A DNA stretch of 64,000 nt from Candidatus Spongiisociaceae bacterium (GTDB taxonomy: Bacteria > Actinomycetota > Acidimicrobiia > Spongiisociales > Spongiisociaceae): NCBI GenBank assembly GCA_965202665.1, contig OZ241841.1, positions 640,001 through 704,000 of the forward strand, in the 5' to 3' direction. Both the position numbers and the translations under genes were made by a program. This document shows, one piece after another, positions 1 through 64,000 of the stretch. The notes below the pieces were generated by a model that saw only the letters and a list, made by a program, of their open reading frames with translations, was not told the origin of the DNA and made no database searches. Position 1 is the stretch's first letter, and every line of letters begins with the position of its first letter.

Positions 1-2
1 GG

Positions 3-443
<441 letters not shown>

Positions 444-518
444 GTTCGGTTGGGTTTTCCTGCGTATACCAAGACACGATCTGCCTATACCAGACGGCGA
501 GGGTGCGTACAATTACGC

Positions 519-1367
519 CTAAAGGGCACGCGACTCGGCGGCCAGGACGGTGTTGCGCATTAGCATCGCCACCGTCATCGGGCCCACCCCGCCCGGAACC
601 GGGGTCAGGGCGAAGGCTGCTTCGGAGACCGACTCGTAATCCGCATCTCCTACTAAGCGGCCGTCGGGGGCGCGGTTGATGCCCACGTCTATCACCACCG
701 CCCCCGGCCGGACGTATTCGGCGGTAATCATCCCCGGCGAACCCGCCGCCGCCACCACAATGTCCGCCCGCCGAGTCACCTCCGCCAAATCCCGGGTGCG
801 GGAATGGGCGATGGTGACCGTGGCGTCCGTCCCCCGGGCGGCCAGCAGCAAAGCCAAGGGGCGCCCCACCAAAAAAGACCGCCCCACCACCGCCGCCTCC
901 GCTCCCCGCACCGGAATGTCGTAGAAATCCAGAATGCGCAGGCATCCGGCCGGGGTGCAGGGAACCAGGCCGGGGCGGTCCATGACCAGCGCTCCCAGGT
1001 TGGCCGGGTGCAGGCCGTCGGCGTCTTTGGCCGGGTCTATCTCCATAACGGCCGCCTCCCCGTCCAGGCCGCCGGGGAGGGGAAGTTGCAGCAGAATCCC
1101 ATCCACCGCGGAATCATTATTCAGGGTTTTTATCAACCCGGTCACCTCGCCCTGCGAGGCGTTGGCGGGCAAGTCGTGATGGACGGAGGCGATTCCCGAC
1201 TCCGACGCCCGCCGCCGCTTGGACCTGATGTAAGTGCGGGAAGCCGGGTCGTCCCCCACCAGGATGGTGGCCAGGACGGGTTGGCGGCTCAGCACCCCCG
1301 CCCGTTCCCGAACCTCGTCCAGAACCGCCGCCGCCACCTGTTTGCCGTCCAAAAGGGTCGCCGCCAT
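519..1367 (-). CDS. folD: Bifunctional methylenetetrahydrofolate dehydrogenase/cyclohydrolase
   Basis: LLDGK start, DGILLQLPLP, KDADGLHP, PCTP, GRSFLVGRP, DVGINR, TPVPGGVGPMT motifs. Confidence 0.97.
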   Translation of the reverse strand: MAATLLDGKQVAAAVLDEVRERAGVLSRQPVLATILVGDDPASRTYIRSKRRRASESGIASVHHDLPANASQGEVTGLIKTLNNDSAVDGILLQLPLPGGLDGEAAVMEIDPAKDADGLHPANLGALVMDRPGLVPCTPAGCLRILDFYDIPVRGAEAAVVGRSFLVGRPLALLLAARGTDATVTIAHSRTRDLAEVTRRADIVVAAAGSPGMITAEYVRPGAVVIDVGINRAPDGRLVGDADYESVSEAAFALTPVPGGVGPMTVAMLMRNTVLAAESRAL

Positions 1368-1388
1368 CGTCTCCCAATCCTAGAATTT

Positions 1389-2909
1389 CTAATGGCGGAA
1401 ACGGCGCCGGCCGGTGAAAAGCATTGCCAAACCCAACTGATCGGCCCGGTCGATCACCGCCTGGTCGTTCACCGAACCGCCCGGTTGCGCCACCACCGCC
1501 GCCCCGGCCGCCGCCGCCTCCTCCACCCCGTCCGGAAATGGGAAAAAGCCGTCGGAGGCGCAAGCTCCCCCCGCCGCCCGCCCCTCCGCTTTGGCGGCCG
1601 CCATCCGCACCGCCCCCACCCGGTCCGGCTGACCGGCCCCTATCCCCCACGCCGCCCCGCCCGCCGCCAGCACCGCCGCATTGGAGGAGGCCGCCGCGCA
1701 CACCCGCCACGCCAAGCGGACGTCTTCCATCTCCGCCGGGGAAGGGCGGCGGCGGGTCGCTACCCGCCACTCTGCGGGACGGTCGGCGGGGGGAGCCCCC
1801 TGCGCCAGCCAGCCGCCCGGTATCTGCCGGAAAGACAAACCGGGCGGGGGGGGCGGGGGCGGGGCTTGCAGAACCCGCGTGTTGCTACGGCGGGCGGCGA
1901 TCCGCTCCGCCGTTCCCTCCCCGAAGCCGGGGGCTATCACGACATCCGCCTGCGGGGATCGTTCCAACACCGCGGCCGTATCCGCGTCCACCGAACGGTT
2001 GACGGCCACCACCCCCCCGAAGGCCGCCCGCCGGTCGCACTCATAGGCCAGTCGCAGGGCTTGGTCCAGCCGGGGGGCGACGGCTACTCCGCACGGGTCG
2101 GCGTGTTTGACGACCGCCGCCGCCGGGCCCTCCCCCAGGCCGTTCACCAACTCCCAGCCGGCGGCCGCGTCCAGCAAATTCAGGTAACTGAGCGGCGGGC
2201 CGTTGCGCAAAACTACATTCGCCCACCAGTCGTCGTCCCCCGGCCGGCGATAGCGGGCGGCGGGCTGATCCGGGTTTTCCCCGTATCGTAGAAACTCCGC
2301 CCGTTGCAACTCCAAGCGGACAACGGGCGGCAACGGCTCCGGGGGGCTTTGGGCCGGGGCCGCCGCGGGGGCGGGCCGGGCGAACCAGTCGGCGATGGCC
2401 GCGTCGTAGGCGGCGGTGCGGGCGAAGGCGGCCCGGGCCAGGCGGAGGCGGGTTTCGGCGGACGCCGAACCCCGGGAGCGCATCTCATCCAAAACCGGCT
2501 GATAGTCGGCCGGGTCGGACAGCGCCGTCACGTAAGCGTGATTTTTGGCGGCCGCCCGCAACAGGGCGCACCCTCCTACGTCTATGTTTTCCACCCCCGG
2601 GCGGGAAAAAAACGGATAGAGGTTGACCGCCACCAGGTCGATCGGCTCAAACCCCCCTTCGGCCATCTCCGCCCGATGGGAAGAGTCTTCCCGGTCGGCC
2701 AGAATCCCGCCGTGCACCTTCGGATGCAAAGTGACCACCCGATGTCCCAGAACGGGAGGGGCCCCCGTGTATTCCGCTAAATCCCGTATCTCCGCCCCGG
2801 CCTCCCGCAAAAACCGGGCGGTGCCCGCGCTGGCCAGAACCTCCCAGCCGAGGCCGCTCAGCCCGGAGGCCAGCTCCGCCGAACCGGTTTTGTCGTAAAC
2901 CGACAGCAA
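1389..2909 (-). CDS. purH: Bifunctional AICAR transformylase/IMP cyclohydrolase
   Basis: LSVYDK, RVVTLHPKVHGGIL, ENIDVGG, LRYGENP, KHADPCG, ASDGFFPF, QPGGS, TGRRRFRH. Start may instead be ATC at 2942 overlapping the sucD stop. Confidence 0.96.
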   Translation of the reverse strand: MLSVYDKTGSAELASGLSGLGWEVLASAGTARFLREAGAEIRDLAEYTGAPPVLGHRVVTLHPKVHGGILADREDSSHRAEMAEGGFEPIDLVAVNLYPFFSRPGVENIDVGGCALLRAAAKNHAYVTALSDPADYQPVLDEMRSRGSASAETRLRLARAAFARTAAYDAAIADWFARPAPAAAPAQSPPEPLPPVVRLELQRAEFLRYGENPDQPAARYRRPGDDDWWANVVLRNGPPLSYLNLLDAAAGWELVNGLGEGPAAAVVKHADPCGVAVAPRLDQALRLAYECDRRAAFGGVVAVNRSVDADTAAVLERSPQADVVIAPGFGEGTAERIAARRSNTRVLQAPPPPPPPGLSFRQIPGGWLAQGAPPADRPAEWRVATRRRPSPAEMEDVRLAWRVCAAASSNAAVLAAGGAAWGIGAGQPDRVGAVRMAAAKAEGRAAGGACASDGFFPFPDGVEEAAAAGAAVVAQPGGSVNDQAVIDRADQLGLAMLFTGRRRFRH

Positions 2910-2934
2910 CGCCCGGCCCGCGGGCGGCGGCCGG

Positions 2935-3819
2935 TCAGAGATTGCGGACCACCCCGACCATCAGGGAACCCGCCTCGGTGGGGCTTTCCCCCACTTTCGC
3001 CCCGGCGGCGGTCAAAGCCTCTATTTTGGCGGCGGCGGTGCCTTTGCCGCCGGACACGATGGCCCCGGCGTGTCCCATCTTTTTGCCGGGCGGGGCGGTC
3101 ACCCCGGCGATGTAGGCCACCACCGGCTTGCTCATATGGCCGGTGATGAACTCGGCCGCCTCCTCCTCGGCCGAACCTCCGATTTCGCCGATCATCATCA
3201 CCGCCTCCGTCTCCGGGTCGGCTTCGAAAGCGGCCAGGCAGTCGATGAAAGAGGTGCCCGGCACCGGGTCGCCGCCGATGCCCACGCAGGTGGTAACCCC
3301 GATGCCGTGCTGTTTCAGTTCGTACAAAGCCTGGTAGGTGAGGGTTCCGGAGCGGCTGACGATCCCCACCGGGCCGCCCGGCTGGGCGATGTGCCCGGCG
3401 GTGATCCCCACATTGGCCTTGCCCGGACTGATCAGGCCCGGGCAGTTGGGGCCCAGCAGGCGCAGGCGCGGGTAATCCCGGCGCAGTTTGTTGAACAGCC
3501 AGGCTTCGTCTTGGGCGGGCACCCCTTCGGTTATCACCACCGCCAACTCCACCCCGCCTTCGGCGGCGTCCAAAACGGCTTCTTTCACCCCCGGAGCTGG
3601 GATGAAAACGCACGACACGTTGGCCCCGGTAGCCTGCGCCGCCTCCCCCACCGAAGCGAAAATGGGGATGCCGTCCACATCGGTTCCGGCCTTGGCGGGG
3701 TGGGTGCCCGCTACCACTTTGGTGCCGTAGCCGCGGTTGCGCAACCCGTAGAAGCGGCCCTGGCGCCCGGTCAGTCCCTGATAGACGACCCGGCTGTTTT
3801 CGTCCAGCCAGATGCTCAT
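2935..3819 (-). CDS. sucD: Succinate-CoA ligase subunit alpha
   Basis: MSIWLDENSRVVYQGLTG, GPNCPG, SRSGTLTY, GIGGDP, MGHAGA phospho-His motif; ATGA overlap with sucC. Confidence 0.97.
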   Translation of the reverse strand: MSIWLDENSRVVYQGLTGRQGRFYGLRNRGYGTKVVAGTHPAKAGTDVDGIPIFASVGEAAQATGANVSCVFIPAPGVKEAVLDAAEGGVELAVVITEGVPAQDEAWLFNKLRRDYPRLRLLGPNCPGLISPGKANVGITAGHIAQPGGPVGIVSRSGTLTYQALYELKQHGIGVTTCVGIGGDPVPGTSFIDCLAAFEADPETEAVMMIGEIGGSAEEEAAEFITGHMSKPVVAYIAGVTAPPGKKMGHAGAIVSGGKGTAAAKIEALTAAGAKVGESPTEAGSLMVGVVRNL

Positions 3820-4988
3820 CGCCCGCCTCCCCCGCCGGTTCCCGCCCCGGCTTGGGCGATGGCCACCGCCTGAGCCGCCCCGTCCAGCATGGAATCGGCC
3901 AGTTGCAACATGCCGGACATGCGGGGTTGCAGCATTTCCCGGCCCCGGTCGGCGTTGGTTCCGTCCAGCCGCAAAACGATCGGGGAGCGCATGGTCACCC
4001 GTTGCAGGGCGTCCAGAATGCCCTGGGCCACCACCTCCCCTTTCACTATGCCCCCGAAAATGTTGATGAAAATGGAGCGCACCGCCGGGTCGTTGTTGAT
4101 CACCTCCAAAGCGGCCGCCATCGTGTCCACATCCGCCCCCCCGCCGATGTCCAAAAAGTTGGCGGCCGCGCCCCCCGTCTGATGCACCACGTCCACGGTG
4201 CTCATGGCCAGGCCCGCGCCGTTGGCGATCACCCCCACGTATCCGTCCAAGCCCACGTATTGCAGGCCGCGCTCCCGGGCGGCGGTCTCCCGCTCGTCGC
4301 GGGGCTGGGTGGCGTCGAAAGCCCGATAGTCCTCGTGGCGGAACACGGAATTGGCGTCCAAACTGACTTTGGCGTCCAAAGCCAGCACCCGCCCGTCTTG
4401 AGTCAGGGCGAGCGGGTTGATTTCCACCAAGTCGGCGTCGCCCTCCACGTAGGCGGCGTAAAGGCTGCGCAGGATGTCCGCCGCCTGCTCCGCCGCTTGC
4501 GCAGGCAGGCGGGCGTCGGCTGCCCACCGCTTGGCGGTTTCCCCGTCCAGGCCGTCCAACGGGTCAACCCAGATTTTGGCGATGGCCTCCGGGTCGCTTT
4601 CCGCCACCTGCTCGATGTCCACCCCGCCTTGGGCGGACAAAATGCCCAGATGCAGGCGGGTGGAGCGGTCCAGGGTGAAACTGGCGTAAAACTCGGCGGC
4701 GACGTCGGAAGCCTCCTCCACCCACAGCGTGTCCACCCGGTGGCCTTTGATGTCCATTCCCAGGATGGCATCGGCGGCGGCGCGGGCCTCGGCCGCGTCC
4801 TGCGCGACCTTGATACCGCCCGCCTTGCCCCGGCCGCCGATGTGCACTTGCGCTTTCACCACCGCCGGAAAACCGATGCGCTCGGCGACCGCCGCCGCCT
4901 CTTCCGCAGTGTCCGCCGCCCCGCCCGCCGGAATCGGAATCCCGAACCGGGCGAAGAAGCGCTTGCCTTGATATTCCAGTAGGTCCAC
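3816..4988 (-). CDS. sucC: Succinate-CoA ligase subunit beta
   Basis: MDLLEYQGK, KAQVHIGGRGKAGG, EINPL, NGAGLAM, ANFLDIGGG, NIFGGI; GAGGAGG SD before GTG. Confidence 0.97.
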   Translation of the reverse strand: MDLLEYQGKRFFARFGIPIPAGGAADTAEEAAAVAERIGFPAVVKAQVHIGGRGKAGGIKVAQDAAEARAAADAILGMDIKGHRVDTLWVEEASDVAAEFYASFTLDRSTRLHLGILSAQGGVDIEQVAESDPEAIAKIWVDPLDGLDGETAKRWAADARLPAQAAEQAADILRSLYAAYVEGDADLVEINPLALTQDGRVLALDAKVSLDANSVFRHEDYRAFDATQPRDERETAARERGLQYVGLDGYVGVIANGAGLAMSTVDVVHQTGGAAANFLDIGGGADVDTMAAALEVINNDPAVRSIFINIFGGIVKGEVVAQGILDALQRVTMRSPIVLRLDGTNADRGREMLQPRMSGMLQLADSMLDGAAQAVAIAQAGAGTGGGGGR

Positions 4989-5079
4989 GACCCTCCTCAG
5001 TCCCGCCCGATATTATCGCCTCCCCCCGCCGAACGCGCAAAATCAGCCAATGCGTACTGTACCGTGGTAAACATAGCGT

Positions 5080-6351
5080 ATGGAACAGCCTACTGAAAAG
5101 GAAAACGAGGCACTGGCCCGAAAATTATATGCAGAGTGGGACGAGGGGCGCGGAACGTCCAAGAGCGAGCTGGAACGTCGATACTGGGGCGACGGGAGCT
5201 CCCACGGTAGAAGGTTCGACCGCTTCATCCACGATCATTTGGGTATCCAAACCGCAAAACGCTCAAAGCAAACCAACCGTATTGAAGAACTGGAGCGACA
5301 AGTACGTTCGTTAGGCTACCATCCTGTCGGAATAGAACCAACAACTGAGGAAATACACCTATTACAAAGCAGGGAGGCCTGTCTATCGGCTCTGCGAGTC
5401 TGGAATGATCCAACCTACTCCTTTCGAACTGGAGCGTTCTCCTTATTGTTTGTTACAGCATGGAACAACCTCGCCCTCGCGATGGCAATGCGCAAAGGGA
5501 TAGAATGGCGTGAGTTGGATAAAACTGGAGCACCTATCCTGATCGATGAAATGGAAAAGCCTCGCCGTACGGACGATTTGATCAATTCAATATTATCATC
5601 AGAACAATATAAAGGGTTAAAAGAAAATATAAAGTTTTGGATCAATCTCAGAAACTGTGTAGCACATCGCTATCTACCAGAATTGGACATACAAGTTATA
5701 CCGCAAGCCCAAGCAGGTCTGCTCAATTTCGAAACCACCATATCAAATCAATTTGGAAAAGAACATGGGCTTGCCGAAAAACTATCAGTTCCATTACATC
5801 TCTCCGGTTTTCGCGACCCCGACACTTATAAAAATTTCCAAAAATCTCAAGCCCGTCTCCCTTTGGATGTCCAATATCTTCTCAGTGGAGCAGAACGCTC
5901 TCCAGAATTGCTAACAGATGATACTTATGCATTAAGAGTATCTTTTATTCCTTATGTTCCCGCCTCAGGGACAAGTCCTGATGCTATAGCCCATTTTATA
6001 AAGCCCGGAGAAGTTCCTACTGAGTTAACCGAAGCTCTAACAGACTATATCGTTATATCTAAAATATCTCGTGCTCCTAGACCAAATCTAAGGCCTAGCG
6101 TCGTAGCAAATCAAGTGCGAAAACGTATTCCTTTTGGTTTCAATACTACAGATCATGCCAAAATCGCAAGATATCTAAAAATTCGACCAGAGAAAGGAGA
6201 ACCAGATAGATCTCTCGATGAAAATTTCTGCGAACATTCACCCTATGGCTATCTATATAACCAGAAATGGGTAAATCGAGTTGTAAAAGAAATATCAAAT
6301 GCCGAAGGTTACAAAAGAGCAATAGGAAGAGATCCTGTTCGTAAAAACTAA
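5080..6351 (+). CDS. DUF3644-like (HEPN-type) protein, candidate defence/toxin RNase
   Basis: SREACLSALRVWNDP...FRTGAFSLLFVTAW resembles the DUF3644 N-terminus; RNCVAH matches the HEPN Rx4H motif; AT-rich and antisense to its neighbours. Confidence 0.75.
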   Translation: MEQPTEKENEALARKLYAEWDEGRGTSKSELERRYWGDGSSHGRRFDRFIHDHLGIQTAKRSKQTNRIEELERQVRSLGYHPVGIEPTTEEIHLLQSREACLSALRVWNDPTYSFRTGAFSLLFVTAWNNLALAMAMRKGIEWRELDKTGAPILIDEMEKPRRTDDLINSILSSEQYKGLKENIKFWINLRNCVAHRYLPELDIQVIPQAQAGLLNFETTISNQFGKEHGLAEKLSVPLHLSGFRDPDTYKNFQKSQARLPLDVQYLLSGAERSPELLTDDTYALRVSFIPYVPASGTSPDAIAHFIKPGEVPTELTEALTDYIVISKISRAPRPNLRPSVVANQVRKRIPFGFNTTDHAKIARYLKIRPEKGEPDRSLDENFCEHSPYGYLYNQKWVNRVVKEISNAEGYKRAIGRDPVRKN

Positions 6352-6392
6352 AACATCATAAGTTGGATCCCAATCAGATAAACCAATAAAGG

Positions 6393-6785
6393 CTAGCGGG
6401 GGGTGATGTTGGCCTCCACCCAGTCTGTTACTTCGGCCAGCGGGGTTCCGGGGGTGAAAACGGCGGCCAAACCCAGGTCGCGCAGGGCGGACGCGTCCTG
6501 CTCGGGGATGATCCCGCCTCCGAACACCACGATGTCGTCGATGCCCCGCTCGGCCAGGATCTCCGTTACTTTGGGGAACAGCGTCATGTGGGCGCCGGAC
6601 AGTACCGACATGCCGATGGCGTCCACATCCTCCTGCACCGCGGTTTCCACGATCTGGGCGGGGGTCTGATGCAGTCCCGAATATATCACCTCGTTGCCCG
6701 CGTCCCGCAAAGCGCGGGCGATCACCTTCGCCCCCCGGTCGTGCCCGTCCAAACCGGGTTTGGCGATGAGAATCCTCCTGGGCAC
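6393..6785 (-). CDS. Cobalamin B12-binding domain protein (methylmalonyl-CoA mutase small subunit)
   Basis: [35 protein letters not shown] motifs. Confidence 0.93.
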
Positions 6786-6798
6786 TCCGCCTGCTCCT

Positions 6799-7953
6799 TT
6801 ACCCGGAATAGCCGCCGGGACGGGCGGGACCTGACAGGCGGCTGCGTTCGGCTTCGATGTCGCCCATCATCTGGCGGTGGGCGTCGGCGAATTTGGCCAC
6901 CCCTTCCCGTTCCAAAACTTCGGTCACATCGTCGAGATCCACCCCGGCTTCGGCCAGGGCGTCCAAAACGGCAGCCGCTTCGTTCATCTGTTCGATGTTC
7001 AGCACCGGGGGGCGGTCGGGGCCCGACTCCTGGTAGGAGGCGATGGTGGATTCGGGCATGGTGTTGACCGTGCACGGAGCGGCCAGGGAATCCACGTAGA
7101 GGGTGGGCGAATAAGCCGGGTTCTTGGTGGAAGTGGAGGCCCATAACGGGCGTTGCGCCCGCCCCCCGGCCGCCTGCAACGCCCGCCAGCGGTCGGAGGA
7201 GAACATCCGCAGGAACTCCAGATAGGCCACCCGGGCGTTGGCCACCGCCGCCCGGCCCCGCAGGCCCAGCGCCCTCTCCGAGCCGACGGCTTCCAGCCGG
7301 GCGTCGGTTTCGCTGTCCACCCGGGAAACGAAAAAGGAGGCCACCGACGCCACCCGGGACGGGTCGCCGCCCGTATCCCGCAACCGTTCCAAGCCGGACA
7401 GGTAAGCGTTCATCACCGCCCGGTAGCGGTCGCGGGAGAAAATGAGGGTCACATTGACCGACACCCCTTCCGCGGTCAGGGACTCGATGGCCCCCAACCC
7501 GGGCGCGGTGGCCGGGACTTTGATCAGCAGATTGGGACGGTCCACCCGTTTCACCCAATCCCGGGCCTCCTCGGCCGTCCCTTCGGCGTCGTCCGCCAAC
7601 TCCGGGGAAACCTCCACCGAAACGAACCCGTCCGCCCCGCCCGAACTTTCGAACACCGGGGCCAGGATGTCGCACGCCCCCCGGATGTCCTGCGTCACCA
7701 CCGCCGTGTAAATCTCCTCGGTGGAGGCCCCCCGGGCCGCCATTTCCCCCACTTGCCGGTCGTAGGAATCCCCCGCCCGCAACGCGGCCGCAAAAATGGA
7801 GGGATTGGAGGTGAGCCCGGTGACCGCGTTGCGTTCCATATGCGAGGCCAGGGCGCCGGAGGCCAGCATCTCCCGGGACAGGGAATCCAGCCACACCGAC
7901 TGCCCCACCGAAGCCAGGTTGTGAAGTTTGGATGTTTGGGTCTTAGGGGACAC
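6799..7953 (-). CDS. tal: Transaldolase (actinobacterial type)
   Basis: [59 protein letters not shown]. Confidence 0.95.
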
Positions 7954-8016
7954 TGAAACTCCCGTAGGTTGCGACGGCTCCCCATTCTACCCGGCGCGGC
8001 GCCCCCGCCGCCTGAG

Positions 8017-8730
8017 TTATCCCGTATCCGCAGGACCGGAAGACCCTTGTCGCAGCTTTTCCAACGGAAGAAACGCCAGCAGAAGAGTTTTGCGCCCCGC
8101 CCAATCGAAATCGATCATCACCTCAACGCCGAAACCGGTACCGCTGACACCGCAAACCTGCCCCTCCCCGAACTTTCCAAGGTTCACCCGATCCCCCACC
8201 TGCGGCATGTTCTTCCGCAGGTTGCGGAAAAACTTGGCCGCGCCCGGCACCGTCGCATCCTCCGCTCCCGTATCGAAGTCACCTGCTTCTGGGTTATCCA
8301 ATATCTCTATATCCAACCAGAGTCCCGCCAACGGCAAAACTGTGGGGCCGTTCGCCTCAAAATTGATCTCCACTGCCGCCTCACGGCCGGAGCCGCGGAA
8401 TTCAAACACCTCACCCACCCCGAACTTGTCGTGACGCACCCGCTCCCCAGCGAACAAAACCTCCCAATCTGGCGAAAACCTCTCCAACGGAGCCCATTTC
8501 AGCGACAAAAGCTTGGACCCTTTTTTATCAAAATCGACCACCGCTTCAGATTCACAGCCGGAGCCGCGAATGTCGCACACCTTCCCCACCCCGAACTGGT
8601 CGTGGCGCACCCATTCCCCCACCTGCAACTCATCCCCCCTCAATCTACGGCGGGGGCCACCCTCGTCCGACCGCTCGTCGCCGGCCTTGTCTTGGAACAC
8701 TGGAACTCCCGTAGTCAAACCTGCGCCCAC
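8017..8730 (-). CDS. Protein of three tandem PcrA/UvrD C-terminal Tudor-like domains
   Basis: Three ~50-aa repeats (ELQVGEWVRHDQFGVGKV..; LFAGERVRHDKFGVGEV..; PQVGDRVNLGKFGEGQV..) align with the last ~55 aa of the adjacent PcrA (ELQVGDRVRHDKFGGGWV...GRKTLLLAWAPLQKA). Start codon uncertain. Confidence 0.8.
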   Translation of the reverse strand: MGAGLTTGVPVFQDKAGDERSDEGGPRRRLRGDELQVGEWVRHDQFGVGKVCDIRGSGCESEAVVDFDKKGSKLLSLKWAPLERFSPDWEVLFAGERVRHDKFGVGEVFEFRGSGREAAVEINFEANGPTVLPLAGLWLDIEILDNPEAGDFDTGAEDATVPGAAKFFRNLRKNMPQVGDRVNLGKFGEGQVCGVSGTGFGVEVMIDFDWAGRKTLLLAFLPLEKLRQGSSGPADTG

Positions 8731-8764
8731 TCTACCGCCCCCCGCCCCCGCTTGGAGGGCCGGG

Positions 8765-11029
8765 TTACGCTTTTTGCAACGGGGCCCAGGCCAGGAGCAA
8801 AGTCTTGCGTCCCGCCTCGTCGAATTCGATCACCACCTCCGCCTGATTGCCGGAACCGTTCAGGCCGCGCACCCACCCGCCCCCGAACTTGTCGTGGCGC
8901 ACCCTATCCCCCACCTGCAACTCATCCCCCAGCAGGCTGCGGCGGGGGTCGCCCGCTCCCGGCGACGGACCCGCCCGTTCCCGACGGGCGTCCCGCGGGC
9001 GGGGGGCGGCCCGGGAAACCAAATTAACGGGAATCTCCTTCAGGAACCGGGACTCCGCGTTGTAATCAAAAGAACCGAACAGGGAGCGGGTGGAAGCCGA
9101 GGTCAGAAACAGGCAGCGGCGGGCGCGGGTCAAACCCACGTAGCACAGGCGGCGCTCCTCCTCCATCTCGTCGTAATCGGTCAGAGAGCGGTAGTGGGGG
9201 AACAGCCCCTCCTCCATGCCCACCATGAACACCACCGGAAACTCCAACCCTTTGGCGTTGTGCATGGTCATCAAAGTGATTTTGTCATCGGAGTCCAAAG
9301 AGTCGGTGTCGGCCGCCAGGCTGACCGACTCCAAATAGGCCCGCAGAAGCCCCCGCCCGTCCGCCTCCTCCGACTCCCCGCCCGGCGCCTCCCAGCCTTC
9401 CACCGCCTGCTCCCGTTGCTTGATGAAATCCCCCGCCCCGGCCGCCAGTTCCTCCAGGTTCTCAATCCGGCCCAAAGCCTCTTCGGTGCCCTGCTCGCGC
9501 AACATGGCCAGGTAGCCCCCTTCGTCCAGCACGGTTCGCACCAAGACGTCCGGGCCGCCGTCGATCCTTTCCTCCAGCAACCTCATCACCGCCAGGAAAT
9601 CGCGGATTCCGTTCGCCCCCCGGCCGTCCAGCCCCGGGATGTCGTCAACTTGGCGCAGGGCTTCCAACAGGGCCAGGCCGCGCCGGTCGGCGAACCGCTC
9701 CGCATGCCCCAGCGTTACCTCCCCTATCCCCCGGCGGGGGGTGTTCACCACCCGGCGCAACGACGGCGAATCCTCCGGGTTGACCAGCAGGCGCAGATAG
9801 GCCAAAACGTCTTTCACCTCGGCCCGCTCGTAGAAACGGACGGAGCCGATCACCCGGTAGGGCAGGCCGTAGCGGTTTATCACCTCCTCCAGCACCCGGG
9901 ACTGGGCGTTCATCCGGTAGAAAACGGCGATGTCCCCCAAGGCGGCCCCCCCGCTCCGCTCCAAATCGACGGCTTGGTCGGCCACGAACGCCGCCTCGTC
10001 GTGCTCGTCCTGGGCTTGGAAGCGGACAATCGGCGGGCCCTCCCCCAGGTCGCTCCACAGGCGCTTGGGTTGGCGGCGTTCGTTGTGGGCGATGACCGAA
10101 TTGGCGGCGGCGAGGATGGTCTGCGTGGAACGGTAATTCTGGTCCAGCACCACCACTTTGGCCTGCGGGAAGTCCCGCTGGAAAGAGTCTATGTTGCGGA
10201 TGTCGGCCCCCCGGAAGCGGTAGATGGACTGGTCGGCGTCCCCCACCGCGCACAGGTTGCCGTGCCGGGCGGCCAACAGCTTCACCAGCTGGTATTGGGC
10301 GTGATTGGTGTCTTGGAATTCGTCCACATGCAGGAAGCGGAACCGTTCCCGGTAGCGGTCCAGCACTTCGGGGATGGCTTCGAACAGGTTGACGGTGACC
10401 ATCAGCAGGTCGTCGAAATCCATGGCCGACGCCTCCGTCAGCCGTTGCTGGTAGAGGCGGTAGATTTCTGCGATTCCCTTGCGGTACAAGTCCCCGGCGT
10501 CCTCCGCTTGGACGGCGAACGACTCGAAGTCGACCAGTTCGTTTTTGGCGTTGGAGATGACCGCCCTGATGCGGCGGGGCGGGTAGCGCTTCTCTTCCAA
10601 GTTCAGTTCGCGGACGGCCCGTTGAATGGCCCGGCGGGAATCCAGTTCGTCGTAGATGGTGAAGGAAGGGTTGTATCCGAGGTGGCCGGCCTCCCGGCGC
10701 AGGATGCGCGTGCAAGCGGAATGGAAGGTGGACACCCACATATCCCGGGCCGCGCCGCCCACCAGCCGGGCAACCCGCTCCGCCATCTCGGCGGCCGCCT
10801 TGTTGGTGAAAGTGATGGCCAGTATCTCCCACGGTTCCGCCCCCAGGTCGCGGAGCAGGTGGGCCACCCGGTAGGTGAGCACCCGCGTCTTGCCCGACCC
10901 CGCCCCGGCCACCACCAGCAACGGCCCCTCCACGGCCGCCACCGCCTCCCGCTGGGCCGGGTTCAAATCGTCGAACAGCGGCGAAAGAGCCGGATCGGAA
11001 ACTTCAGGGGGCGCGGCCAATGTCGTCAT
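8765..11029 (-). CDS. pcrA: ATP-dependent SF1A DNA helicase PcrA/UvrD
   Basis: LNPAQREA, AGAGSGKT, ITFTNKAA, VDEFQDTN, VGDADQSIYRFRGA, QNYRST, TMHNAKGLEF, EERRLCYVGLTRA, C-terminal Tudor domain. Start placed at ATG 11029. Confidence 0.96.
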   Translation of the reverse strand: MTTLAAPPEVSDPALSPLFDDLNPAQREAVAAVEGPLLVVAGAGSGKTRVLTYRVAHLLRDLGAEPWEILAITFTNKAAAEMAERVARLVGGAARDMWVSTFHSACTRILRREAGHLGYNPSFTIYDELDSRRAIQRAVRELNLEEKRYPPRRIRAVISNAKNELVDFESFAVQAEDAGDLYRKGIAEIYRLYQQRLTEASAMDFDDLLMVTVNLFEAIPEVLDRYRERFRFLHVDEFQDTNHAQYQLVKLLAARHGNLCAVGDADQSIYRFRGADIRNIDSFQRDFPQAKVVVLDQNYRSTQTILAAANSVIAHNERRQPKRLWSDLGEGPPIVRFQAQDEHDEAAFVADQAVDLERSGGAALGDIAVFYRMNAQSRVLEEVINRYGLPYRVIGSVRFYERAEVKDVLAYLRLLVNPEDSPSLRRVVNTPRRGIGEVTLGHAERFADRRGLALLEALRQVDDIPGLDGRGANGIRDFLAVMRLLEERIDGGPDVLVRTVLDEGGYLAMLREQGTEEALGRIENLEELAAGAGDFIKQREQAVEGWEAPGGESEEADGRGLLRAYLESVSLAADTDSLDSDDKITLMTMHNAKGLEFPVVFMVGMEEGLFPHYRSLTDYDEMEEERRLCYVGLTRARRCLFLTSASTRSLFGSFDYNAESRFLKEIPVNLVSRAAPRPRDARRERAGPSPGAGDPRRSLLGDELQVGDRVRHDKFGGGWVRGLNGSGNQAEVVIEFDEAGRKTLLLAWAPLQKA

Positions 11030-11101
11030 ACGCCCTACCCTACCACATCCCCCGGACGCAAAAATTACGCCGGTGTAATTCACCCCAAAAGACGACCTGG
11101 T

Positions 11102-11131
11102 TTGACATTTGGTTGCAGATTTGGTTATAGT
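11102..11131 (+). promoter_or_regulatory. Near-consensus sigma70/SigA promoter for a leaderless mRNA
   Basis: TTGACA (11102-11107), 18-nt spacer, TATAGT (11126-11131); ATG at 11139 with no SD. Confidence 0.75.
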
Positions 11132-11138
11132 AGCCGAT

Positions 11139-11642
11139 ATGGCGGATCACGAGGTCTACCCCAACGCCCCGCTCCGGCTGGTTGAAATGAGAACGAAGGA
11201 GCTTGCCAAAAACCCGCCTAAAGTACTTCTGAACCGGCTTGCTATGGAATATGGGATGTCTTGGTCTGGGATTGCCCAAGCTATTGGAGTTAGAGTACAA
11301 GCCATTCGTAAATGGCGACTTGGCGGCTCTGTTAACACGGAAAGTAGAGTCGCACTATCTAAGGTGGTATCTACATTGGATATTCTGCAAGAACTAATAG
11401 ATGACCCAGCAGGCTGGTTGGAGATGCCGGTATTGGAAGGATACAGCCTCCGTCATTTGGATTTGTTAGCACACAAAAATCACCAACTTCTCTTAGATTT
11501 AGCCTTTAAACTTATTACCCCAGAGGATGTATTACAAAGCACAAATCCTAACTGGAAGACCGAAATGTACCTTAAGCATGAGGTATTCACAGCAGAGGAT
11601 GGACTACCCGCTATCCGACGTGCGACGCAGAGTGTACGGTGA
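11139..11642 (+). CDS. Xre-like HTH protein (antitoxin-like), possibly chimeric N-terminus
   Basis: GMSWSGIAQAIGVRVQAIRKWRLGG helix-turn-helix followed by PAGWLEMP (MbcA/ParS-like region); AT-rich after ~11185. Confidence 0.7.
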   Translation: MADHEVYPNAPLRLVEMRTKELAKNPPKVLLNRLAMEYGMSWSGIAQAIGVRVQAIRKWRLGGSVNTESRVALSKVVSTLDILQELIDDPAGWLEMPVLEGYSLRHLDLLAHKNHQLLLDLAFKLITPEDVLQSTNPNWKTEMYLKHEVFTAEDGLPAIRRATQSVR

Positions 11643-11683
11643 AATAAATAGGCGCGTGAAAGAGTTATCTTAAGTCAGGTAAT

Positions 11684-13243
11684 TTATTCCCATTCTATGG
11701 TGGCGGGGGGTTTGGAGGAGATGTCGTAGGCTACTCGGTTTATTTGGGGGACTTCGTTCATTACCCGGCGGGAAATGCGCTCTAAAACTTGGTAGGGAAT
11801 GCGGGCGAAGTCGGCGGTCATGGCGTCGTCGGAGGTCACCGCCCGCACCACCAGCGGATAGGCGTAGGTGCGCCCGTCCCCCTGCACTCCCACCGTTTTC
11901 ACCACCGGCAGCACCGCAAACGACTGCCATATCTCACGGCTCAGCCCGGCGGCGTCAAGTTCCTCCCGGACAACCGCGTCCGCCTCCCGCAGGATCTCCA
12001 CCCGCTCGGCGGTCACCTCGCCGATGATGCGCACCGCCAAACCGGGGCCGGGGAACGGCTGGCGCCAGACGATCTCCTCCGGCAAACCCAGTTCCTCCCC
12101 CACCGCCCGCACCTCGTCTTTGAACAGGTCCCGCAACGGCTCCACCAACTCGAACTGCAAATCGTCGGGCAACCCTCCTACGTTGTGGTGGGTTTTGATA
12201 GTGGCCGACGCCCCCGCCCCCGACTCGATCACGTCCGGATACAGCGTCCCCTGCGCCAGAAAACGGGGGCGGGGTTTCATGTCGACCACCGCCTCCTCAA
12301 AAGTCCGCACGAACAACTCTCCGATAATTTTCCGTTTGCGCTCCGGGTCGGCGACCCCGGCCAGGGCCTCCAGAAACCGCCGCCCGGCGTCCGCCCGCAC
12401 CAGTTTCACATCGAAATGCCCGGCGAAAACCCGTTCCACCCCTTCGGCTTCCCCTTTGCGCAACAGGCCGTGATCCACGAACACGCAGGTGAGGTTCCCC
12501 CCCACCGCCCGATGGACCAAAGCGGCCGCCACCGCCGAATCGACCCCGCCCGACAGCCCGCAGATCACCCGTTCCCCCCCCACCCGGCGGCGGATGGCCC
12601 GCACCTCGGAGGCGATGATGGACTCGCTGCTCCAAGAGGCCTCCGCCCGGCAGGCCCGGCGCAGGAAATTCTCGAACATCGCCATGCCGTGTTCGGTGTG
12701 GGCCACCTCCGGATGGAACTGCACCCCGAACAGCCCCCGTTCCGCGTTTTCCATAACCGCCGCAGGCGAACCGTCGGTGACGGCCGGGCAAACGAAACCG
12801 TCGGGAACGGCGGTGACCGCATCGGCGTGGCTCATCCACACCGTCTGCCGCTCCGGCAACCCCTCCAGCAACAGCGAGCAGCCGGTCACCCGCAACTCGG
12901 CGCCCCCGTACTCGGCTTCCCCGGTGCGCCCCACCTCCCCGCCCAGCATCTGCGCCAGCAGCTGATGCCCGTAGCAAACGCCCAGCACCGGAACCCCCGA
13001 CTCCAGCAACCCCGGATCGATGCGATAGGCGTCCGGGGAGTACACCGACTGCGGGCCGCCGGAGAGGATGATTCCCAACGGACGGCGCTCCCGCACCCGG
13101 GCGGCGGTCTCCGTGTGGGGGACGATCTCCGAATACACCCCCGCCTGCCGCACCCGCCGGGCGATCAACCGGGAATACTGGGCGCCCAGATCCACCACCA
13201 GCACCGGCCGGCGGCCGCCGGGGCCGGGCGGGGGTGCGCTCAA
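11684..13243 (-). CDS. guaA: GMP synthase (glutamine-hydrolysing)
   Basis: [60 protein letters not shown]; TTG start overlapping the guaB3 stop. Confidence 0.97.
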
Positions 13244-14397
13244 CCCATCCCCACTTGCTGCGCCCGCTGCAGCCCTTTGCCTTCGGTGGCGGCGGCGGGG
13301 GCCACCATCACCTCCGCTTTCTGGAAATCCTTCAGATTGGCGTAGCCGGTGGTGGCCATCGAAGCCCGCAACCCCCCGAACAGGTTGCGGCGCCCGTCGT
13401 TTTCCTGCGCCGGCCCCAGCAGAATCTCCTCCAACGTCCCCAGGGCGCCGACCATCACCCGCGCCCCCCGGGGCAGGGTGGGATGGAAGGTGGCCATCCC
13501 CCAGTGGGCCCCCCGGCCGGGGGCTTCGGCGGCGGCGGCCAAAGGGGAGCCGAGCATCACCGCATCCGCCCCGCAGGCGACCGCCTTGGCGATGTCCCCC
13601 CCGGTGCGCATCCCCCCGTCGGCGATCACATGCACGTAGCGTCCGGTTTCGTCCAAATAGCGGATGCGGGCCCCGGCCGCGTCGGCGATGGCGGTGGCCT
13701 GCGGAACCCCCACCCCGATAACCCCGCGGGTGGTGCAGGCCGCCCCCGGCCCCACCCCCACCAGAATCCCGGCCGCTCCGGTGCGCATCAGATGGATGGC
13801 CCCCGCGTAGGAGGCGCATCCGCCTACGATTACGGGAACTTCCATGTTGGCGATGAACTCGTTCAGATCCAGGGGGCGTTCGCGGGAGGAAACGTGTTCG
13901 GCGGAAACCACCGTGCCCTGGATGATGAGAATGTCCAGTCCGGCCCGCAGGGCGGACGGGGCGTAACGTTCCACGTTCTGGGGGGTGAGCGACCCGGCGG
14001 CGGTAGCGCCCGCCTGTTTAATCTCTTCGATGCGACGGCCGATCAGGTCGGGGGAGACGGGGGCCTGATAGACCTGTTGCAACACGCGGGTGGCCTCCTC
14101 GGCCGGGGCGGCGGCGATCCGTTCATAGGCCGGAACGGGATCATCGTAGCGGGACCACAGCCCCTCCAGATTGAGCGCCCCCAGGCCGCCCAGCCGGGCG
14201 ATGGCCGCCGCCGAAGCGGGGCTGAGGGCCGAATCCATGGCCGAACCGAGCATGGGCAGGGCGAACCGGAAGCCGTCGAACTCCCAGGAAACGTCCACAT
14301 CGTCCGGATCGCGGGTGCGGCGGGACGGGACGATGGAAATATCGTCGAACCCGTAGGCCCTCCGCCCTGATTTGGCCATTCCTATGTCAATGTCCAC
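13240..14397 (-). CDS. guaB3: GuaB3-family IMP dehydrogenase-related protein
   Basis: [67 protein letters not shown]. Confidence 0.92.
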
Positions 14398-14528
14398 CCT
14401 CGCCCTTCCCTTGTTTCGAGTGCGCGCTTTCGGAACTATAAACATTAACAGAACCGGACGGCGCCGGAGACCGCCGTCCCTCCTCCCTCCGGTCGCGCTA
14501 ACCGGCGGAGGAGGGTACCCTTGGTTTT

Positions 14529-15320
14529 GTGAACCACCCGCCCGACCCGCCGCAAAAACCCGAACCGGCCGCCCTTCCCCCCTTCAACGGAACCCCCCGC
14601 TCCGGCCCCGAACCGGAATTGGAGGAACCGGGCTGGCCGTGGCTCTACATTCCGATCGTGATGGCCGGGGGGCTGCTCGGGTCTTTGGTGGGGATGCTGA
14701 TAGTTTGGATCTTGGGGATCGACCAAACCGCCGGGCTGTTCTGGGTGGCGCTGCCCATGCAGAACCTGTTCCAGTTCGGCCTGCTGTGGGTGATCAGCCT
14801 CCGGCGGGGCGGCATGACCGGGGCTTTCGGATTCGCGATGGAACCCCGTCATATGATCTGGTTTCCCGCCGGGCTGGTCAGCCTCATTTCCCTGGGGGCG
14901 CTGGCCGCGCTCCTGCAGAGGTTGCTGAACGTGGACGAGGCCAACCCGCAGGCCGTCCTGCAACTGGCCGACGACCTGCGGGGAACCCCGTCCGCGGTAG
15001 CCGTTTTCATCACCCTGGGGGTGATGGGGCCGATCGTGGAGGAAATAACCTTCCGGGGCCTGGCTTTGCAAACCGGCCTGCGCAAAGGGTTTTCCCCCGC
15101 CAAATCGATTGTCGTGTCTTCGGCTATCTTCTCGGCCGCCCATCTGGTGGACCCTTCCCTGCTGGGGCGGCGGGGGCTGGTGGTGCTGACCATGTTTTTC
15201 CTGCTGGGCCTGTTGCTGGGTTTCCTCACCTATCGTTTCCGGTCGCTGGGGCCGGCCATATTCGTGCACAGCGGATTCAACCTGACTTCCTTGGCGGTGC
15301 TGTTTTGGACGCCGGCCTGA
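14529..15320 (+). CDS. CPBP (CAAX/Abi) intramembrane glutamic endopeptidase
   Basis: Multi-TM protein with EEITFRG, FSAAH and HSGFN motifs. Confidence 0.9.
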   Translation: MNHPPDPPQKPEPAALPPFNGTPRSGPEPELEEPGWPWLYIPIVMAGGLLGSLVGMLIVWILGIDQTAGLFWVALPMQNLFQFGLLWVISLRRGGMTGAFGFAMEPRHMIWFPAGLVSLISLGALAALLQRLLNVDEANPQAVLQLADDLRGTPSAVAVFITLGVMGPIVEEITFRGLALQTGLRKGFSPAKSIVVSSAIFSAAHLVDPSLLGRRGLVVLTMFFLLGLLLGFLTYRFRSLGPAIFVHSGFNLTSLAVLFWTPA

Positions 15321-15405
15321 TTATTTCCCGCCGCCGCCCTACTATGGTCCCTATGAGTTTTCCGAATCCGGCGCCCGTCCGGGCGGAGGGAGGTAAAAGC
15401 GGCAG

Positions 15406-16755
15406 ATGACCACCCCCGCCGACTTGGCCAAAAACGACTCCAAGTCCATTTTCGGATGGGCGATGTACGACTGGGCCAACTCGGCTTACATCACCATCAT
15501 GGGGGCCGTCATCGCCCCCCTGTTCACCGGCACCATCGTGCCCGAAGAAGGGTGGAACGGCTGGTCGGGGGAAACCATCTGGGCCTGGGTGATTTCGGGG
15601 GCCGCCACCCTGCTGTTCCTGATGATGCCCGTGTTGGGGGCGGCCGCCGACTACGGCTCCGCCCGGCGCGTCTTCCTGCTCCGATTCGCCGTCCTGGGCG
15701 GGGCGTTCGTGCTTGTCCTGCCTTTCGTCCCCGACGGGGCGGTGCCCTGGTTCGTGTTCGTCGCCCTGCTCGCCAACATCGGATTCGTGGGGGCCAACGT
15801 TTTCTACGACGCCCTGCTGCCCGGCCTGGTCACCAAAGACCAGATGGACCGGGTTTCCTCCAAAGGATACGCTTTCGGATACGCGGGCGGGGGGTTGTAC
15901 CTGGCGTTGGCCATGGTTTTGATTTTTCTGAGCGGGGACGGGGGGGTCTCCGGGTTGTCCACTTCCGCCGCCGCCCGCGTCGCCATTTTCGGCTCCGGGA
16001 TATGGTGGATGGGGTTCACCGCCTACGCCCTGCGCCATATGCCCGAAACCGGCTCCCCCCTGCAACTGCCCGGGCGGTATGCGGGAATTCCCGCATGGCG
16101 GGCCTACGCCTCGGTCGGATTCCGCAAAACCTTCGCCACCGTGCGCAACCTGGTCAAATTTCCGCAGTTGTTGCTGTTCGTGGTGGCCTACATTTTCTAC
16201 AACGACGGCATCCAAACCGTGATCGCCATCTCCGGGGCCTACGCCGAGGACACTTTGCAACTGAGCCTGGCCGTCATCGGCCTGGGATTTCTGGTGGTGC
16301 AGTTCGTGGCATTCGGGGGGGCGTTGCTGTTCGGGGCGATGGCCGACCGGATGGGTTCCAAGCGGGCCATCCTCTGGTCGCTGGGGGCGTGGACGCTGAT
16401 CACCGTCTCCGCCTATTTTCTGCCCGAGGGCGGGGTCGCCCCTTTCTTGGCGGTGGCGGCGGTGATCGGGGTGGTGCTGGGCGGGGTGCAGGCCCTCAGC
16501 CGCAGCCTGTACGCCTCCATGATCCCCGAAGAGTCGGCGGCGGAATTCTTCGGGTTCTACACCGTGTTCTCCAAGTTTTCCGCCATTTGGGGGCCGTTGG
16601 TTTTCGCCCTGGTAAGCGGGTCCACCGGCTCGGGGCGCCCGGCGATCCTGGCCATCGCCGCCTTTTTCCTAGTGGGAGGGGGGTTGCTCAGCCTGGTGAA
16701 CACGGAGCGGGCGGCGTCCCACAGCCTGGAATGGCCGCAACCGGACGCCGAATAG
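15406..16755 (+). CDS. MFS transporter (UMF1/Atg22-like)
   Basis: WAMYDWANSA, FYDALLP, SSKGYAFGYAGG, YNDGIQT, QALSRSLY, EFFGFY. Confidence 0.9.
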   Translation: MTTPADLAKNDSKSIFGWAMYDWANSAYITIMGAVIAPLFTGTIVPEEGWNGWSGETIWAWVISGAATLLFLMMPVLGAAADYGSARRVFLLRFAVLGGAFVLVLPFVPDGAVPWFVFVALLANIGFVGANVFYDALLPGLVTKDQMDRVSSKGYAFGYAGGGLYLALAMVLIFLSGDGGVSGLSTSAAARVAIFGSGIWWMGFTAYALRHMPETGSPLQLPGRYAGIPAWRAYASVGFRKTFATVRNLVKFPQLLLFVVAYIFYNDGIQTVIAISGAYAEDTLQLSLAVIGLGFLVVQFVAFGGALLFGAMADRMGSKRAILWSLGAWTLITVSAYFLPEGGVAPFLAVAAVIGVVLGGVQALSRSLYASMIPEESAAEFFGFYTVFSKFSAIWGPLVFALVSGSTGSGRPAILAIAAFFLVGGGLLSLVNTERAASHSLEWPQPDAE

Positions 16756-16821
16756 CCCCGCCCGGTTACCATATAAGTCTCATATGATAAGCCGACGGGA
16801 CAGAAGGGCGAGGAGGACGCA

Positions 16822-17391
16822 ATGGCGGTGAACATCACTCAAGAATTCGAGGTGGGCCAGAACGCCGGAAAGGTGTTTGAGTTCTTCCAGAACGTGCCGG
16901 AAGTGGCGAAGTGCCTGCCCGGGGCCGAACTGACCGAAGACAAAGGGGACGGGGTTTACGCCGGGAAAGTGTCGGTGCGGTTGGGGCCGATGACCGCCGG
17001 GTTCGAAGGGGAGGCCACGGTGGTCTCCGACCCGGAGCATCACACCGGGCGCATCGAAGGCAAAGGGGCGGACAAGCAGGGCGGCTCCCGCGGGCAGGTA
17101 AAAGTGGACTATGCGATCGCCAGCACCGAAACGGGGTCCAAAGTGACGGTGGAGGCGTCGATAACCATTTCCGGGGCGGCCGCCCAGTTCGGGCGCACCG
17201 GCCTGGTCAATCAGATGTCGCAACGGCTGATAAGCGAATTCGTGGAATGCCTGGAGGCGAAACTGGGGGCGGAAAGCACGGCGGAGGCCGCGCAGGTGGA
17301 GGCGGGGGAGGTAAAAGGAGCCTCCCTGTTTTTCTCCTCGCTGGGTTCAAGCATCGCCGGGGCGGTCAAAAAACTGTTCCGCCGCGGATAA
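16822..17391 (+). CDS. SRPBCC/CoxG-family protein
   Basis: VAKCLPGAEL, KVSVRLGP, GAAAQFGR; GAGGAGG SD. Confidence 0.88.
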   Translation: MAVNITQEFEVGQNAGKVFEFFQNVPEVAKCLPGAELTEDKGDGVYAGKVSVRLGPMTAGFEGEATVVSDPEHHTGRIEGKGADKQGGSRGQVKVDYAIASTETGSKVTVEASITISGAAAQFGRTGLVNQMSQRLISEFVECLEAKLGAESTAEAAQVEAGEVKGASLFFSSLGSSIAGAVKKLFRRG

Positions 17392-18263
17392 AAGCCGGAG
17401 CTCCCCGGGCCGCCAACCCGGCGCTGTGGGCGGCGCTGATCCTCGGTTGCGCGGCCGGCGCCTGCTCCGGTCCGCCAACCGCGACGACCAGCGCCGCAAC
17501 AATCGCGCAACCAGCGAACGACCCGGCTACGGCGGCGCAAGTGGTGCGGGTGACCGACGGCGACACCATCATGGCGTTGCGGGACGGTGAAGAAGTGCGG
17601 GTGCGGCTGATCGGCGTCAACGCCCCGGAAAGCGGCGAGTGCTTGGCGGAAGAGTCGAAGAAACGGCTGGAGGAAATCCTGCGCGGCAAAACGGTGAGGC
17701 TGGAAACCGATGAAGGGAAATCGGACCGGTTCGGACGGACGCCGGCCTATCTGTGGGCGGAGGAAGTTTTGGTAAACGAACAACTGGCGGCTGAAGGCTT
17801 GGCCCTGTCCCGCCCCTACCCGCCCAACACCTTGCGGCAAACGGAGCTGGATGAAGCCGAAGCCGCCGCCCGCCGGGAAGGCCGGGGAATGTGGGCCGCC
17901 GACGCCTGCGGCCCCCCGACCGGGGTGAAAATGGAGATAACCGAAATCCGGTGGAACCCGCCCGGACCGGACGAAGAGAACCTGAACGGGGAATACATCG
18001 TGTTGCGCAACCTCTCCGACCAACCCGCCCGCCTGGACGGTTTCACCCTGCGCGATTCCTCATCCTCCAATCGCTACCGGTTCCCAGACGGCTGGACCCT
18101 GCCCGGCGGAGCCGAAGCAACCGTCCGCACCGGAGACGGCCCCGACGGCCCAAACACCCTCTACTGGGGAAGCGAGCTGCCGGTGTGGAACAACGACGGC
18201 GACGCCGCCTTCCTGCAAGACCCCTCCGGCAACATAATCGCCCACCGCTCCTACGCCAGCTAA
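17388..18263 (+). CDS. Lipoprotein with thermonuclease (SNase) and lamin-tail domains
   Basis: Signal/lipobox (LWAALILGCAAGAC), VRVTDGDTI, VRLIGVNAPE, DRFGRT, then ITEIRWNPPG..NGEYIVLRN..VWNNDGD. No canonical start precedes the signal peptide; ATA at 17388 proposed. Confidence 0.85.
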   Translation: MKAGAPRAANPALWAALILGCAAGACSGPPTATTSAATIAQPANDPATAAQVVRVTDGDTIMALRDGEEVRVRLIGVNAPESGECLAEESKKRLEEILRGKTVRLETDEGKSDRFGRTPAYLWAEEVLVNEQLAAEGLALSRPYPPNTLRQTELDEAEAAARREGRGMWAADACGPPTGVKMEITEIRWNPPGPDEENLNGEYIVLRNLSDQPARLDGFTLRDSSSSNRYRFPDGWTLPGGAEATVRTGDGPDGPNTLYWGSELPVWNNDGDAAFLQDPSGNIIAHRSYAS

Positions 18264-18428
18264 CCTCCCTCGGGCAAATCAGACGGTTTGCGATCCTTCT
18301 GCTTTTTAAGAGCCCCTCTGATAATCTCCCGCTCATCCTCAGCCGCCTGATCGAAGAACCCTTTAGGCCACTCCTCAATATCGCCTATATCGCCATACGG
18401 AGTCAAATCAAGAGGGCGACACCGCGTC

Positions 18429-18953
18429 TCACCGGTTCTCGCACTTCATGGTGCAGTCCTGTGATAGTTCGCGTAGAACTTGCGATTCCTTCATCAAATC
18501 TGGCCATCGTAAATCCCAACTCGGATACTGGAGGGGAACGCCGCGTCGAGATTTTTGAAACTTATTTTCCGCACCGGCATATGTCTCTACTATAGCCTCT
18601 AATACCCCCTCGGTGATTGCGCCCAAACGTTTATCAACTTGAGTAAACCACATATATCTCGCCAAACCCGCCAAAATTGCTATTTTATAGGGTAAGTCCG
18701 TTTCCTCCGGTTCCAATATCAAAGAATTCGCTGTTGCCAATGATAACTCGTTGGTCACCAAAGCGCTCAGGAAGCATCTCCGGGCGATATCGGAATCGAG
18801 AACTACAACCATGCGGTTCGGAATCGGCATTTCCAAGTCGCCGACAACCACGATGTCGCCCGGCATCACATCATCAGGATTAGACTCCCGCCACGCATAT
18901 TCAGGCCTAGGCCGTTTGGCTAAGGCACCGCTTAGCCATTCAGGTGTTCCCAT
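18429..18953 (-). CDS. Hypothetical protein, AT-richer, weak MazF/PemK-like resemblance
   Basis: AGGAGA SD + ATG; PGDIVVV...RMVVVLD...SALVTN resembles the MazF SH3-like pattern, weakly. Confidence 0.55.
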   Translation of the reverse strand: MGTPEWLSGALAKRPRPEYAWRESNPDDVMPGDIVVVGDLEMPIPNRMVVVLDSDIARRCFLSALVTNELSLATANSLILEPEETDLPYKIAILAGLARYMWFTQVDKRLGAITEGVLEAIVETYAGAENKFQKSRRGVPLQYPSWDLRWPDLMKESQVLRELSQDCTMKCENR

Positions 18954-19133
18954 TCTGATATTCTCCTATCCCGTAGTAGCCAAATAATCGATCTGGCATT
19001 CACCTAGCAATGACACTATCATCACCTTGACCATGGGGGAGAAATGATCATCCAAAAGAGATACGGGGGCGGTGGGAGGGTTGGGTCGCCTATAGTTCGG
19101 GGCGCATTGCCGGGCTTTAGAGAGGAGCCGAGA

Positions 19134-21362
19134 ATGGAAATCGTGGGATATGCGGACCGGTTGCGGGCCCAGCCCGGGGAAACTATCGGGTTTAAGGTCA
19201 GTTGCCGGTCGGACGAGTTTTCCACGCAGCTGGTGCGGCTCATCCACACCGACCGCAACCCGGACGGCCCCGGGGTCAAGCAGGAACTGCTGGACTCGGC
19301 GGCCAACGGCTCCTATCCGGGCCGGGTGCAGGAAATTCACGTCGGGTCCTACGTCGAGGTCCCCCACCATCCCGCCCTCAACCTGGAAAACGGGTTCACC
19401 CTCCTGGCCTGGATTTACCCCACCACCCCCGGCCGGGGGACGCAGGCCGTCTTGGCCAAATGGCATCAAGCCGACTCCGCCGGATACGGCCTGGTGCTGG
19501 ACGAAGAAGGCAGCCTGGGATTGTGGATCGGAGACGGGAGGGACAACCAGGAGGAGATTTCCACCGGGGAGCCCATGCACGCCCGCACCTGGTATTTCGC
19601 GGTCGCCACCTACGATCCGGAGACGGAAACGGTCGCCTTGCGCCAAACCCCGGCCGTGGAATGGCCGCAGGAACACGACGCCATTGCGATGAGCGATCAC
19701 GCCTACCTGCGCCCGGCGGTCAACGAATCCCCCCTGCTGATCGGGGCCTGCCTGGAAAACAAGGCGGCCCGCCATTTCAACGGCAAAATAGACAACCCGA
19801 AAATCTACAACCGGGTTCTGTCCCCCGAAGAAATCGGCCTTCTGTTCGCAGACGGGGCCGTCGCCGACGGGTTGGCGGCCTCCTGGGATTTCGGGCGGGA
19901 ATTCCACACCTCCCAAGTAACCGATGTTTCCCCCAACCAACTGCACGGAACGGCGGTCAACCTGCCCACCCGGGCCGTGACCGGACACAACTGGCGCGGG
20001 CGGGAAATCAACTTCGGGCGGGCCCCCGAAGAATACGCCGCCATCCACTTTCACGACGACGACCTGGAAGACGCCGAATGGGAAACGGACTTCCAATTCG
20101 CGCCGCCGGAGGAACTGCCCAGCGGTACCTACGCCTTCCGGTTGCGGGCCGGAACCGCCGAAGACCACATCCCGTTCTTCGTGCGGCCCCGCACCGGCCA
20201 GCCCGGGGCCCGGATCGCCCTGCTGATGGGCACCTACACTTTCCTGGCCTACGGAAACGAACATTTGGCCGCCAACCCGGTGTTGCAGGAATACCTGGAA
20301 GCCGCCGGGCGGGAAGTGGAATTCCCCAAGCACCCCGATGAGCATTACCTGATGGACAACAAACTGGGGGGCCTCTACGATCTGCATTCGGACGGAACCG
20401 GCATCTGCTACGTATCCTCCCGCCAACCTATCCTCAACTTCCGGCCCGGCAACCTGCAACGCACCCTCGGCCAAGACGGGGGCCCGGTGCTCCTCAACGC
20501 CAACCTGCACCAAGCGGACTGGTTGGAAACGATGGGCTACGAGTTCGACGTCATCACCGACGAAGACCTGCATGAGGAAGGAACCGACCTGCTCAAACCC
20601 TATCGGGCGGTGATGTCCGACGCCCACCCCGAATATTGGACGGAGGCGATGCTGGACGGGCTGGAAGGATATCTGACCGGCGGGGGCCGGTTCATGTACA
20701 TGGGGGGCAACGGCCTGTACTGGGTTACTTCAGTGGACCCGCAACGTCCGCACATCATAGAAGTGCGGCGGTGGAAAGGGACCGGTTCCTGGGAGGCGGC
20801 CCCCGGCGAATCCTTCCACAGCTCCACCGGGGAACCGGGCGGCCTGTGGCGCAACCGGGGCCGGGCCCCCAACCGGCTGGTGGGGATCGGGATGACCGCC
20901 CAAGGCGGAAACGGGGTCAACTCGGCCTACCGCCGCACCCCGGACAGCCGCCACCCGCGGGCCGCCTTCATCTTCGAAGGGGTTGAAGACGAGCTGATCG
21001 GCGACTTCCCCACTTTGGGCCTGGGATGGGGGGCGGCGGGTTACGAAATAGACCGGATGGACTTCGAAATCGGAACCCCCCGCCACGCCCTGACGGTGGC
21101 CTCCGCCGCCGACTTCGACGACTCCTTCCATCACGTGGTGGAAGAAGTAATGCATATGAACTCCGACCAGACCGGGACCACCAACCCGCTGGTGCGGGCC
21201 GACATGGTCTATTTCGAATACCCCAACGAGGGGGCGGTTTTTTCCACCGGATCCATCGCCTGGAGCGCCTGCCTGTCCTACAACAACTACCAAAACAACG
21301 TGTCCAAAATCACCGACAACGTGTTGCGCCGGTTCGCCGCCGACGGGCCCCTGCCCCGGTAA
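19134..21362 (+). CDS. N,N-dimethylformamidase large-subunit family protein (LamG-like N-domain)
   Basis: IVGYADR, HFNGKIDNP, AIHFHDDD, LAYGNEH, LYDLHSDG, HPEYWT, YMGGNGLYW, IEVRR, GYEID, GAVFSTGSI; GAGGAG SD. Confidence 0.9.
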   Translation: MEIVGYADRLRAQPGETIGFKVSCRSDEFSTQLVRLIHTDRNPDGPGVKQELLDSAANGSYPGRVQEIHVGSYVEVPHHPALNLENGFTLLAWIYPTTPGRGTQAVLAKWHQADSAGYGLVLDEEGSLGLWIGDGRDNQEEISTGEPMHARTWYFAVATYDPETETVALRQTPAVEWPQEHDAIAMSDHAYLRPAVNESPLLIGACLENKAARHFNGKIDNPKIYNRVLSPEEIGLLFADGAVADGLAASWDFGREFHTSQVTDVSPNQLHGTAVNLPTRAVTGHNWRGREINFGRAPEEYAAIHFHDDDLEDAEWETDFQFAPPEELPSGTYAFRLRAGTAEDHIPFFVRPRTGQPGARIALLMGTYTFLAYGNEHLAANPVLQEYLEAAGREVEFPKHPDEHYLMDNKLGGLYDLHSDGTGICYVSSRQPILNFRPGNLQRTLGQDGGPVLLNANLHQADWLETMGYEFDVITDEDLHEEGTDLLKPYRAVMSDAHPEYWTEAMLDGLEGYLTGGGRFMYMGGNGLYWVTSVDPQRPHIIEVRRWKGTGSWEAAPGESFHSSTGEPGGLWRNRGRAPNRLVGIGMTAQGGNGVNSAYRRTPDSRHPRAAFIFEGVEDELIGDFPTLGLGWGAAGYEIDRMDFEIGTPRHALTVASAADFDDSFHHVVEEVMHMNSDQTGTTNPLVRADMVYFEYPNEGAVFSTGSIAWSACLSYNNYQNNVSKITDNVLRRFAADGPLPR

Positions 21363-21399
21363 CCGCCGGGAAGCGGGCGGGAGACGGGAAGAAACCGGG

Positions 21400-22188
21400 A
21401 TGCCGTTGCGGGTGGGAATCATCGGATACGGGACGATCGGCTCCTACATTCACCGGCGGATCGAAGCCCGGCCGGAACTGGGCCTGGAAACGGCTTTCGT
21501 CTACAACCGCTCCCCGCAAAGGCTGGGGGAGTTGCCCGAACATCTGGCGCTGCCGGAATTGGCGGACTTCCGGGAGCGGGAACCGGACCTGGTGGTGGAA
21601 GCGGCCCATCCGGACATCACCCGGGAGCACGGCCCCGCTTTCCTGGATCGCGCCGACTACATGCCCCTGTCCCTCACCGCCTTGGCGGACGACCGCCTCC
21701 GGGAGCGGATGCTGGCCGTCGCCCATCGCCGCCGCACCCGCCTGTTCGTCCCGCATGGGGCGGTTCCGGGACTGGAAACCATTTGGGAGGGACGCGCCCA
21801 ATGGGAGGAAGTGTCGATGGAGATGCGCAAAGGCCCCGGCAACCTGGACTGGAGCCGCCATCCCGCAACCGCGGACGACGTCAAAAAGGAAACCGTCCTC
21901 TACGACGGCCCCGCCGCCGGGGTCTGCGGCCTGTTCCCCCGCAACGTCAACTCGCATGCCGCCTTGGCTTTGGCTGGAATCGGTTTCGACCGCACCCGCT
22001 CCACGCTCATCGCCGTCCCCGGCCTGACCGCTTCCGTCATCGAAATATCCGCCCGCGGCCCGGAAGGGGAGATTTTCATCAAACGTTCCACGCCGATGAC
22101 CGGAGTCAGCGGCGCCCTCACCCCCCTTTCCGCTTTGGGCTCCATCCGCCGGGCCGCCCCGACCGAACCCGGGATGCAAATCTGCTAA
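21400..22188 (+). CDS. L-aspartate dehydrogenase-like protein (NadX/DUF108)
   Basis: GIIGYGTIG Rossmann motif, VVEAAHP, FPRNVNSHAALALAGIG. Confidence 0.82.
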   Translation: MPLRVGIIGYGTIGSYIHRRIEARPELGLETAFVYNRSPQRLGELPEHLALPELADFREREPDLVVEAAHPDITREHGPAFLDRADYMPLSLTALADDRLRERMLAVAHRRRTRLFVPHGAVPGLETIWEGRAQWEEVSMEMRKGPGNLDWSRHPATADDVKKETVLYDGPAAGVCGLFPRNVNSHAALALAGIGFDRTRSTLIAVPGLTASVIEISARGPEGEIFIKRSTPMTGVSGALTPLSALGSIRRAAPTEPGMQIC

Positions 22189-22233
22189 CTGTTTGGAACA
22201 GACGGCGGAGCGGCCGGCAAAAGAGGGGGCTGG

Positions 22234-23058
22234 CTACTCCCGCCACCCCACGCAACCGGGGAAAACGGCGCCCCGGGCGGGAATGAAATCGTGGGTGAAA
22301 AACTCGCTGCGCTGGTCGGTGAAGGTGCAACGGCCGCTGAAATAGATGGCCACGTGCCCGCGGCGGGGCTTGTCCGACGCGTTCGGACCGCTGAAATGAA
22401 TGATCTCCCCATGGTGGATGCAACAGTCCCCCGCCTCCAGTTCCACCGGAACGGCGTCCAGCGACTCCGGTTTCAGCCCTTCCACCGCCCCTCCGAACAG
22501 GGCGTCTTTTTGGAAGTCCCGTTCGTGTTCCAAAACGGCGCGGTGGCTGCCCGGAACGAAATGGGTGCATCCCCGTTCCAAAGTGGAGTCGTCCAGCGCC
22601 AGCCAAATCGACAGTTTGCCTTTGCCGGACCAGAAAGGCTCCCAGTAGGCGTTGTCCTGATGGGGCGGGGCCGGGCTGCCCCCGGGCGGTTTGAGGAAAG
22701 TCTGATCGGTGTAGAACACCACGTCCGGCCCCAGCAAATCCTCCACCACGTCCAAAGTTTTGGGCCGCAAAGTGAACACCCGGCGCAGTTCCGGGCTGGC
22801 GTGGGCGGCGTGGATGAGGGCCCGGAAAGTCTGGGAGGCGGGCAGGTCTTCGCGGTCGGCTAAAGCCGGATCCACATCGATGTGAATCCTCTCATCGGGG
22901 GGGTTCTGCTCCGCCAACCGGGAAATGATGGTTTGGATTTCGGCCAGTTCCCGGGCGTCCGCGAAGTTGCGGAGAATCAGAAATCCGTCCCGTTCCCAAG
23001 AGCCGATCTGCTGGGGGGTGAGGGCTTTCATTTCGGCGGGCGCCTTTCCGCAGTTCAT
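22234..23058 (-). CDS. Phytanoyl-CoA dioxygenase (PhyH) family Fe(II)/2OG enzyme
   Basis: WERDGFL, FLKPP, HQD, WLALDD, GCTHFVPGSH, H.SGPN.S..PRR. Confidence 0.9.
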   Translation of the reverse strand: MNCGKAPAEMKALTPQQIGSWERDGFLILRNFADARELAEIQTIISRLAEQNPPDERIHIDVDPALADREDLPASQTFRALIHAAHASPELRRVFTLRPKTLDVVEDLLGPDVVFYTDQTFLKPPGGSPAPPHQDNAYWEPFWSGKGKLSIWLALDDSTLERGCTHFVPGSHRAVLEHERDFQKDALFGGAVEGLKPESLDAVPVELEAGDCCIHHGEIIHFSGPNASDKPRRGHVAIYFSGRCTFTDQRSEFFTHDFIPARGAVFPGCVGWRE

Positions 23059-23096
23059 CCTATGATTGCGGTCAGTCTAACAACCGAGGAGCCCGG

Positions 23097-23888
23097 ATGA
23101 CCCCGCGGGAAATGTTGGAAATCTCCGACCGCAGCCTGGCCGAGTTTTACCGGATGACCACCCGCAACGCCGGGGGCGAGATTTACGAATGGAACGGCTT
23201 GCTGCTGTACGCCGCCCGGCCGGCCTCCGCTTCCCCGACCGTCAACGGTGCCTTGCGCCTCAACCCGTCCCTGCCGCCCCGGGAGGCCCTCCACCGCGCC
23301 GGAATTTTCTTCGGGCAACGGCGGCATGGATACACGTTGACGGTGCGGGCGGGCGACCGCCAAATGGAAAACGAGGCCATCCGGGCCGGCCTGGCCCTGA
23401 GCCGGGACGAACCGATCTTGGCTTTGACCGAACGCCCCGGCCCGGCCCCTGCGCCGGACGGCCTCGCCGTCCAACAGGTGACGGACCCCGCCTCCCTGCT
23501 GGATTTCCGGGCGACGGCCGTGGCCGGTTTGGCCGACGACCACCCGGATCGGGAGGCGGTGAAAGCGATTTTTCCCCGCCCGGACTGCTTGGCCGGCCCG
23601 GACCGGGCGGGGCTGGTGGGATACGTCGGGGGGAGGGCCGCGGCTTGCGCGATGACGACGGTCAACTACGGGGCGGCCCTGATCCGCTGGGTTTCCACCC
23701 TCCCCGCCTACCGCCGCCAAGGCTTCGGTTCCGCCTTGGCCCTGGCCGCCGTGCGCACCGGTTTCGACCGGGGGGCGCGCCTGGCGATGCTGGAATCCCC
23801 CTCCACCGGCCTGACCTTGTTCCGCCGGATGGGATTCGCCGAAATCGGCCGCTACCGGGAATACGCCGGCCCCGCACCCCCGACCTGA
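23097..23888 (+). CDS. GNAT-family N-acetyltransferase
   Basis: VSTLPAYRRQGFGSAL acetyl-CoA motif and LFRRMGF; GAGGAG SD. Confidence 0.85.
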   Translation: MTPREMLEISDRSLAEFYRMTTRNAGGEIYEWNGLLLYAARPASASPTVNGALRLNPSLPPREALHRAGIFFGQRRHGYTLTVRAGDRQMENEAIRAGLALSRDEPILALTERPGPAPAPDGLAVQQVTDPASLLDFRATAVAGLADDHPDREAVKAIFPRPDCLAGPDRAGLVGYVGGRAAACAMTTVNYGAALIRWVSTLPAYRRQGFGSALALAAVRTGFDRGARLAMLESPSTGLTLFRRMGFAEIGRYREYAGPAPPT

Positions 23889-23918
23889 CCGCCGCCCCCG
23901 CCCTCCTAGATGAGGTTC

Positions 23919-24722
23919 TTACTGGAATTCGGCCGCCGCCTCGGGGGTTAGGTATTCCCGGTAGGCGCGGGTTATCCATTGGTGGCCGACGTCCATGAAC
24001 TCCGCCGCCGCCGCCTGCGAATCAACCGCCGCCCGGGCGAACAGGGTGAGCACCACCACGTGCCCTTCCCCGGAGGAGGCGGTCTCCGCCCGGGCGTAGA
24101 GCCGACCCCGCCGTCCGCCGTCCTCCCCGGGGATGACGTACTGGCTTATGATGCGCATCGCCTCCGCGTCGGCGGCCAACCCTTCCGGCCGGGGGGCGAA
24201 AATCCGCAGGACCCGGCCCAACTCGCCGGGTGTTTTCCACGCCCCGCCCGCCGGGAGGTGACTCACGTAGGAGACTTCGCATTGCAGGGGCGACAACTCC
24301 CCCAGCCCGTTTTCCTCCGCGTACCGGGCGAACAGGCCCAGGTCGCGCAGGAAACCGTCCCGCAGGGCCTCGTATCCGGGGTAGTCGGGAGGGTCGGAGC
24401 CGGTCACGCCGCGTCCGGCGATCCGCCAGTTGCGGGCGAACCAGTTGCGTTGCGCCTGCACCAGTTCGTGGCCGCCGGGACTCAGAAACCAACGGCGGAT
24501 GTTGGTGAGGGCCGAGGCGGAGGGAACCGCCGCCAGCCCCCCGTCCCCGGTTTCGATCATCGGGGAAAAAGGGCCCATTTCCTCTTGGCGGGGATAACGG
24601 TCTTTGAACTTTTCGTCCCGCAACCCGTCTAGTTGGTCCCGCAACAGGCCGTGCATTTCTTGGAAGCCGAGGCTGAGGGCCGCTTCGGTCAAAGGCGGGC
24701 TGGGCAGGCTGGGGGATGACAT
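23919..24722 (-). CDS. TIGR04255-family protein
   Basis: PPLTEAALSLGF, RWFLSPGGHELVQAQ, NWR, YPGY, CEVSYVSH resemble this family; GAGGTGG SD before ATG 24722. Confidence 0.72.
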   Translation of the reverse strand: MSSPSLPSPPLTEAALSLGFQEMHGLLRDQLDGLRDEKFKDRYPRQEEMGPFSPMIETGDGGLAAVPSASALTNIRRWFLSPGGHELVQAQRNWFARNWRIAGRGVTGSDPPDYPGYEALRDGFLRDLGLFARYAEENGLGELSPLQCEVSYVSHLPAGGAWKTPGELGRVLRIFAPRPEGLAADAEAMRIISQYVIPGEDGGRRGRLYARAETASSGEGHVVVLTLFARAAVDSQAAAAEFMDVGHQWITRAYREYLTPEAAAEFQ

Positions 24723-24866
24723 GTTTTTTCCACCTCGCTGGTTCCCCGCCAGGATACCAAACCGCCCCCGCCGGCGGGGGGTAGGCTTGGCGAACCCTAA
24801 GGAGCGGAGCCCATCGACCACGCCCAGCCAACCGTCCACCCCCCCGAGGCGAGAACCGTCCGCAAC

Positions 24867-26816
24867 GTGCGCATCCCGATGAGGGACGGGACGGAGTTGG
24901 CCTGCGACCTGTTCCTGCCGGAAAGCGATGAGCCGGCCCCGGTCATCCTCAAGTACTACCCGTACCGCAAAGACGACCTGTTGCGCGGCCTGATCGTCCC
25001 CCGGGCCCGATATTTCTGCGCCCGGGGGTACGTGACGGCGGTGCTGGACATCCGGGGCACCGGGTCGTCCGGCGGAACCAGCCCCCGCATGTTGCGCGGC
25101 CAGGAATGGGAGGACGGCTACGACGCGGTGGAATGGATCGCCGCCCAGCCGTGGTGCGACGGGGCGGTGGGAATGACCGGGGTTTCCTACGGCGGATACT
25201 CCTCCCTGCTCACCGCCGCCCGGAATCCGCCCCATCTGAAAGCCATCGCCCCCATCTACGCAGGGTGGGACCTGTACGAAAACAGCCATCCGGGGGGCAT
25301 GTGGCAAACCTCTATCTGGTCGGGCCTTTACAACGCCATGATGACCGCGCTGGGGGCCGCCCCGCCCGCCCCCGACCCGGAGGGCCGATGGATGGAAATC
25401 TGGGAGGAGCATCTGGAGGGCCTGCAACCGTGGCTCCATCAGTGGATGAGCGATCAAGACGACGGGCCCCGCTGGCGGGAAGGGTCGGTGCGCTACGGGG
25501 CGGAGGGCATAACCGCCCCCTCGTTCATCATCGGCGGCTGGCACGACATCTTCGTCGCCGACCCGTTCGCCGTCTACAACGCCCTGCCCCCGCAGACGCC
25601 GAAGAAACTGGTGATGGGCCCCTACCTGCACGTGGCCCCCAACATGGGCGCCCCCGGACCCCCCTTCGACCATCTGCATGAGATCGTCCGCTGGTTCGAC
25701 CGTTACCTGAAAGGGGAGGACACCGGGATCGATGCGGAGCCGCCGGTGGCCGTCTGGGTGCGGGAATACGACCCGCCCGCCGCCCGCCGGGAGGGGGCGG
25801 CCGGCGGATGGCGCAGTGAAAAAGAGTGGCCTCCGCAACGGGCCGTCGTCCAAACCCGGTTTCTGGGAGGGGGCGGCCGCCTGGCCGACTCCCCCCCGGC
25901 CGCCCCCGAACGGGCCGCCTTCGACTACGACCCGACGGCGGGGGTTTCCAGCATGGGCCTGCTGACCGGGTTCGGCCAGGACGCGGGACTGCCTTTGGAT
26001 CAGCGGCGGGAGGCGGGAAAGTCGCTGGTGTGGATGAGCGAGCCGTTGGCGGAGGAGACGGAAGCCGCCGGAACCCCGCGCCTCGTCCTGTGGGCGTCTT
26101 CCACCGCCCGGGTGTGGACGATAGCGGTGAAACTGATAGACATCCCCCCGCAGGGGCCTTGGGCGCTGGTCTCGCGGGCGGTCCGCAACGCCGCCCGCCC
26201 CGAACCGCCCCCGCCCGGCGAAGCGGCGGAGTTGGCCGTCGATTTGGAGCCGGTCCACTACCTATTCGGCGCAGGGCATCGGCTGGGGGTGATGGTCGCC
26301 GGCTCCGACTTCCCCCTGGCGTGGCCGGCGCCCGAGACGGCCCGCACCTCCGTCCACATGGGCCCCCACCGCCTTTCCCGCCTGGAAATTCCGACGGCGC
26401 CGGAGCGGGATTCGGGCCTGCCCGCCCCCGGCTTCCTCCCCGCCCCGCCCCTGCCGGAACCGCTGGGGACGGTGGAGCCGTTGCGCTGGGAGCTGATCGA
26501 GGACCTAATCGAAGACCGGGTAACGGTATCCGCCGGTTTCGGCGGAGACGCCCTTTTGGACAACGGGGCTTATATCGGTTCCCATGCCGAACTGGAGGTC
26601 AGCGTGCCCCGCGCCCGCCCGGCCGAGGCGCGGGTGGAAGCCGAATACCGGATGGAGGTGGACCATGGGGCGGGCCCCCGCGCTATACGCTCCGTCAGCC
26701 GGGTAACCGGCGACCGGGAGGCCTTCCACGCCCTCACCACGGTGGAGGTGAAAGCAGCCGACTCCGTCCAATACAACCTCGCTTGGAACTGGACAGTCCC
26801 CAGGGGGTTGCTGTGA
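24867..26816 (+). CDS. CocE/NonD-family serine hydrolase
   Basis: IPMRDG, PYRKDD, DIRGTGSSGG, GVSYGG nucleophile elbow, GGWHD, MGPYLH, C-terminal jelly-roll. Start probably ATC 24813. Confidence 0.92.
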   Translation: MRIPMRDGTELACDLFLPESDEPAPVILKYYPYRKDDLLRGLIVPRARYFCARGYVTAVLDIRGTGSSGGTSPRMLRGQEWEDGYDAVEWIAAQPWCDGAVGMTGVSYGGYSSLLTAARNPPHLKAIAPIYAGWDLYENSHPGGMWQTSIWSGLYNAMMTALGAAPPAPDPEGRWMEIWEEHLEGLQPWLHQWMSDQDDGPRWREGSVRYGAEGITAPSFIIGGWHDIFVADPFAVYNALPPQTPKKLVMGPYLHVAPNMGAPGPPFDHLHEIVRWFDRYLKGEDTGIDAEPPVAVWVREYDPPAARREGAAGGWRSEKEWPPQRAVVQTRFLGGGGRLADSPPAAPERAAFDYDPTAGVSSMGLLTGFGQDAGLPLDQRREAGKSLVWMSEPLAEETEAAGTPRLVLWASSTARVWTIAVKLIDIPPQGPWALVSRAVRNAARPEPPPPGEAAELAVDLEPVHYLFGAGHRLGVMVAGSDFPLAWPAPETARTSVHMGPHRLSRLEIPTAPERDSGLPAPGFLPAPPLPEPLGTVEPLRWELIEDLIEDRVTVSAGFGGDALLDNGAYIGSHAELEVSVPRARPAEARVEAEYRMEVDHGAGPRAIRSVSRVTGDREAFHALTTVEVKAADSVQYNLAWNWTVPRGLL

Positions 26817-27631
26817 GCGAAAAAGGGAAGCCCGCGGGTTTGAAGGGCGCGACGGCGGTGGTGACCGGGGCAGCCTCCGGCCAGGGGCGGGCGGTGGCCC
26901 GGCGCCTGGCCGGGGAAGGGGCCCAAGTGGCCGCCTTGGACATCGACCAGACGGGCTTGGACCAGTTGATGGGGGAAATAGAAGAGGCCGGGGGACGGGG
27001 ACTGGCCCTGCCCGCCGACGTGTCGGACCCGGAGGCGGTGTCCGCCGCTTTCGCCCGCTCCGCCTCCTGTTTGGGGCCTGCCTACGTTTTGGCGGCGGCG
27101 GCCGCCGTCTACCCGCCCCCCCGCTACTCCTTTCTGCGCCCCCTCCGGGAAACGGCCCGTATCTTGGAGGTCAATCTGCTGGCGTCCGCGCACTGCGCCG
27201 ACCAGGCGGCCCGCCAGATGGTGGAAGCGGGCCGGGGGGGGAGAATCATCCTCTGGTCGTCGATCGGGGCCCGGGAGGCCATCGACGGGCACGCCGCCTA
27301 CGGAGCCAGCAAAGCCGGAGTGGAGGGCCTGACCAGGGCGTTGGCGGCCGAGTTGGGCCGCTACGGGGTGACGGTGAACGCCATCGCCCCCGGGGCCATC
27401 GACACCCCGATGCTGGCCGACTCCCCGCCCGGCCTGGAATATTTCAACCTGGTGCCGGCGGGCCGCATCGGACGGCCGGAGGAGGTGGCCGGGCTGGTCA
27501 ACTACCTGTGCTCCGATGAAGCCGGTTTTATGACCGGGGCGGTGCTGCCTTTCGACGGGGGCCTGACCGCCGTCAACGCGGCCGTGCCCCCCGACCCGCC
27601 CCCGCCGGCCAAACCCGAAGAGGAGAAGTAG
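26813..27631 (+). CDS. Short-chain dehydrogenase/reductase
   Basis: TGAASGQG, YGASK, VNAIAPG, GRIGRPEEVA; GTGA overlap with the CocE gene. Confidence 0.92.
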   Translation: MSEKGKPAGLKGATAVVTGAASGQGRAVARRLAGEGAQVAALDIDQTGLDQLMGEIEEAGGRGLALPADVSDPEAVSAAFARSASCLGPAYVLAAAAAVYPPPRYSFLRPLRETARILEVNLLASAHCADQAARQMVEAGRGGRIILWSSIGAREAIDGHAAYGASKAGVEGLTRALAAELGRYGVTVNAIAPGAIDTPMLADSPPGLEYFNLVPAGRIGRPEEVAGLVNYLCSDEAGFMTGAVLPFDGGLTAVNAAVPPDPPPPAKPEEEK

Positions 27632-27640
27632 GAGAAGACC

Positions 27641-28660
27641 ATGAAACAGGCGGTAACCGTCAACGGGCTGATCCCCGCCGGCCGGATCGGGCGCACCCTG
27701 CCCCACGAGCACCTGTTCGCCACCATGACCTACGCCTTCCCGGCCCGGGACGAATACGCCTATCAGCCGATCGTCATGGAACGGCTGGGGGAAATACGCA
27801 CCGACCTGATGTCCAACGTCAACAACATCACTTTGGACGACAGTTGCGGGCAGGCGGCGGAACTGGACAAAGCGGCCCAACTGGGCATCGACACCTTGGT
27901 GGAACTCACTTTGGGGCATATCGGACGCAACCCTCCCCGGATGGCGGAGGTTTCCCGGCACACCGGAGTGAACGTGATCTGCGGCAGCGGCTGGTATCTC
28001 CGCCACCACCAGCGGGAATGGACCATCGCCGCCCCCCGCGAACAACTGGCGGAAATAATGGTCAAAGAGCTCACCGAAGGGATCGACGACACCGGCATCC
28101 GGGCCGGGGTGCTGGGCGAGATCGGCCTCAACGAACCGGCCCATCCCGACGAGTTGAAGGTGCTGGAAGCGGCGGTGCTGGCGCAACGGGAAACCGGGGC
28201 CCCGCTGTGGGTGCATCTGATGAACATCCCCATCGCCGGGGAGGCCCTGGCCGTGTTCGAAAAATACGAACCGATATGGGATCGGGTGGTGTTCTGCCAT
28301 ATGGACTTCGACATCCGCGACCTGACCTGGCACGAGCGGGCCCTGCAGCGGGGCATCACGGTGGAATTCGACTTTTTCGGCTCGGTGTGGTGGCCCATCG
28401 ACTGCTACATCCACTGCCCCACCGACCCGCAACGGCTGACCACCCTGGCCGACTGGTCGGAGCGGGGCTACGCGGACCGGCTGCTGATCAGCCACGACGT
28501 GTGCACCCGGCTGCAACTCACCTCCTACGGGGGCAACGGCTACGGGTACATCCCGCGGGTGGTGCCCCTGCTGATGGACCAACTGGGAATCGACCCCTCG
28601 TTGCTGGACCGGTGGATGATCGACAACCCGGCCCGTTTGCTGGCCTGGGCGGACAAGTAA
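27641..28660 (+). CDS. Phosphotriesterase-homology (Php-like) amidohydrolase
   Basis: TLPHEHL, GVLGEIG (Glu bridging ligand), WVHL, CHMD, ISHDVC, NPARLL. Confidence 0.9.
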   Translation: MKQAVTVNGLIPAGRIGRTLPHEHLFATMTYAFPARDEYAYQPIVMERLGEIRTDLMSNVNNITLDDSCGQAAELDKAAQLGIDTLVELTLGHIGRNPPRMAEVSRHTGVNVICGSGWYLRHHQREWTIAAPREQLAEIMVKELTEGIDDTGIRAGVLGEIGLNEPAHPDELKVLEAAVLAQRETGAPLWVHLMNIPIAGEALAVFEKYEPIWDRVVFCHMDFDIRDLTWHERALQRGITVEFDFFGSVWWPIDCYIHCPTDPQRLTTLADWSERGYADRLLISHDVCTRLQLTSYGGNGYGYIPRVVPLLMDQLGIDPSLLDRWMIDNPARLLAWADK

Positions 28661-28661
28661 C

Positions 28662-29750
28662 TTACCGCCAGTCCAGCAGCGTCCCCAGCATGTCCTTTTC
28701 GCCGGCGGCCAAGTCGGCCATGGCCTCCCCCGCCTGGGAGGCCGGGTAGGTGTGAGTGCGCAGGGCGGACAGGGCCAGCCGTCCCCGGGCGCACAGGCTC
28801 AGCAGAAAAGAAACGTTGTCGGCGATGGTGAAGCGGGCCCCCCGCCGGGCCGGATCCTGATAGGGGGCGTTGCTGGTGCCCAGGATGGAAACCTGCTTGT
28901 TGTAAAAGTCGGCGGACAGCAAACTCCCCACCTCCTCGGGATGGAGGGCGATGGCGACCAGCCTCCCCCCTTCGTCCAGTATGCGCATCCCCAAGTCCAG
29001 GGCCTCCGCCCCCACCGCCGCCTCCACCGCAATGTCAATTCCGAAGGGATGAAAACGCTCGGTAAGGCGGTCCCCCAAATCCTCCCGCCGCGGGTCCAGC
29101 GCCAGGGCGTCCGGCAAAGCCGCCGCCGCCCGGTCCCGGCGGGCGGGGGAAATGTCCAGGCAGGCCAGGCGGGCTCCCACCGCGTCGGCCGCCAGGGCCG
29201 CCCCCAGCCCCACCAGCCCCAGGCCGATCACCGCAACGTTGTGGCCGGGGATGAACCGGCCCCGGCGCAAGGCGTGCAAGCCGAGGGTGGGCAGGTAGGC
29301 GAAAGGGGCGGCCTGGTCGGACACCGCCTCGGGCACCGGAATCGCCTGCCATTCCAAAACGTCGTAGGCCTGCTGGTGGCGGGCCAGGGCGAACACCCGC
29401 TCCCCGGGGGAGAACCCGTCCACTCCTTCTCCGACGTCCGTCACCTCCCCCAGGCTGTTGTAACCGAAGTTGACCGGAAACCGGGCCTCCCCGGGCCGGT
29501 TGGCCCCGGTGACCGCGTAGGCGGGCAACGTCCCCATCCCGGTGCTGGTGACCGTATCGATTTCGGCGAATCCCTCCCATACTTCCTCCACCATCGGCCG
29601 GCCCAGGAAGAGGCGCAATTCGGTGCCGGGGCTGATCAGGCTGAACAGGGTGCGCACCCGCACCATGCCCGGCGGAACCCGGTCCGGGAGTTGGGCGGGG
29701 ATCCATTCGATGCGGCCGGGGGCGGTGATGAGGGGCCGCTCCGCCTTCAT
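28662..29750 (-). CDS. Medium-chain dehydrogenase/reductase (SPGTE subtype)
   Basis: [23 protein letters not shown] Rossmann motif. Confidence 0.85.
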
Positions 29751-30778
29751 TCGGCGACTCCCTCCGTGTAACCCCGGTCTTCGGGATAAAGGCAGTGGGC
29801 TTGGTGGCCGGCGGCGGGGGCGACCGCCGGGGGGAAACCTTCCGTGCAGGCGTCATCGGCTTTCCAGCACCGGGTGTGGAATGGGCAACCGGGGGGAGGA
29901 CGGCGCGGGTCGGGCAGGACCCCCTCCAGGATGATCCGTTCGCCTTCCCGGGTGATCATGGGACTGGCCGACAGGAGGGCCCGCGTGTAAGGGTGCAGGC
30001 TGCGGTTCTGGACGTCGGCCACCGGCCCCTGCTCCACTTTGCGCCCCAGGTACATCACCGCCACCCGGTCCACCAGCCAGGAAACGGCCTGCAGGTTGTG
30101 GCTGATGAAGATGATGGCCAAATCCAGCCTGTCCCGCAGTTCGGCCAACAGGTTGAGTATCTGGTTCTGGACGCTCACATCCAGGGCGGAGGTGGGCTCG
30201 TCGGCCACCAGCAAAGACGGGTTCAAAGACAGGGCGCGGGCGATGGCCACCCGTTGCCGCTGGCCGCCCGACAATTCGGAGGGCCGCTTGTCGGCCGCGT
30301 CCCCCGGCATGTGCACCATGTCCAACAGTTCCTCGATTCGCTCCCGGCGCTTCCCGGGGTCGCGCCATCCGTGGATGATGAGCGGGTCGGCCAAAGTCTG
30401 GGAGACTTTCAAACGGGGGTTGAGGCTGGAAGTGGGGTCTTGGAAGACGATGGCCGTCTCCCGGGCCAGGGTGCGGCGGCGCCACTTGTAGGGCTGGGCC
30501 CACACGTCGGTCCCTTTGTAGAGGATGCGGCCCCCGGTGGGGCGGACCAAACCCACGATGCACCGGGCGACGGTGGATTTGCCGCACCCCGACTCCCCCA
30601 CCAGGCCCAGGGCCTCCCCCGGTTGCACGGCCAGGCTCAGGTCTTCGACGGCGTGCACCCGCCGCCGTCCCGGAGCCCGGTAGCGGTGGATGAGCCCGTC
30701 CAACTCCAACAAGGGACCCCCGTCCGTCCCGGCGGGGGCGGGGGCTTCGCCGGCGGGGGCGCGGACGGCGTCGGTCAC
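29747..30778 (-). CDS. Opp/Dpp-type ABC transporter ATP-binding protein
   Basis: [36 protein letters not shown]. Confidence 0.95.
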
Positions 30779-31764
30779 GGCCCGCTCCCCGCTGCAACCG
30801 CCGTATCTTCCCCGGGCGCCGGGTAGTAACAGGCCAGCTGATGGCCGGGCCCGATGCTTTCCAGGCCGGGGGGGGTTTCAGGGCAAGGATGGGAGGCGTT
30901 GGGACACCGTTCCACAAAGCGACATCCGGGGGAAAACTCCAGGGGGCTGGGCACCACTCCGTCCACCGAACGGGCCGGGCGTTCCCGGGCTTCCAGGCTG
31001 ACGATGGAACCCAGCAGCCCCGAGGTGTAAGGATGGCGGGGGCGGCTGGTGATCAGCCCGGCGGGACCGGTTTCCGTCAACTGCCCGGCGTACATCACCA
31101 TAATCCGCTCGCACAATTCCCGCACCAGGGCGATGTTGTGGGTGATCAACAAGGTGGTGAAAGACAATTCGGCCTGCAACGACTGCAGCAATTCCACGAT
31201 CTGGGCCTGCACCGTTTCGTCGAGGGCGGTGGTCGGTTCGTCGCCGATTAGCAAGGCGGGATTGCGGGCCAAGGCCAAGGCGATCAGCACCCGTTGCCGT
31301 TGCCCCCCCGACAGTTGATGGGGGTAGGCGGCGGCGATGGCGGACGGGTTGGGGAGATGCACCCGCTCCAGCTGGGCCCGCAGGCGGGCGTCGTCCGCCG
31401 CGCCGTCCAGTTTCATCACCTGGCCCAGTTGGGCTTTGACCGTCATCCCCGGGTTGAGGCTGAGCACCGGGTCCTGGTAGACCATTCCGATTTCGGCCCC
31501 CATCACCGCCCGGCGGGCGGCGGCGGGCATGTCCAGCAACTCCCGGCCTTTCCACCTCACCGAACCGGACGCCTCCACTTTGCGGGGCAGAAGCCCCATC
31601 ACCGCCAGCCCGGTCAGGGTTTTCCCGCACCCCGATTCCCCCACGATGCCCAGGTTTTCCCCTTCGGTCACCGCGAAACTGACCCCGGACACCACCTCCG
31701 TCCCCCCGTAGGCGTGCGGGATGCGGATGGTGAGATCCTCCACTTCCAAAATCTTCTCCGCCAT
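30775..31764 (-). CDS. Opp/Dpp-type ABC transporter ATP-binding protein
   Basis: [40 protein letters not shown]. Confidence 0.95.
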
Positions 31765-31767
31765 CTT

Positions 31768-32724
31768 TCATTCTCCCAGCAGGTGGCGGCGGCCGCCCAG
31801 GCGGTCGGCCATGCTTTCGGCCACGGTGTTGAGGGCCATCACGGTCAGGAAAATGGCTATGCCGGGGAAGGTGGTGTACCACCAGGTGCCCGCCATCAAC
31901 TGCTGCTGGCCGTCGCGGATCATGTTGCCCCATGTGGGAGTGGGGGGACGCACCCCCGCCCCCAGGAAACTGATGGAGGCCTCCAGCACCACCGCGTCCG
32001 CCGCCACCAGGGTGAAAAACACCAGAACCGGGGTGGCGATGTTGAGGGACACATGCCGCAGCAGAATGCGAATTTCCGAGGAACCCAGGGCCCGTTGCGC
32101 CTGCACGTAGTCCTCCGACAGCTGATCCAAAACCGAAGCCCGCACGAACCGGGCCAGGATGGGCGAATAGACCACCGCCAGCACCATCATCAGGGTGGTC
32201 AGGGACGGCTCGAAAGCGGCCGACACCACCACCGCCAGGATCACCGCCGGGAAGGCGAACTGGATGTCCATCAGGCGCATCAGCACATCGTTGATCCATT
32301 TGCGGCGGGGGCGATGGGCGGAAGCCGCGGCCGCCATCCCGATGATCCCGCCGATGAGCAGGGCCAGCAACGGGGCCAGAACCGCCACCAAAGCCGACAC
32401 CCGGGTGCCGAAAATGACCCGGGAGAAAATGTCCCGGCCCGCCTCGTCGGAACCCATGATATGCGACGGCCAGTCGGGGCCGGTGTTGGGCAGGGTCAAG
32501 CCCACCTCCAGCGGATCGTAGGGGGCGAACAGGGGGGCCAAAACCGCCACCAGCACTGCGAAAACTATCCAGACCAGGGCGATTTTGGCCCGAATGGGGA
32601 AACTCCTCCAAGAAAGGCGCCCTCCGGCGGAGGCCTGCATGGCCGTCTCGATGGAGCGGGGGCCGAACCGGAAGCCGGGCGGACGGCGGCGGGAGGGGCC
32701 GGAGGGCGGCGGCTTACTGCTCAC
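31768..32724 (-). CDS. Opp/Dpp-type ABC permease (OppC-like)
   Basis: GSDEAGRDIFSR, DYVQAQRALG, EASISFLGAG, PTWGNMI. Confidence 0.93.
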   Translation of the reverse strand: MSSKPPPSGPSRRRPPGFRFGPRSIETAMQASAGGRLSWRSFPIRAKIALVWIVFAVLVAVLAPLFAPYDPLEVGLTLPNTGPDWPSHIMGSDEAGRDIFSRVIFGTRVSALVAVLAPLLALLIGGIIGMAAAASAHRPRRKWINDVLMRLMDIQFAFPAVILAVVVSAAFEPSLTTLMMVLAVVYSPILARFVRASVLDQLSEDYVQAQRALGSSEIRILLRHVSLNIATPVLVFFTLVAADAVVLEASISFLGAGVRPPTPTWGNMIRDGQQQLMAGTWWYTTFPGIAIFLTVMALNTVAESMADRLGGRRHLLGE

Positions 32725-33667
32725 GGGCGCTCGGCTTGAAGATTACGAAAGCTATGTCGGCCACCAGGTTGGCGAAAATGAACATCAGGGCGGCGATCAG
32801 GGCCACCCCGATGATGGCCGCGAAATCGCCGGTGCTGGCCGAAGTGATCATCAGCAAACCCAGCCCGGGCAGGTTGAAAACCAACTCCACCAGCACCGCC
32901 CCGCCCAGCAGATACCCGGCCTGTATGCCCAGCACCGTCAGCGGGGCCACCAAGGCGTTGCGCAACACGTTGCGCCGCACCACCGTCCGGTCCCGCAGGC
33001 CCAGCCCGCGGGCGGTGCGCACGTAGTCTTTGTCCAGTTCGTCCAGCACCGAGGAACGCACCACCCGGGTCAGAAAACCCCCCACCGGCAGGCCGATGGA
33101 CAGGCAGGGCAGAACCAGCGATTTCATCCACCCCAGCGGATCATCGGAAAAATAGACCCACCCGCCGGCGGGCAACCATCGAAAACGCAGGGCCAGCAAC
33201 TGGATCAGCAACAGGGCCAGCCAGAACACCGGCATGGCCAAAGCGGCGAAGGTGACGGTCCGCACCGCCGCGTCCCACCAGGTTCCCGCGTAGTAGGCGG
33301 AGGTCACCCCCAGTATGAAGGCGATAAGCATCCCCAGCCCCAAGGAGACGAAGGCGATGGTGAGCGTCACCCCGATCCGTTCACCCAGGATTTCCCGCAC
33401 CGGGCGTTTGCCGAACACGCTCACCCCCAACTCGCCCTGGGCCAAGTCGCCCACATAGGAGACGTAGCGGACCGGAAAGGGGTCGTCCAGCGCGAACTCT
33501 TCAGCCAACTGCTCCCGGGCTTCTTCGCTGGCGTACAGGCCCAAAGCGGCGTAGCGCGGATCCAGGGGGGACAGGTCCAGCATCAGGAACAGGTAGAGCG
33601 TGATGCCCAAAACGACCGGGATGACCTGCAGGAAGCGGCGCAGGACAATCCGGCCCACATCTCCCAT
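32714..33667 (-). CDS. Opp/Dpp-type ABC permease (OppB-like)
   Basis: GELGVS, DYVRTARGLG, LRNAL, GAVLVELVFNLPGLG. Confidence 0.93.
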   Translation of the reverse strand: MGDVGRIVLRRFLQVIPVVLGITLYLFLMLDLSPLDPRYAALGLYASEEAREQLAEEFALDDPFPVRYVSYVGDLAQGELGVSVFGKRPVREILGERIGVTLTIAFVSLGLGMLIAFILGVTSAYYAGTWWDAAVRTVTFAALAMPVFWLALLLIQLLALRFRWLPAGGWVYFSDDPLGWMKSLVLPCLSIGLPVGGFLTRVVRSSVLDELDKDYVRTARGLGLRDRTVVRRNVLRNALVAPLTVLGIQAGYLLGGAVLVELVFNLPGLGLLMITSASTGDFAAIIGVALIAALMFIFANLVADIAFVIFKPSAREQ

Positions 33668-33726
33668 CAGGTCACTCCCGCCTCGCCCCGGCTGCGGCCG
33701 GTGCGGCTAGCTACGTTGTTCAGTCA

Positions 33727-33751
33727 CCGGTCGGGCGCCCGGCCCGACCGG
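33727..33751 (-). terminator. GC-rich stem-loop after the substrate-binding gene (partial terminator or mRNA stabiliser)
   Basis: Perfect 10-bp inverted repeat CCGGTCGGGC/GCCCGACCGG with a 5-nt loop, 8 nt past the stop; no U-tract. Confidence 0.55.
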
Positions 33752-33759
33752 GCGGACCT

Positions 33760-35406
33760 TTACATCCCGGAGGGAGTCACTCCGAACAGGGTCACCCCCA
33801 AGGTTTGCGGCATCTGGTAACCGGCCACCGACTTGTTCCAGCCGTGCGCCAAAGGCTGGAACAGGATGGGCGCCGAGCCCGCCTCCTCCAGCAGGATCTC
33901 GTTGGCCATGGCGTACTGGCGGTTCTGTTCGTCGAAATCGGAGGCGGCCAGCGCGTTGTCCAAATGCTCGGTCAACTTGGGTACGCCCGGAGTGGCGAAG
34001 TTGGCCAGGTCGGCCAGCCCGCTCCACCAGCCGCGGAACAGCATGTCCGGGTCGAAGCTGAACACTTCGAAGCCGATGGTGGCGACCCAGGCGTCGTAGT
34101 TGGCCGGTTCTATGTCGGAAGCCCAGCGGGCGTCGATGGAGTCCACCAGCAACCGGGGGGCGAACCCGCCTTCCTTCATCTGTGAGGCGAACAGCGGGGC
34201 CTGCGGGTTGACGTAGGCCCATTCCACGATGCCCAACTCGAAGTCCAAGGGGGTTTCCACCCCCGCCTCGGCCAGCAACGCCAAAGACCGCTCCGGATCG
34301 AAGTTGTACTGGATGGAGGGTTCTATGAACCGGTCCGACTCGGGCGGCAGGGGGGAGCGGGCGATGCGGCCCTCCCCTTGCAGGCCAATGTCGATCAGCT
34401 GCTGGGCGTTGATGGAGTACATGGCCGCCTGTCGCACCAGCTGATTGTCGAACGGGGGACGGGTGGTGTTGAACATGATGATCTCTAAAAAGGAGGTCTC
34501 CCGGGCGATGCCCAACTCCACGTTGGGCGAATCCTCCACCGCCCGGTACAACTGCGGGGAGATGCCGTCGAATATCTGCACCTGCCCCGCCTCGCACTGG
34601 GCGAACCGGGTCTGCAACTCCGGTATCCCCTGGTAGGTGATGTTCACCGCCGCCAGCGGCTGCGGCCCCTCGTAGCCGTCGTAACGGCGGAAGGAGTTGA
34701 CGTCGTTGGCGAAGGGGGCGTCCACCATCATGGAACCGGAGGACGGCACCGGGTTGGTGGAGTACGCCTCCCCGCCCACGTCCAGCCACACCGACTTGGG
34801 CACCGTCTTGATGGCCGACATCCGCTGGAACAGCACATCCTCGGGCACCGCCTGGTTGAGGTTGATCCGCAACATGTCATCGGCCACCACGTCGATGGAT
34901 TCGATGAACGTGATGTACTGGGTGAAAGGCGACCCGAACCCTTCGGTGCGCAACCGTTCGTAGGCGAAGGCCATGTCTTCGGCGGTGATGGGGGTGCCGT
35001 CGGTGAAGGTGCGGTCGGTGCGCACCCGGACCGTGTAAGTGCGGTCGTCCACCTTCTGCGGCATTTCCGCGGCCAGCCCCGGAATCAGGGAGCGGTTGGG
35101 CAACTTGATCAGCAAACCCTCCATCATATGCTGGCCGGTGGCCAGGGCGGCGGCCGTGGTTTTGTTGGAGTCCAAGGAGTTCCAAGTCCCGACTAAAGCC
35201 AGGGTGATGCTGTCGAACTCCGAGGGCGCGGCGGCCGTGGTGGTGGTCGCCTCCGTAGCCGCGGTGGTGGTTGCGGGCGCGGAGGTAGTGGTAGCGGGAG
35301 CGGGGTCGTCCGACCCGCAGGCGGCCAGGACGGTCGGCGCCACCGCCGACGCCCCCAGCACCAACCCGCTCTTCTTCAAGAATTCCCGACGGTCCATGTT
35401 CTTCAT
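33760..35406 (-). CDS. Family-5 ABC substrate-binding lipoprotein, Tat-exported
   Basis: DRREFLK twin-arginine signal, LAAC lipobox, Thr/Ala linker, FTDGTPITAED, PFDNQLVRQA; AAGGAGG SD. Confidence 0.92.
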   Translation of the reverse strand: MKNMDRREFLKKSGLVLGASAVAPTVLAACGSDDPAPATTTSAPATTTAATEATTTTAAAPSEFDSITLALVGTWNSLDSNKTTAAALATGQHMMEGLLIKLPNRSLIPGLAAEMPQKVDDRTYTVRVRTDRTFTDGTPITAEDMAFAYERLRTEGFGSPFTQYITFIESIDVVADDMLRINLNQAVPEDVLFQRMSAIKTVPKSVWLDVGGEAYSTNPVPSSGSMMVDAPFANDVNSFRRYDGYEGPQPLAAVNITYQGIPELQTRFAQCEAGQVQIFDGISPQLYRAVEDSPNVELGIARETSFLEIIMFNTTRPPFDNQLVRQAAMYSINAQQLIDIGLQGEGRIARSPLPPESDRFIEPSIQYNFDPERSLALLAEAGVETPLDFELGIVEWAYVNPQAPLFASQMKEGGFAPRLLVDSIDARWASDIEPANYDAWVATIGFEVFSFDPDMLFRGWWSGLADLANFATPGVPKLTEHLDNALAASDFDEQNRQYAMANEILLEEAGSAPILFQPLAHGWNKSVAGYQMPQTLGVTLFGVTPSGM

Positions 35407-35461
35407 TGCGTGCCTCCTTCAGTCAAACACAATGCTCCCCGTATGCTACCCGCGTCGCCGG

Positions 35462-35543
35462 GCGAGCGCAAATAGTATACGGTATACATTCCCCATCTTA
35501 GCGCTCGCAACCGCCCGGCGCCGCCGGTCGGCGAACTATAGTT
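35462..35543. promoter_or_regulatory. Divergent promoter/operator region
   Basis: Tandem GTATAC hexamers (35475-35480, 35482-35487) within an 8-bp inverted repeat GCGAGCGC/GCGCTCGC; palindromic AACTATAGTT at 35534-35543 gives TATAGT on both strands. Confidence 0.45.
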
Positions 35544-35583
35544 TGGGGGGATGTTGCGAAAAGAATCCAACCGGTAACCGGCA

Positions 35584-36936
35584 ATGGCCGCTCCCCTGCT
35601 CGATCCTCCTTCCTCCCATGTCATCCCTTTGGAGTTGGGACGGGACTATCCGACGGTGGTTTCCGGGCGGGGGGCCTGGGTGGAGGACGCAACCGGCAAG
35701 CGCTATTTGGACGCCATGAGCGGCGGCTCCATGGCCGCCACCTTGGGGCACGGGCGCCGCGACCTGCTGGAAACGGTCCGCCGTTCGGCCAAGACGGCCC
35801 CTTTCGTCAACAACGAATGGCTGACCAACCCCTGGCAGGAGGAGCTGGCCGTCCGGCTGACCGAAGTCGCCCCGCCCGGTTTCACCCGGGTGCGGTTCGT
35901 CACCGGCGGGGCGGAAGGCAACGAGACGGCGGTGCGCATCGCCCGGCAGTACCACGTGGAGCGGGGCGAGCCGGAACGATGGCAGGTCATCTCCCCCGCC
36001 CAGTCCTACCACGGGCCCACCATGCAAACCCTGGCCCTGACCGGCCGCCCCGGACTGCAGGGCTCCTTCGCCCCCTATCTGGGGGAGCACCTGCACATCC
36101 CGCCCTCCACCCCCCGCTTCGGCGAGGACGGCTGGGCGGCCCTGGATGAACTGGACCGGGTGCTGGAACGGGCCGGGCCGGAAACCGTTTCCCTGTTTTT
36201 CTGCGAGCCGGTGAGCGCCGCCGCCCTGCCCGCCTACTCCCCCCCGCAGGCCTTTTGGGAAGGCTTGGCGGAGCGGCGGGAACGGCACGGCTTCCTCATC
36301 GGGTTCGACGAGGTGGTGACCGGGATGGGCAGAACCGGGGACTGGTTCGCCGCGGGCCGCTTGCCGCTGGTTCCGGACATCATCGTCTCCGCCAAAGGCC
36401 TGGGCGCCGGATACGCCGCCCTGGGGGCGGTGCTGTGCCGCAGCGGCGTTTACCAAGCTTTCGCGGCCGGTTCGGGATGCTTCACCCTGGGCCACACCTG
36501 GGACGGGGCGCCGCTGTCCTGCGCGGTGGGCCTGGCGGTGGTCGACGTCCTCCGCGAAGAAGGATGGATCGAACATGTGGCCCGCCGGGGGCCGCAGTTG
36601 CGCGAGCAACTGGAGTCGGCCCTGTCCGGAATTGACATGGTGGGGCGGGTGCGGGGGGTCGGATACCTGCTGGGGGTGGAATACGCCGACCCGCGGGACG
36701 GGGTATCGTTTTTGCCCCGGGAACTGAAGGTAGCGGCGCGGGTGGACCGGCAATGCGATGACAACGGACTGCTAGTTCTCAGCACGCAGCCCACCGGGGA
36801 CGGGATGGCGGGCGACCAAAGCCTGTTCGCCCCCCCGTTCGTCACCCCCGAATCCGACTTGGAGGAAATGGTGGAACGTTTCGCCCGCTCGGTGCGGCGG
36901 GTAGCCGAACAGGTGGGCGGGGAGGGGGGGCTGTGA
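35584..36936 (+). CDS. Class-III PLP aminotransferase (omega-amine transaminase)
   Basis: GKRYLDA, TGGAEGNE, SYHG, FDEVVTGMGRTG, SAKGLG catalytic Lys, GHTW. Confidence 0.93.
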   Translation: MAAPLLDPPSSHVIPLELGRDYPTVVSGRGAWVEDATGKRYLDAMSGGSMAATLGHGRRDLLETVRRSAKTAPFVNNEWLTNPWQEELAVRLTEVAPPGFTRVRFVTGGAEGNETAVRIARQYHVERGEPERWQVISPAQSYHGPTMQTLALTGRPGLQGSFAPYLGEHLHIPPSTPRFGEDGWAALDELDRVLERAGPETVSLFFCEPVSAAALPAYSPPQAFWEGLAERRERHGFLIGFDEVVTGMGRTGDWFAAGRLPLVPDIIVSAKGLGAGYAALGAVLCRSGVYQAFAAGSGCFTLGHTWDGAPLSCAVGLAVVDVLREEGWIEHVARRGPQLREQLESALSGIDMVGRVRGVGYLLGVEYADPRDGVSFLPRELKVAARVDRQCDDNGLLVLSTQPTGDGMAGDQSLFAPPFVTPESDLEEMVERFARSVRRVAEQVGGEGGL

Positions 36937-37649
36937 ACGGCTCCGCCCCGCGGGCGCTGATCATCCAGCACGAGGAGCCCACTCCGCCCGGTTTCGCCGG
37001 GGAGTGGATGGCCGAACGCGGGTTTGAAATCGACCTGCACCGCATCGACGTAGAGGAGCGGCCGGTGGCGGCGGGCGACTACCGACTGCTGGTCTCGCTT
37101 GGTTCCGAATTCGCCGCCTTCGATGATTCCCTTCCCTGGCTCAGCCGGGAAATGGACATCATGCAGTCGGCGTTGGAAAAGGACGTTCCCATCCTCGGCC
37201 TCTGTTTCGGGGGCCAACTTTTGGCCCGGGTACTGGGCTCCCATTGCTATCGCGGGGAGGTATGCGAGGTGGGATGGCTGACCGTTGAAACCCGCGACCC
37301 GCAACTGGTGCCCGCCGGGCCGTGGTTCCAATGGCATTTCGACACTTTCACCCCGCCCCCCTCGGCCGAGGTGGCGGCCCGCACCGAAATGGGCCCACAG
37401 GCTTTTACCTACGGGCGCCATATGGGACTGCAATTCCATCCCGAAGTCACCCCGGCCATCATGGAAAGATGGGTGGAGGCCTACCCGCACGAGTTGGAGG
37501 AGGTGGGGGTGAATCCGGCGGCGTTGCTGGCGGAAACCCGGCGCCGGGCGGAGGCCGCCCAAGCCCGTAGCCGGATTCTTTTGGAAAGTTACGCGAAGAT
37601 GGCGGAACTGCCCGCCCGTCCCGCCGCCGACGACGGAGGCGGAGAATGA
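36933..37649 (+). CDS. Class-I glutamine amidotransferase-like protein (candidate gamma-glutamyl hydrolase)
   Basis: LGLCFGGQ nucleophile, FQWHFD, LQFHPE triad; overlaps both flanking aminotransferases. Confidence 0.88.
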   Translation: MNGSAPRALIIQHEEPTPPGFAGEWMAERGFEIDLHRIDVEERPVAAGDYRLLVSLGSEFAAFDDSLPWLSREMDIMQSALEKDVPILGLCFGGQLLARVLGSHCYRGEVCEVGWLTVETRDPQLVPAGPWFQWHFDTFTPPPSAEVAARTEMGPQAFTYGRHMGLQFHPEVTPAIMERWVEAYPHELEEVGVNPAALLAETRRRAEAAQARSRILLESYAKMAELPARPAADDGGGE

Positions 37650-38998
37650 CGGGGGCGCCCTCCGCCGACTCCCGGGTTTTCCCCCGCTACGCCGACTTCG
37701 CCTACCCGAGCGTTGCGGGCGGGCGGGGGGTGTGGCTGGAAACCGTCGACGGACGGCGCATTTTGGACGCCTGCTCGGGGGGGGTGATGACCGCCGGCCT
37801 GGGCTACGGGGTGGAGGCGATCCCGGATTCCGCCTTCGGCTACATGGGCGACATCGCCTACATGTACAACCACTTTTTCACCAACCGGCCCGCCGAGCAA
37901 CTGGCCCGCCGCCTAGTGGAGGTGGCGGCCCCGGAGATGGGACGGGTGCGGTTCGTCACCGGCGGGTCGGAGGCCAACGAAACGGCCCTGCGCATCGCCC
38001 GGCAATACCATGTGGACCGCGGCCAACCGGAAAGGTGGCGGGTGATTTCCCCCGCCCAGGCCTATCACGGGGCCACGATGGGAACCTTGGCCCTGACCGG
38101 CCGCCCCGCCCTGCAAGAACCTTTCGCCCCCTACCTGGCCCGGCATCATCATCTGCCGCCCGCCACCCCCCGCTTCGACCCCACCGGGCGGGCGGCTTTG
38201 GACGCGTTGGATGAAATCCTGGACCGGGTCGGGCCGGAAACGGTGTCCGCCTTTTTCTGCGAGCCGGTCAGCGCCGCCTCCCTACCCGCCTACTCCCCCC
38301 CGGACCTGTTCTGGGAGGGCCTGGCGGAACGGCGGGAGCGGCACGGGTTTCTGGTCTGTTTCGACGAGGTGGTGACCGGGATGGGGCGCACCGGAAGCTG
38401 GTTCGCCTACCAGGGCCTGCCCATCGTCCCCGACCTGGTGGCGGCCGGGAAAATGATGGGCGCGGGATACGCCCCGTTGGCGGCCGTCCTGTGCCGGGAG
38501 GAAATCTACCAAGCGATCGCGGCCGGCTCCGGGGACTTGGATCTGGGACACACTTGGGACGGGGCGCCGCTGGTGTGCGCGGTGGGCATGGCGGTGCTGG
38601 ACTTCATTCTGGAGCACGGCCTGGTAAACCGGGTGGAGCAACTGGGGCCCGGCCTGGCGCAGGAGCTGGAGGCGGCGGTGGGCGGCCTGTCCATTACCGG
38701 CGAAGTGCGGGGCCGCGGTTTCCTGCTGGGCGTGGAATACGTGGACCCCCGGGACGGCTCCTCCATCCCGCCCGACGAATGGAACCTGGCCCGGATGATC
38801 ACCGAAACGGCCTTGGAAAACGATCTGCTGGTCAACTCGTCGCATCCCAACCGGGACGGATGGGCCGGGGACCAGACTTTGCTGGCCCCCGCCTTCACGG
38901 CCAGCCGGGCCGAGCTGACGGAGATGATAGAACGGTTTGCGGCGGTAGCGGCAGCCGTCGACGCCCATGTCCGCCGGATGCCGGCGGGCGGCGGATAA
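37646..38998 (+). CDS. Class-III PLP aminotransferase, paralog of 35584-36936
   Basis: GRRILDA, TGGSEANE, AYHG, FDEVVTGMGRTG, AGKMMG, GHTW. Confidence 0.93.
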   Translation: MTGAPSADSRVFPRYADFAYPSVAGGRGVWLETVDGRRILDACSGGVMTAGLGYGVEAIPDSAFGYMGDIAYMYNHFFTNRPAEQLARRLVEVAAPEMGRVRFVTGGSEANETALRIARQYHVDRGQPERWRVISPAQAYHGATMGTLALTGRPALQEPFAPYLARHHHLPPATPRFDPTGRAALDALDEILDRVGPETVSAFFCEPVSAASLPAYSPPDLFWEGLAERRERHGFLVCFDEVVTGMGRTGSWFAYQGLPIVPDLVAAGKMMGAGYAPLAAVLCREEIYQAIAAGSGDLDLGHTWDGAPLVCAVGMAVLDFILEHGLVNRVEQLGPGLAQELEAAVGGLSITGEVRGRGFLLGVEYVDPRDGSSIPPDEWNLARMITETALENDLLVNSSHPNRDGWAGDQTLLAPAFTASRAELTEMIERFAAVAAAVDAHVRRMPAGGG

Positions 38999-39024
38999 AC
39001 AGAAAGCCGAGAGGAGCGGAGGGC

Positions 39025-40341
39025 ATGGAGACGGACGGGAGGACGCGCCGGGAGACGCATCGGGATGAAGGCTTCGTGCTGTTGGGAATGCCGGACATCA
39101 ACGGCTCCATCCGGGGCAAGGCCCTGCGCCCGGAGGCCTTCCAAAAAGCGGCGGAAGGGGGGACGGTGATGACCGACCTGTGGCTGGGTCTGGACCCGGT
39201 AGACGCCCCCATCACCGACTACCGGGAGTTTGGAATAAACACCGGGGCCCCCGACCTGTTGCTGACCCCCGACACCGGAACCTTGCACGAGCTGAGCTGG
39301 CGGCCGGGTTGGAAAATCTGCCTGGCCGACGCCGCCTGGCCGGACGGCTCCCCTTGCCGCCTGGCCGGACGGGAAGCGCTGCGGGAGGCGCTGGAGGACA
39401 TGTCGCAACTGGACTGCGAGGTTTTGGCCGGGTTTGAATACGAGATCCGCCTGCGGGACCGGGAGGGCCGGCCCCTGTCGTCCGGCATAAGCTACAGCCT
39501 GGACGAAGTGGGACGATTCGACCGGTTCCTGGCCCGATTGGTTCCGGCCCTGGAAGGCTTGGGGGTGCAACTGGAGGCGGCGCACACCGAAGCCGGACCG
39601 GGGCTTTTGGAGTTGAACGTGGCCGCCGAGGGGGGAATGCGGGCCGCCGACCAAGCCGCCCTGGCCAAGTTCGCAGTCAAAAACATAGCCGCCCAGCTGG
39701 GCCTGACCGCCAGTTTCCTGGCCAAAACGGAACCTTCGGAGGAGGGTTCCAGCGGCCACACCCACCTTTCGCTGTGGCGACAGGCGGTCAACGTCTTCGC
39801 CTCCCCGGATGATGGACAACCGGTCTCCCCGGAGTGCCGGTGGGCCATCGACGGGATTTTGCGGCACATGCCCGCCGCTTCGTTGCTGCTCAATCCGACC
39901 ATCAACTCCTACAAGCGGCTGGTGCCCGGTTTCTTCGCCCCGGTCAACGTCAGTTGGGGTTACGAAAACCGGTCGGCGGCGGTGCGGGCCATCCCCGGGA
40001 CCGGCCCGAAACGCACCCGTCTGGAATGCCGCCGCCCGGGGGCGGACGCCAACCCTTATCTGGTCCTGGCGGCCCTGGTGAGGGCGGCCGCCCTCGGCCT
40101 GCGGCGCCGAGCCGAGCCCCCGCCCCCGGAGGAGCGGGACGTCTCGGAACGGGCCGACCTGCCCCCCCTGCCCAATTCCCTGGAAGAGGCCCTGCGCCGT
40201 TTCCAAGAGGATGGGGAGTTTCGGGCCGCCCTGGGGGAAGAGTTCTGCGCCTACTACGAGGTTTCCCGTCGTTGGGAGCTGTCCGCCTGGCAACGGGCGG
40301 TAAGCGACTGGGAGAGGGAGCGCTACATCCGCGCGGTGTGA
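39025..40341 (+). CDS. Glutamine-synthetase-like gamma-glutamylamide ligase
   Basis: DINGSIRGK, GFEYE, HTEAGPGLLE, SSGHTHLS, NSYKRL, WGYENRS, ECRRPGADANPY; GFFAP replaces the GYEAP Glu-flap of true GS. Confidence 0.88.
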   Translation: METDGRTRRETHRDEGFVLLGMPDINGSIRGKALRPEAFQKAAEGGTVMTDLWLGLDPVDAPITDYREFGINTGAPDLLLTPDTGTLHELSWRPGWKICLADAAWPDGSPCRLAGREALREALEDMSQLDCEVLAGFEYEIRLRDREGRPLSSGISYSLDEVGRFDRFLARLVPALEGLGVQLEAAHTEAGPGLLELNVAAEGGMRAADQAALAKFAVKNIAAQLGLTASFLAKTEPSEEGSSGHTHLSLWRQAVNVFASPDDGQPVSPECRWAIDGILRHMPAASLLLNPTINSYKRLVPGFFAPVNVSWGYENRSAAVRAIPGTGPKRTRLECRRPGADANPYLVLAALVRAAALGLRRRAEPPPPEERDVSERADLPPLPNSLEEALRRFQEDGEFRAALGEEFCAYYEVSRRWELSAWQRAVSDWERERYIRAV

Positions 40342-40356
40342 AAACCGGGCGGGGGC

Positions 40357-41508
40357 CTACCAGCTGTCGTAGGCGTCCACCGGCCAGATGTCCACCAGCC
40401 GGTCGCCGCTCACCACGTGGTAGAAGCGGTAGAGCACCGCCGTTTGGTAGCAGTGGGGCGGGATCAACTCCACCGTATCCCCCACCGCCATCCGCTGGGC
40501 CGGGTCGGCGAAGGTGATCCGCCCCATATCGTCGCCCACCAGGGTGTAGACGGCCCCCGGCGGGGCCCCGGAGAAAATTTCGGGGGCGTCGATGCCGAAA
40601 ATGGCGTCCGTTTCTTTGATGCCGGCGTCGGTGATGACGAACCCCGGCTGGGCGTCGCTGATGACCGTGCTGCGCACCAGCAGGGCGTGCCCGAAAGGAT
40701 GGGGGTCGTCGCGCCGCATCTCCACCCGCCGGTAGTTCACGTCCATGAACACGTAGGTGCCGGCCTGCACTTCGGTCAGCAACCCCAGTTCGGGGTCGAT
40801 GTCGTGGGTGCCGGTGCCGCCCCCGGAAACGATTTCGGGCTCCAACCCGGCCTGGCGCAACCGCTCCACCGTCTCCGCCAACGGGCGCAGGATTTTCAAC
40901 CCGGCCTCCCGGCGGGCCGCAAAGTCGGCCATGTTCATATGGACGCCGTTGTATCCCTGCACCCCGGCGTATTCCAATCCGGGGGTTTCGGCCGTCAACC
41001 GGGCCAACTCCACCGCCGCCTCCGGGTCGGCCAATCCGGTGCGTCCCGCCCCCGCTTCCACATCCACCAGCACCCGCAACGGGTTCCCCGACCGGCGGGC
41101 CGCCTCCCCCAGCTGGAGGACGTTGGCGGCGTGATCGGAGGCCACCAGCATATCCCCGGTGCGGGCGTTCAAGGCGGCCAACCGTTCCAGTTTGGGGGGC
41201 GTCACCACGGAGGTGAACAGCATTATGTCGCGGAAACCCCCGTCGGCCATCGCCTCCGCTTCGGCGACGGTGGAGCAGCACGGCCCCAAGCCCCCGGCCT
41301 CCACCTGGCGGCGGGTGACCTCCGCCGACTTGTGAATTTTGGCCACCGGCCGCACCCGGTAGCCGTGGACCCGGGCGTGTTCGGCCAGCGAGGCGATGTT
41401 GGCTTCCATAACGTCCAGATCCAGCACCAAGGCGGGGGTTCCCAGCTGATGGCGGGAACCGGGACGGCCGATCAGCCCCTCGTTCGGTCCCCGGTCGCCC
41501 ATTGTCAT
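40357..41508 (-). CDS. DSD1/D-threonine-aldolase family PLP enzyme (fold III)
   Basis: TPALVLDLD, RPVAKIHK, GVQGYNG, SGGGTGT, EVQAGTYVFMD, ITDAGIK, PPHC; GAGGAGG SD. Confidence 0.88.
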   Translation of the reverse strand: MTMGDRGPNEGLIGRPGSRHQLGTPALVLDLDVMEANIASLAEHARVHGYRVRPVAKIHKSAEVTRRQVEAGGLGPCCSTVAEAEAMADGGFRDIMLFTSVVTPPKLERLAALNARTGDMLVASDHAANVLQLGEAARRSGNPLRVLVDVEAGAGRTGLADPEAAVELARLTAETPGLEYAGVQGYNGVHMNMADFAARREAGLKILRPLAETVERLRQAGLEPEIVSGGGTGTHDIDPELGLLTEVQAGTYVFMDVNYRRVEMRRDDPHPFGHALLVRSTVISDAQPGFVITDAGIKETDAIFGIDAPEIFSGAPPGAVYTLVGDDMGRITFADPAQRMAVGDTVELIPPHCYQTAVLYRFYHVVSGDRLVDIWPVDAYDSW

Positions 41509-41585
41509 CACCGCCTCCTCCCGCAGGTCCGCCCCCACCCTACCCGCTAAGCTGGCGGGCGGAGCAGTCAAAGGCGGGGAGGCAA

Positions 41586-42809
41586 ATGTTCGCGTTGGGC
41601 CTGCGGTGCGTGGAATGCGGCCGGGAAACCGACTTGGGCGGCCATTTCTTCGGTTGCGCGGGATGCGGCGGGGCCTTGGAAACCGTCTACGACTTGGCGG
41701 CGGCCGCGGCGGCGACCGACATCAATCAGTGGCGGGAACGTCCGGACCGTTCCATGTGGCGGTTCCGGGAGTTGCTGCCGGTGCGGGACCCGGCGGAGGC
41801 GGTCACCCTGGGGGAGGGCCGCACCCCCCTGTCCCCCCTCCCCCCGTCGGAGGGCAATCCGGTCTCCGGCCTGTGGGCGCAGAACGAAACGGTCAATCCC
41901 ACCTTCTCTTTCAAAGACCGCTTCCATTCGGCCTCCCTGTCCATGGCCCGCCAACTGGGCTACCGGCGGGTGGTGTGCTCCACCACCGGCAACCACGGGA
42001 TGAGCGCCGCCGCCTACGCGGCGCAGGCGGGAATGGAATGCGTAATCCTGGCGGACCCGCGGGCTCCGCTGGTGCAACGGCAGTGGATGCGGATGTTCGG
42101 GGCGCGGGTGATCGTCAAAATGAGCAGGCAGCCGCCGATGGAAAATTTCGCGCGCAACCACGGGTGGTATCCCTCCACCTACATGACCCCCAACCCGGCG
42201 GCCACCCCTTACGGCATGGAAGGCTACAAAACGATGGGCTACGACGCGGTGATGGCCCTGGAGCGGGTTCCGGATCATTTCATCGTTCCCATCGCCGCCG
42301 GGGACGGCCTCTACGGGCCGTGGAAGGCCTTCGGCGAAATGGCACGGCTGGGATGGACCGACTCGGTTCCCAAAATGCACGGGGTGCAACCGGCGGGGGC
42401 CAACCCGATCGTGCGGGCCTTCCGGGAAGGCTCCCATTCCGTCCCCTTCCTGGAAAACCCGGAGACGATCGCCCTGTCCATCGGCGACCCCACCGGCGGC
42501 CCGATGACTTTGCGGGCCATCCGGGATTCGGGCGGGCGGGCGGTGGACGTGACCGACGAGGAGATCAAGGCCGCCGTCCGTTACGCGGCCCGGCTGGGGC
42601 TCTGCCCGGAGCCGTCCTCGGCGGCGGCCATCGCCTGCGCCTGGAAACTGGCCGACCGGGGAGTGATCAAAGACGGGGAGAGCGCGGTGTGCCTGCTCAC
42701 CGGGGCCGGTCCCAAATGGCCGGAAACCACCGACCTGCTGCACGAGGGGGAGGAGTTGGCGGAACCGACCCCGGAGATCCTGGACCGCATCGCCCGGGGC
42801 GGGGAATGA
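41586..42809 (+). CDS. Threonine-synthase-like PLP enzyme (fold II)
   Basis: CxxC..CxxC N-terminus, MWRFRELLP, TLGEGRTP, NPTFSFKDR, STTGNHG, EGYKT, EPSSAA, LLTGAG. Confidence 0.87.
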   Translation: MFALGLRCVECGRETDLGGHFFGCAGCGGALETVYDLAAAAAATDINQWRERPDRSMWRFRELLPVRDPAEAVTLGEGRTPLSPLPPSEGNPVSGLWAQNETVNPTFSFKDRFHSASLSMARQLGYRRVVCSTTGNHGMSAAAYAAQAGMECVILADPRAPLVQRQWMRMFGARVIVKMSRQPPMENFARNHGWYPSTYMTPNPAATPYGMEGYKTMGYDAVMALERVPDHFIVPIAAGDGLYGPWKAFGEMARLGWTDSVPKMHGVQPAGANPIVRAFREGSHSVPFLENPETIALSIGDPTGGPMTLRAIRDSGGRAVDVTDEEIKAAVRYAARLGLCPEPSSAAAIACAWKLADRGVIKDGESAVCLLTGAGPKWPETTDLLHEGEELAEPTPEILDRIARGGE

Positions 42810-44065
42810 GGGCCGCGGACGCCGTCCGGATCGACGCCGGGACGTTGATCCCCGGCCGGGGGGAGCCGTTCCGCCCCGGGAGCCTGCTGATGGAAAACGG
42901 GGTGATCGCCTACGCCGGGCCGGAGGCCGGGGCTCCGGAGTCCGCGGCGGGGCGGACTTTCCGGGTCCCGACCCTGATGCCCGGAATGTGGGACTGCCAC
43001 GCCCATTTTTTCGGAACCGAAGCCGCCGACCTGAACCTGCTGGCCCTCACTCCCCTGCCGGTGATGGCGGTGCGGGCGGCCCGCGACGCCGGGCGGGTGC
43101 TACAGGCCGGTTTCACCAGCGTGCGGGAGTTGGGCGGGGTGGGGGTGTACCTGGCCCGGCTGGTGGAGGAGGGGACGTTGGCCGGGCCCGACATTTACGC
43201 GGCGGGTGCCGCCCTGGGTCCCACCGGGGGGCACAGCGACCTGCATTGGATGCCGGAGCGATGGCGGGACGAAATGGCCCTGTCCGGCAAAGGGTGGGTG
43301 GCGGTGTGCGACGGAGTGGAGGAATGCATTAAACAGGTGCGGCGGCAGGTTCGGCTGGGGGCGCAGGTGATCAAAATCAACGCCACCGGGGGAACGATGA
43401 GCCAGACCGACCACCCCCGCCGCCGCCAGTTCAACGACAAGGAGCTGCGGGCCATAGTGGAGGAGGCGGCCTTGGCGGAGTTGGCGGTGGCCGCCCACTG
43501 CCACGGCCTGGCCGGGGTGGCGGCCGCCGCCCGGGCCGGGGTGACCACCATCGAACATTGCAGCACCCTGGACGAGCCCACCGCGGAGCTGCTCTTGGAG
43601 CGGGGGGTGATAATCGTCCCCACCCGGATGGCGGTGACCCATCTGCTGAGCCTGCGCGGGCAGATACCGGAGGCGGCCTGGCGCTCACAGGCGGAGGTGG
43701 CGGCCTCCCATACCAAGGCACTGCGTTTGGCGATAGAAGCCGGCCTCCCCATCGCCACTGGGGCGGACATCATGTGCTCCGGCGGTGAGTGGGGAAGCAA
43801 CGGGCGGGAGGCTGTGTTGCTGGCGGAGGCGGGAATGACCCCTCTGCAGGCCATCGAGGCGGCCACCGCCCGCGGCCCGGCCACCCTGGGCCCCCGCGCC
43901 CCCCGCACCGGCCTGCTGGAGCCGGGCTACGCGGCGGACGTAATAGCGGTGTCCGCCGACCCGCTGGCCGACATCAACCTTCTGGCCGACCCGGACAACA
44001 TAACCATGGTCTGGAAAGGCGGCCGCCTCCTAAAATCCCCCCACACCCCCGAAACCCATTTTTGA
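42806..44065 (+). CDS. Metal-dependent amidohydrolase (Xaa-Pro dipeptidase-like)
   Basis: PGMWDCHAH, GFTSVRELG, GGHSD, VIKINATGG, AAHCHG, TIEHC, ATGAD; ATGA overlap. Confidence 0.9.
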   Translation: MRAADAVRIDAGTLIPGRGEPFRPGSLLMENGVIAYAGPEAGAPESAAGRTFRVPTLMPGMWDCHAHFFGTEAADLNLLALTPLPVMAVRAARDAGRVLQAGFTSVRELGGVGVYLARLVEEGTLAGPDIYAAGAALGPTGGHSDLHWMPERWRDEMALSGKGWVAVCDGVEECIKQVRRQVRLGAQVIKINATGGTMSQTDHPRRRQFNDKELRAIVEEAALAELAVAAHCHGLAGVAAAARAGVTTIEHCSTLDEPTAELLLERGVIIVPTRMAVTHLLSLRGQIPEAAWRSQAEVAASHTKALRLAIEAGLPIATGADIMCSGGEWGSNGREAVLLAEAGMTPLQAIEAATARGPATLGPRAPRTGLLEPGYAADVIAVSADPLADINLLADPDNITMVWKGGRLLKSPHTPETHF

Positions 44066-44120
44066 CCCAGCTTCGGTCAGCGGAGAGATCAAAACCGGCC
44101 GACCGCCAAGCGGGATGGGT

Positions 44121-45479
44121 TTAGTAGAGCTCCAGGTATTCGTTGGTTTCCCAGGGGGTTATTTCGTCGCCGCCTTCGGTTCCGCCGCCCTCTTCGGAAG
44201 CGAAGCGGCCCAACTCGTATCGGCGCACGGCTGACAGGACCGTTTTCAACTCCTCCCCGAAAAAGTCGGCGGAGGCCAAATCCGCTTCGAACCGGGCCAG
44301 CGCCTCCTCCAACGTGAGGGGCAGTTTGGGAAGCGACTCGTCCTCTTCGGCCGGTTGGCCCGCCCGGGAGGGAGGCTGGGGGTCCAAACCCTGTTCTATG
44401 CCGGCCAGCCCGGCGGACAGGACGGCCGCCGCCGCCAGATAGGGGTTGGACAGGCCGGAGGGGGAGCGGGTTTCTATCCGAGTGGTCTGCGGGGAGCCCG
44501 CTTTGACGCGCAACAGGGCGGAGCGGTCCTCCAACCCCCAGGAAATGTTGGTGGGGCTGAAAGTGTGGGTGCGGCGCCGGCGCCGGCAGTTGACGGTGGG
44601 GGCCAACAGGGCGTCGATGGAGTTGGCGTATTTGAGCAGGCCGGCCGCGAACCGCAGGCCGGTTTCGCTCAGGCCCTGCGGATGGCCGGGGTCGCCCATC
44701 ACGTTGTCCCCGCTCTCCGCATCCAGAAGCGACATGTGAATGTGGCATCCGCTCCCCGACTGGCCGCCGAACGGCTTGGTCATGAAAGTGGCCAAATAGC
44801 CGTCCTGATGGGCCATCTGCTTCACCCCGTTTTTGAAGGTGAAAGCGTTGTCGGGACCGGCCATGCCCCGGCCGGGGGCGTAGTTGATCTCCCACTGCGA
44901 GCCGGAGTATTCGCAGTTGGCGGTAATGATGTCCACCCCCATCTCCGGCATCAGATCCATTATCCGGGTGATGGTCGGCGCCCACTCGTTGCGCACCACG
45001 TTGAAAATGTGGTATCCCTCGAACAGTTGCTCCCGGGTCTGCCCGTCCAACAGGTAGAACTCGTATTCGCAACCGGTAAGCGGTTCGAAACCCATAGCCC
45101 GGGCCCGCTCCAGCGCCCGGCGGAACACGGCCCGGGGGGTGGCTTCCAGGACGGAGCCGTCGTACCAGCGGGCGTCGCAGATGAGGCGGGCCGAGCCGGG
45201 CGACCAAGGAACCAGCGAAGCCGTGTCCGGGTCGGGGAACAGCAGGCAGTCCCCGTATCCCGCCTCTTCGTTGTAGAGGCTGCCCCCCACCACATCGGAA
45301 CGGGTGTCCAGCACCGCCGTGCCCCCGTAGAAGTTGAGGCCGTGGCTGGCGTAGTGGCGGGCCGCCGACAGCGGAATCAGTTTGGTGCGGGAAGTGCCGT
45401 GCAAATCCGGCATCTCAAAACGCACCCGCTTGATCCCCGCCCCCTCCCACTGGTCGAATATGGCATCCAGTTGCGACAC
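44121..45479 (-). CDS. Second glutamine-synthetase-like gamma-glutamylamide ligase
   Basis: DLHGTSRTK, GCEYE, EYSGSQWE, TFMTKP, GSGCHIHMS, WGLEDRS, IETRSP, NPYL; lacks GYEAP; AAGGAGG SD before GTG 45479. Confidence 0.88.
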   Translation of the reverse strand: MSQLDAIFDQWEGAGIKRVRFEMPDLHGTSRTKLIPLSAARHYASHGLNFYGGTAVLDTRSDVVGGSLYNEEAGYGDCLLFPDPDTASLVPWSPGSARLICDARWYDGSVLEATPRAVFRRALERARAMGFEPLTGCEYEFYLLDGQTREQLFEGYHIFNVVRNEWAPTITRIMDLMPEMGVDIITANCEYSGSQWEINYAPGRGMAGPDNAFTFKNGVKQMAHQDGYLATFMTKPFGGQSGSGCHIHMSLLDAESGDNVMGDPGHPQGLSETGLRFAAGLLKYANSIDALLAPTVNCRRRRRTHTFSPTNISWGLEDRSALLRVKAGSPQTTRIETRSPSGLSNPYLAAAAVLSAGLAGIEQGLDPQPPSRAGQPAEEDESLPKLPLTLEEALARFEADLASADFFGEELKTVLSAVRRYELGRFASEEGGGTEGGDEITPWETNEYLELY

Positions 45480-45516
45480 CGAACCCTCCTTTACCGGTCG
45501 ATTGCCCCAAACCTTA

Positions 45517-45554
45517 ACTATAGCCGATGGCCGACCGCGCCGGGCGGCTATAGT
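45517..45554. promoter_or_regulatory. Symmetric divergent promoter/operator
   Basis: Perfect inverted repeat ACTATAGCCG-N18-CGGCTATAGT; each arm gives a TATAGT -10 facing one of the divergent genes. Confidence 0.6.
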
Positions 45555-45577
45555 CCGACTACGGAAAGGAACGGACA

Positions 45578-46921
45578 CTGAGCGAATCGGCTGTTTTTTA
45601 CCGCAGTCCGGGGGACGACTACCCGACCATCGTGCGCGGGTCGGGGGTCTACCTGTGGGATGCGGACGGCAAACAATACTTGGACTTGTCCAGCGGCCTG
45701 TCCTCCACCGCCGGGATCGGCCACGGCCGGGCCGACATTGCGGACGCCATGGCCGGCCAGGCCGCCCGGCTGTCGTTCGTGCACAACGCCAAATTGACCA
45801 ACGACCGGCAGGAGGAGTTGGCCCGGCGGCTGGCGGACCTGTCGCCGGAGGGAGTGGGCAAGGTGATGTTCACCTCCGGGGGTTCGGAGGCCAACGAGCT
45901 GTCGTTGCGCATCGCCCGCCAGTACCATTTGGCCCGGGGGGAATGGGAGCGCACGCGGGTGGTTTCCCTGGCCCCCGGCTACCATGGGGCCACCGCCGGG
46001 GCCATGGCCATGACCGGACGGTGGGACATCAGCCGCTCCTACGAACCTCATCTGGTGCCCGCCGTCAAAGTCCCGGCTCCCGTCAGTTTCCGAGGGCCTT
46101 TCGCCGGCCTGGCCGGAGAGGAGTTGGCGGACCGGGCGGCGGGGGCGGTGCGGGACGCCATCGAAGCGGCCGGCCCGCATACGGTGTCCGCTTTCATCGG
46201 GGAACCCGTTTCCCCTTCGGCGGGAATGGCCGTCCCGCCCGCCGGCTACTGGAAACGCATCCGGGAAATATGCGACCGGTACGGAATACTGTTCATCGCC
46301 GACGAGGTCATCACCGGAGCGGGACGCACCGGCCGCTTCCTGGCCATGGAGCATTTCGAGACCGTCCCCGATTTGACCAACCTGGCCAAAGGGCTGAGCG
46401 GCGGTTACGTTCCGCTGGGGGCCACCCTTATCCGGGAGGAGGTGGCGGAGGCGGTCGCCGTCCAGAACCGGTGCCTGGCGGAGGTGCACACTTTCAGCGG
46501 GGCCCCCATTTCCTGCGCCACCGGGCTGGCGGTGTTGGACGCCATAGAAAACGAAGGCTTAGTGGAAGCGGCGGAGAAAAAAGGGTTCTTTCTGCGCTCG
46601 CTGCTGGAGGAAGAGTTGGGGGAGTTGCCCATCGCGGGCGAGATTCGGGGCTTGGGCCTGATGGCGATGGTGGAATACGTCCGCTCCCGGGACACGCGGG
46701 AAAAACTCCCCCCGGAGTGGGGGGCGGCCTCCGCGCTGTGGGACGAAACGTTCCGGCGGGGGGTGATCGCCCCCACCCTGGGAATGTCGAGCGCCCTGGT
46801 AGGCGAATGCACCGCCTTCTACCCCGCCCTGACCATCGCCGAACGCGAACTGGAACAGGGCGTAGCCGTGCTGCGCTCCGTCCTGGAAGAACAATGCGCC
46901 AAATGGGGAATCAAGGCATAA
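45578..46921 (+). CDS. Third class-III PLP aminotransferase
   Basis: YPTIVRGSGVYLWD, SGGSEANE, GYHG, ADEVITGAGRTG, LAKGLSGG, HTF. Start CTG 45578 behind an AAAGGA SD; first canonical start is GTG 45632. Confidence 0.92.
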   Translation: MSESAVFYRSPGDDYPTIVRGSGVYLWDADGKQYLDLSSGLSSTAGIGHGRADIADAMAGQAARLSFVHNAKLTNDRQEELARRLADLSPEGVGKVMFTSGGSEANELSLRIARQYHLARGEWERTRVVSLAPGYHGATAGAMAMTGRWDISRSYEPHLVPAVKVPAPVSFRGPFAGLAGEELADRAAGAVRDAIEAAGPHTVSAFIGEPVSPSAGMAVPPAGYWKRIREICDRYGILFIADEVITGAGRTGRFLAMEHFETVPDLTNLAKGLSGGYVPLGATLIREEVAEAVAVQNRCLAEVHTFSGAPISCATGLAVLDAIENEGLVEAAEKKGFFLRSLLEEELGELPIAGEIRGLGLMAMVEYVRSRDTREKLPPEWGAASALWDETFRRGVIAPTLGMSSALVGECTAFYPALTIAERELEQGVAVLRSVLEEQCAKWGIKA

Positions 46922-46957
46922 ACGGCCGGCAACTGCGCCTGGATCTGAGGATTGGTT

Positions 46958-48133
46958 ATGGCTTATGACGCGATTGTAATCGGGGCCGGGTTGCCCGGGT
47001 TGCTGGCCGCTTGGCGGCTGGCGGAAGGCGGGTTTGCAACGGCGGTGGCCGAACGGCGGTGGACGGCCTCCGGCTCCAGTTCTTTGGCGGCCGGGCACGT
47101 GCCGCAGGATTCCACCTCCCCGGCCAACCTGGCCATTCTGCGGAGAACGAAAGCGGTGGTGGAGGAACTGGAACACCGCACCGGGGGGATGGTCCGCTTC
47201 GCCTCCGTGGGGGGAATCGGGTTGTCCACCTCCCCCGACGGAGCCCGCCTCTTCCGGGAAAGGGCCGCCCTGGCCGCCCGGCTGGGAACAGCCGGGGAAT
47301 GCTTGGAACCGGGGGAAGTCGCCGCCCGCTGGCCGGAGTTGAACGCGGAGGGGCTGACCGGCGGTTATTACACGGCCGGGGACGGGTTGGTGCGCTCCCA
47401 GCCTCTGGCGGCCGCCCTGGCCGCGGCCGCCGCCCAAGCCGGGGCGGAAATCTGGGAGGGGTGCCCGGTGGAATCGGTGCGGGTGGAAGGGGATCGGGTG
47501 ACCGGAGTGGCAATAGGGGGCGAAAAGGTGGCCGCCCGGCGGGCGCTGGTGGCGGCCGGGGCCTGGTCGGCCCCCCTCTTGGCGGCGAGCGGCCTGCGCC
47601 TCCCCGTCCGCACTTTCACGCTGACCGCGGCCTTCCTGGCCGGCGCGCCGACCGACCTGCCTTTCCTGTTCGAAATGGAGGCCGGGTTCTACGCCCTCCG
47701 GCGCTCGCCCCGCACCCTGTTGCTGGGCCTGCCCCCCGCCGATTTGGACGCCGACACGGAAAACTTCTCCCCCGACCCGGACCCGGCCGAGGCGAACCGC
47801 TTCCTGGAGATGTTGCGACGCCGGGTCCCCGCCCTGCGGTCGGCGACGATCGCCGGGGGCTGGACGGGAATCCTGACCGCCACCCCCGACGCCTGGCCCC
47901 TGTTGGGCCGGTTCGGACCCGACGGGATGTTTTTGGCGACCGGGTTCGGCGGGGGCGGGTTGCAGCGGATGGCGGCCGCCGAAGCGGTGGCGCAACTGAT
48001 GCTGGGCCGGGAACCCTTCTACGACCTTTCCGCCGGGGAGGCCCTCCGCTTCGACGGTTACCAAGGCGAGCCCTTCTCTTTCCGGGAAGGCCCCTTCTAC
48101 TACGGGGAAACCGGCGCAGCCCAACTCTGGTAG
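46958..48133 (+). CDS. FAD-dependent oxidoreductase (DAO/sarcosine oxidase beta-like)
   Basis: IVIGAGLPG, GSSSLAAG, VAAGAWS, TPDAWPLLG, TGFGGGG. Confidence 0.88.
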   Translation: MAYDAIVIGAGLPGLLAAWRLAEGGFATAVAERRWTASGSSSLAAGHVPQDSTSPANLAILRRTKAVVEELEHRTGGMVRFASVGGIGLSTSPDGARLFRERAALAARLGTAGECLEPGEVAARWPELNAEGLTGGYYTAGDGLVRSQPLAAALAAAAAQAGAEIWEGCPVESVRVEGDRVTGVAIGGEKVAARRALVAAGAWSAPLLAASGLRLPVRTFTLTAAFLAGAPTDLPFLFEMEAGFYALRRSPRTLLLGLPPADLDADTENFSPDPDPAEANRFLEMLRRRVPALRSATIAGGWTGILTATPDAWPLLGRFGPDGMFLATGFGGGGLQRMAAAEAVAQLMLGREPFYDLSAGEALRFDGYQGEPFSFREGPFYYGETGAAQLW

Positions 48134-48150
48134 GCCACCGGCCCGGCAAG

Positions 48151-49134
48151 TCAGGAAAGTTCCCCTCCGGCCAGGATTTCGGCCAAAACGGACGGGTCCG
48201 CGTTTCCGCCCGAAACTAGGGCCAGGACCGCCCCCGGATGGGAGACCTTGCCGGAAAGGAAAGCGGCCGCCGCCACCGCCCCGCCCGGTTCGGCCAGGAT
48301 TTTGACCCGGAACAGCAGGATGCGCACCGCATGGGCGATTTCTTCTTCGCTCACCAGCACAATGTCGTCCAAAAAGGCCTGCAGATGGCGGAAGGGAATG
48401 GTTCCGGGGCGGGGACCGGTGAGGGCGTCGGCCATGGTTTCCACCCGCGGGATGGAAGTGGGCTCGCCCGCCCGCCAGGACACATAGGCCGCGTTGGCGC
48501 CCTCCGGTTGCACCCCGATCACTTTCACGCCGGGGCGGGCCGTTTTGACCGCGGTCGCTATCCCGGCCGCCAAACCCCCGCTGGAAACGGGAACCAGGAT
48601 GGTCCCGGCCCGCGGGGCCTGCTCCATCATTTCCAGGCCGATGGTTCCGTGGCCGGCGATGGCCTGCGGGGATTCGAAAGTGTCCAAGGCCGACATTCCC
48701 CGTTCGGCGGCCACCCGCCGCACGGTGGGCATGCGGGCGGCGAAAGAGTCGCACATCACCACCTCCGCCCCGTAACGGGCGGCGGCCGCCACTTTCACCG
48801 GAGCGGTGTATTCCGGCATCACCACCGCCGTGGGAACCCCGGCGACCGTCCCCGCATAGGCGAAAGCCTGGGCGAAGTTGCCGGAGGAGGCCATTACGAT
48901 CCCCCGCTCCCGCCGCTCCCCCTCCAAGCCGCCGACGATGTGAAAGGCGGCCCGGGCCTTGTAGGAGCCGGTCACCTGCAGGTTCTCGCATTTGACCAGC
49001 AACCGTTCCGACCCCGCCTCCTGCGGGTCGCGGGCAACCGGCAAAACGGGGGTGAGGCGCACCTGCGTGGGCGCCCCGGCCCGGGCTTCCCCGATTTCCC
49101 GGGCGGTCACCAAACGGTCGGGGTTGTCTTCCAT
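48151..49134 (-). CDS. Threonine/serine dehydratase (serine-racemase-like)
   Basis: KCENLQVTGSYKAR, SSGNFAQ, GHGTIGLE, VSSGGL, EPGGA, SGGN. Confidence 0.9.
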   Translation of the reverse strand: MEDNPDRLVTAREIGEARAGAPTQVRLTPVLPVARDPQEAGSERLLVKCENLQVTGSYKARAAFHIVGGLEGERRERGIVMASSGNFAQAFAYAGTVAGVPTAVVMPEYTAPVKVAAAARYGAEVVMCDSFAARMPTVRRVAAERGMSALDTFESPQAIAGHGTIGLEMMEQAPRAGTILVPVSSGGLAAGIATAVKTARPGVKVIGVQPEGANAAYVSWRAGEPTSIPRVETMADALTGPRPGTIPFRHLQAFLDDIVLVSEEEIAHAVRILLFRVKILAEPGGAVAAAAFLSGKVSHPGAVLALVSGGNADPSVLAEILAGGELS

Positions 49135-49233
49135 GCCGGCCAGCGTACTCCGCCCGCGCGCAACGGGAGGGTGTTACGGCGTCGGAGACGGGGCGGGTAT
49201 AATCGGATGACGGAAATCAACCGAGGAGCGCCT

Positions 49234-51351
49234 TTGTCCGGCGGCGACATGAGCGATATAAGAGTCGGCGTCGACATCGGCGGCACTTTCACCGACCTGA
49301 TGCTGATCGATAGCGGGGGGCGGGTGGAGATCGGCAAAACTTTGACCACCGCCGACCCGTCGCAGGGGGTGGAACAGGTCCTGGTGGAGGTTCTGCAGCG
49401 GATCGGGCGAGGCGGGGAGGCGGTGCGCAACGTAGTCCACGGCACCACCCTGGTCACCAACGCCATCATCGAACGCAAAGGGGCCCGCACCGCCCTGATC
49501 GCCACCGCCGGATTCCGGGATTCGGTGGAAATCGGGCGGGAGCACCGCTACGACCTGTACGACTTGATGCTGGAGCATCCCGCCCCCCTGGTCCCCCGCC
49601 ATCTGCGATTCGAAGTTCCGGAAAGGACCCTGGCCGACGGAACCCATCTCATACCGCTGGACGAGGCCCACACCGCCCGGCTGGCGGCAGAGTTGGACGA
49701 GGCGGGGGTGGAGGCGGCGGCGGTTTGTTTCCTGCATTCCTACACCAACCCCGATTCGGAAAACCGGGCCCGCAAAGTGTTCAACGAGGCCGCCCCCCGC
49801 CTGCGGGTTTCCCTCTCCTCGGAGGCGGCCCCGGAGCTGGGGGAGTTCGCCCGGGCCTCCACCACCATCGCCAACGTGTACGTGCAGCCCCTGGTGGAAC
49901 GTTACCTGACCGAACTGCAGTCCCGCCTGGCCCGCCTGGGAGTAGGCGGCCAACTGCTGGTGATGCTGTCCGGGGGCGGGGTGGCCGCCCCCTCCACTTG
50001 CATCCAACACCCGATCCGCATGCTGGAATCCGGCCCGGCGGCCGGGGCTTTGGCGGCGGCCGGAATCGGGGAGGCCAACGGTCGGGGGGCTATGCTCTCC
50101 TTCGACATGGGGGGCACCACCGCCAAGCTGTCGGTGGTGGAGGGGGGGAGCCCGCTCATCGCCAACGAATTCGAGGTGGACCGCCGCTACCGGTTCAAAA
50201 AAGGGTCGGGCCTGCCCATCAAAGCCCCGGTGATTGAAATGATCGAGATCGGGGCGGGCGGGGGTTCCATCGCCCGGGTGGACTCCCTGGGCCTGCTCAA
50301 GGCGGGTCCCGACTCGTCGGGGGCCGATCCGGGGCCGGCCTGCTACGGACGGGGCGGGCGCCTGCCCACCGTCACCGACGCCGACTTGGCCCTGGGCTAC
50401 CTGGATCCGGATTTTTTCCTGGGCGGGGCGCTGCGGTTGGACAAAGGGGCCGCCGAAGAGGCGCTGCGCGCCGAAATCGCCGAGCCGATGGGCGTTTCGG
50501 TAGCCGAAGCCGCCTTCGGGGTGTGCCGGGTGGTGGACGAGAACATGGCCAACGCCGCCCGGGTGCACGTCATCGAACGGGGCAAAAACCCGCTCGCCCT
50601 GGGGGTGATCGCCTTCGGGGGGGCGGGGCCGGTGCACGGCTACCGGGTGGCGGAACTGCTGGGATGTTCGGAGCTGATCCTCCCCTACGGGGCGGGGGTG
50701 GCTTCGGCCATGGGGCTGCTGGCCGCTCCCGCCGCCTTCGACTTCGTGCGCCCCCATTACGGGCGGTTGGACGAGCTGGACTGGGAGCGGGTGACCGCCC
50801 TGTTGGAGGAGATGGAGGCGCAGGGGGCGGGCCTGTTGGCCGAATCGGGGGCCGGACCGGACCAGATCACCCACGCCCGTTCGGCGGACATCCGCTACGT
50901 GGGGCAGGGCCATCACATCAGCGTGCCCGTTCCGGGCGGGGCGTTGACCGCCGGCCATCGCCCGGCCATCGCCGCCGACTTCGACCGCATCTACCAAAAC
51001 CTGTACGGGCGGGAGGGGCCGCCGGTGGAACTGGAGGCCCTCAGTTGGCGGGTGACCAGCCGGGGCCCCCGCCCGGATCTGCCCGCCATGGGGGGCGGTT
51101 CCCCCGCCGGCCCGGACGCGGCCCGCAAAGGGGAGCGCCCCGCCTATTTCGCCTCCCCGGACCATCCGGCGGGCGGCTTCGTCCCCACCCCGGTCTACGA
51201 CCGCTACCGGCTGGGACCGGGGGCGGAGATCCGCGGACCGGCCATCATCGAAGAACGGGAATCCACGGCGGTGATCGGGCCGGGGGGGCGGGTGCGGGTG
51301 AACGGGCGCCTGGACCTGGTGGCGGAAGTGGGCGGCGGGGGGCGGGAATGA
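49234..51351 (+). CDS. Hydantoinase A/5-oxoprolinase family subunit
   Basis: VDIGGTFTD, HGTTLVTNA, ESGPAAG, DMGGTT, IGAGGGS, PGPACYG, FGGAG; TTG after GAGGAG SD (alternative ATG 49249); TATAAT at 49198. Confidence 0.93.
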   Translation: MSGGDMSDIRVGVDIGGTFTDLMLIDSGGRVEIGKTLTTADPSQGVEQVLVEVLQRIGRGGEAVRNVVHGTTLVTNAIIERKGARTALIATAGFRDSVEIGREHRYDLYDLMLEHPAPLVPRHLRFEVPERTLADGTHLIPLDEAHTARLAAELDEAGVEAAAVCFLHSYTNPDSENRARKVFNEAAPRLRVSLSSEAAPELGEFARASTTIANVYVQPLVERYLTELQSRLARLGVGGQLLVMLSGGGVAAPSTCIQHPIRMLESGPAAGALAAAGIGEANGRGAMLSFDMGGTTAKLSVVEGGSPLIANEFEVDRRYRFKKGSGLPIKAPVIEMIEIGAGGGSIARVDSLGLLKAGPDSSGADPGPACYGRGGRLPTVTDADLALGYLDPDFFLGGALRLDKGAAEEALRAEIAEPMGVSVAEAAFGVCRVVDENMANAARVHVIERGKNPLALGVIAFGGAGPVHGYRVAELLGCSELILPYGAGVASAMGLLAAPAAFDFVRPHYGRLDELDWERVTALLEEMEAQGAGLLAESGAGPDQITHARSADIRYVGQGHHISVPVPGGALTAGHRPAIAADFDRIYQNLYGREGPPVELEALSWRVTSRGPRPDLPAMGGGSPAGPDAARKGERPAYFASPDHPAGGFVPTPVYDRYRLGPGAEIRGPAIIEERESTAVIGPGGRVRVNGRLDLVAEVGGGGRE

Positions 51352-53099
51352 CCGGAGTCAAAAACTTGGACGCGGTGCAGGTGGAGGTGCTGTGGAACCG
51401 GTTGCTGGCGGTGGTGGACGAACAGCAGGTGGCTTTGCAGCGCACCGCTTTCAGCACCATCCTGCGGGAAACTCAGGATTTGGCCTGCGGGGTGTTCGAC
51501 GCCGAGGCCCGCATGATGGCCCAGTCCATGACCGGCACCCCCGGCCATATCAACGCCATGGCCACCGGGGTGCGCCATTTCCTCCGGGAGTTTCCACCCG
51601 GGTCGCTGCAGCCGGGGGATGTGCTGATAACCAACGACCCGTGGATGACCGCCGGCCAAATCAACGACCTGACGGTGCTCACCCCGGTGTTCCGGGGAGG
51701 GCGGGAAGTCGCCTACTTCGCCAACACCTGCCACGCCCCCGACATCGGGGGGCGCATCCTGTCCGCCCAGGCCCGGGAAGTGTACGAGGAGGGGCTGCGG
51801 GTGCCGATCATGAAACTCTACGACCGGGGGGAGATCAACCGGGATCTGATAAACATCGTGCGGGCCAACGTGCGCACCCCCGACGAAACGGTGGGCGACC
51901 TGTACGCCCAGACCGCCTGCAACGACGTGGGGGCCCGTTCGCTGACGCGCTTCATGGACGAATTCGGCTTGGACGACGTGGAGCCGCTCTCCCGGGAAAT
52001 CATTTCCCGTTCGGAGCGGGCCATGCGGGAGGCCATCCGCCGCATCCCCAACGGGACGTACCGGCATCAAACTTGGAGCGACGGGTTCGAGGAGCCGATC
52101 CTGCTGAAAGCGGCCATCACGGTGGAGGACGAGGACATTTTCATCGACTTCGCCGGTTCCTCCCCGGAGAGCGCCCGGGGCATCAACGTGGTGATGAACT
52201 ACACCCACGCCTACGCCTCTTTCGCCATGAAAGCGGCCGTCACCCCCGAAGTGCCCCACAACGACGGGGCCTTCCGTCCGGTGCACGTCAGCGCCCCCCG
52301 GGGCTCCATCCTCAACTGCCGGGAACCGCGGGCGGTGGCCTCCCGCCACCTGATCGGGCATTTCCTGCCGGGGGTGATCTTCGGGGCGCTGGCCCAGGCC
52401 ATGCCCGACCGCCTCATAGCCCCCGGGGCCGACCCGATTTGGATTTCCATCTGCCGGGGCCGGCGCGGCGAAGACGCCGACCCGTTCACGTTCAGCCTGT
52501 TCCAAGCGGGGGGGATGGGGGCCCGGGCCGGCAAAGACGGGCTGGCGGCCACCGGTTTCCCCAGCGGGGTGGCGGGGGTGGCCGCCGAGTCTCTGGAAAC
52601 CCTCACCTCCCTGGTGCAGCACCGCCGGGAGTTGCGGACCGACTCCGGCGGCCCCGGCCGCTACCGGGGCGGCCTCGGCCAGTGGAGTTCCCTCAGTTGC
52701 CGCACCGACCAGCCGTGGACCCTGTCGGCCATGGTGGACCGCATCCGGCATCCGGCGGAAGGCCTGCTGGGCGGCCGTTTCGGAGGGACGGGTTCGTTGC
52801 GCATCAACGACCAGGAGGAGGCGCAACCGAAACGGCTGCTGATGCTGCAACCCGGCGACCGGGTGCACATCGACCCGCCCGGCGGGGGCGGCTACGGCGA
52901 CCCGTTGCTCCGCGACCCGCAGGCGGTGTTGCGGGATGTGATCGAAGGCTACGCGTCCATTGAGGGAGCGGAGCGGGATTACGGGGCGGTGGTGGAATAC
53001 ATCGGCGGCCCCGACCGCCTGGTGCGCCTCCCCGAACATTACCGCTTGGACGAGGAAGCCACCCGCCGCCTCCGGCGGGAACGAACCGCCGCCCGATAA
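51348..53099 (+). CDS. Hydantoinase B/5-oxoprolinase family subunit
   Basis: RTAFSTILRE, NDPW, CHAPDIGG, EEGL, DFAGSS, DSGGPGRYRGG, PGGGGYGDP; ATGA overlap. Confidence 0.93.
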   Translation: MTGVKNLDAVQVEVLWNRLLAVVDEQQVALQRTAFSTILRETQDLACGVFDAEARMMAQSMTGTPGHINAMATGVRHFLREFPPGSLQPGDVLITNDPWMTAGQINDLTVLTPVFRGGREVAYFANTCHAPDIGGRILSAQAREVYEEGLRVPIMKLYDRGEINRDLINIVRANVRTPDETVGDLYAQTACNDVGARSLTRFMDEFGLDDVEPLSREIISRSERAMREAIRRIPNGTYRHQTWSDGFEEPILLKAAITVEDEDIFIDFAGSSPESARGINVVMNYTHAYASFAMKAAVTPEVPHNDGAFRPVHVSAPRGSILNCREPRAVASRHLIGHFLPGVIFGALAQAMPDRLIAPGADPIWISICRGRRGEDADPFTFSLFQAGGMGARAGKDGLAATGFPSGVAGVAAESLETLTSLVQHRRELRTDSGGPGRYRGGLGQWSSLSCRTDQPWTLSAMVDRIRHPAEGLLGGRFGGTGSLRINDQEEAQPKRLLMLQPGDRVHIDPPGGGGYGDPLLRDPQAVLRDVIEGYASIEGAERDYGAVVEYIGGPDRLVRLPEHYRLDEEATRRLRRERTAAR

Positions 53100-53219
53100 C
53101 CGGTTCCCAGGGGGGAGGGGGGAGGCTCGCCCCCAACACGCCGGCGAGCCTCCTTCATAACTTGTTCCCGCCCCGGTCCCGCAACTGCCGCTCCGTCGGC
53201 GGGGAAAACCTATCCTAGT

Positions 53220-53828
53220 TTAGCGGTCCGGCTCCTCGTCGGGCGGCAATGCCTGGTACAACTCGGCCCGCATGGTGCGGGTGTGGTTGAGCAGGCGGGC
53301 CAACAGCCCTTCCAGCCGTTCCAGCCGGTCCGACATGTAATCCTCGGCTTCCAGACGGATGCGATGGGCGTCGTCCTCGGCCCGGCGAATCAAGATACTA
53401 GCCTCTTCGGAGGCCTCGGCGATGATATTGGACTCCGACACCAACTGGTTGGCCTTGGTGCGGGCCTTGGCCACCAGGTTGCGGGCCTGCTCGTTGGTGC
53501 GGGACACGAACAGTTCCCGCTCCCGAACCATCCACCGGGCGGCCCGTATTTCCTCCGGCAACCGGTCGCGCAGGATGTGCAGCATTTCCAGCATCTGATC
53601 CCGATCCATCACCACGTTGCTGGACAGGGGCACCGACTTGGCCGACTCCACCGACAGGATCATCTCATCGATCAGATCCTGCATTTCCCCCACCGTGGGC
53701 AGATCCGGAACTTCCTCATACCGCTCCGAACGGGCGGAGGCCGCCTCCTCAACGATGGCGTCCAACGGGTCCACATCCGGGCGGACCGGCGGGGGCTGCG
53801 CCTCCGGGAAGCCTTCGTAATCGGTCAT
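53220..53828 (-). CDS. Coiled-coil DivIVA/SepIVA-like protein typical of coaD operons
   Basis: AKSVPLS..V.MDR, LPEEIRAARWMVRERE; ATGA overlap with coaD. Confidence 0.7.
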   Translation of the reverse strand: MTDYEGFPEAQPPPVRPDVDPLDAIVEEAASARSERYEEVPDLPTVGEMQDLIDEMILSVESAKSVPLSSNVVMDRDQMLEMLHILRDRLPEEIRAARWMVRERELFVSRTNEQARNLVAKARTKANQLVSESNIIAEASEEASILIRRAEDDAHRIRLEAEDYMSDRLERLEGLLARLLNHTRTMRAELYQALPPDEEPDR

Positions 53829-54301
53829 TGCGACCACCGTTCCTTCAATCTGCGGCCCACCCCGGCGGGCACCAGCCGATCCACCGCCCCTCCCAGCCGT
53901 CCCACCTCTTTTACCAGGGAAGAGGAAAGATAGCCGTATTCCGGACTGGTGGGAATGAACACGGTGTCGATGCGGGACAGGCTGTGGTTCATCTGCGCCA
54001 TCTGCAATTCATAGTCGAAGTCGGACACGGCCCGCAACCCTTTTACGATAACGTCCACCTCCGCTTCCCGGGCGAAATCCACCAGCAACCCGGCGAAGGA
54101 GGCCACCTCCACCTCCGGGTGGGAGGCGAACAGCTCCTCCAGCATCTCCATCCGCTCTTCGGCGGAAAACATGGGGGCTTTGGACGGATTGCGAATGACG
54201 GCCACCACCACCCGGTCGAACACCGACGCGCTGCGCCGGATGACGTCCAGATGCCCGTTGGTGGGCGGGTCGAAACTCCCCGGGCACAGGCCTGTGGTCA
54301 C
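53825..54301 (-). CDS. coaD: Phosphopantetheine adenylyltransferase
   Basis: CPGSFDPPTNGH, KGLRAVSDFDYE, LSSSLVKEV; AGGAGA SD before GTG. Confidence 0.97.
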   Translation of the reverse strand: MTTGLCPGSFDPPTNGHLDVIRRSASVFDRVVVAVIRNPSKAPMFSAEERMEMLEELFASHPEVEVASFAGLLVDFAREAEVDVIVKGLRAVSDFDYELQMAQMNHSLSRIDTVFIPTSPEYGYLSSSLVKEVGRLGGAVDRLVPAGVGRRLKERWSQ

Positions 54302-54348
54302 CGCATCTCCTAACCGGCGGCCGCCGCCGACCGCCATACCCGGCCAGT

Positions 54349-54885
54349 TTACCGCCGATAGCGCAAAATTCTAGCGGAACCGTAGGTGCGGTCGTCCTCC
54401 AAAGTCAAACCTTCCGCCTGCGGAACGGGCCCCCCCGTCCGGCGATGGGCCACCAACGCCCCGCCCGGGGCTAAAAGCCGCCCCGCCGCCGCCAGCGCCC
54501 CCTCCGCCGCATCGTCCGGCAAACGGTAGGGGGGGTCGAAGAACACCAGGTCGTAGGCGTCCCGGGGGGAAGCCCCGGCCAGGAAACGGTCCGCTTCCGC
54601 ACCGGAGGCCCGCCCCCCCAGCCCCACCCGGTCGATGTTGGAGCGCAACGTTTCCAACACCGACCGGTCCCGCTCCACGAACACCGCCGAGGCCGCTCCC
54701 CGGCTGAGGGCCTCCAACCCCAGCGACCCGGTTCCGGCGTAGAGGTCCAGCACTCTCGCCCCCGGGACCTCCGCCGCCAAAGATGAAAACACCGCCTCCC
54801 GCACCCGGTCGGTCATGGGACGCACCCCCGGACCGGGGGGGGATTTCAGCCGTCGGCCTTTGGCGCGTCCGGCGATCACCCTCAT
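54349..54885 (-). CDS. rsmD: 16S rRNA m2G966 methyltransferase
   Basis: MRVIAG, RPMTDRVRE, LDLYAGTGSLGLEALSRGA, DPPY. Confidence 0.95.
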   Translation of the reverse strand: MRVIAGRAKGRRLKSPPGPGVRPMTDRVREAVFSSLAAEVPGARVLDLYAGTGSLGLEALSRGAASAVFVERDRSVLETLRSNIDRVGLGGRASGAEADRFLAGASPRDAYDLVFFDPPYRLPDDAAEGALAAAGRLLAPGGALVAHRRTGGPVPQAEGLTLEDDRTYGSARILRYRR

Positions 54886-57122
54886 GAGGCGAACAGCCAT
54901 TCCACATCGTCCCCCAGCAGGGCCCGCACTTCTTCCCGCAACTCCGGATGGGCGTCCAATCTCGGATCCCGGTCCACGAGGGCGAAGGCCTCGCGGCGGG
55001 CCGCCTCCAGTTCTTTAATATCCCGCAGAATGTTGGCGATTTTCAAGTCGGAAATCCCCGACTGGCGATCCCCGAACACCGTTCCCGGCTTGCGCAGTTC
55101 CAAATCTTTTTTGGCCAGGGCGAACCCGTCGTCGGTTTCCACCATGGCCTGAATGCGGGCCGCCCCGTCCTCGGTGGACGGCTCGGCCATCAACGCGCAC
55201 TGCGAAGGGTGCTTCCCCCTCCCCACCCGCCCCCGCAGCTGGTGCAACTGGCTGAGCCCGAACCGGTCCGCGTCCCGAATGACCATCAAAGAGGCGTTGG
55301 GCACGTCGATTCCCACTTCGATGACGGTGGTGGAAACCAGCGCGTCCAGCGACCCGGCGCGGAATTCGTCCATCACCCGGTCTTTTTCCGCCGCCCGCAT
55401 GCGCCCGTGCAACAGGCCCAATCTCAGTTCGGGCAGGTCCTTCCCCAAACGCCGGTATTCGGCTTGCGCGGAGGCCGCCTCCGACTTTTCCGTTTCCTCC
55501 ACCCGCGGGCACACCACGAAAACCTGCCGCCCGGCCGAGACTTCTTTGCGAATCGCCTCATAGACCCGGCGCCGCCCCGCTTCGGATTTGTCAACCGCCC
55601 AAGTTTTGATTTGCGAACGGCCGGGGGGCAGGGACTCCAAAGTGGAAACGTCCAAATCCCCGTACAAAGTCACCGCCAAGGTGCGGGGAATGGGGGTGGC
55701 GGTCATTATCAACAGGTCGGGGTCGCCTTCCCTCGCTTTTTTTTGCAGGCGTTGCCGTTGCCGCACCCCGAACCGGTGCTGTTCGTCCACCACCGCCGCC
55801 CCCAACCGGCGGAAACGCACCCCGGCGGAGATGAGGGCGTGGGTGCCGAAAACCACATCCACTTGCCCCGCCTCGATCATTTGCAGCAACTCTTCCCGCC
55901 TCACGCCGCCCGGGGGGCGAAAGTTGGCTTCGGATTCCTCCCCGGTGAGCAGGGCGACTTTGACGCGCCGGCCGGAACCGTCCCCGTCCGGCTGGTCGAA
56001 CAGGGACTTTTCGTCCGGGGAGGGGGCCATTCCAGCCAACGCTATCAATTCCCGAACTCCCTGATAATGCTGGACGGCCAGCACCTCGGTGGGGGCCATC
56101 ACCGCCGCCTGACAGCCGCCCGCCACCGCGGTCAGGACGGACGCCAACGCCACCACCGTCTTGCCGGAACCGACCTCCCCCTGCAACAGCCGTTGCATGG
56201 CGCGGGGGCGGGCCATGTCTTCTTGGATTTCGTCAATTACCCGCCGCTGGTCGTCGGTGAGGTCATAGGGGAATCCTTCCAAAAAACGGGTCATCAGCGG
56301 GGGATGCGGGCGGTGGGCGATGCCGGAGGATTCGGCCATGTTCCGCTGTTTGGTCATGGCCAAAGCCAACTCCAACCGGAAAAACTCATCGAATGCCAAG
56401 CGGCGGCGGGCCGGGAAGGTCTGCTTGACCGTCTCCGGAAAATGAATCCCGACCAGGGCGGCGTCGCGTTCCAGCAACCTATAGCGGCGGACGATGTCGG
56501 GCGGCAACGGGTCGGGGATGGGCCGGGAGCGGCGCAGAGCGTTCCAGACTCCCCGGCGCAGGTAGCGGGGACCGGCCTCCTTCACCGCCCGGTACATCGG
56601 CACCACCCGTCCGATCTCCAATCCTTCCCCTTTCCCGCCCAACACATCCAGCACCGGGGAGTTCATTTGCAACCTCCCCCGGAACCGCTCCACCTTGCCG
56701 GCCAAGGCGATCTCCGTCCCCTGTTTCAACTGATTGGCGCGGTACGGCTGGTTGAACCACACCGCTTTCAGCGACCCGGTTTCGTCGGCCACTATCGCCT
56801 CCACCATCACCAGGTTGCGCCGCGGACGGCGGGTGGAGACCGACCCCACCAACCCCACCACCGTCACATCGTCCCCCTCCGGCACCTCCCCCAGCGGAAC
56901 CTTCTCCGACCGGTCGATGTAGCGACGGGGGGCATAAAAAAGCAGGTCGGCGACGGAGATGATGCCAGCCTCCTCTAAAGACCGAACCTGTCCCGCGCCA
57001 AACACCTGCCTCATCCGACCCGCCCCGGCGGTTCGGATCAGGCCCACCCCGATGGTTTTCAGATTGGCGAGGCTGCGCCCCGTCCCGATGGGTTCCGGCC
57101 CGGCCGGGTGCTTGTCCTCCAT
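54882..57122 (-). CDS. recG: ATP-dependent DNA helicase RecG
   Basis: PRRYIDR, OB-fold WFNQ, QGEVGSGKT, MAPTEVLA, DEQHRFG, TATPIPRT, QLHQLRGRVGRG. Confidence 0.96.
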   Translation of the reverse strand: MEDKHPAGPEPIGTGRSLANLKTIGVGLIRTAGAGRMRQVFGAGQVRSLEEAGIISVADLLFYAPRRYIDRSEKVPLGEVPEGDDVTVVGLVGSVSTRRPRRNLVMVEAIVADETGSLKAVWFNQPYRANQLKQGTEIALAGKVERFRGRLQMNSPVLDVLGGKGEGLEIGRVVPMYRAVKEAGPRYLRRGVWNALRRSRPIPDPLPPDIVRRYRLLERDAALVGIHFPETVKQTFPARRRLAFDEFFRLELALAMTKQRNMAESSGIAHRPHPPLMTRFLEGFPYDLTDDQRRVIDEIQEDMARPRAMQRLLQGEVGSGKTVVALASVLTAVAGGCQAAVMAPTEVLAVQHYQGVRELIALAGMAPSPDEKSLFDQPDGDGSGRRVKVALLTGEESEANFRPPGGVRREELLQMIEAGQVDVVFGTHALISAGVRFRRLGAAVVDEQHRFGVRQRQRLQKKAREGDPDLLIMTATPIPRTLAVTLYGDLDVSTLESLPPGRSQIKTWAVDKSEAGRRRVYEAIRKEVSAGRQVFVVCPRVEETEKSEAASAQAEYRRLGKDLPELRLGLLHGRMRAAEKDRVMDEFRAGSLDALVSTTVIEVGIDVPNASLMVIRDADRFGLSQLHQLRGRVGRGKHPSQCALMAEPSTEDGAARIQAMVETDDGFALAKKDLELRKPGTVFGDRQSGISDLKIANILRDIKELEAARREAFALVDRDPRLDAHPELREEVRALLGDDVEWLFAS

Positions 57123-57192
57123 GCTCTCAGAATAAGCTTCCCCAGCGGAACGCCCGGCCGACGAAAGCGGCGGGAGAGGTTGTCCGGCTGCG

Positions 57193-57900
57193 TCAAACGC
57201 CGACGGCGGCATCCCAGGCGCTGATGATGGAATCCAGGGAGGCCGACCAGCCGGTGTCCCAGCTGAGGGCGTCCCGGGCCCGCCGCACGGCCGCCCCGGC
57301 CTGTTCGGCGGCGGCCGGGTTGTCCACCGCCCAGGAGGAGGCGTATTTCTCCCAAGCGGCCCTGGTTGCGTTCCAAGCGGCCGTCCATTCCCGGAGCACC
57401 AGTTCCCAGGCGGCCCGGGCGGTGGCTTCCGCCTCCGTCGCCGCATCCATCGTCGCTCCGCCGGCGCGCACCGCGTCCTCCACGTCCAAGGCCTGTTCGG
57501 CGGAGTCTATCGCCGCTTCCAAAGCCGCCTCCTCAGCGTCCCAGGTGACTTTCGCCTCCACCGCGGCCATGGCCGCATCGTCGGCGTCGCGGGCGTTCCA
57601 ATAGGCGTAATCGTTGTCCCAAGCCCTGTCCCAAGCCCGCTTGGCCTCGATCCACAGGGTGCGGGCCTCCTCGAATTCCGCCCACGCCTTGTCCCGGGCG
57701 GCGTTCCATTCCGCATCTTCCCCGTCCAAAGCGTCCAAAGCGGCCCCATAGGAGAACCTGGCTTCCCAGGCGGCCCCCACCGCCTTATCCAAAGTTTGCT
57801 GGACGATCCCCCATGAGTCGCGGGTTTCGGCGACCGGGTCGGTCCCGCAAGCAGTTGCGGCCAACGCCAACGCCGCCAGAATAGAGATGGTTCTACGCAT
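57193..57900 (-). CDS. Ala/Trp-rich helical-repeat lipoprotein of unknown function
   Basis: MRR + hydrophobic stretch + ATAC lipobox; recurrent AW motifs; TATACT 6 nt upstream of ATG (leaderless). Confidence 0.7.
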   Translation of the reverse strand: MRRTISILAALALAATACGTDPVAETRDSWGIVQQTLDKAVGAAWEARFSYGAALDALDGEDAEWNAARDKAWAEFEEARTLWIEAKRAWDRAWDNDYAYWNARDADDAAMAAVEAKVTWDAEEAALEAAIDSAEQALDVEDAVRAGGATMDAATEAEATARAAWELVLREWTAAWNATRAAWEKYASSWAVDNPAAAEQAGAAVRRARDALSWDTGWSASLDSIISAWDAAVGV

Positions 57901-58008
57901 GCCCGTAGTATAAACAAACCATCCCGGCCCGGCGGCATTTTGGTTGGCCGGGGCGGTCAATCGGGGAACACGACGGGGAAGCCGAAGGGCGGGGTAGAAT
58001 GCCCGGTC

Positions 58009-58221
58009 ATGCAAGGCGTGGTGAAAATTTACGACCCGAACACCGGAGCGGGGGTGGTGGTGTGCGACGACGACCAGAGCGAGGTTTACCTGCGGGCCGG
58101 TTCGCTGGCGGGCAGCCTGTTCCGTCTGTTGCGACAGGGGCAACGGATAAACTTTGCGGTGGAGGAGGACGGCGGGCGCCGATGGGCGCACACGGTGCGG
58201 ATAGGTTCCGAAGGCCGCTAA
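58009..58221 (+). CDS. Small cold-shock-domain-like protein
   Basis: MQGVVKIYDP.TG.G...LRQGQRINF OB-fold pattern; TAGAAT just upstream. Confidence 0.75.
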   Translation: MQGVVKIYDPNTGAGVVVCDDDQSEVYLRAGSLAGSLFRLLRQGQRINFAVEEDGGRRWAHTVRIGSEGR

Positions 58222-58327
58222 CCCGCCTTTCCCCACAATCAGCGGGGGCGGGAAAATATAGTTTCCCCCATCCGGTAACCTGGGCCGGTCTGTATAGTTG
58301 AACCTACTATCCGAGGGAGGAGCCTCA

Positions 58328-58561
58328 ATGGTCGAAGCCTATGTTCTCATCCAAACCGAAGTCGGCAAGGCGAAGGTGGTCGCCGAGCAAGTGGGGATCA
58401 TCGACGGGGTCATCTCCGCCCAGGACGTCACCGGGCCCTACGATGTGGTGGTGCGGGCCGAGGCGGAGGACGTGGACGCACTGGGCCGGTTGGTGGTGGC
58501 CAAAATCCAAGCGGTGAACGGCATCACCCGCACCCTGACCTGCCCGGTGGTCAACCTCTGA
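58328..58561 (+). CDS. Lrp/AsnC ligand-binding domain protein
   Basis: MVEAYVLIQTEVGK, VTGPYDVV, ITRTLTCPV; GGAGG SD. Confidence 0.92.
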   Translation: MVEAYVLIQTEVGKAKVVAEQVGIIDGVISAQDVTGPYDVVVRAEAEDVDALGRLVVAKIQAVNGITRTLTCPVVNL

Positions 58562-58569
58562 ACCGAACC

Positions 58570-59646
58570 TCACCCCAGTTTGCGGGCGATGGAGGCGGCG
58601 TCCCGTAGGGCTTTTCCGTCCGCTCCGGCGGTGGAAAAACGGCGGGGGGGCATCGACTCCAACTCGTCCCACAGGTCGCAGGCCAGACGGGAACGGTCGA
58701 TGGGCGGGTCCACCCACAGATAGAGGGAAAGGCTGCCGGGAATGGTGTTGGCCTCGTTGAGCCACACCTCCCCGTCCCGCTCCAAAAAGTCGAGACGGGC
58801 CATGGAACGGACGCCGGCCAGCCCGGCCGCCTCCGTAGCCAGCGTCCGGATGGCGTCTTCCGTCTCCGGAGGGAGTCGGGCGGGCAGTTCCCGCTCCGAT
58901 CCTTCAATGCCGCCCCCGGACAAGTATTTTTCCTCATATCCGTAGAAAGCCCCGCTCCGGGGGGCTTCGATGGCCGACAACTGCAACTCCGGGTAGGTGC
59001 GCACCGCCACGTTCAGGTCGCGGCTCCCCTCCAAATAGGGTTCGAGGACCGCCCCCCGGCTCATATGGGGGGAGGAGGCGGCCAATGCGAGGGCGGTCGG
59101 ATAGTCGTCCGCGATTTCAATCCCGATGGAGGAGCCGCCGAAACGGGGTTTGACGATGAACGGCGGGGGAAAGCCGGGAGGGTCGTCGGGCGCCGCCGGG
59201 CGGCGGGGCAGGGTGGGCAAACCGGCCGCGGCCATCACCGCCCCAAAGGCCAGTTTGTCCATGCACAGGGCGGAATGGGCGGCGTCGGGACCGGAGTAGC
59301 GAATGCCCGCCAAATCCAGCGCCCCTTGCAGGGAACCGTCCTCCCCCGGGGCCCCATGGCAGCACAGCAAGGCCCGATCCACCCCCAAAGGGCGACGTTT
59401 GGCGTACCAGCCCTCCCCCGGCCCGGCCGCGAAACTTAATTCTACGGCTTTGCGGGGGGGGCCGTCCGCAAAATCGGAGGCCTCGTTGTCGGGCGAAACG
59501 CGGAACCAACGCCCGGTCTTGGACCAGTAGATGACCTCCGGCTCCCGCCCCGCCTCGGCCAACAACCGGGCCATCTGCAACCCGGTGAGAATGCTGATGT
59601 CATGCTCGGGCGACGGACCGCCGAACACCACCGCCGCACCCGACAA
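58570..59646 (-). CDS. ddl: D-alanine-D-alanine ligase family protein (divergent)
   Basis: FGGPSPEHDIS, HGAPGEDG, MDK, VKPRFGGSSIG, YEEKY, RLDF, NEANTIPG. Confidence 0.85.
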   Translation of the reverse strand: MSGAAVVFGGPSPEHDISILTGLQMARLLAEAGREPEVIYWSKTGRWFRVSPDNEASDFADGPPRKAVELSFAAGPGEGWYAKRRPLGVDRALLCCHGAPGEDGSLQGALDLAGIRYSGPDAAHSALCMDKLAFGAVMAAAGLPTLPRRPAAPDDPPGFPPPFIVKPRFGGSSIGIEIADDYPTALALAASSPHMSRGAVLEPYLEGSRDLNVAVRTYPELQLSAIEAPRSGAFYGYEEKYLSGGGIEGSERELPARLPPETEDAIRTLATEAAGLAGVRSMARLDFLERDGEVWLNEANTIPGSLSLYLWVDPPIDRSRLACDLWDELESMPPRRFSTAGADGKALRDAASIARKLG

Positions 59647-59879
59647 TTTTCCCTCCCCGTTCTCGAGCCATCCGCCCCGGGCGACAGCCGCAGGACAACG
59701 GATACTCTACCCCGCCCCCGCAAAAACCCCGGCATCCCCCCGCGGGCGAAGAAATTCCGGGATTCGGACGCAACCATTCCCTCCTCCATATAGATTTGTC
59801 GCACACGCCTTCTAGACCGAAAGGCGATAACCCCTAACAGGGGGCGTACCAGCCCCCACCGAGCATGGAGGAAAGAAAA

Positions 59880-61470
<1,591 letters not shown>

Positions 61471-61507
61471 TATCCCTCCTCCTCTTTGAGAAGGCGGGAT
61501 AGCAAGG

Positions 61508-63082
61508 TTAGGGGTAGTGGTCGGGGAGGTCGTTTTCGTATAGTACGGCGTCGCCGGGGCCTAGGTGGGCGCGCACCCATGCTACGGCTTGCTCCCGGTT
61601 GGGGACCAGAATCACCCGGGCTTTTCCTTCTTCGGCTCCGGAACGGAGGGCTTGGCGGTTGGCGTGGCCCACTATCACCAAAAAGTCGGCCGTTTGTCCG
61701 GCGGTCGCCCCCAGACGCTGGTTCTCCCCGAACTGGCGGGGGCCCAACTCCACCATGCCCGGGGTCACCACCGCCTTCCTGCCCGTCGCATCTCCCAGGC
61801 CCGCCAACAGTTTCAGGGCGCGGGCGGCCCCGTCCGGGTTGGAATTAAAAGTATCGTCGAGGATCTCAAAGCCCGCCTCCGACCTCCTTACCGACTGGCG
61901 ATGCTCCACCCCCCGCAGGTTCGCCGCCCGCTCCGCTACCCGCTCCACCGGAACCCCCAACTCCAAAGCAACCGCCGCCGCGCAGGCCAAGTTGGCGGCG
62001 AACAACCCGGCCGCCGCCTCCCCCGCCGCCTCCCCCGCCACTTCCAGCGCCAACCGCTCCCCCTCCGCCCGCACCCGCACATCCGCCGCCCCCTCCCCGG
62101 TCCCGCACCTCCGCACCTCGGGCCCGTCCGACCCGGCCTGCAAGCGATCGGCCAGCTCCGCCAACTGGGGATGGTCCACGTTCAAAACCACCACCTCGGC
62201 GGACTGGGCGATCTCCGACTTGGCGGCCACGATGCGCTCCACCGTCCGGAAACGCTGCAAATGCACGGGCCCGATGGCGGTGATCACCGCAATCCGGGGG
62301 GGAATCCAACCGCACATTTCGGCGATCTCCCCCGGCCCGTAGGTTCCCATCTCGGCCACGAAAACTTCGGCGTCCGGAGTCAGATGGTCGTTTACCGCCC
62401 GGGCCAACCCCAGGCGGTTGTTGAAACTGGCCGGGCTGGCCACCACCCGCCGGTCGCCCTCCGCCAAATGGCGCACGTACTGCTTGGTGGAGGTTTTCCC
62501 GTAACTGCCGGTGATCCCCACCACGGTGGGCGACACCCGTCGCAAGGCGGCGGCGGCCCGGCGGACGTACTTGCCACTCAGGCGCTTCTCCAACGGAGCC
62601 GCCGCCCACAACGCCGCATCCGTCATCGGAACCAACAAAGCCGCCCCTATCGGGGCCAGCGCCCCCCATAGTCCGGAACGAGCGGTGAGGGCCGCCGCCA
62701 ACCCCGCCAACCCCAGCGAAACCCCCGCCGTCGCCAACCCGGCGAGGACCGCCAGCCGCCGCAACCGGGCCGTCCAAACCAACCGGGCGGTGCGGCCCCG
62801 CACGGCCAACCCCGCCGGGTAAAAGAAAACGGCCAGCACCGCCGCCCCCCGCCACGCGTGATCCAGCCAGCCCCGGCCGGGCAGGGCGAACCAACCCGCC
62901 GCCGCCAAAGACGGGACTACGGACAAAATCCGGTTGAGGACGCCCGTCCGCCGCCACAACCAACATATGGACAAGGCCGAACCGGGCAAATAATGCTCCC
63001 GTTGCGCCACCCGCAGCCACCGCGCCCCCGACCAAGCCAAGGCCGCCGCGCCCGCCGCCTCCCACAACCAGTCCGCCGTCAT
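61508..63082 (-). CDS. murF: Membrane-anchored MurF-like Mur ligase
   Basis: N-terminal TM helices with WTAR.RRL, GITGSYGKTSTK, SFNN, EMG, HLQRF, DDTFNSNP, TPGMVELG, ENDLPD. Confidence 0.85.
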   Translation of the reverse strand: MTADWLWEAAGAAALAWSGARWLRVAQREHYLPGSALSICWLWRRTGVLNRILSVVPSLAAAGWFALPGRGWLDHAWRGAAVLAVFFYPAGLAVRGRTARLVWTARLRRLAVLAGLATAGVSLGLAGLAAALTARSGLWGALAPIGAALLVPMTDAALWAAAPLEKRLSGKYVRRAAAALRRVSPTVVGITGSYGKTSTKQYVRHLAEGDRRVVASPASFNNRLGLARAVNDHLTPDAEVFVAEMGTYGPGEIAEMCGWIPPRIAVITAIGPVHLQRFRTVERIVAAKSEIAQSAEVVVLNVDHPQLAELADRLQAGSDGPEVRRCGTGEGAADVRVRAEGERLALEVAGEAAGEAAAGLFAANLACAAAVALELGVPVERVAERAANLRGVEHRQSVRRSEAGFEILDDTFNSNPDGAARALKLLAGLGDATGRKAVVTPGMVELGPRQFGENQRLGATAGQTADFLVIVGHANRQALRSGAEEGKARVILVPNREQAVAWVRAHLGPGDAVLYENDLPDHYP

Positions 63083-63083
63083 C

Positions 63084-63863
63084 TCACCCGCCGCCCGGCC
63101 CGGACCCGGATTGCCCGGTTTCGTCCAGCAACTCTTCGATCGCCCGGCGCAAGCGGTCGGGGGCGGAACGGGGCAGGTCGTGCCCCACCCCCTCCAAAAC
63201 CTGCAACGGGGCGCCGCCCAAAATTTCCGCTACGCGGCGGGCGACGGCTACCGGAACCTGGCCGTCGTCGGCCCCCCACAGCAGGCGCACCGGGCAGGAC
63301 AGCCGGGACAACTCCTCCTCGTAGGATTCGTTCACCGCCATAACCAGCACCTCCCGCATCACCCCGGTGGCCGCCCGGTAGTCAGCCGAACCCCGCCGGT
63401 TCCGCTCCGCCTCCAACCGCTCCTCGCTGATCAGGCCCAGCCGACGCGCCCAGCGCGCCATCCGAAAAGCGGGCGACATGCGGGGCCGGGGCCCGTCGGC
63501 CGGGGAACGGGCCAACAAGGGGGCCCCGGTCAGGACCAGCCCGGCCGCCGCCCCGGGACGGGCGGCCGCCAAAACCGTCGCCACCCGCCCCCCAAAGGAA
63601 TGTCCGACCACCACCGGCGGGCGGGGAAACTCGGCCGCCGCCGCGGCCGCTATACGGGCGTATCCGGCCGCCCCCATCGGCGCGGCGGGGGGAGGGCTAA
63701 CCCCGAAACCGGGCAGGTCCAGGCTGACCGCGTCCAACCCGTCCAAAACCCGGTGGAAGTCGCGGCGGTCCCGTCCCCACCCGTGCAAAGCCAGCACCCG
63801 CGGTTCCCCGCTTCCGTAAACCTCGCCGAAAACGGCGCCGCCGGCGAAAACTTTCAGGGGCAA
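63084..63863 (-). CDS. Alpha/beta-fold hydrolase
   Basis: LHGWG, DLPGFG, GHSFGG, GSADY, WGADD, GHD. Confidence 0.9.
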   Translation of the reverse strand: MPLKVFAGGAVFGEVYGSGEPRVLALHGWGRDRRDFHRVLDGLDAVSLDLPGFGVSPPPAAPMGAAGYARIAAAAAAEFPRPPVVVGHSFGGRVATVLAAARPGAAAGLVLTGAPLLARSPADGPRPRMSPAFRMARWARRLGLISEERLEAERNRRGSADYRAATGVMREVLVMAVNESYEEELSRLSCPVRLLWGADDGQVPVAVARRVAEILGGAPLQVLEGVGHDLPRSAPDRLRRAIEELLDETGQSGSGPGGG

Positions 63864-63905
63864 ACCGGCCCTCCCGCCCGCTCCCCGCCCACCCGGGGCC
63901 GGAAG

Positions 63906-64000
63906 CTAAGAGGACGGGGCGCCGGCGACCGCCACGGCATGAAACCCCGCATCCACCCGCACCACCTCCCCGGTCACTTTGGCGGCGAAGTCGGACATCA
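63906..64000 (-). CDS. fabI: C-terminal fragment of enoyl-ACP reductase (FabI-like SDR)
   Basis: Minus-strand translation MSDFAAKVTGEVVRVDAGFHAV..* resembles the FabI C-terminus; truncated by the window edge. Confidence 0.7.
   Translation of the reverse strand, partial: MSDFAAKVTGEVVRVDAGFHAVAVAGAPSS

Follow-up and report, generated by a model that had tools for sequence, protein, structure and literature searches.

A young gene of three diverged PcrA Tudor domains between pcrA and tal, a candidate modulator of helicase recruitment

Introduction

The C-terminal Tudor domain (CTD) of the PcrA/UvrD helicases (Pfam PF21196; PDB 5DMA, 9DQS, 6YI2 and 7EGS) is a known contact with RNA polymerase (RNAP): mutation of H681, W684, K712 and L714 of Geobacillus PcrA is reported to reduce RNAP binding (Sanders et al., PMC5397179). 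The same paper describes the RNAP-interacting domains of CarD and Mfd as having a Tudor-like fold and binding RNAP beta; these domains (PF02559) bind the beta-1 lobe by sheet extension, whereas the PcrA CTD binds in another mode. In Bacillus subtilis, a free CTD was reported to compete with PcrA for RNAP and to raise R-loops (PMC8318588). Binding of the Tudor domain to RNAP, UvrB and Ku has further been reported, as has its dispensability for excision repair in Mycobacterium smegmatis (PMC11975281), so that any phenotype of a protein built from it may be subtle. An autoinhibitory role of the domain that is relieved by Ku is also cited in that paper, and in M. tuberculosis UvrD1 density between 2A and 2B has been fitted by a Tudor model (PMC11912403).

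PF21196 also occurs without a helicase, in unnamed stand-alone proteins that form single-domain clusters of 80-95 aa or carry several domains; literature searches found no characterised example among them. Here we describe a gene whose product consists of three diverged copies of the domain. It lies in the window, by which we mean the whole 64,000-nt stretch of DNA that was analysed; coordinates refer to this window and all features described are on its minus strand.

Results

Gene context and translation start

The SF1 helicase gene pcrA occupies 8765..11083 as listed, although its true start is possibly further in. In Pfam its product matches UvrD-helicase (E 2e-94), UvrD_C and, at residues 724-771, PcrA_UvrD_tudor; the CTD itself lies at 8771-8914 and scores 46.2 bits against the PF21196 profile. 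The transaldolase gene tal (TAL_FSA, E 5e-72) is found at 6799..7953. Between the two is an ORF listed as 8017..8730, which in this form stands 34 nt past pcrA, as the first-pass annotation had it. That distance holds only for the listed ORF, however; the likelier start, judged from the sequence, is the GTG at 8700 (MFQDK...), which is preceded by GGGAG with a 5-nt spacer (ribosome-binding site and start together, 8697..8714). With this start the triple-Tudor gene is 8017..8700 (stop at 8017-8019), its product has 227 aa and a pI of 4.9, and the gap to pcrA becomes 64 nt (8701..8764). The GTG at 8700 fits 29 of the 32 family proteins described below, which were examined by sequence or length, and the homologues begin with MFQDK; the exceptions are two proteins of 234 aa that start at an upstream GTG and one 117-aa fragment. 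No terminator-like site was found on the minus strand between pcrA and the triple-Tudor gene, and from this and the 64-nt gap we infer that the two are probably co-transcribed.

Upstream, the frame of the ORF runs on past the pcrA stop (8765-8767) and is first closed by a stop at 8830-8832. Since this frame is +1 relative to pcrA, loss of one A from an A5 run (CAAAAAG) among the final codons of pcrA (8771..8775; T5 on the plus strand) would fuse both, as had been pointed out at first. There was no sign that a fusion of the two frames through this run is used.

Three Tudor repeats

Pfam recognises PF21196 in three stretches of the triple-Tudor protein (E 1e-26, 92.9 bits). When each repeat was scored separately in the genome, all lay above the curated cut-off of 23.9 bits. 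Repeat 1 (R1, 8482..8622; 35.6 bits) is 54% identical to the PcrA CTD and carries the sequence GSKLL; Repeat 2 (R2, 8347..8448; 29.7 bits, over profile positions 2-35 only) is 47% identical to it and reads GPTVL; and Repeat 3 (R3, 8056..8199; 36.0 bits) is 60% identical and reads GRKTL. The UvrD-helicase and UvrD_C ATPase domains, both present in the adjoining pcrA, were not found in the ORF by Pfam, and in NCBIfam the pcrA/uvrD models match the protein with no more than their final ~50 residues. It therefore differs from PcrA/UvrD helicases in having no helicase, in carrying three copies of the domain in one chain and in the residues that these copies have exchanged.

The four RNAP-surface residues of Geobacillus PcrA were placed in the repeats by inference from motif spacing. 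On this placement R1 keeps all four, as His, Phe, Lys and Leu, the Phe standing for Trp as in the organism's own PcrA. R2 keeps three of the four, with Lys changed to Thr, and its last strand has diverged; R3 also keeps three, with Lys retained and His changed to Leu (VNL instead of VRH). The first-pass annotation had read the ORF as three PcrA C-terminal domains, with the lysine kept in R1 and R3 and lost in R2, and the His of VRH lost in R3, and all of this is borne out.

Related profiles were also compared. DUF3553 (PF12073) scores 25.8 bits on R1 (residues 37-83) against a cut-off of 20.3, but it does so where PF21196 matches more strongly; the two models are related and DUF3553 adds nothing, and a genome-level search found no DUF3553 at E <= 0.01. 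The CarD and Mfd profile, CarD_TRCF_RID (PF02559), stays below its cut-off on the protein (18.1 bits against 23, over profile positions 1-21 only).

Outside the repeats, the acidic linker between R2 and R3 (8209..8307) contains a helix predicted with low confidence, AAKFFRNLRKNM (residues 153-164), and K156, F157, L161 and M165 of this linker are invariant in the family alignment. The C-terminal tail LRQGSSGPADTG (8020..8055) is found in only some alleles.

The structure model of the whole protein is poor (mean pLDDT 55.9, pTM 0.33) and has no confident packing between the domains. Where the Tudor/SH3-like barrel has five strands, R1 has four in this low-confidence model and R2 and R3 five each; single-domain Foldseek matches are to 9DQS (TMt 0.78, rmsd 1.8), 5DMA (0.77) and 7EGS_B (0.70), the repeats superposing on 9DQS and 5DMA with an rmsd of 1.8 Å. 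The best PDB sequence match of R3 is likewise 9DQS (E 1e-5). Over the whole length the top Foldseek match is the triple Tudor of SETDB1 (PDB 6AU3, 3DLM and others; E 6.6e-6), which has three barrels in ~210 residues; the TM is only 0.2 and the rmsd ~20 Å, and this eukaryotic histone reader has no sequence relationship to the triple-Tudor protein, the likeness being in architecture only.

Origin of the gene

Similarity to the end of pcrA is evident in the DNA. Positions 8485-8669 are 71% identical to 8777-8961 over 185 nt, 8057-8124 are 75% identical to 8772-8839 over 68 nt, and 8329-8465 are 71% identical to 8500-8636; the offsets of these repeats agree with the pairs of similar segments reported in the initial reading. 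The start region at 8697..8714 is in turn a copy, at 17 of 18 positions (94%, spacing 747), of the tal start region at 7950-7967. Furthermore, the spacer before the triple-Tudor gene (8701..8764) is homologous to the spacer preceding tal (7954..8016, which includes the tal ribosome-binding site): the local score is 33, against 16.3 +/- 2.8 for shuffled sequences, of which 2 in 2000 reach it. In a sister species of the same genus (G001, locus L013) pcrA (1040..3364) is followed by tal (3451..4611) after a gap of 86 nt, and no Tudor ORF lies between them.

The Pfam matches, the DNA repeats and the gene order in the sister species thus uphold the proposal that this is a helicase-free gene derived from the adjacent pcrA 3' end, and they mark it as a recent insertion. 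The segment that was duplicated, in tandem between pcrA and tal, extends from the PcrA linker across the stop and the spacer into the first tal codons, and the copy therefore inherited the tal ribosome-binding site and start codon. The three repeats then arose by further duplication. A more elaborate scheme, in which the linker between R2 and R3 is a former stop, spacer and start and R3 was once a separate ORF, was rejected, as its local score was reached by 146 of 2000 shuffles and is not significant; short colinear matches of that kind do exist in the linker.

Distribution

The triple-Tudor family consists of eight clusters at 90% identity with about 32 member proteins from metagenomes, none of them named; apart from the 117-aa fragment all are stand-alone gene calls of 193-234 aa. 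Across nine aligned family sequences, with identities down to 52%, the core residues are conserved in each of the three repeats. The gene was found in none of the 40 relatives searched, and of 401 genomes of the same phylum no other one has more than two PF21196-type domains. A scan of JGI metagenomes with the family alignment gave no match, and a scan of species-representative genomes matched only the PcrA C-termini of cyanobacteria. No relatives were found at E <= 0.001 among shorter (30-129 aa) or longer (416-2000 aa) proteins, the search of the longer ones being weak evidence. The family occurs in one narrow lineage, from sponge and marine metagenomes, and its absence from the sister species and the 40 relatives shows that the gene is dispensable for the wider group.

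Selection and allelic variation

The 32 variant sites listed comprise 20 synonymous and 12 non-synonymous changes, for which 161 and 520 sites respectively were available, so that, per site, a synonymous change is about five times as frequent as a non-synonymous one. Rough Nei-Gojobori estimates of dN/dS, made over 215 codons that contain no stop, are 0.21 (X4/X5 haplotype) and 0.36 (X12 haplotype). In the eight aligned runs none of the variants listed touches the ribosome-binding site and start at 8697-8714; 45 and 16 further differences exist beyond those listed.

Of the 32 member proteins, 29 have an undisturbed frame; the others are two frameshifted forms and the 117-aa fragment. The frameshifted alleles (P0011 and P0014, 193 aa) carry different indels in one G-run of R3, GGGGAGGGG (8158..8168); in the metagenome sequences these are an insertion of CCCC behind 8160 (X4, X5) and the loss of one letter at 8166 (X3). 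They may be real losses or assembly errors at the poly-G run. Thr in R2 and Leu in R3 are fixed in seven of the eight aligned family sequences, which fits divergence rather than decay; with the key Lys missing from R2 and the key His from R3 in these sequences, the allele class of the window has at most one canonical repeat. In a second allele class (P0008, P0032), by contrast with that of the window, each of the three repeats has all four residues, His, Phe, Lys and Leu.

Behind the gene, X3, X4 and X15 have 790-998 extra letters. It was considered whether this DNA holds a second Tudor gene and the gene of the window is a recombinant of tandem paralogues, and this was rejected because contigs of the two allele classes never match in length (no member of the divergent class is on a contig as long as that of any window-type member) and because the contigs do not align to the tail of the window.

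Several of these features would be expected if the segmental duplication had left behind, as a by-product, an ORF of little or no function, still open on account of its youth and now decaying. The sister species and all 40 relatives lack it, its GC3 (0.69) is well under that of pcrA (0.85) and tal (0.84), key residues are gone from R2 and R3, two alleles are frameshifted, the dN/dS of 0.36 in one haplotype does not indicate strong constraint, and 0.8-1 kb of other DNA has been inserted behind it in some strains. We nevertheless regard this as unlikely. Unlike a frame that drifts freely, this one is intact in all but three members and has stayed so down to 52% identity, a divergence far beyond what an unconstrained frame of 227 codons survives; the roughly five-fold excess of synonymous changes and the start region free of listed variants argue the same way. 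Most likely, on the pattern of these substitutions, the triple-Tudor ORF is a real gene under purifying selection.

Candidate binding partners

The RpoB of this organism has no SI1-type insertion and no strict helicase-interaction motif, and the sole match to the strict motif in the six frames of the genome lies in neither RpoB nor UvrB. In its beta-1 region RpoB has only INRNTGEIK, which is conserved in 23 relatives; this conservation may be structural. UvrB carries VNPVTGEIV at about residue 228, which agrees with the published motif at eight of nine positions, and Ku is encoded in the genome. UvrB and Ku are equally plausible partners of the triple-Tudor protein.

Complex prediction with residues 1-450 of RpoB gave ipSAE values of 0.33, 0.31 and 0.33, while the best of three controls gave 0.00; partner pLDDT was at least 61 and the runs shared 100% of their contacts, yet the verdict was 'weak support' and no interface was returned. 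Of 157 solved complexes, 116 had passed the mark used, as had 2 of 215 mismatches, and values at or below 0.60, the band of the present result, account for 18 of the 157 and for both mismatches. Since a like complex has already been solved (7EGS), the pass may be an echo of it.

Discussion

The explanation that we favour, giving it about an even chance, is that this is a young, lineage-restricted but real gene made only of three diverged PcrA Tudor copies, whose product is predicted to dock at the sites used by the PcrA tail and to modulate helicase recruitment. Docking would be mainly via R1, on short beta-hairpin sites of RNAP beta and UvrB, and the protein would there compete with PcrA's own tail or alter how the helicase is recruited. 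That it binds RNAP and/or UvrB is presumed from the retained surface of the domain, and the competitor effect is modelled on the free CTD of B. subtilis (PMC8318588), likewise a helicase-free copy of the same domain. The analogy has its differences: the B. subtilis CTD is a one-domain laboratory construct, whereas here we have a natural gene with three diverged domains, facing an RpoB without SI1 and without the strict motif. If the favoured explanation is correct, some bacteria regulate or bridge helicase recruitment by a dedicated natural decoy, so far seen only as that laboratory construct, although the reach of this would be limited to one narrow lineage. The pcrA-tal locus is in addition a clean and datable case of gene birth, in which the new copy was supplied with a ribosome-binding site and start already in place and the ancestral state persists in a sister species.

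A bolder form of this explanation seems to us rather unlikely, though worth stating. The protein could be a natural trans-acting antagonist or bridge, a fast-diversifying and up to trivalent reader of 'TGE' hairpins in RNAP, UvrB and perhaps other proteins, born de novo from the pcrA tail through capture of the start codon of a neighbour. Two allele classes that differ deeply but share identical ends would be maintained, as expected of a party to a conflict, for example with phage factors at the same docking site, or of a protein that tunes R-loop and repair control in a symbiont.

Alternatively, the protein may be a scaffold instead of a competitor, its Tudor domains holding RNAP, UvrB and Ku at once, so that repair factors would reach stalled transcription although no motor is involved. 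Such a role would be suited by three flexibly linked domains that show no confident packing (pTM 0.33), as well as by the P0008/P0032 class with its complete set of His, Phe, Lys and Leu in every repeat, the near-canonical UvrB motif and the Ku gene of this genome, and the report that the domain binds all three partners (PMC11975281). However, only R1 is canonical in the allele class of the window and R3 is lost in two alleles, and we judge a scaffold to be improbable to much the same degree as a functionless by-product, if not slightly more so.

It is also conceivable, but still less probable, that the target is the helicase itself, with free Tudor domains filling the 2A/2B groove or taking up Ku binding and so tuning PcrA in trans. 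Consistent with this are the position of the gene in the pcrA operon, the Tudor density between 2A and 2B reported for M. tuberculosis UvrD1 (PMC11912403) and the autoinhibition relieved by Ku that is cited in PMC11975281. Modulation of helicase recruitment, mainly through R1, is the role that we continue to prefer.

Finally, despite the open frame across the pcrA stop, the A5 run and the existence of a UvrD helicase with three Tudor stretches (P0143), it is very improbable that the ORF is the tail of a longer, four-Tudor PcrA made by frameshifting or readthrough, given that it has its own GGGAG and tal-derived GTG start, that the 32 listed members are stand-alone calls of 193-234 aa bar the 117-aa fragment, that the pcrA-to-ORF spacer is 67 nt in the window, 66 in X11 and 72 in X15 so that the frame relation is not conserved, that slippage would be unusual on a run as short as A5 and would have to be +1 rather than -1, and that no close fused form was found among longer proteins (weak evidence). 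On the same grounds of spacer length and an own start, a programmed frameshift or readthrough into the ORF was rejected, and the frame overlap that had been noticed first is not a conserved feature.

The architecture had also been thought to be without a described parallel, which proved too strong. PF21196 is present in 29 of the 30 nearest Atlas clusters, and besides the helicase P0143 other multi-Tudor proteins exist: P0033 has three PF21196 domains and P0035 and P0133 two each, and P0112 is a 545-aa array matched in seven stretches, of which Pfam confirms only one as PF21196. These four helicase-free proteins are distant from the triple-Tudor protein, scoring no higher than 79 bits where the representative of the family itself scores 192, and bear different N-terminal parts (Cys-rich, HNH); they are evidently independent inventions.

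Birth of the triple-Tudor gene

The most instructive aspect of this locus is that the birth of a gene can be traced. On the minus strand pcrA (8765..11083) is followed by a short spacer, the ORF for the triple-Tudor protein P0001 (repeats R1, R2 and R3), a second spacer, tal (6799..7953) and a B12-binding-domain gene (6393..6785). ORF calling puts the triple-Tudor start at a GTG at 8730, and the 34-nt gap to pcrA reported in the first-pass annotation holds for that start but not for the one preferred here; since GGGAG precedes the GTG at 8700 with a 5-nt spacer, and a start there (MFQDK, with minor variants) is consistent with 29/32 family proteins, the gene was taken as 8017-8700, encoding 227 aa with a pI of 4.9. 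The upstream GTG is used by 2/32 family proteins (234 aa), and one member of 117 aa is a fragment.

The first-pass description of the ORF as three copies of the PcrA C-terminal Tudor domain (CTD) is borne out both by DNA repeats and by Pfam, where PF21196 (PcrA_UvrD_tudor) matches three stretches of P0001 (E 1e-26, 92.9 bits); of the NCBIfam pcrA and uvrD models P0001 fits just the final ~50 positions. When PF21196 was searched as single domains across the whole 2.77-Mb genome (cut-off 23.9 bits), exactly four matches were found, all at this locus and all above the cut-off: the PcrA tail (8771-8914, 46.2 bits), R3 (8056-8199, 36.0 bits), R1 (8482-8622, 35.6 bits) and R2 (8347-8448, 29.7 bits, profile positions 2-35 only). 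Each of the three repeats thus scores as a Tudor domain.

The DNA-level similarity to the pcrA 3' end takes the form of repeats with 71-75% identity: 8485-8669 against 8777-8961 (71% over 185 nt), which spans the pre-Tudor linker plus the domain, 8057-8124 against 8772-8839 (75%), and 8329-8465 against 8500-8636 (71%). Homology with pcrA starts at about ORF residue 11 (8669 against 8961). In G001, the single congener examined, pcrA is followed by 86 nt and then tal, and the Tudor ORF is absent. The two window spacers can be aligned to one another and to the single spacer of G001; in local alignment the pair scores 33, where shuffles give 16.3 +/- 2.8 and 2/2000 reach that value. Furthermore, 18 nt at the ribosome-binding site and start of the ORF (8697-8714) repeat those at the ribosome-binding site and start of tal (7950-7967) with one mismatch, at a spacing of 747 nt. 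The simplest reading of these alignments is a tandem duplication of PcrA linker, Tudor domain, stop, spacer and the first two tal codons; because the unit extended into those codons, the copy would have acquired the translation start of tal. Further duplication after this first tandem copy would have given three repeats.

Repeat-to-repeat identity is 37-43% and repeat-to-CTD identity 47-60%, and each window repeat is nearest to the same-position repeat of the divergent allele P0008. Since the repeats are closest to these positional counterparts, the triplication predates the split of the allele classes. Short colinear matches were also seen between the R2-R3 linker (8212-8305, encoding RNLRK...M165) and 7959-8028, the stop, spacer and ribosome-binding-site region ahead of tal; they hint that this linker is a former spacer, with R3 once a separate ORF, but the match is not significant (146/2000 shuffles). 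Nearby, a 423-aa DUF3644 protein is intact at 5080-6351 (+), and its G001 counterpart appears as two ORFs (5388..5789 and 5918..6667, minus strand of the G001 locus).

Distribution and related architectures

Syntenic multi-Tudor ORFs after pcrA were sought in relatives from the family and order, and none appeared: 40/40 have a single PF21196 match, at the PcrA C-terminus. In the phylum PF21196 is present in 344/401 sampled genomes, with two matches in 5/401 and four only in the window's genome (these counts, like that for the relatives, include genomes marked unpublished). Scans of species-representative genomes and of JGI metagenomes gave no relative. A search of 5.8 billion clusters returned seven family clusters (213-227 aa, 58-93% identity), and an exhaustive search of 1.84 billion representatives returned one family representative, P0032 (192 bits, 53% identity), with nothing else above 80 bits. 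The eight clusters together hold 32 listed proteins, none named in any source. Near-identical DNA occurs in five studies, comprising two coded organisms and runs with a sponge or marine metagenome label.

The Tudor domain itself is already known and stand-alone carriers exist in databases; 29/30 of the nearest Atlas clusters carry PF21196, the top clusters being single-domain proteins of 80-95 aa. Nor is a multi-Tudor architecture unique to this family, and the examples elsewhere are unstudied: P0033 (387 aa) has three Tudor domains and a Cys-rich N-terminus, P0035 two Tudors alone, P0133 an HNH nuclease with two Tudors, and in P0143 a UvrD helicase carries Tudor matches in three stretches. 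P0112 (545 aa) was matched in 7 stretches, just one of them confirmed by Pfam as PF21196, and P0169 and P0116 add MTES_1575 nuclease-Tudor and HTH-Tudor combinations. All seven are PcrA-Tudor architectures independent of the window's family. A full-text literature search on stand-alone or tandem PcrA/UvrD Tudor proteins found no paper; DUF3553 gave a single one, on DinX.

Evidence for and against a working gene

The frame is intact in 29/32 listed family proteins, two others being frameshifted and one the 117-aa fragment. In an alignment of nine sequences the frame is unbroken even at 52% identity, and core Tudor residues are invariant in all three repeats. Contigs from eight metagenome runs were aligned to the locus. 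Of the variant sites listed, 32 fall inside the ORF, 20 synonymous and 12 nonsynonymous (available sites 161 and 520); the 1051-base stretch has 45 further differences outside this listing. The dN/dS test proposed at first pass gave rough values of 0.21 for the haplotype of runs X4/X5 (Nei-Gojobori, 215 codons, 24 differences listed there) and 0.36 for that of run X12 (215 codons, 29/32 differences listed), with dS ~0.1.

Two observations count against a working gene. The GC3 of the ORF is 0.69, against 0.85 and 0.84 in its neighbours, and the G-run GGGGAGGGG in R3 (8158-8168) carries two different frameshifting indels across metagenome contigs (+4 in X4 and X5, -1 in X3), yielding 193-aa products without most of R3. 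The indels reflect a mutational hotspot or, alternatively, poly-G assembly error; the depth of X3 is only 8.7. We consider it unlikely that the gene is a near-neutral duplication product.

In some strains (contigs of X3, X4, X5 and X15; window 7965-8056) the gene closes with LPLEKV-stop and lacks the 12-residue tail, and between it and tal come 998 (X3, X4) or 790 (X15) letters that do not resemble the window; contigs of matching length have no second Tudor protein on record. Two deeply divergent allele classes occur at 8017-8700, the window type and that of P0008, P0021, P0028 and P0032, and never on one contig. In P0008-type proteins the first ~28 and last 20-35 residues are near letter-for-letter identical to those of the window's protein, and the middle, by eye, only about half identical. 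The shared part in P0021 and P0028 takes in residues read from the upstream spacer, and the P0032 N-terminus matches the P0004 sublineage instead. This pattern looks like recombination or gene conversion.

Binding residues, candidate partners and proposed role

As first reported, the repeat alignment has the G-x-K-x-L lysine in R1 and R3 and Thr in its place in R2, and in R3 VNL replaces VRH, so that the His is lost. The available text of PMC5397179 gives H681, W684, K712 and L714 of the Geobacillus PcrA Tudor as required for RNAP binding. Mapped by spacing, R1 has 4/4 of these residues, with Phe standing in for Trp just as it does in the PcrA of this organism; R2 is without the Lys and R3 without the His. 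Alleles P0008 and P0032 have all four in every repeat, as a multivalent bridge might need, but with the losses in R2 and R3 we think such a bridge rather unlikely.

In B. subtilis, part of PMC8318588 describes CTD binding to a hairpin, [VIL]-D-x-x-T-G-E-[VIL]-[VILT], in the RpoB SI1 insertion and UvrB, and overexpressed free CTD blocking PcrA-RNAP binding and raising R-loops. In six frames of the genome this strict motif was absent from RpoB and UvrB. UvrB here has VNPVTGEIV at ~residue 228. RpoB, whose first residue is number 79 of its open frame, is without an SI1-type insertion; all it offers is INRNTGEIK, located in the beta-1 region and conserved across 23 relatives. Structure prediction with RNAP beta, as suggested at first pass, paired an ORF alignment with one of RpoB residues 1-450 and gave scores of 0.33, 0.31 and 0.33, against 0.00 for the best of three controls (partner pLDDT at least 61, runs agreeing in 100% of contacts, no interface reported). 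The mark used is reached by 116/157 solved complexes and 2/215 mismatches, and at scores of 0.60 or less by only 18/157 and both mismatches; the prediction lends weak support to association, and since the complex of the E. coli RNAP lobe with the UvrD CTD is solved (7EGS), it may reflect likeness only.

Our prediction, held with middling confidence, is that this helicase-free array of PcrA tails docks mainly via R1 and in this way competes with PcrA recruitment or modulates it. The protein is probably co-expressed with pcrA; their strand has no terminator-like site between pcrA and the ORF or between the ORF and tal, although this is weak evidence. Docking would be on the usual hairpin sites of the PcrA tail: UvrB, and RNAP if the RpoB of this lineage has such a site. 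For mycobacteria, the available text of PMC11975281 links the Tudor domain to Ku, which is encoded in this genome, and calls it dispensable for excision repair, and that of PMC11912403 places a docking site for it between helicase domains 2A and 2B. A role in regulating the helicase core in trans, perhaps through the latter site, we regard as improbable. The triple-Tudor frame, +1 to pcrA, is indeed open across the pcrA stop (next upstream stop at 8830-8832), and loss of a single A at 8771-8775 (A5) would join it to pcrA, but with a start of its own at 8700 a PcrA fusion by frameshift is very improbable.

The strict motif occurs once in the six frames, as VDEETGELV in a 1193-residue open frame outside the window (G000:C1:966797-970375, minus strand), which in its sequence features resembles a B12-dependent ribonucleotide reductase; the match may be fortuitous or may mark an additional docking partner.
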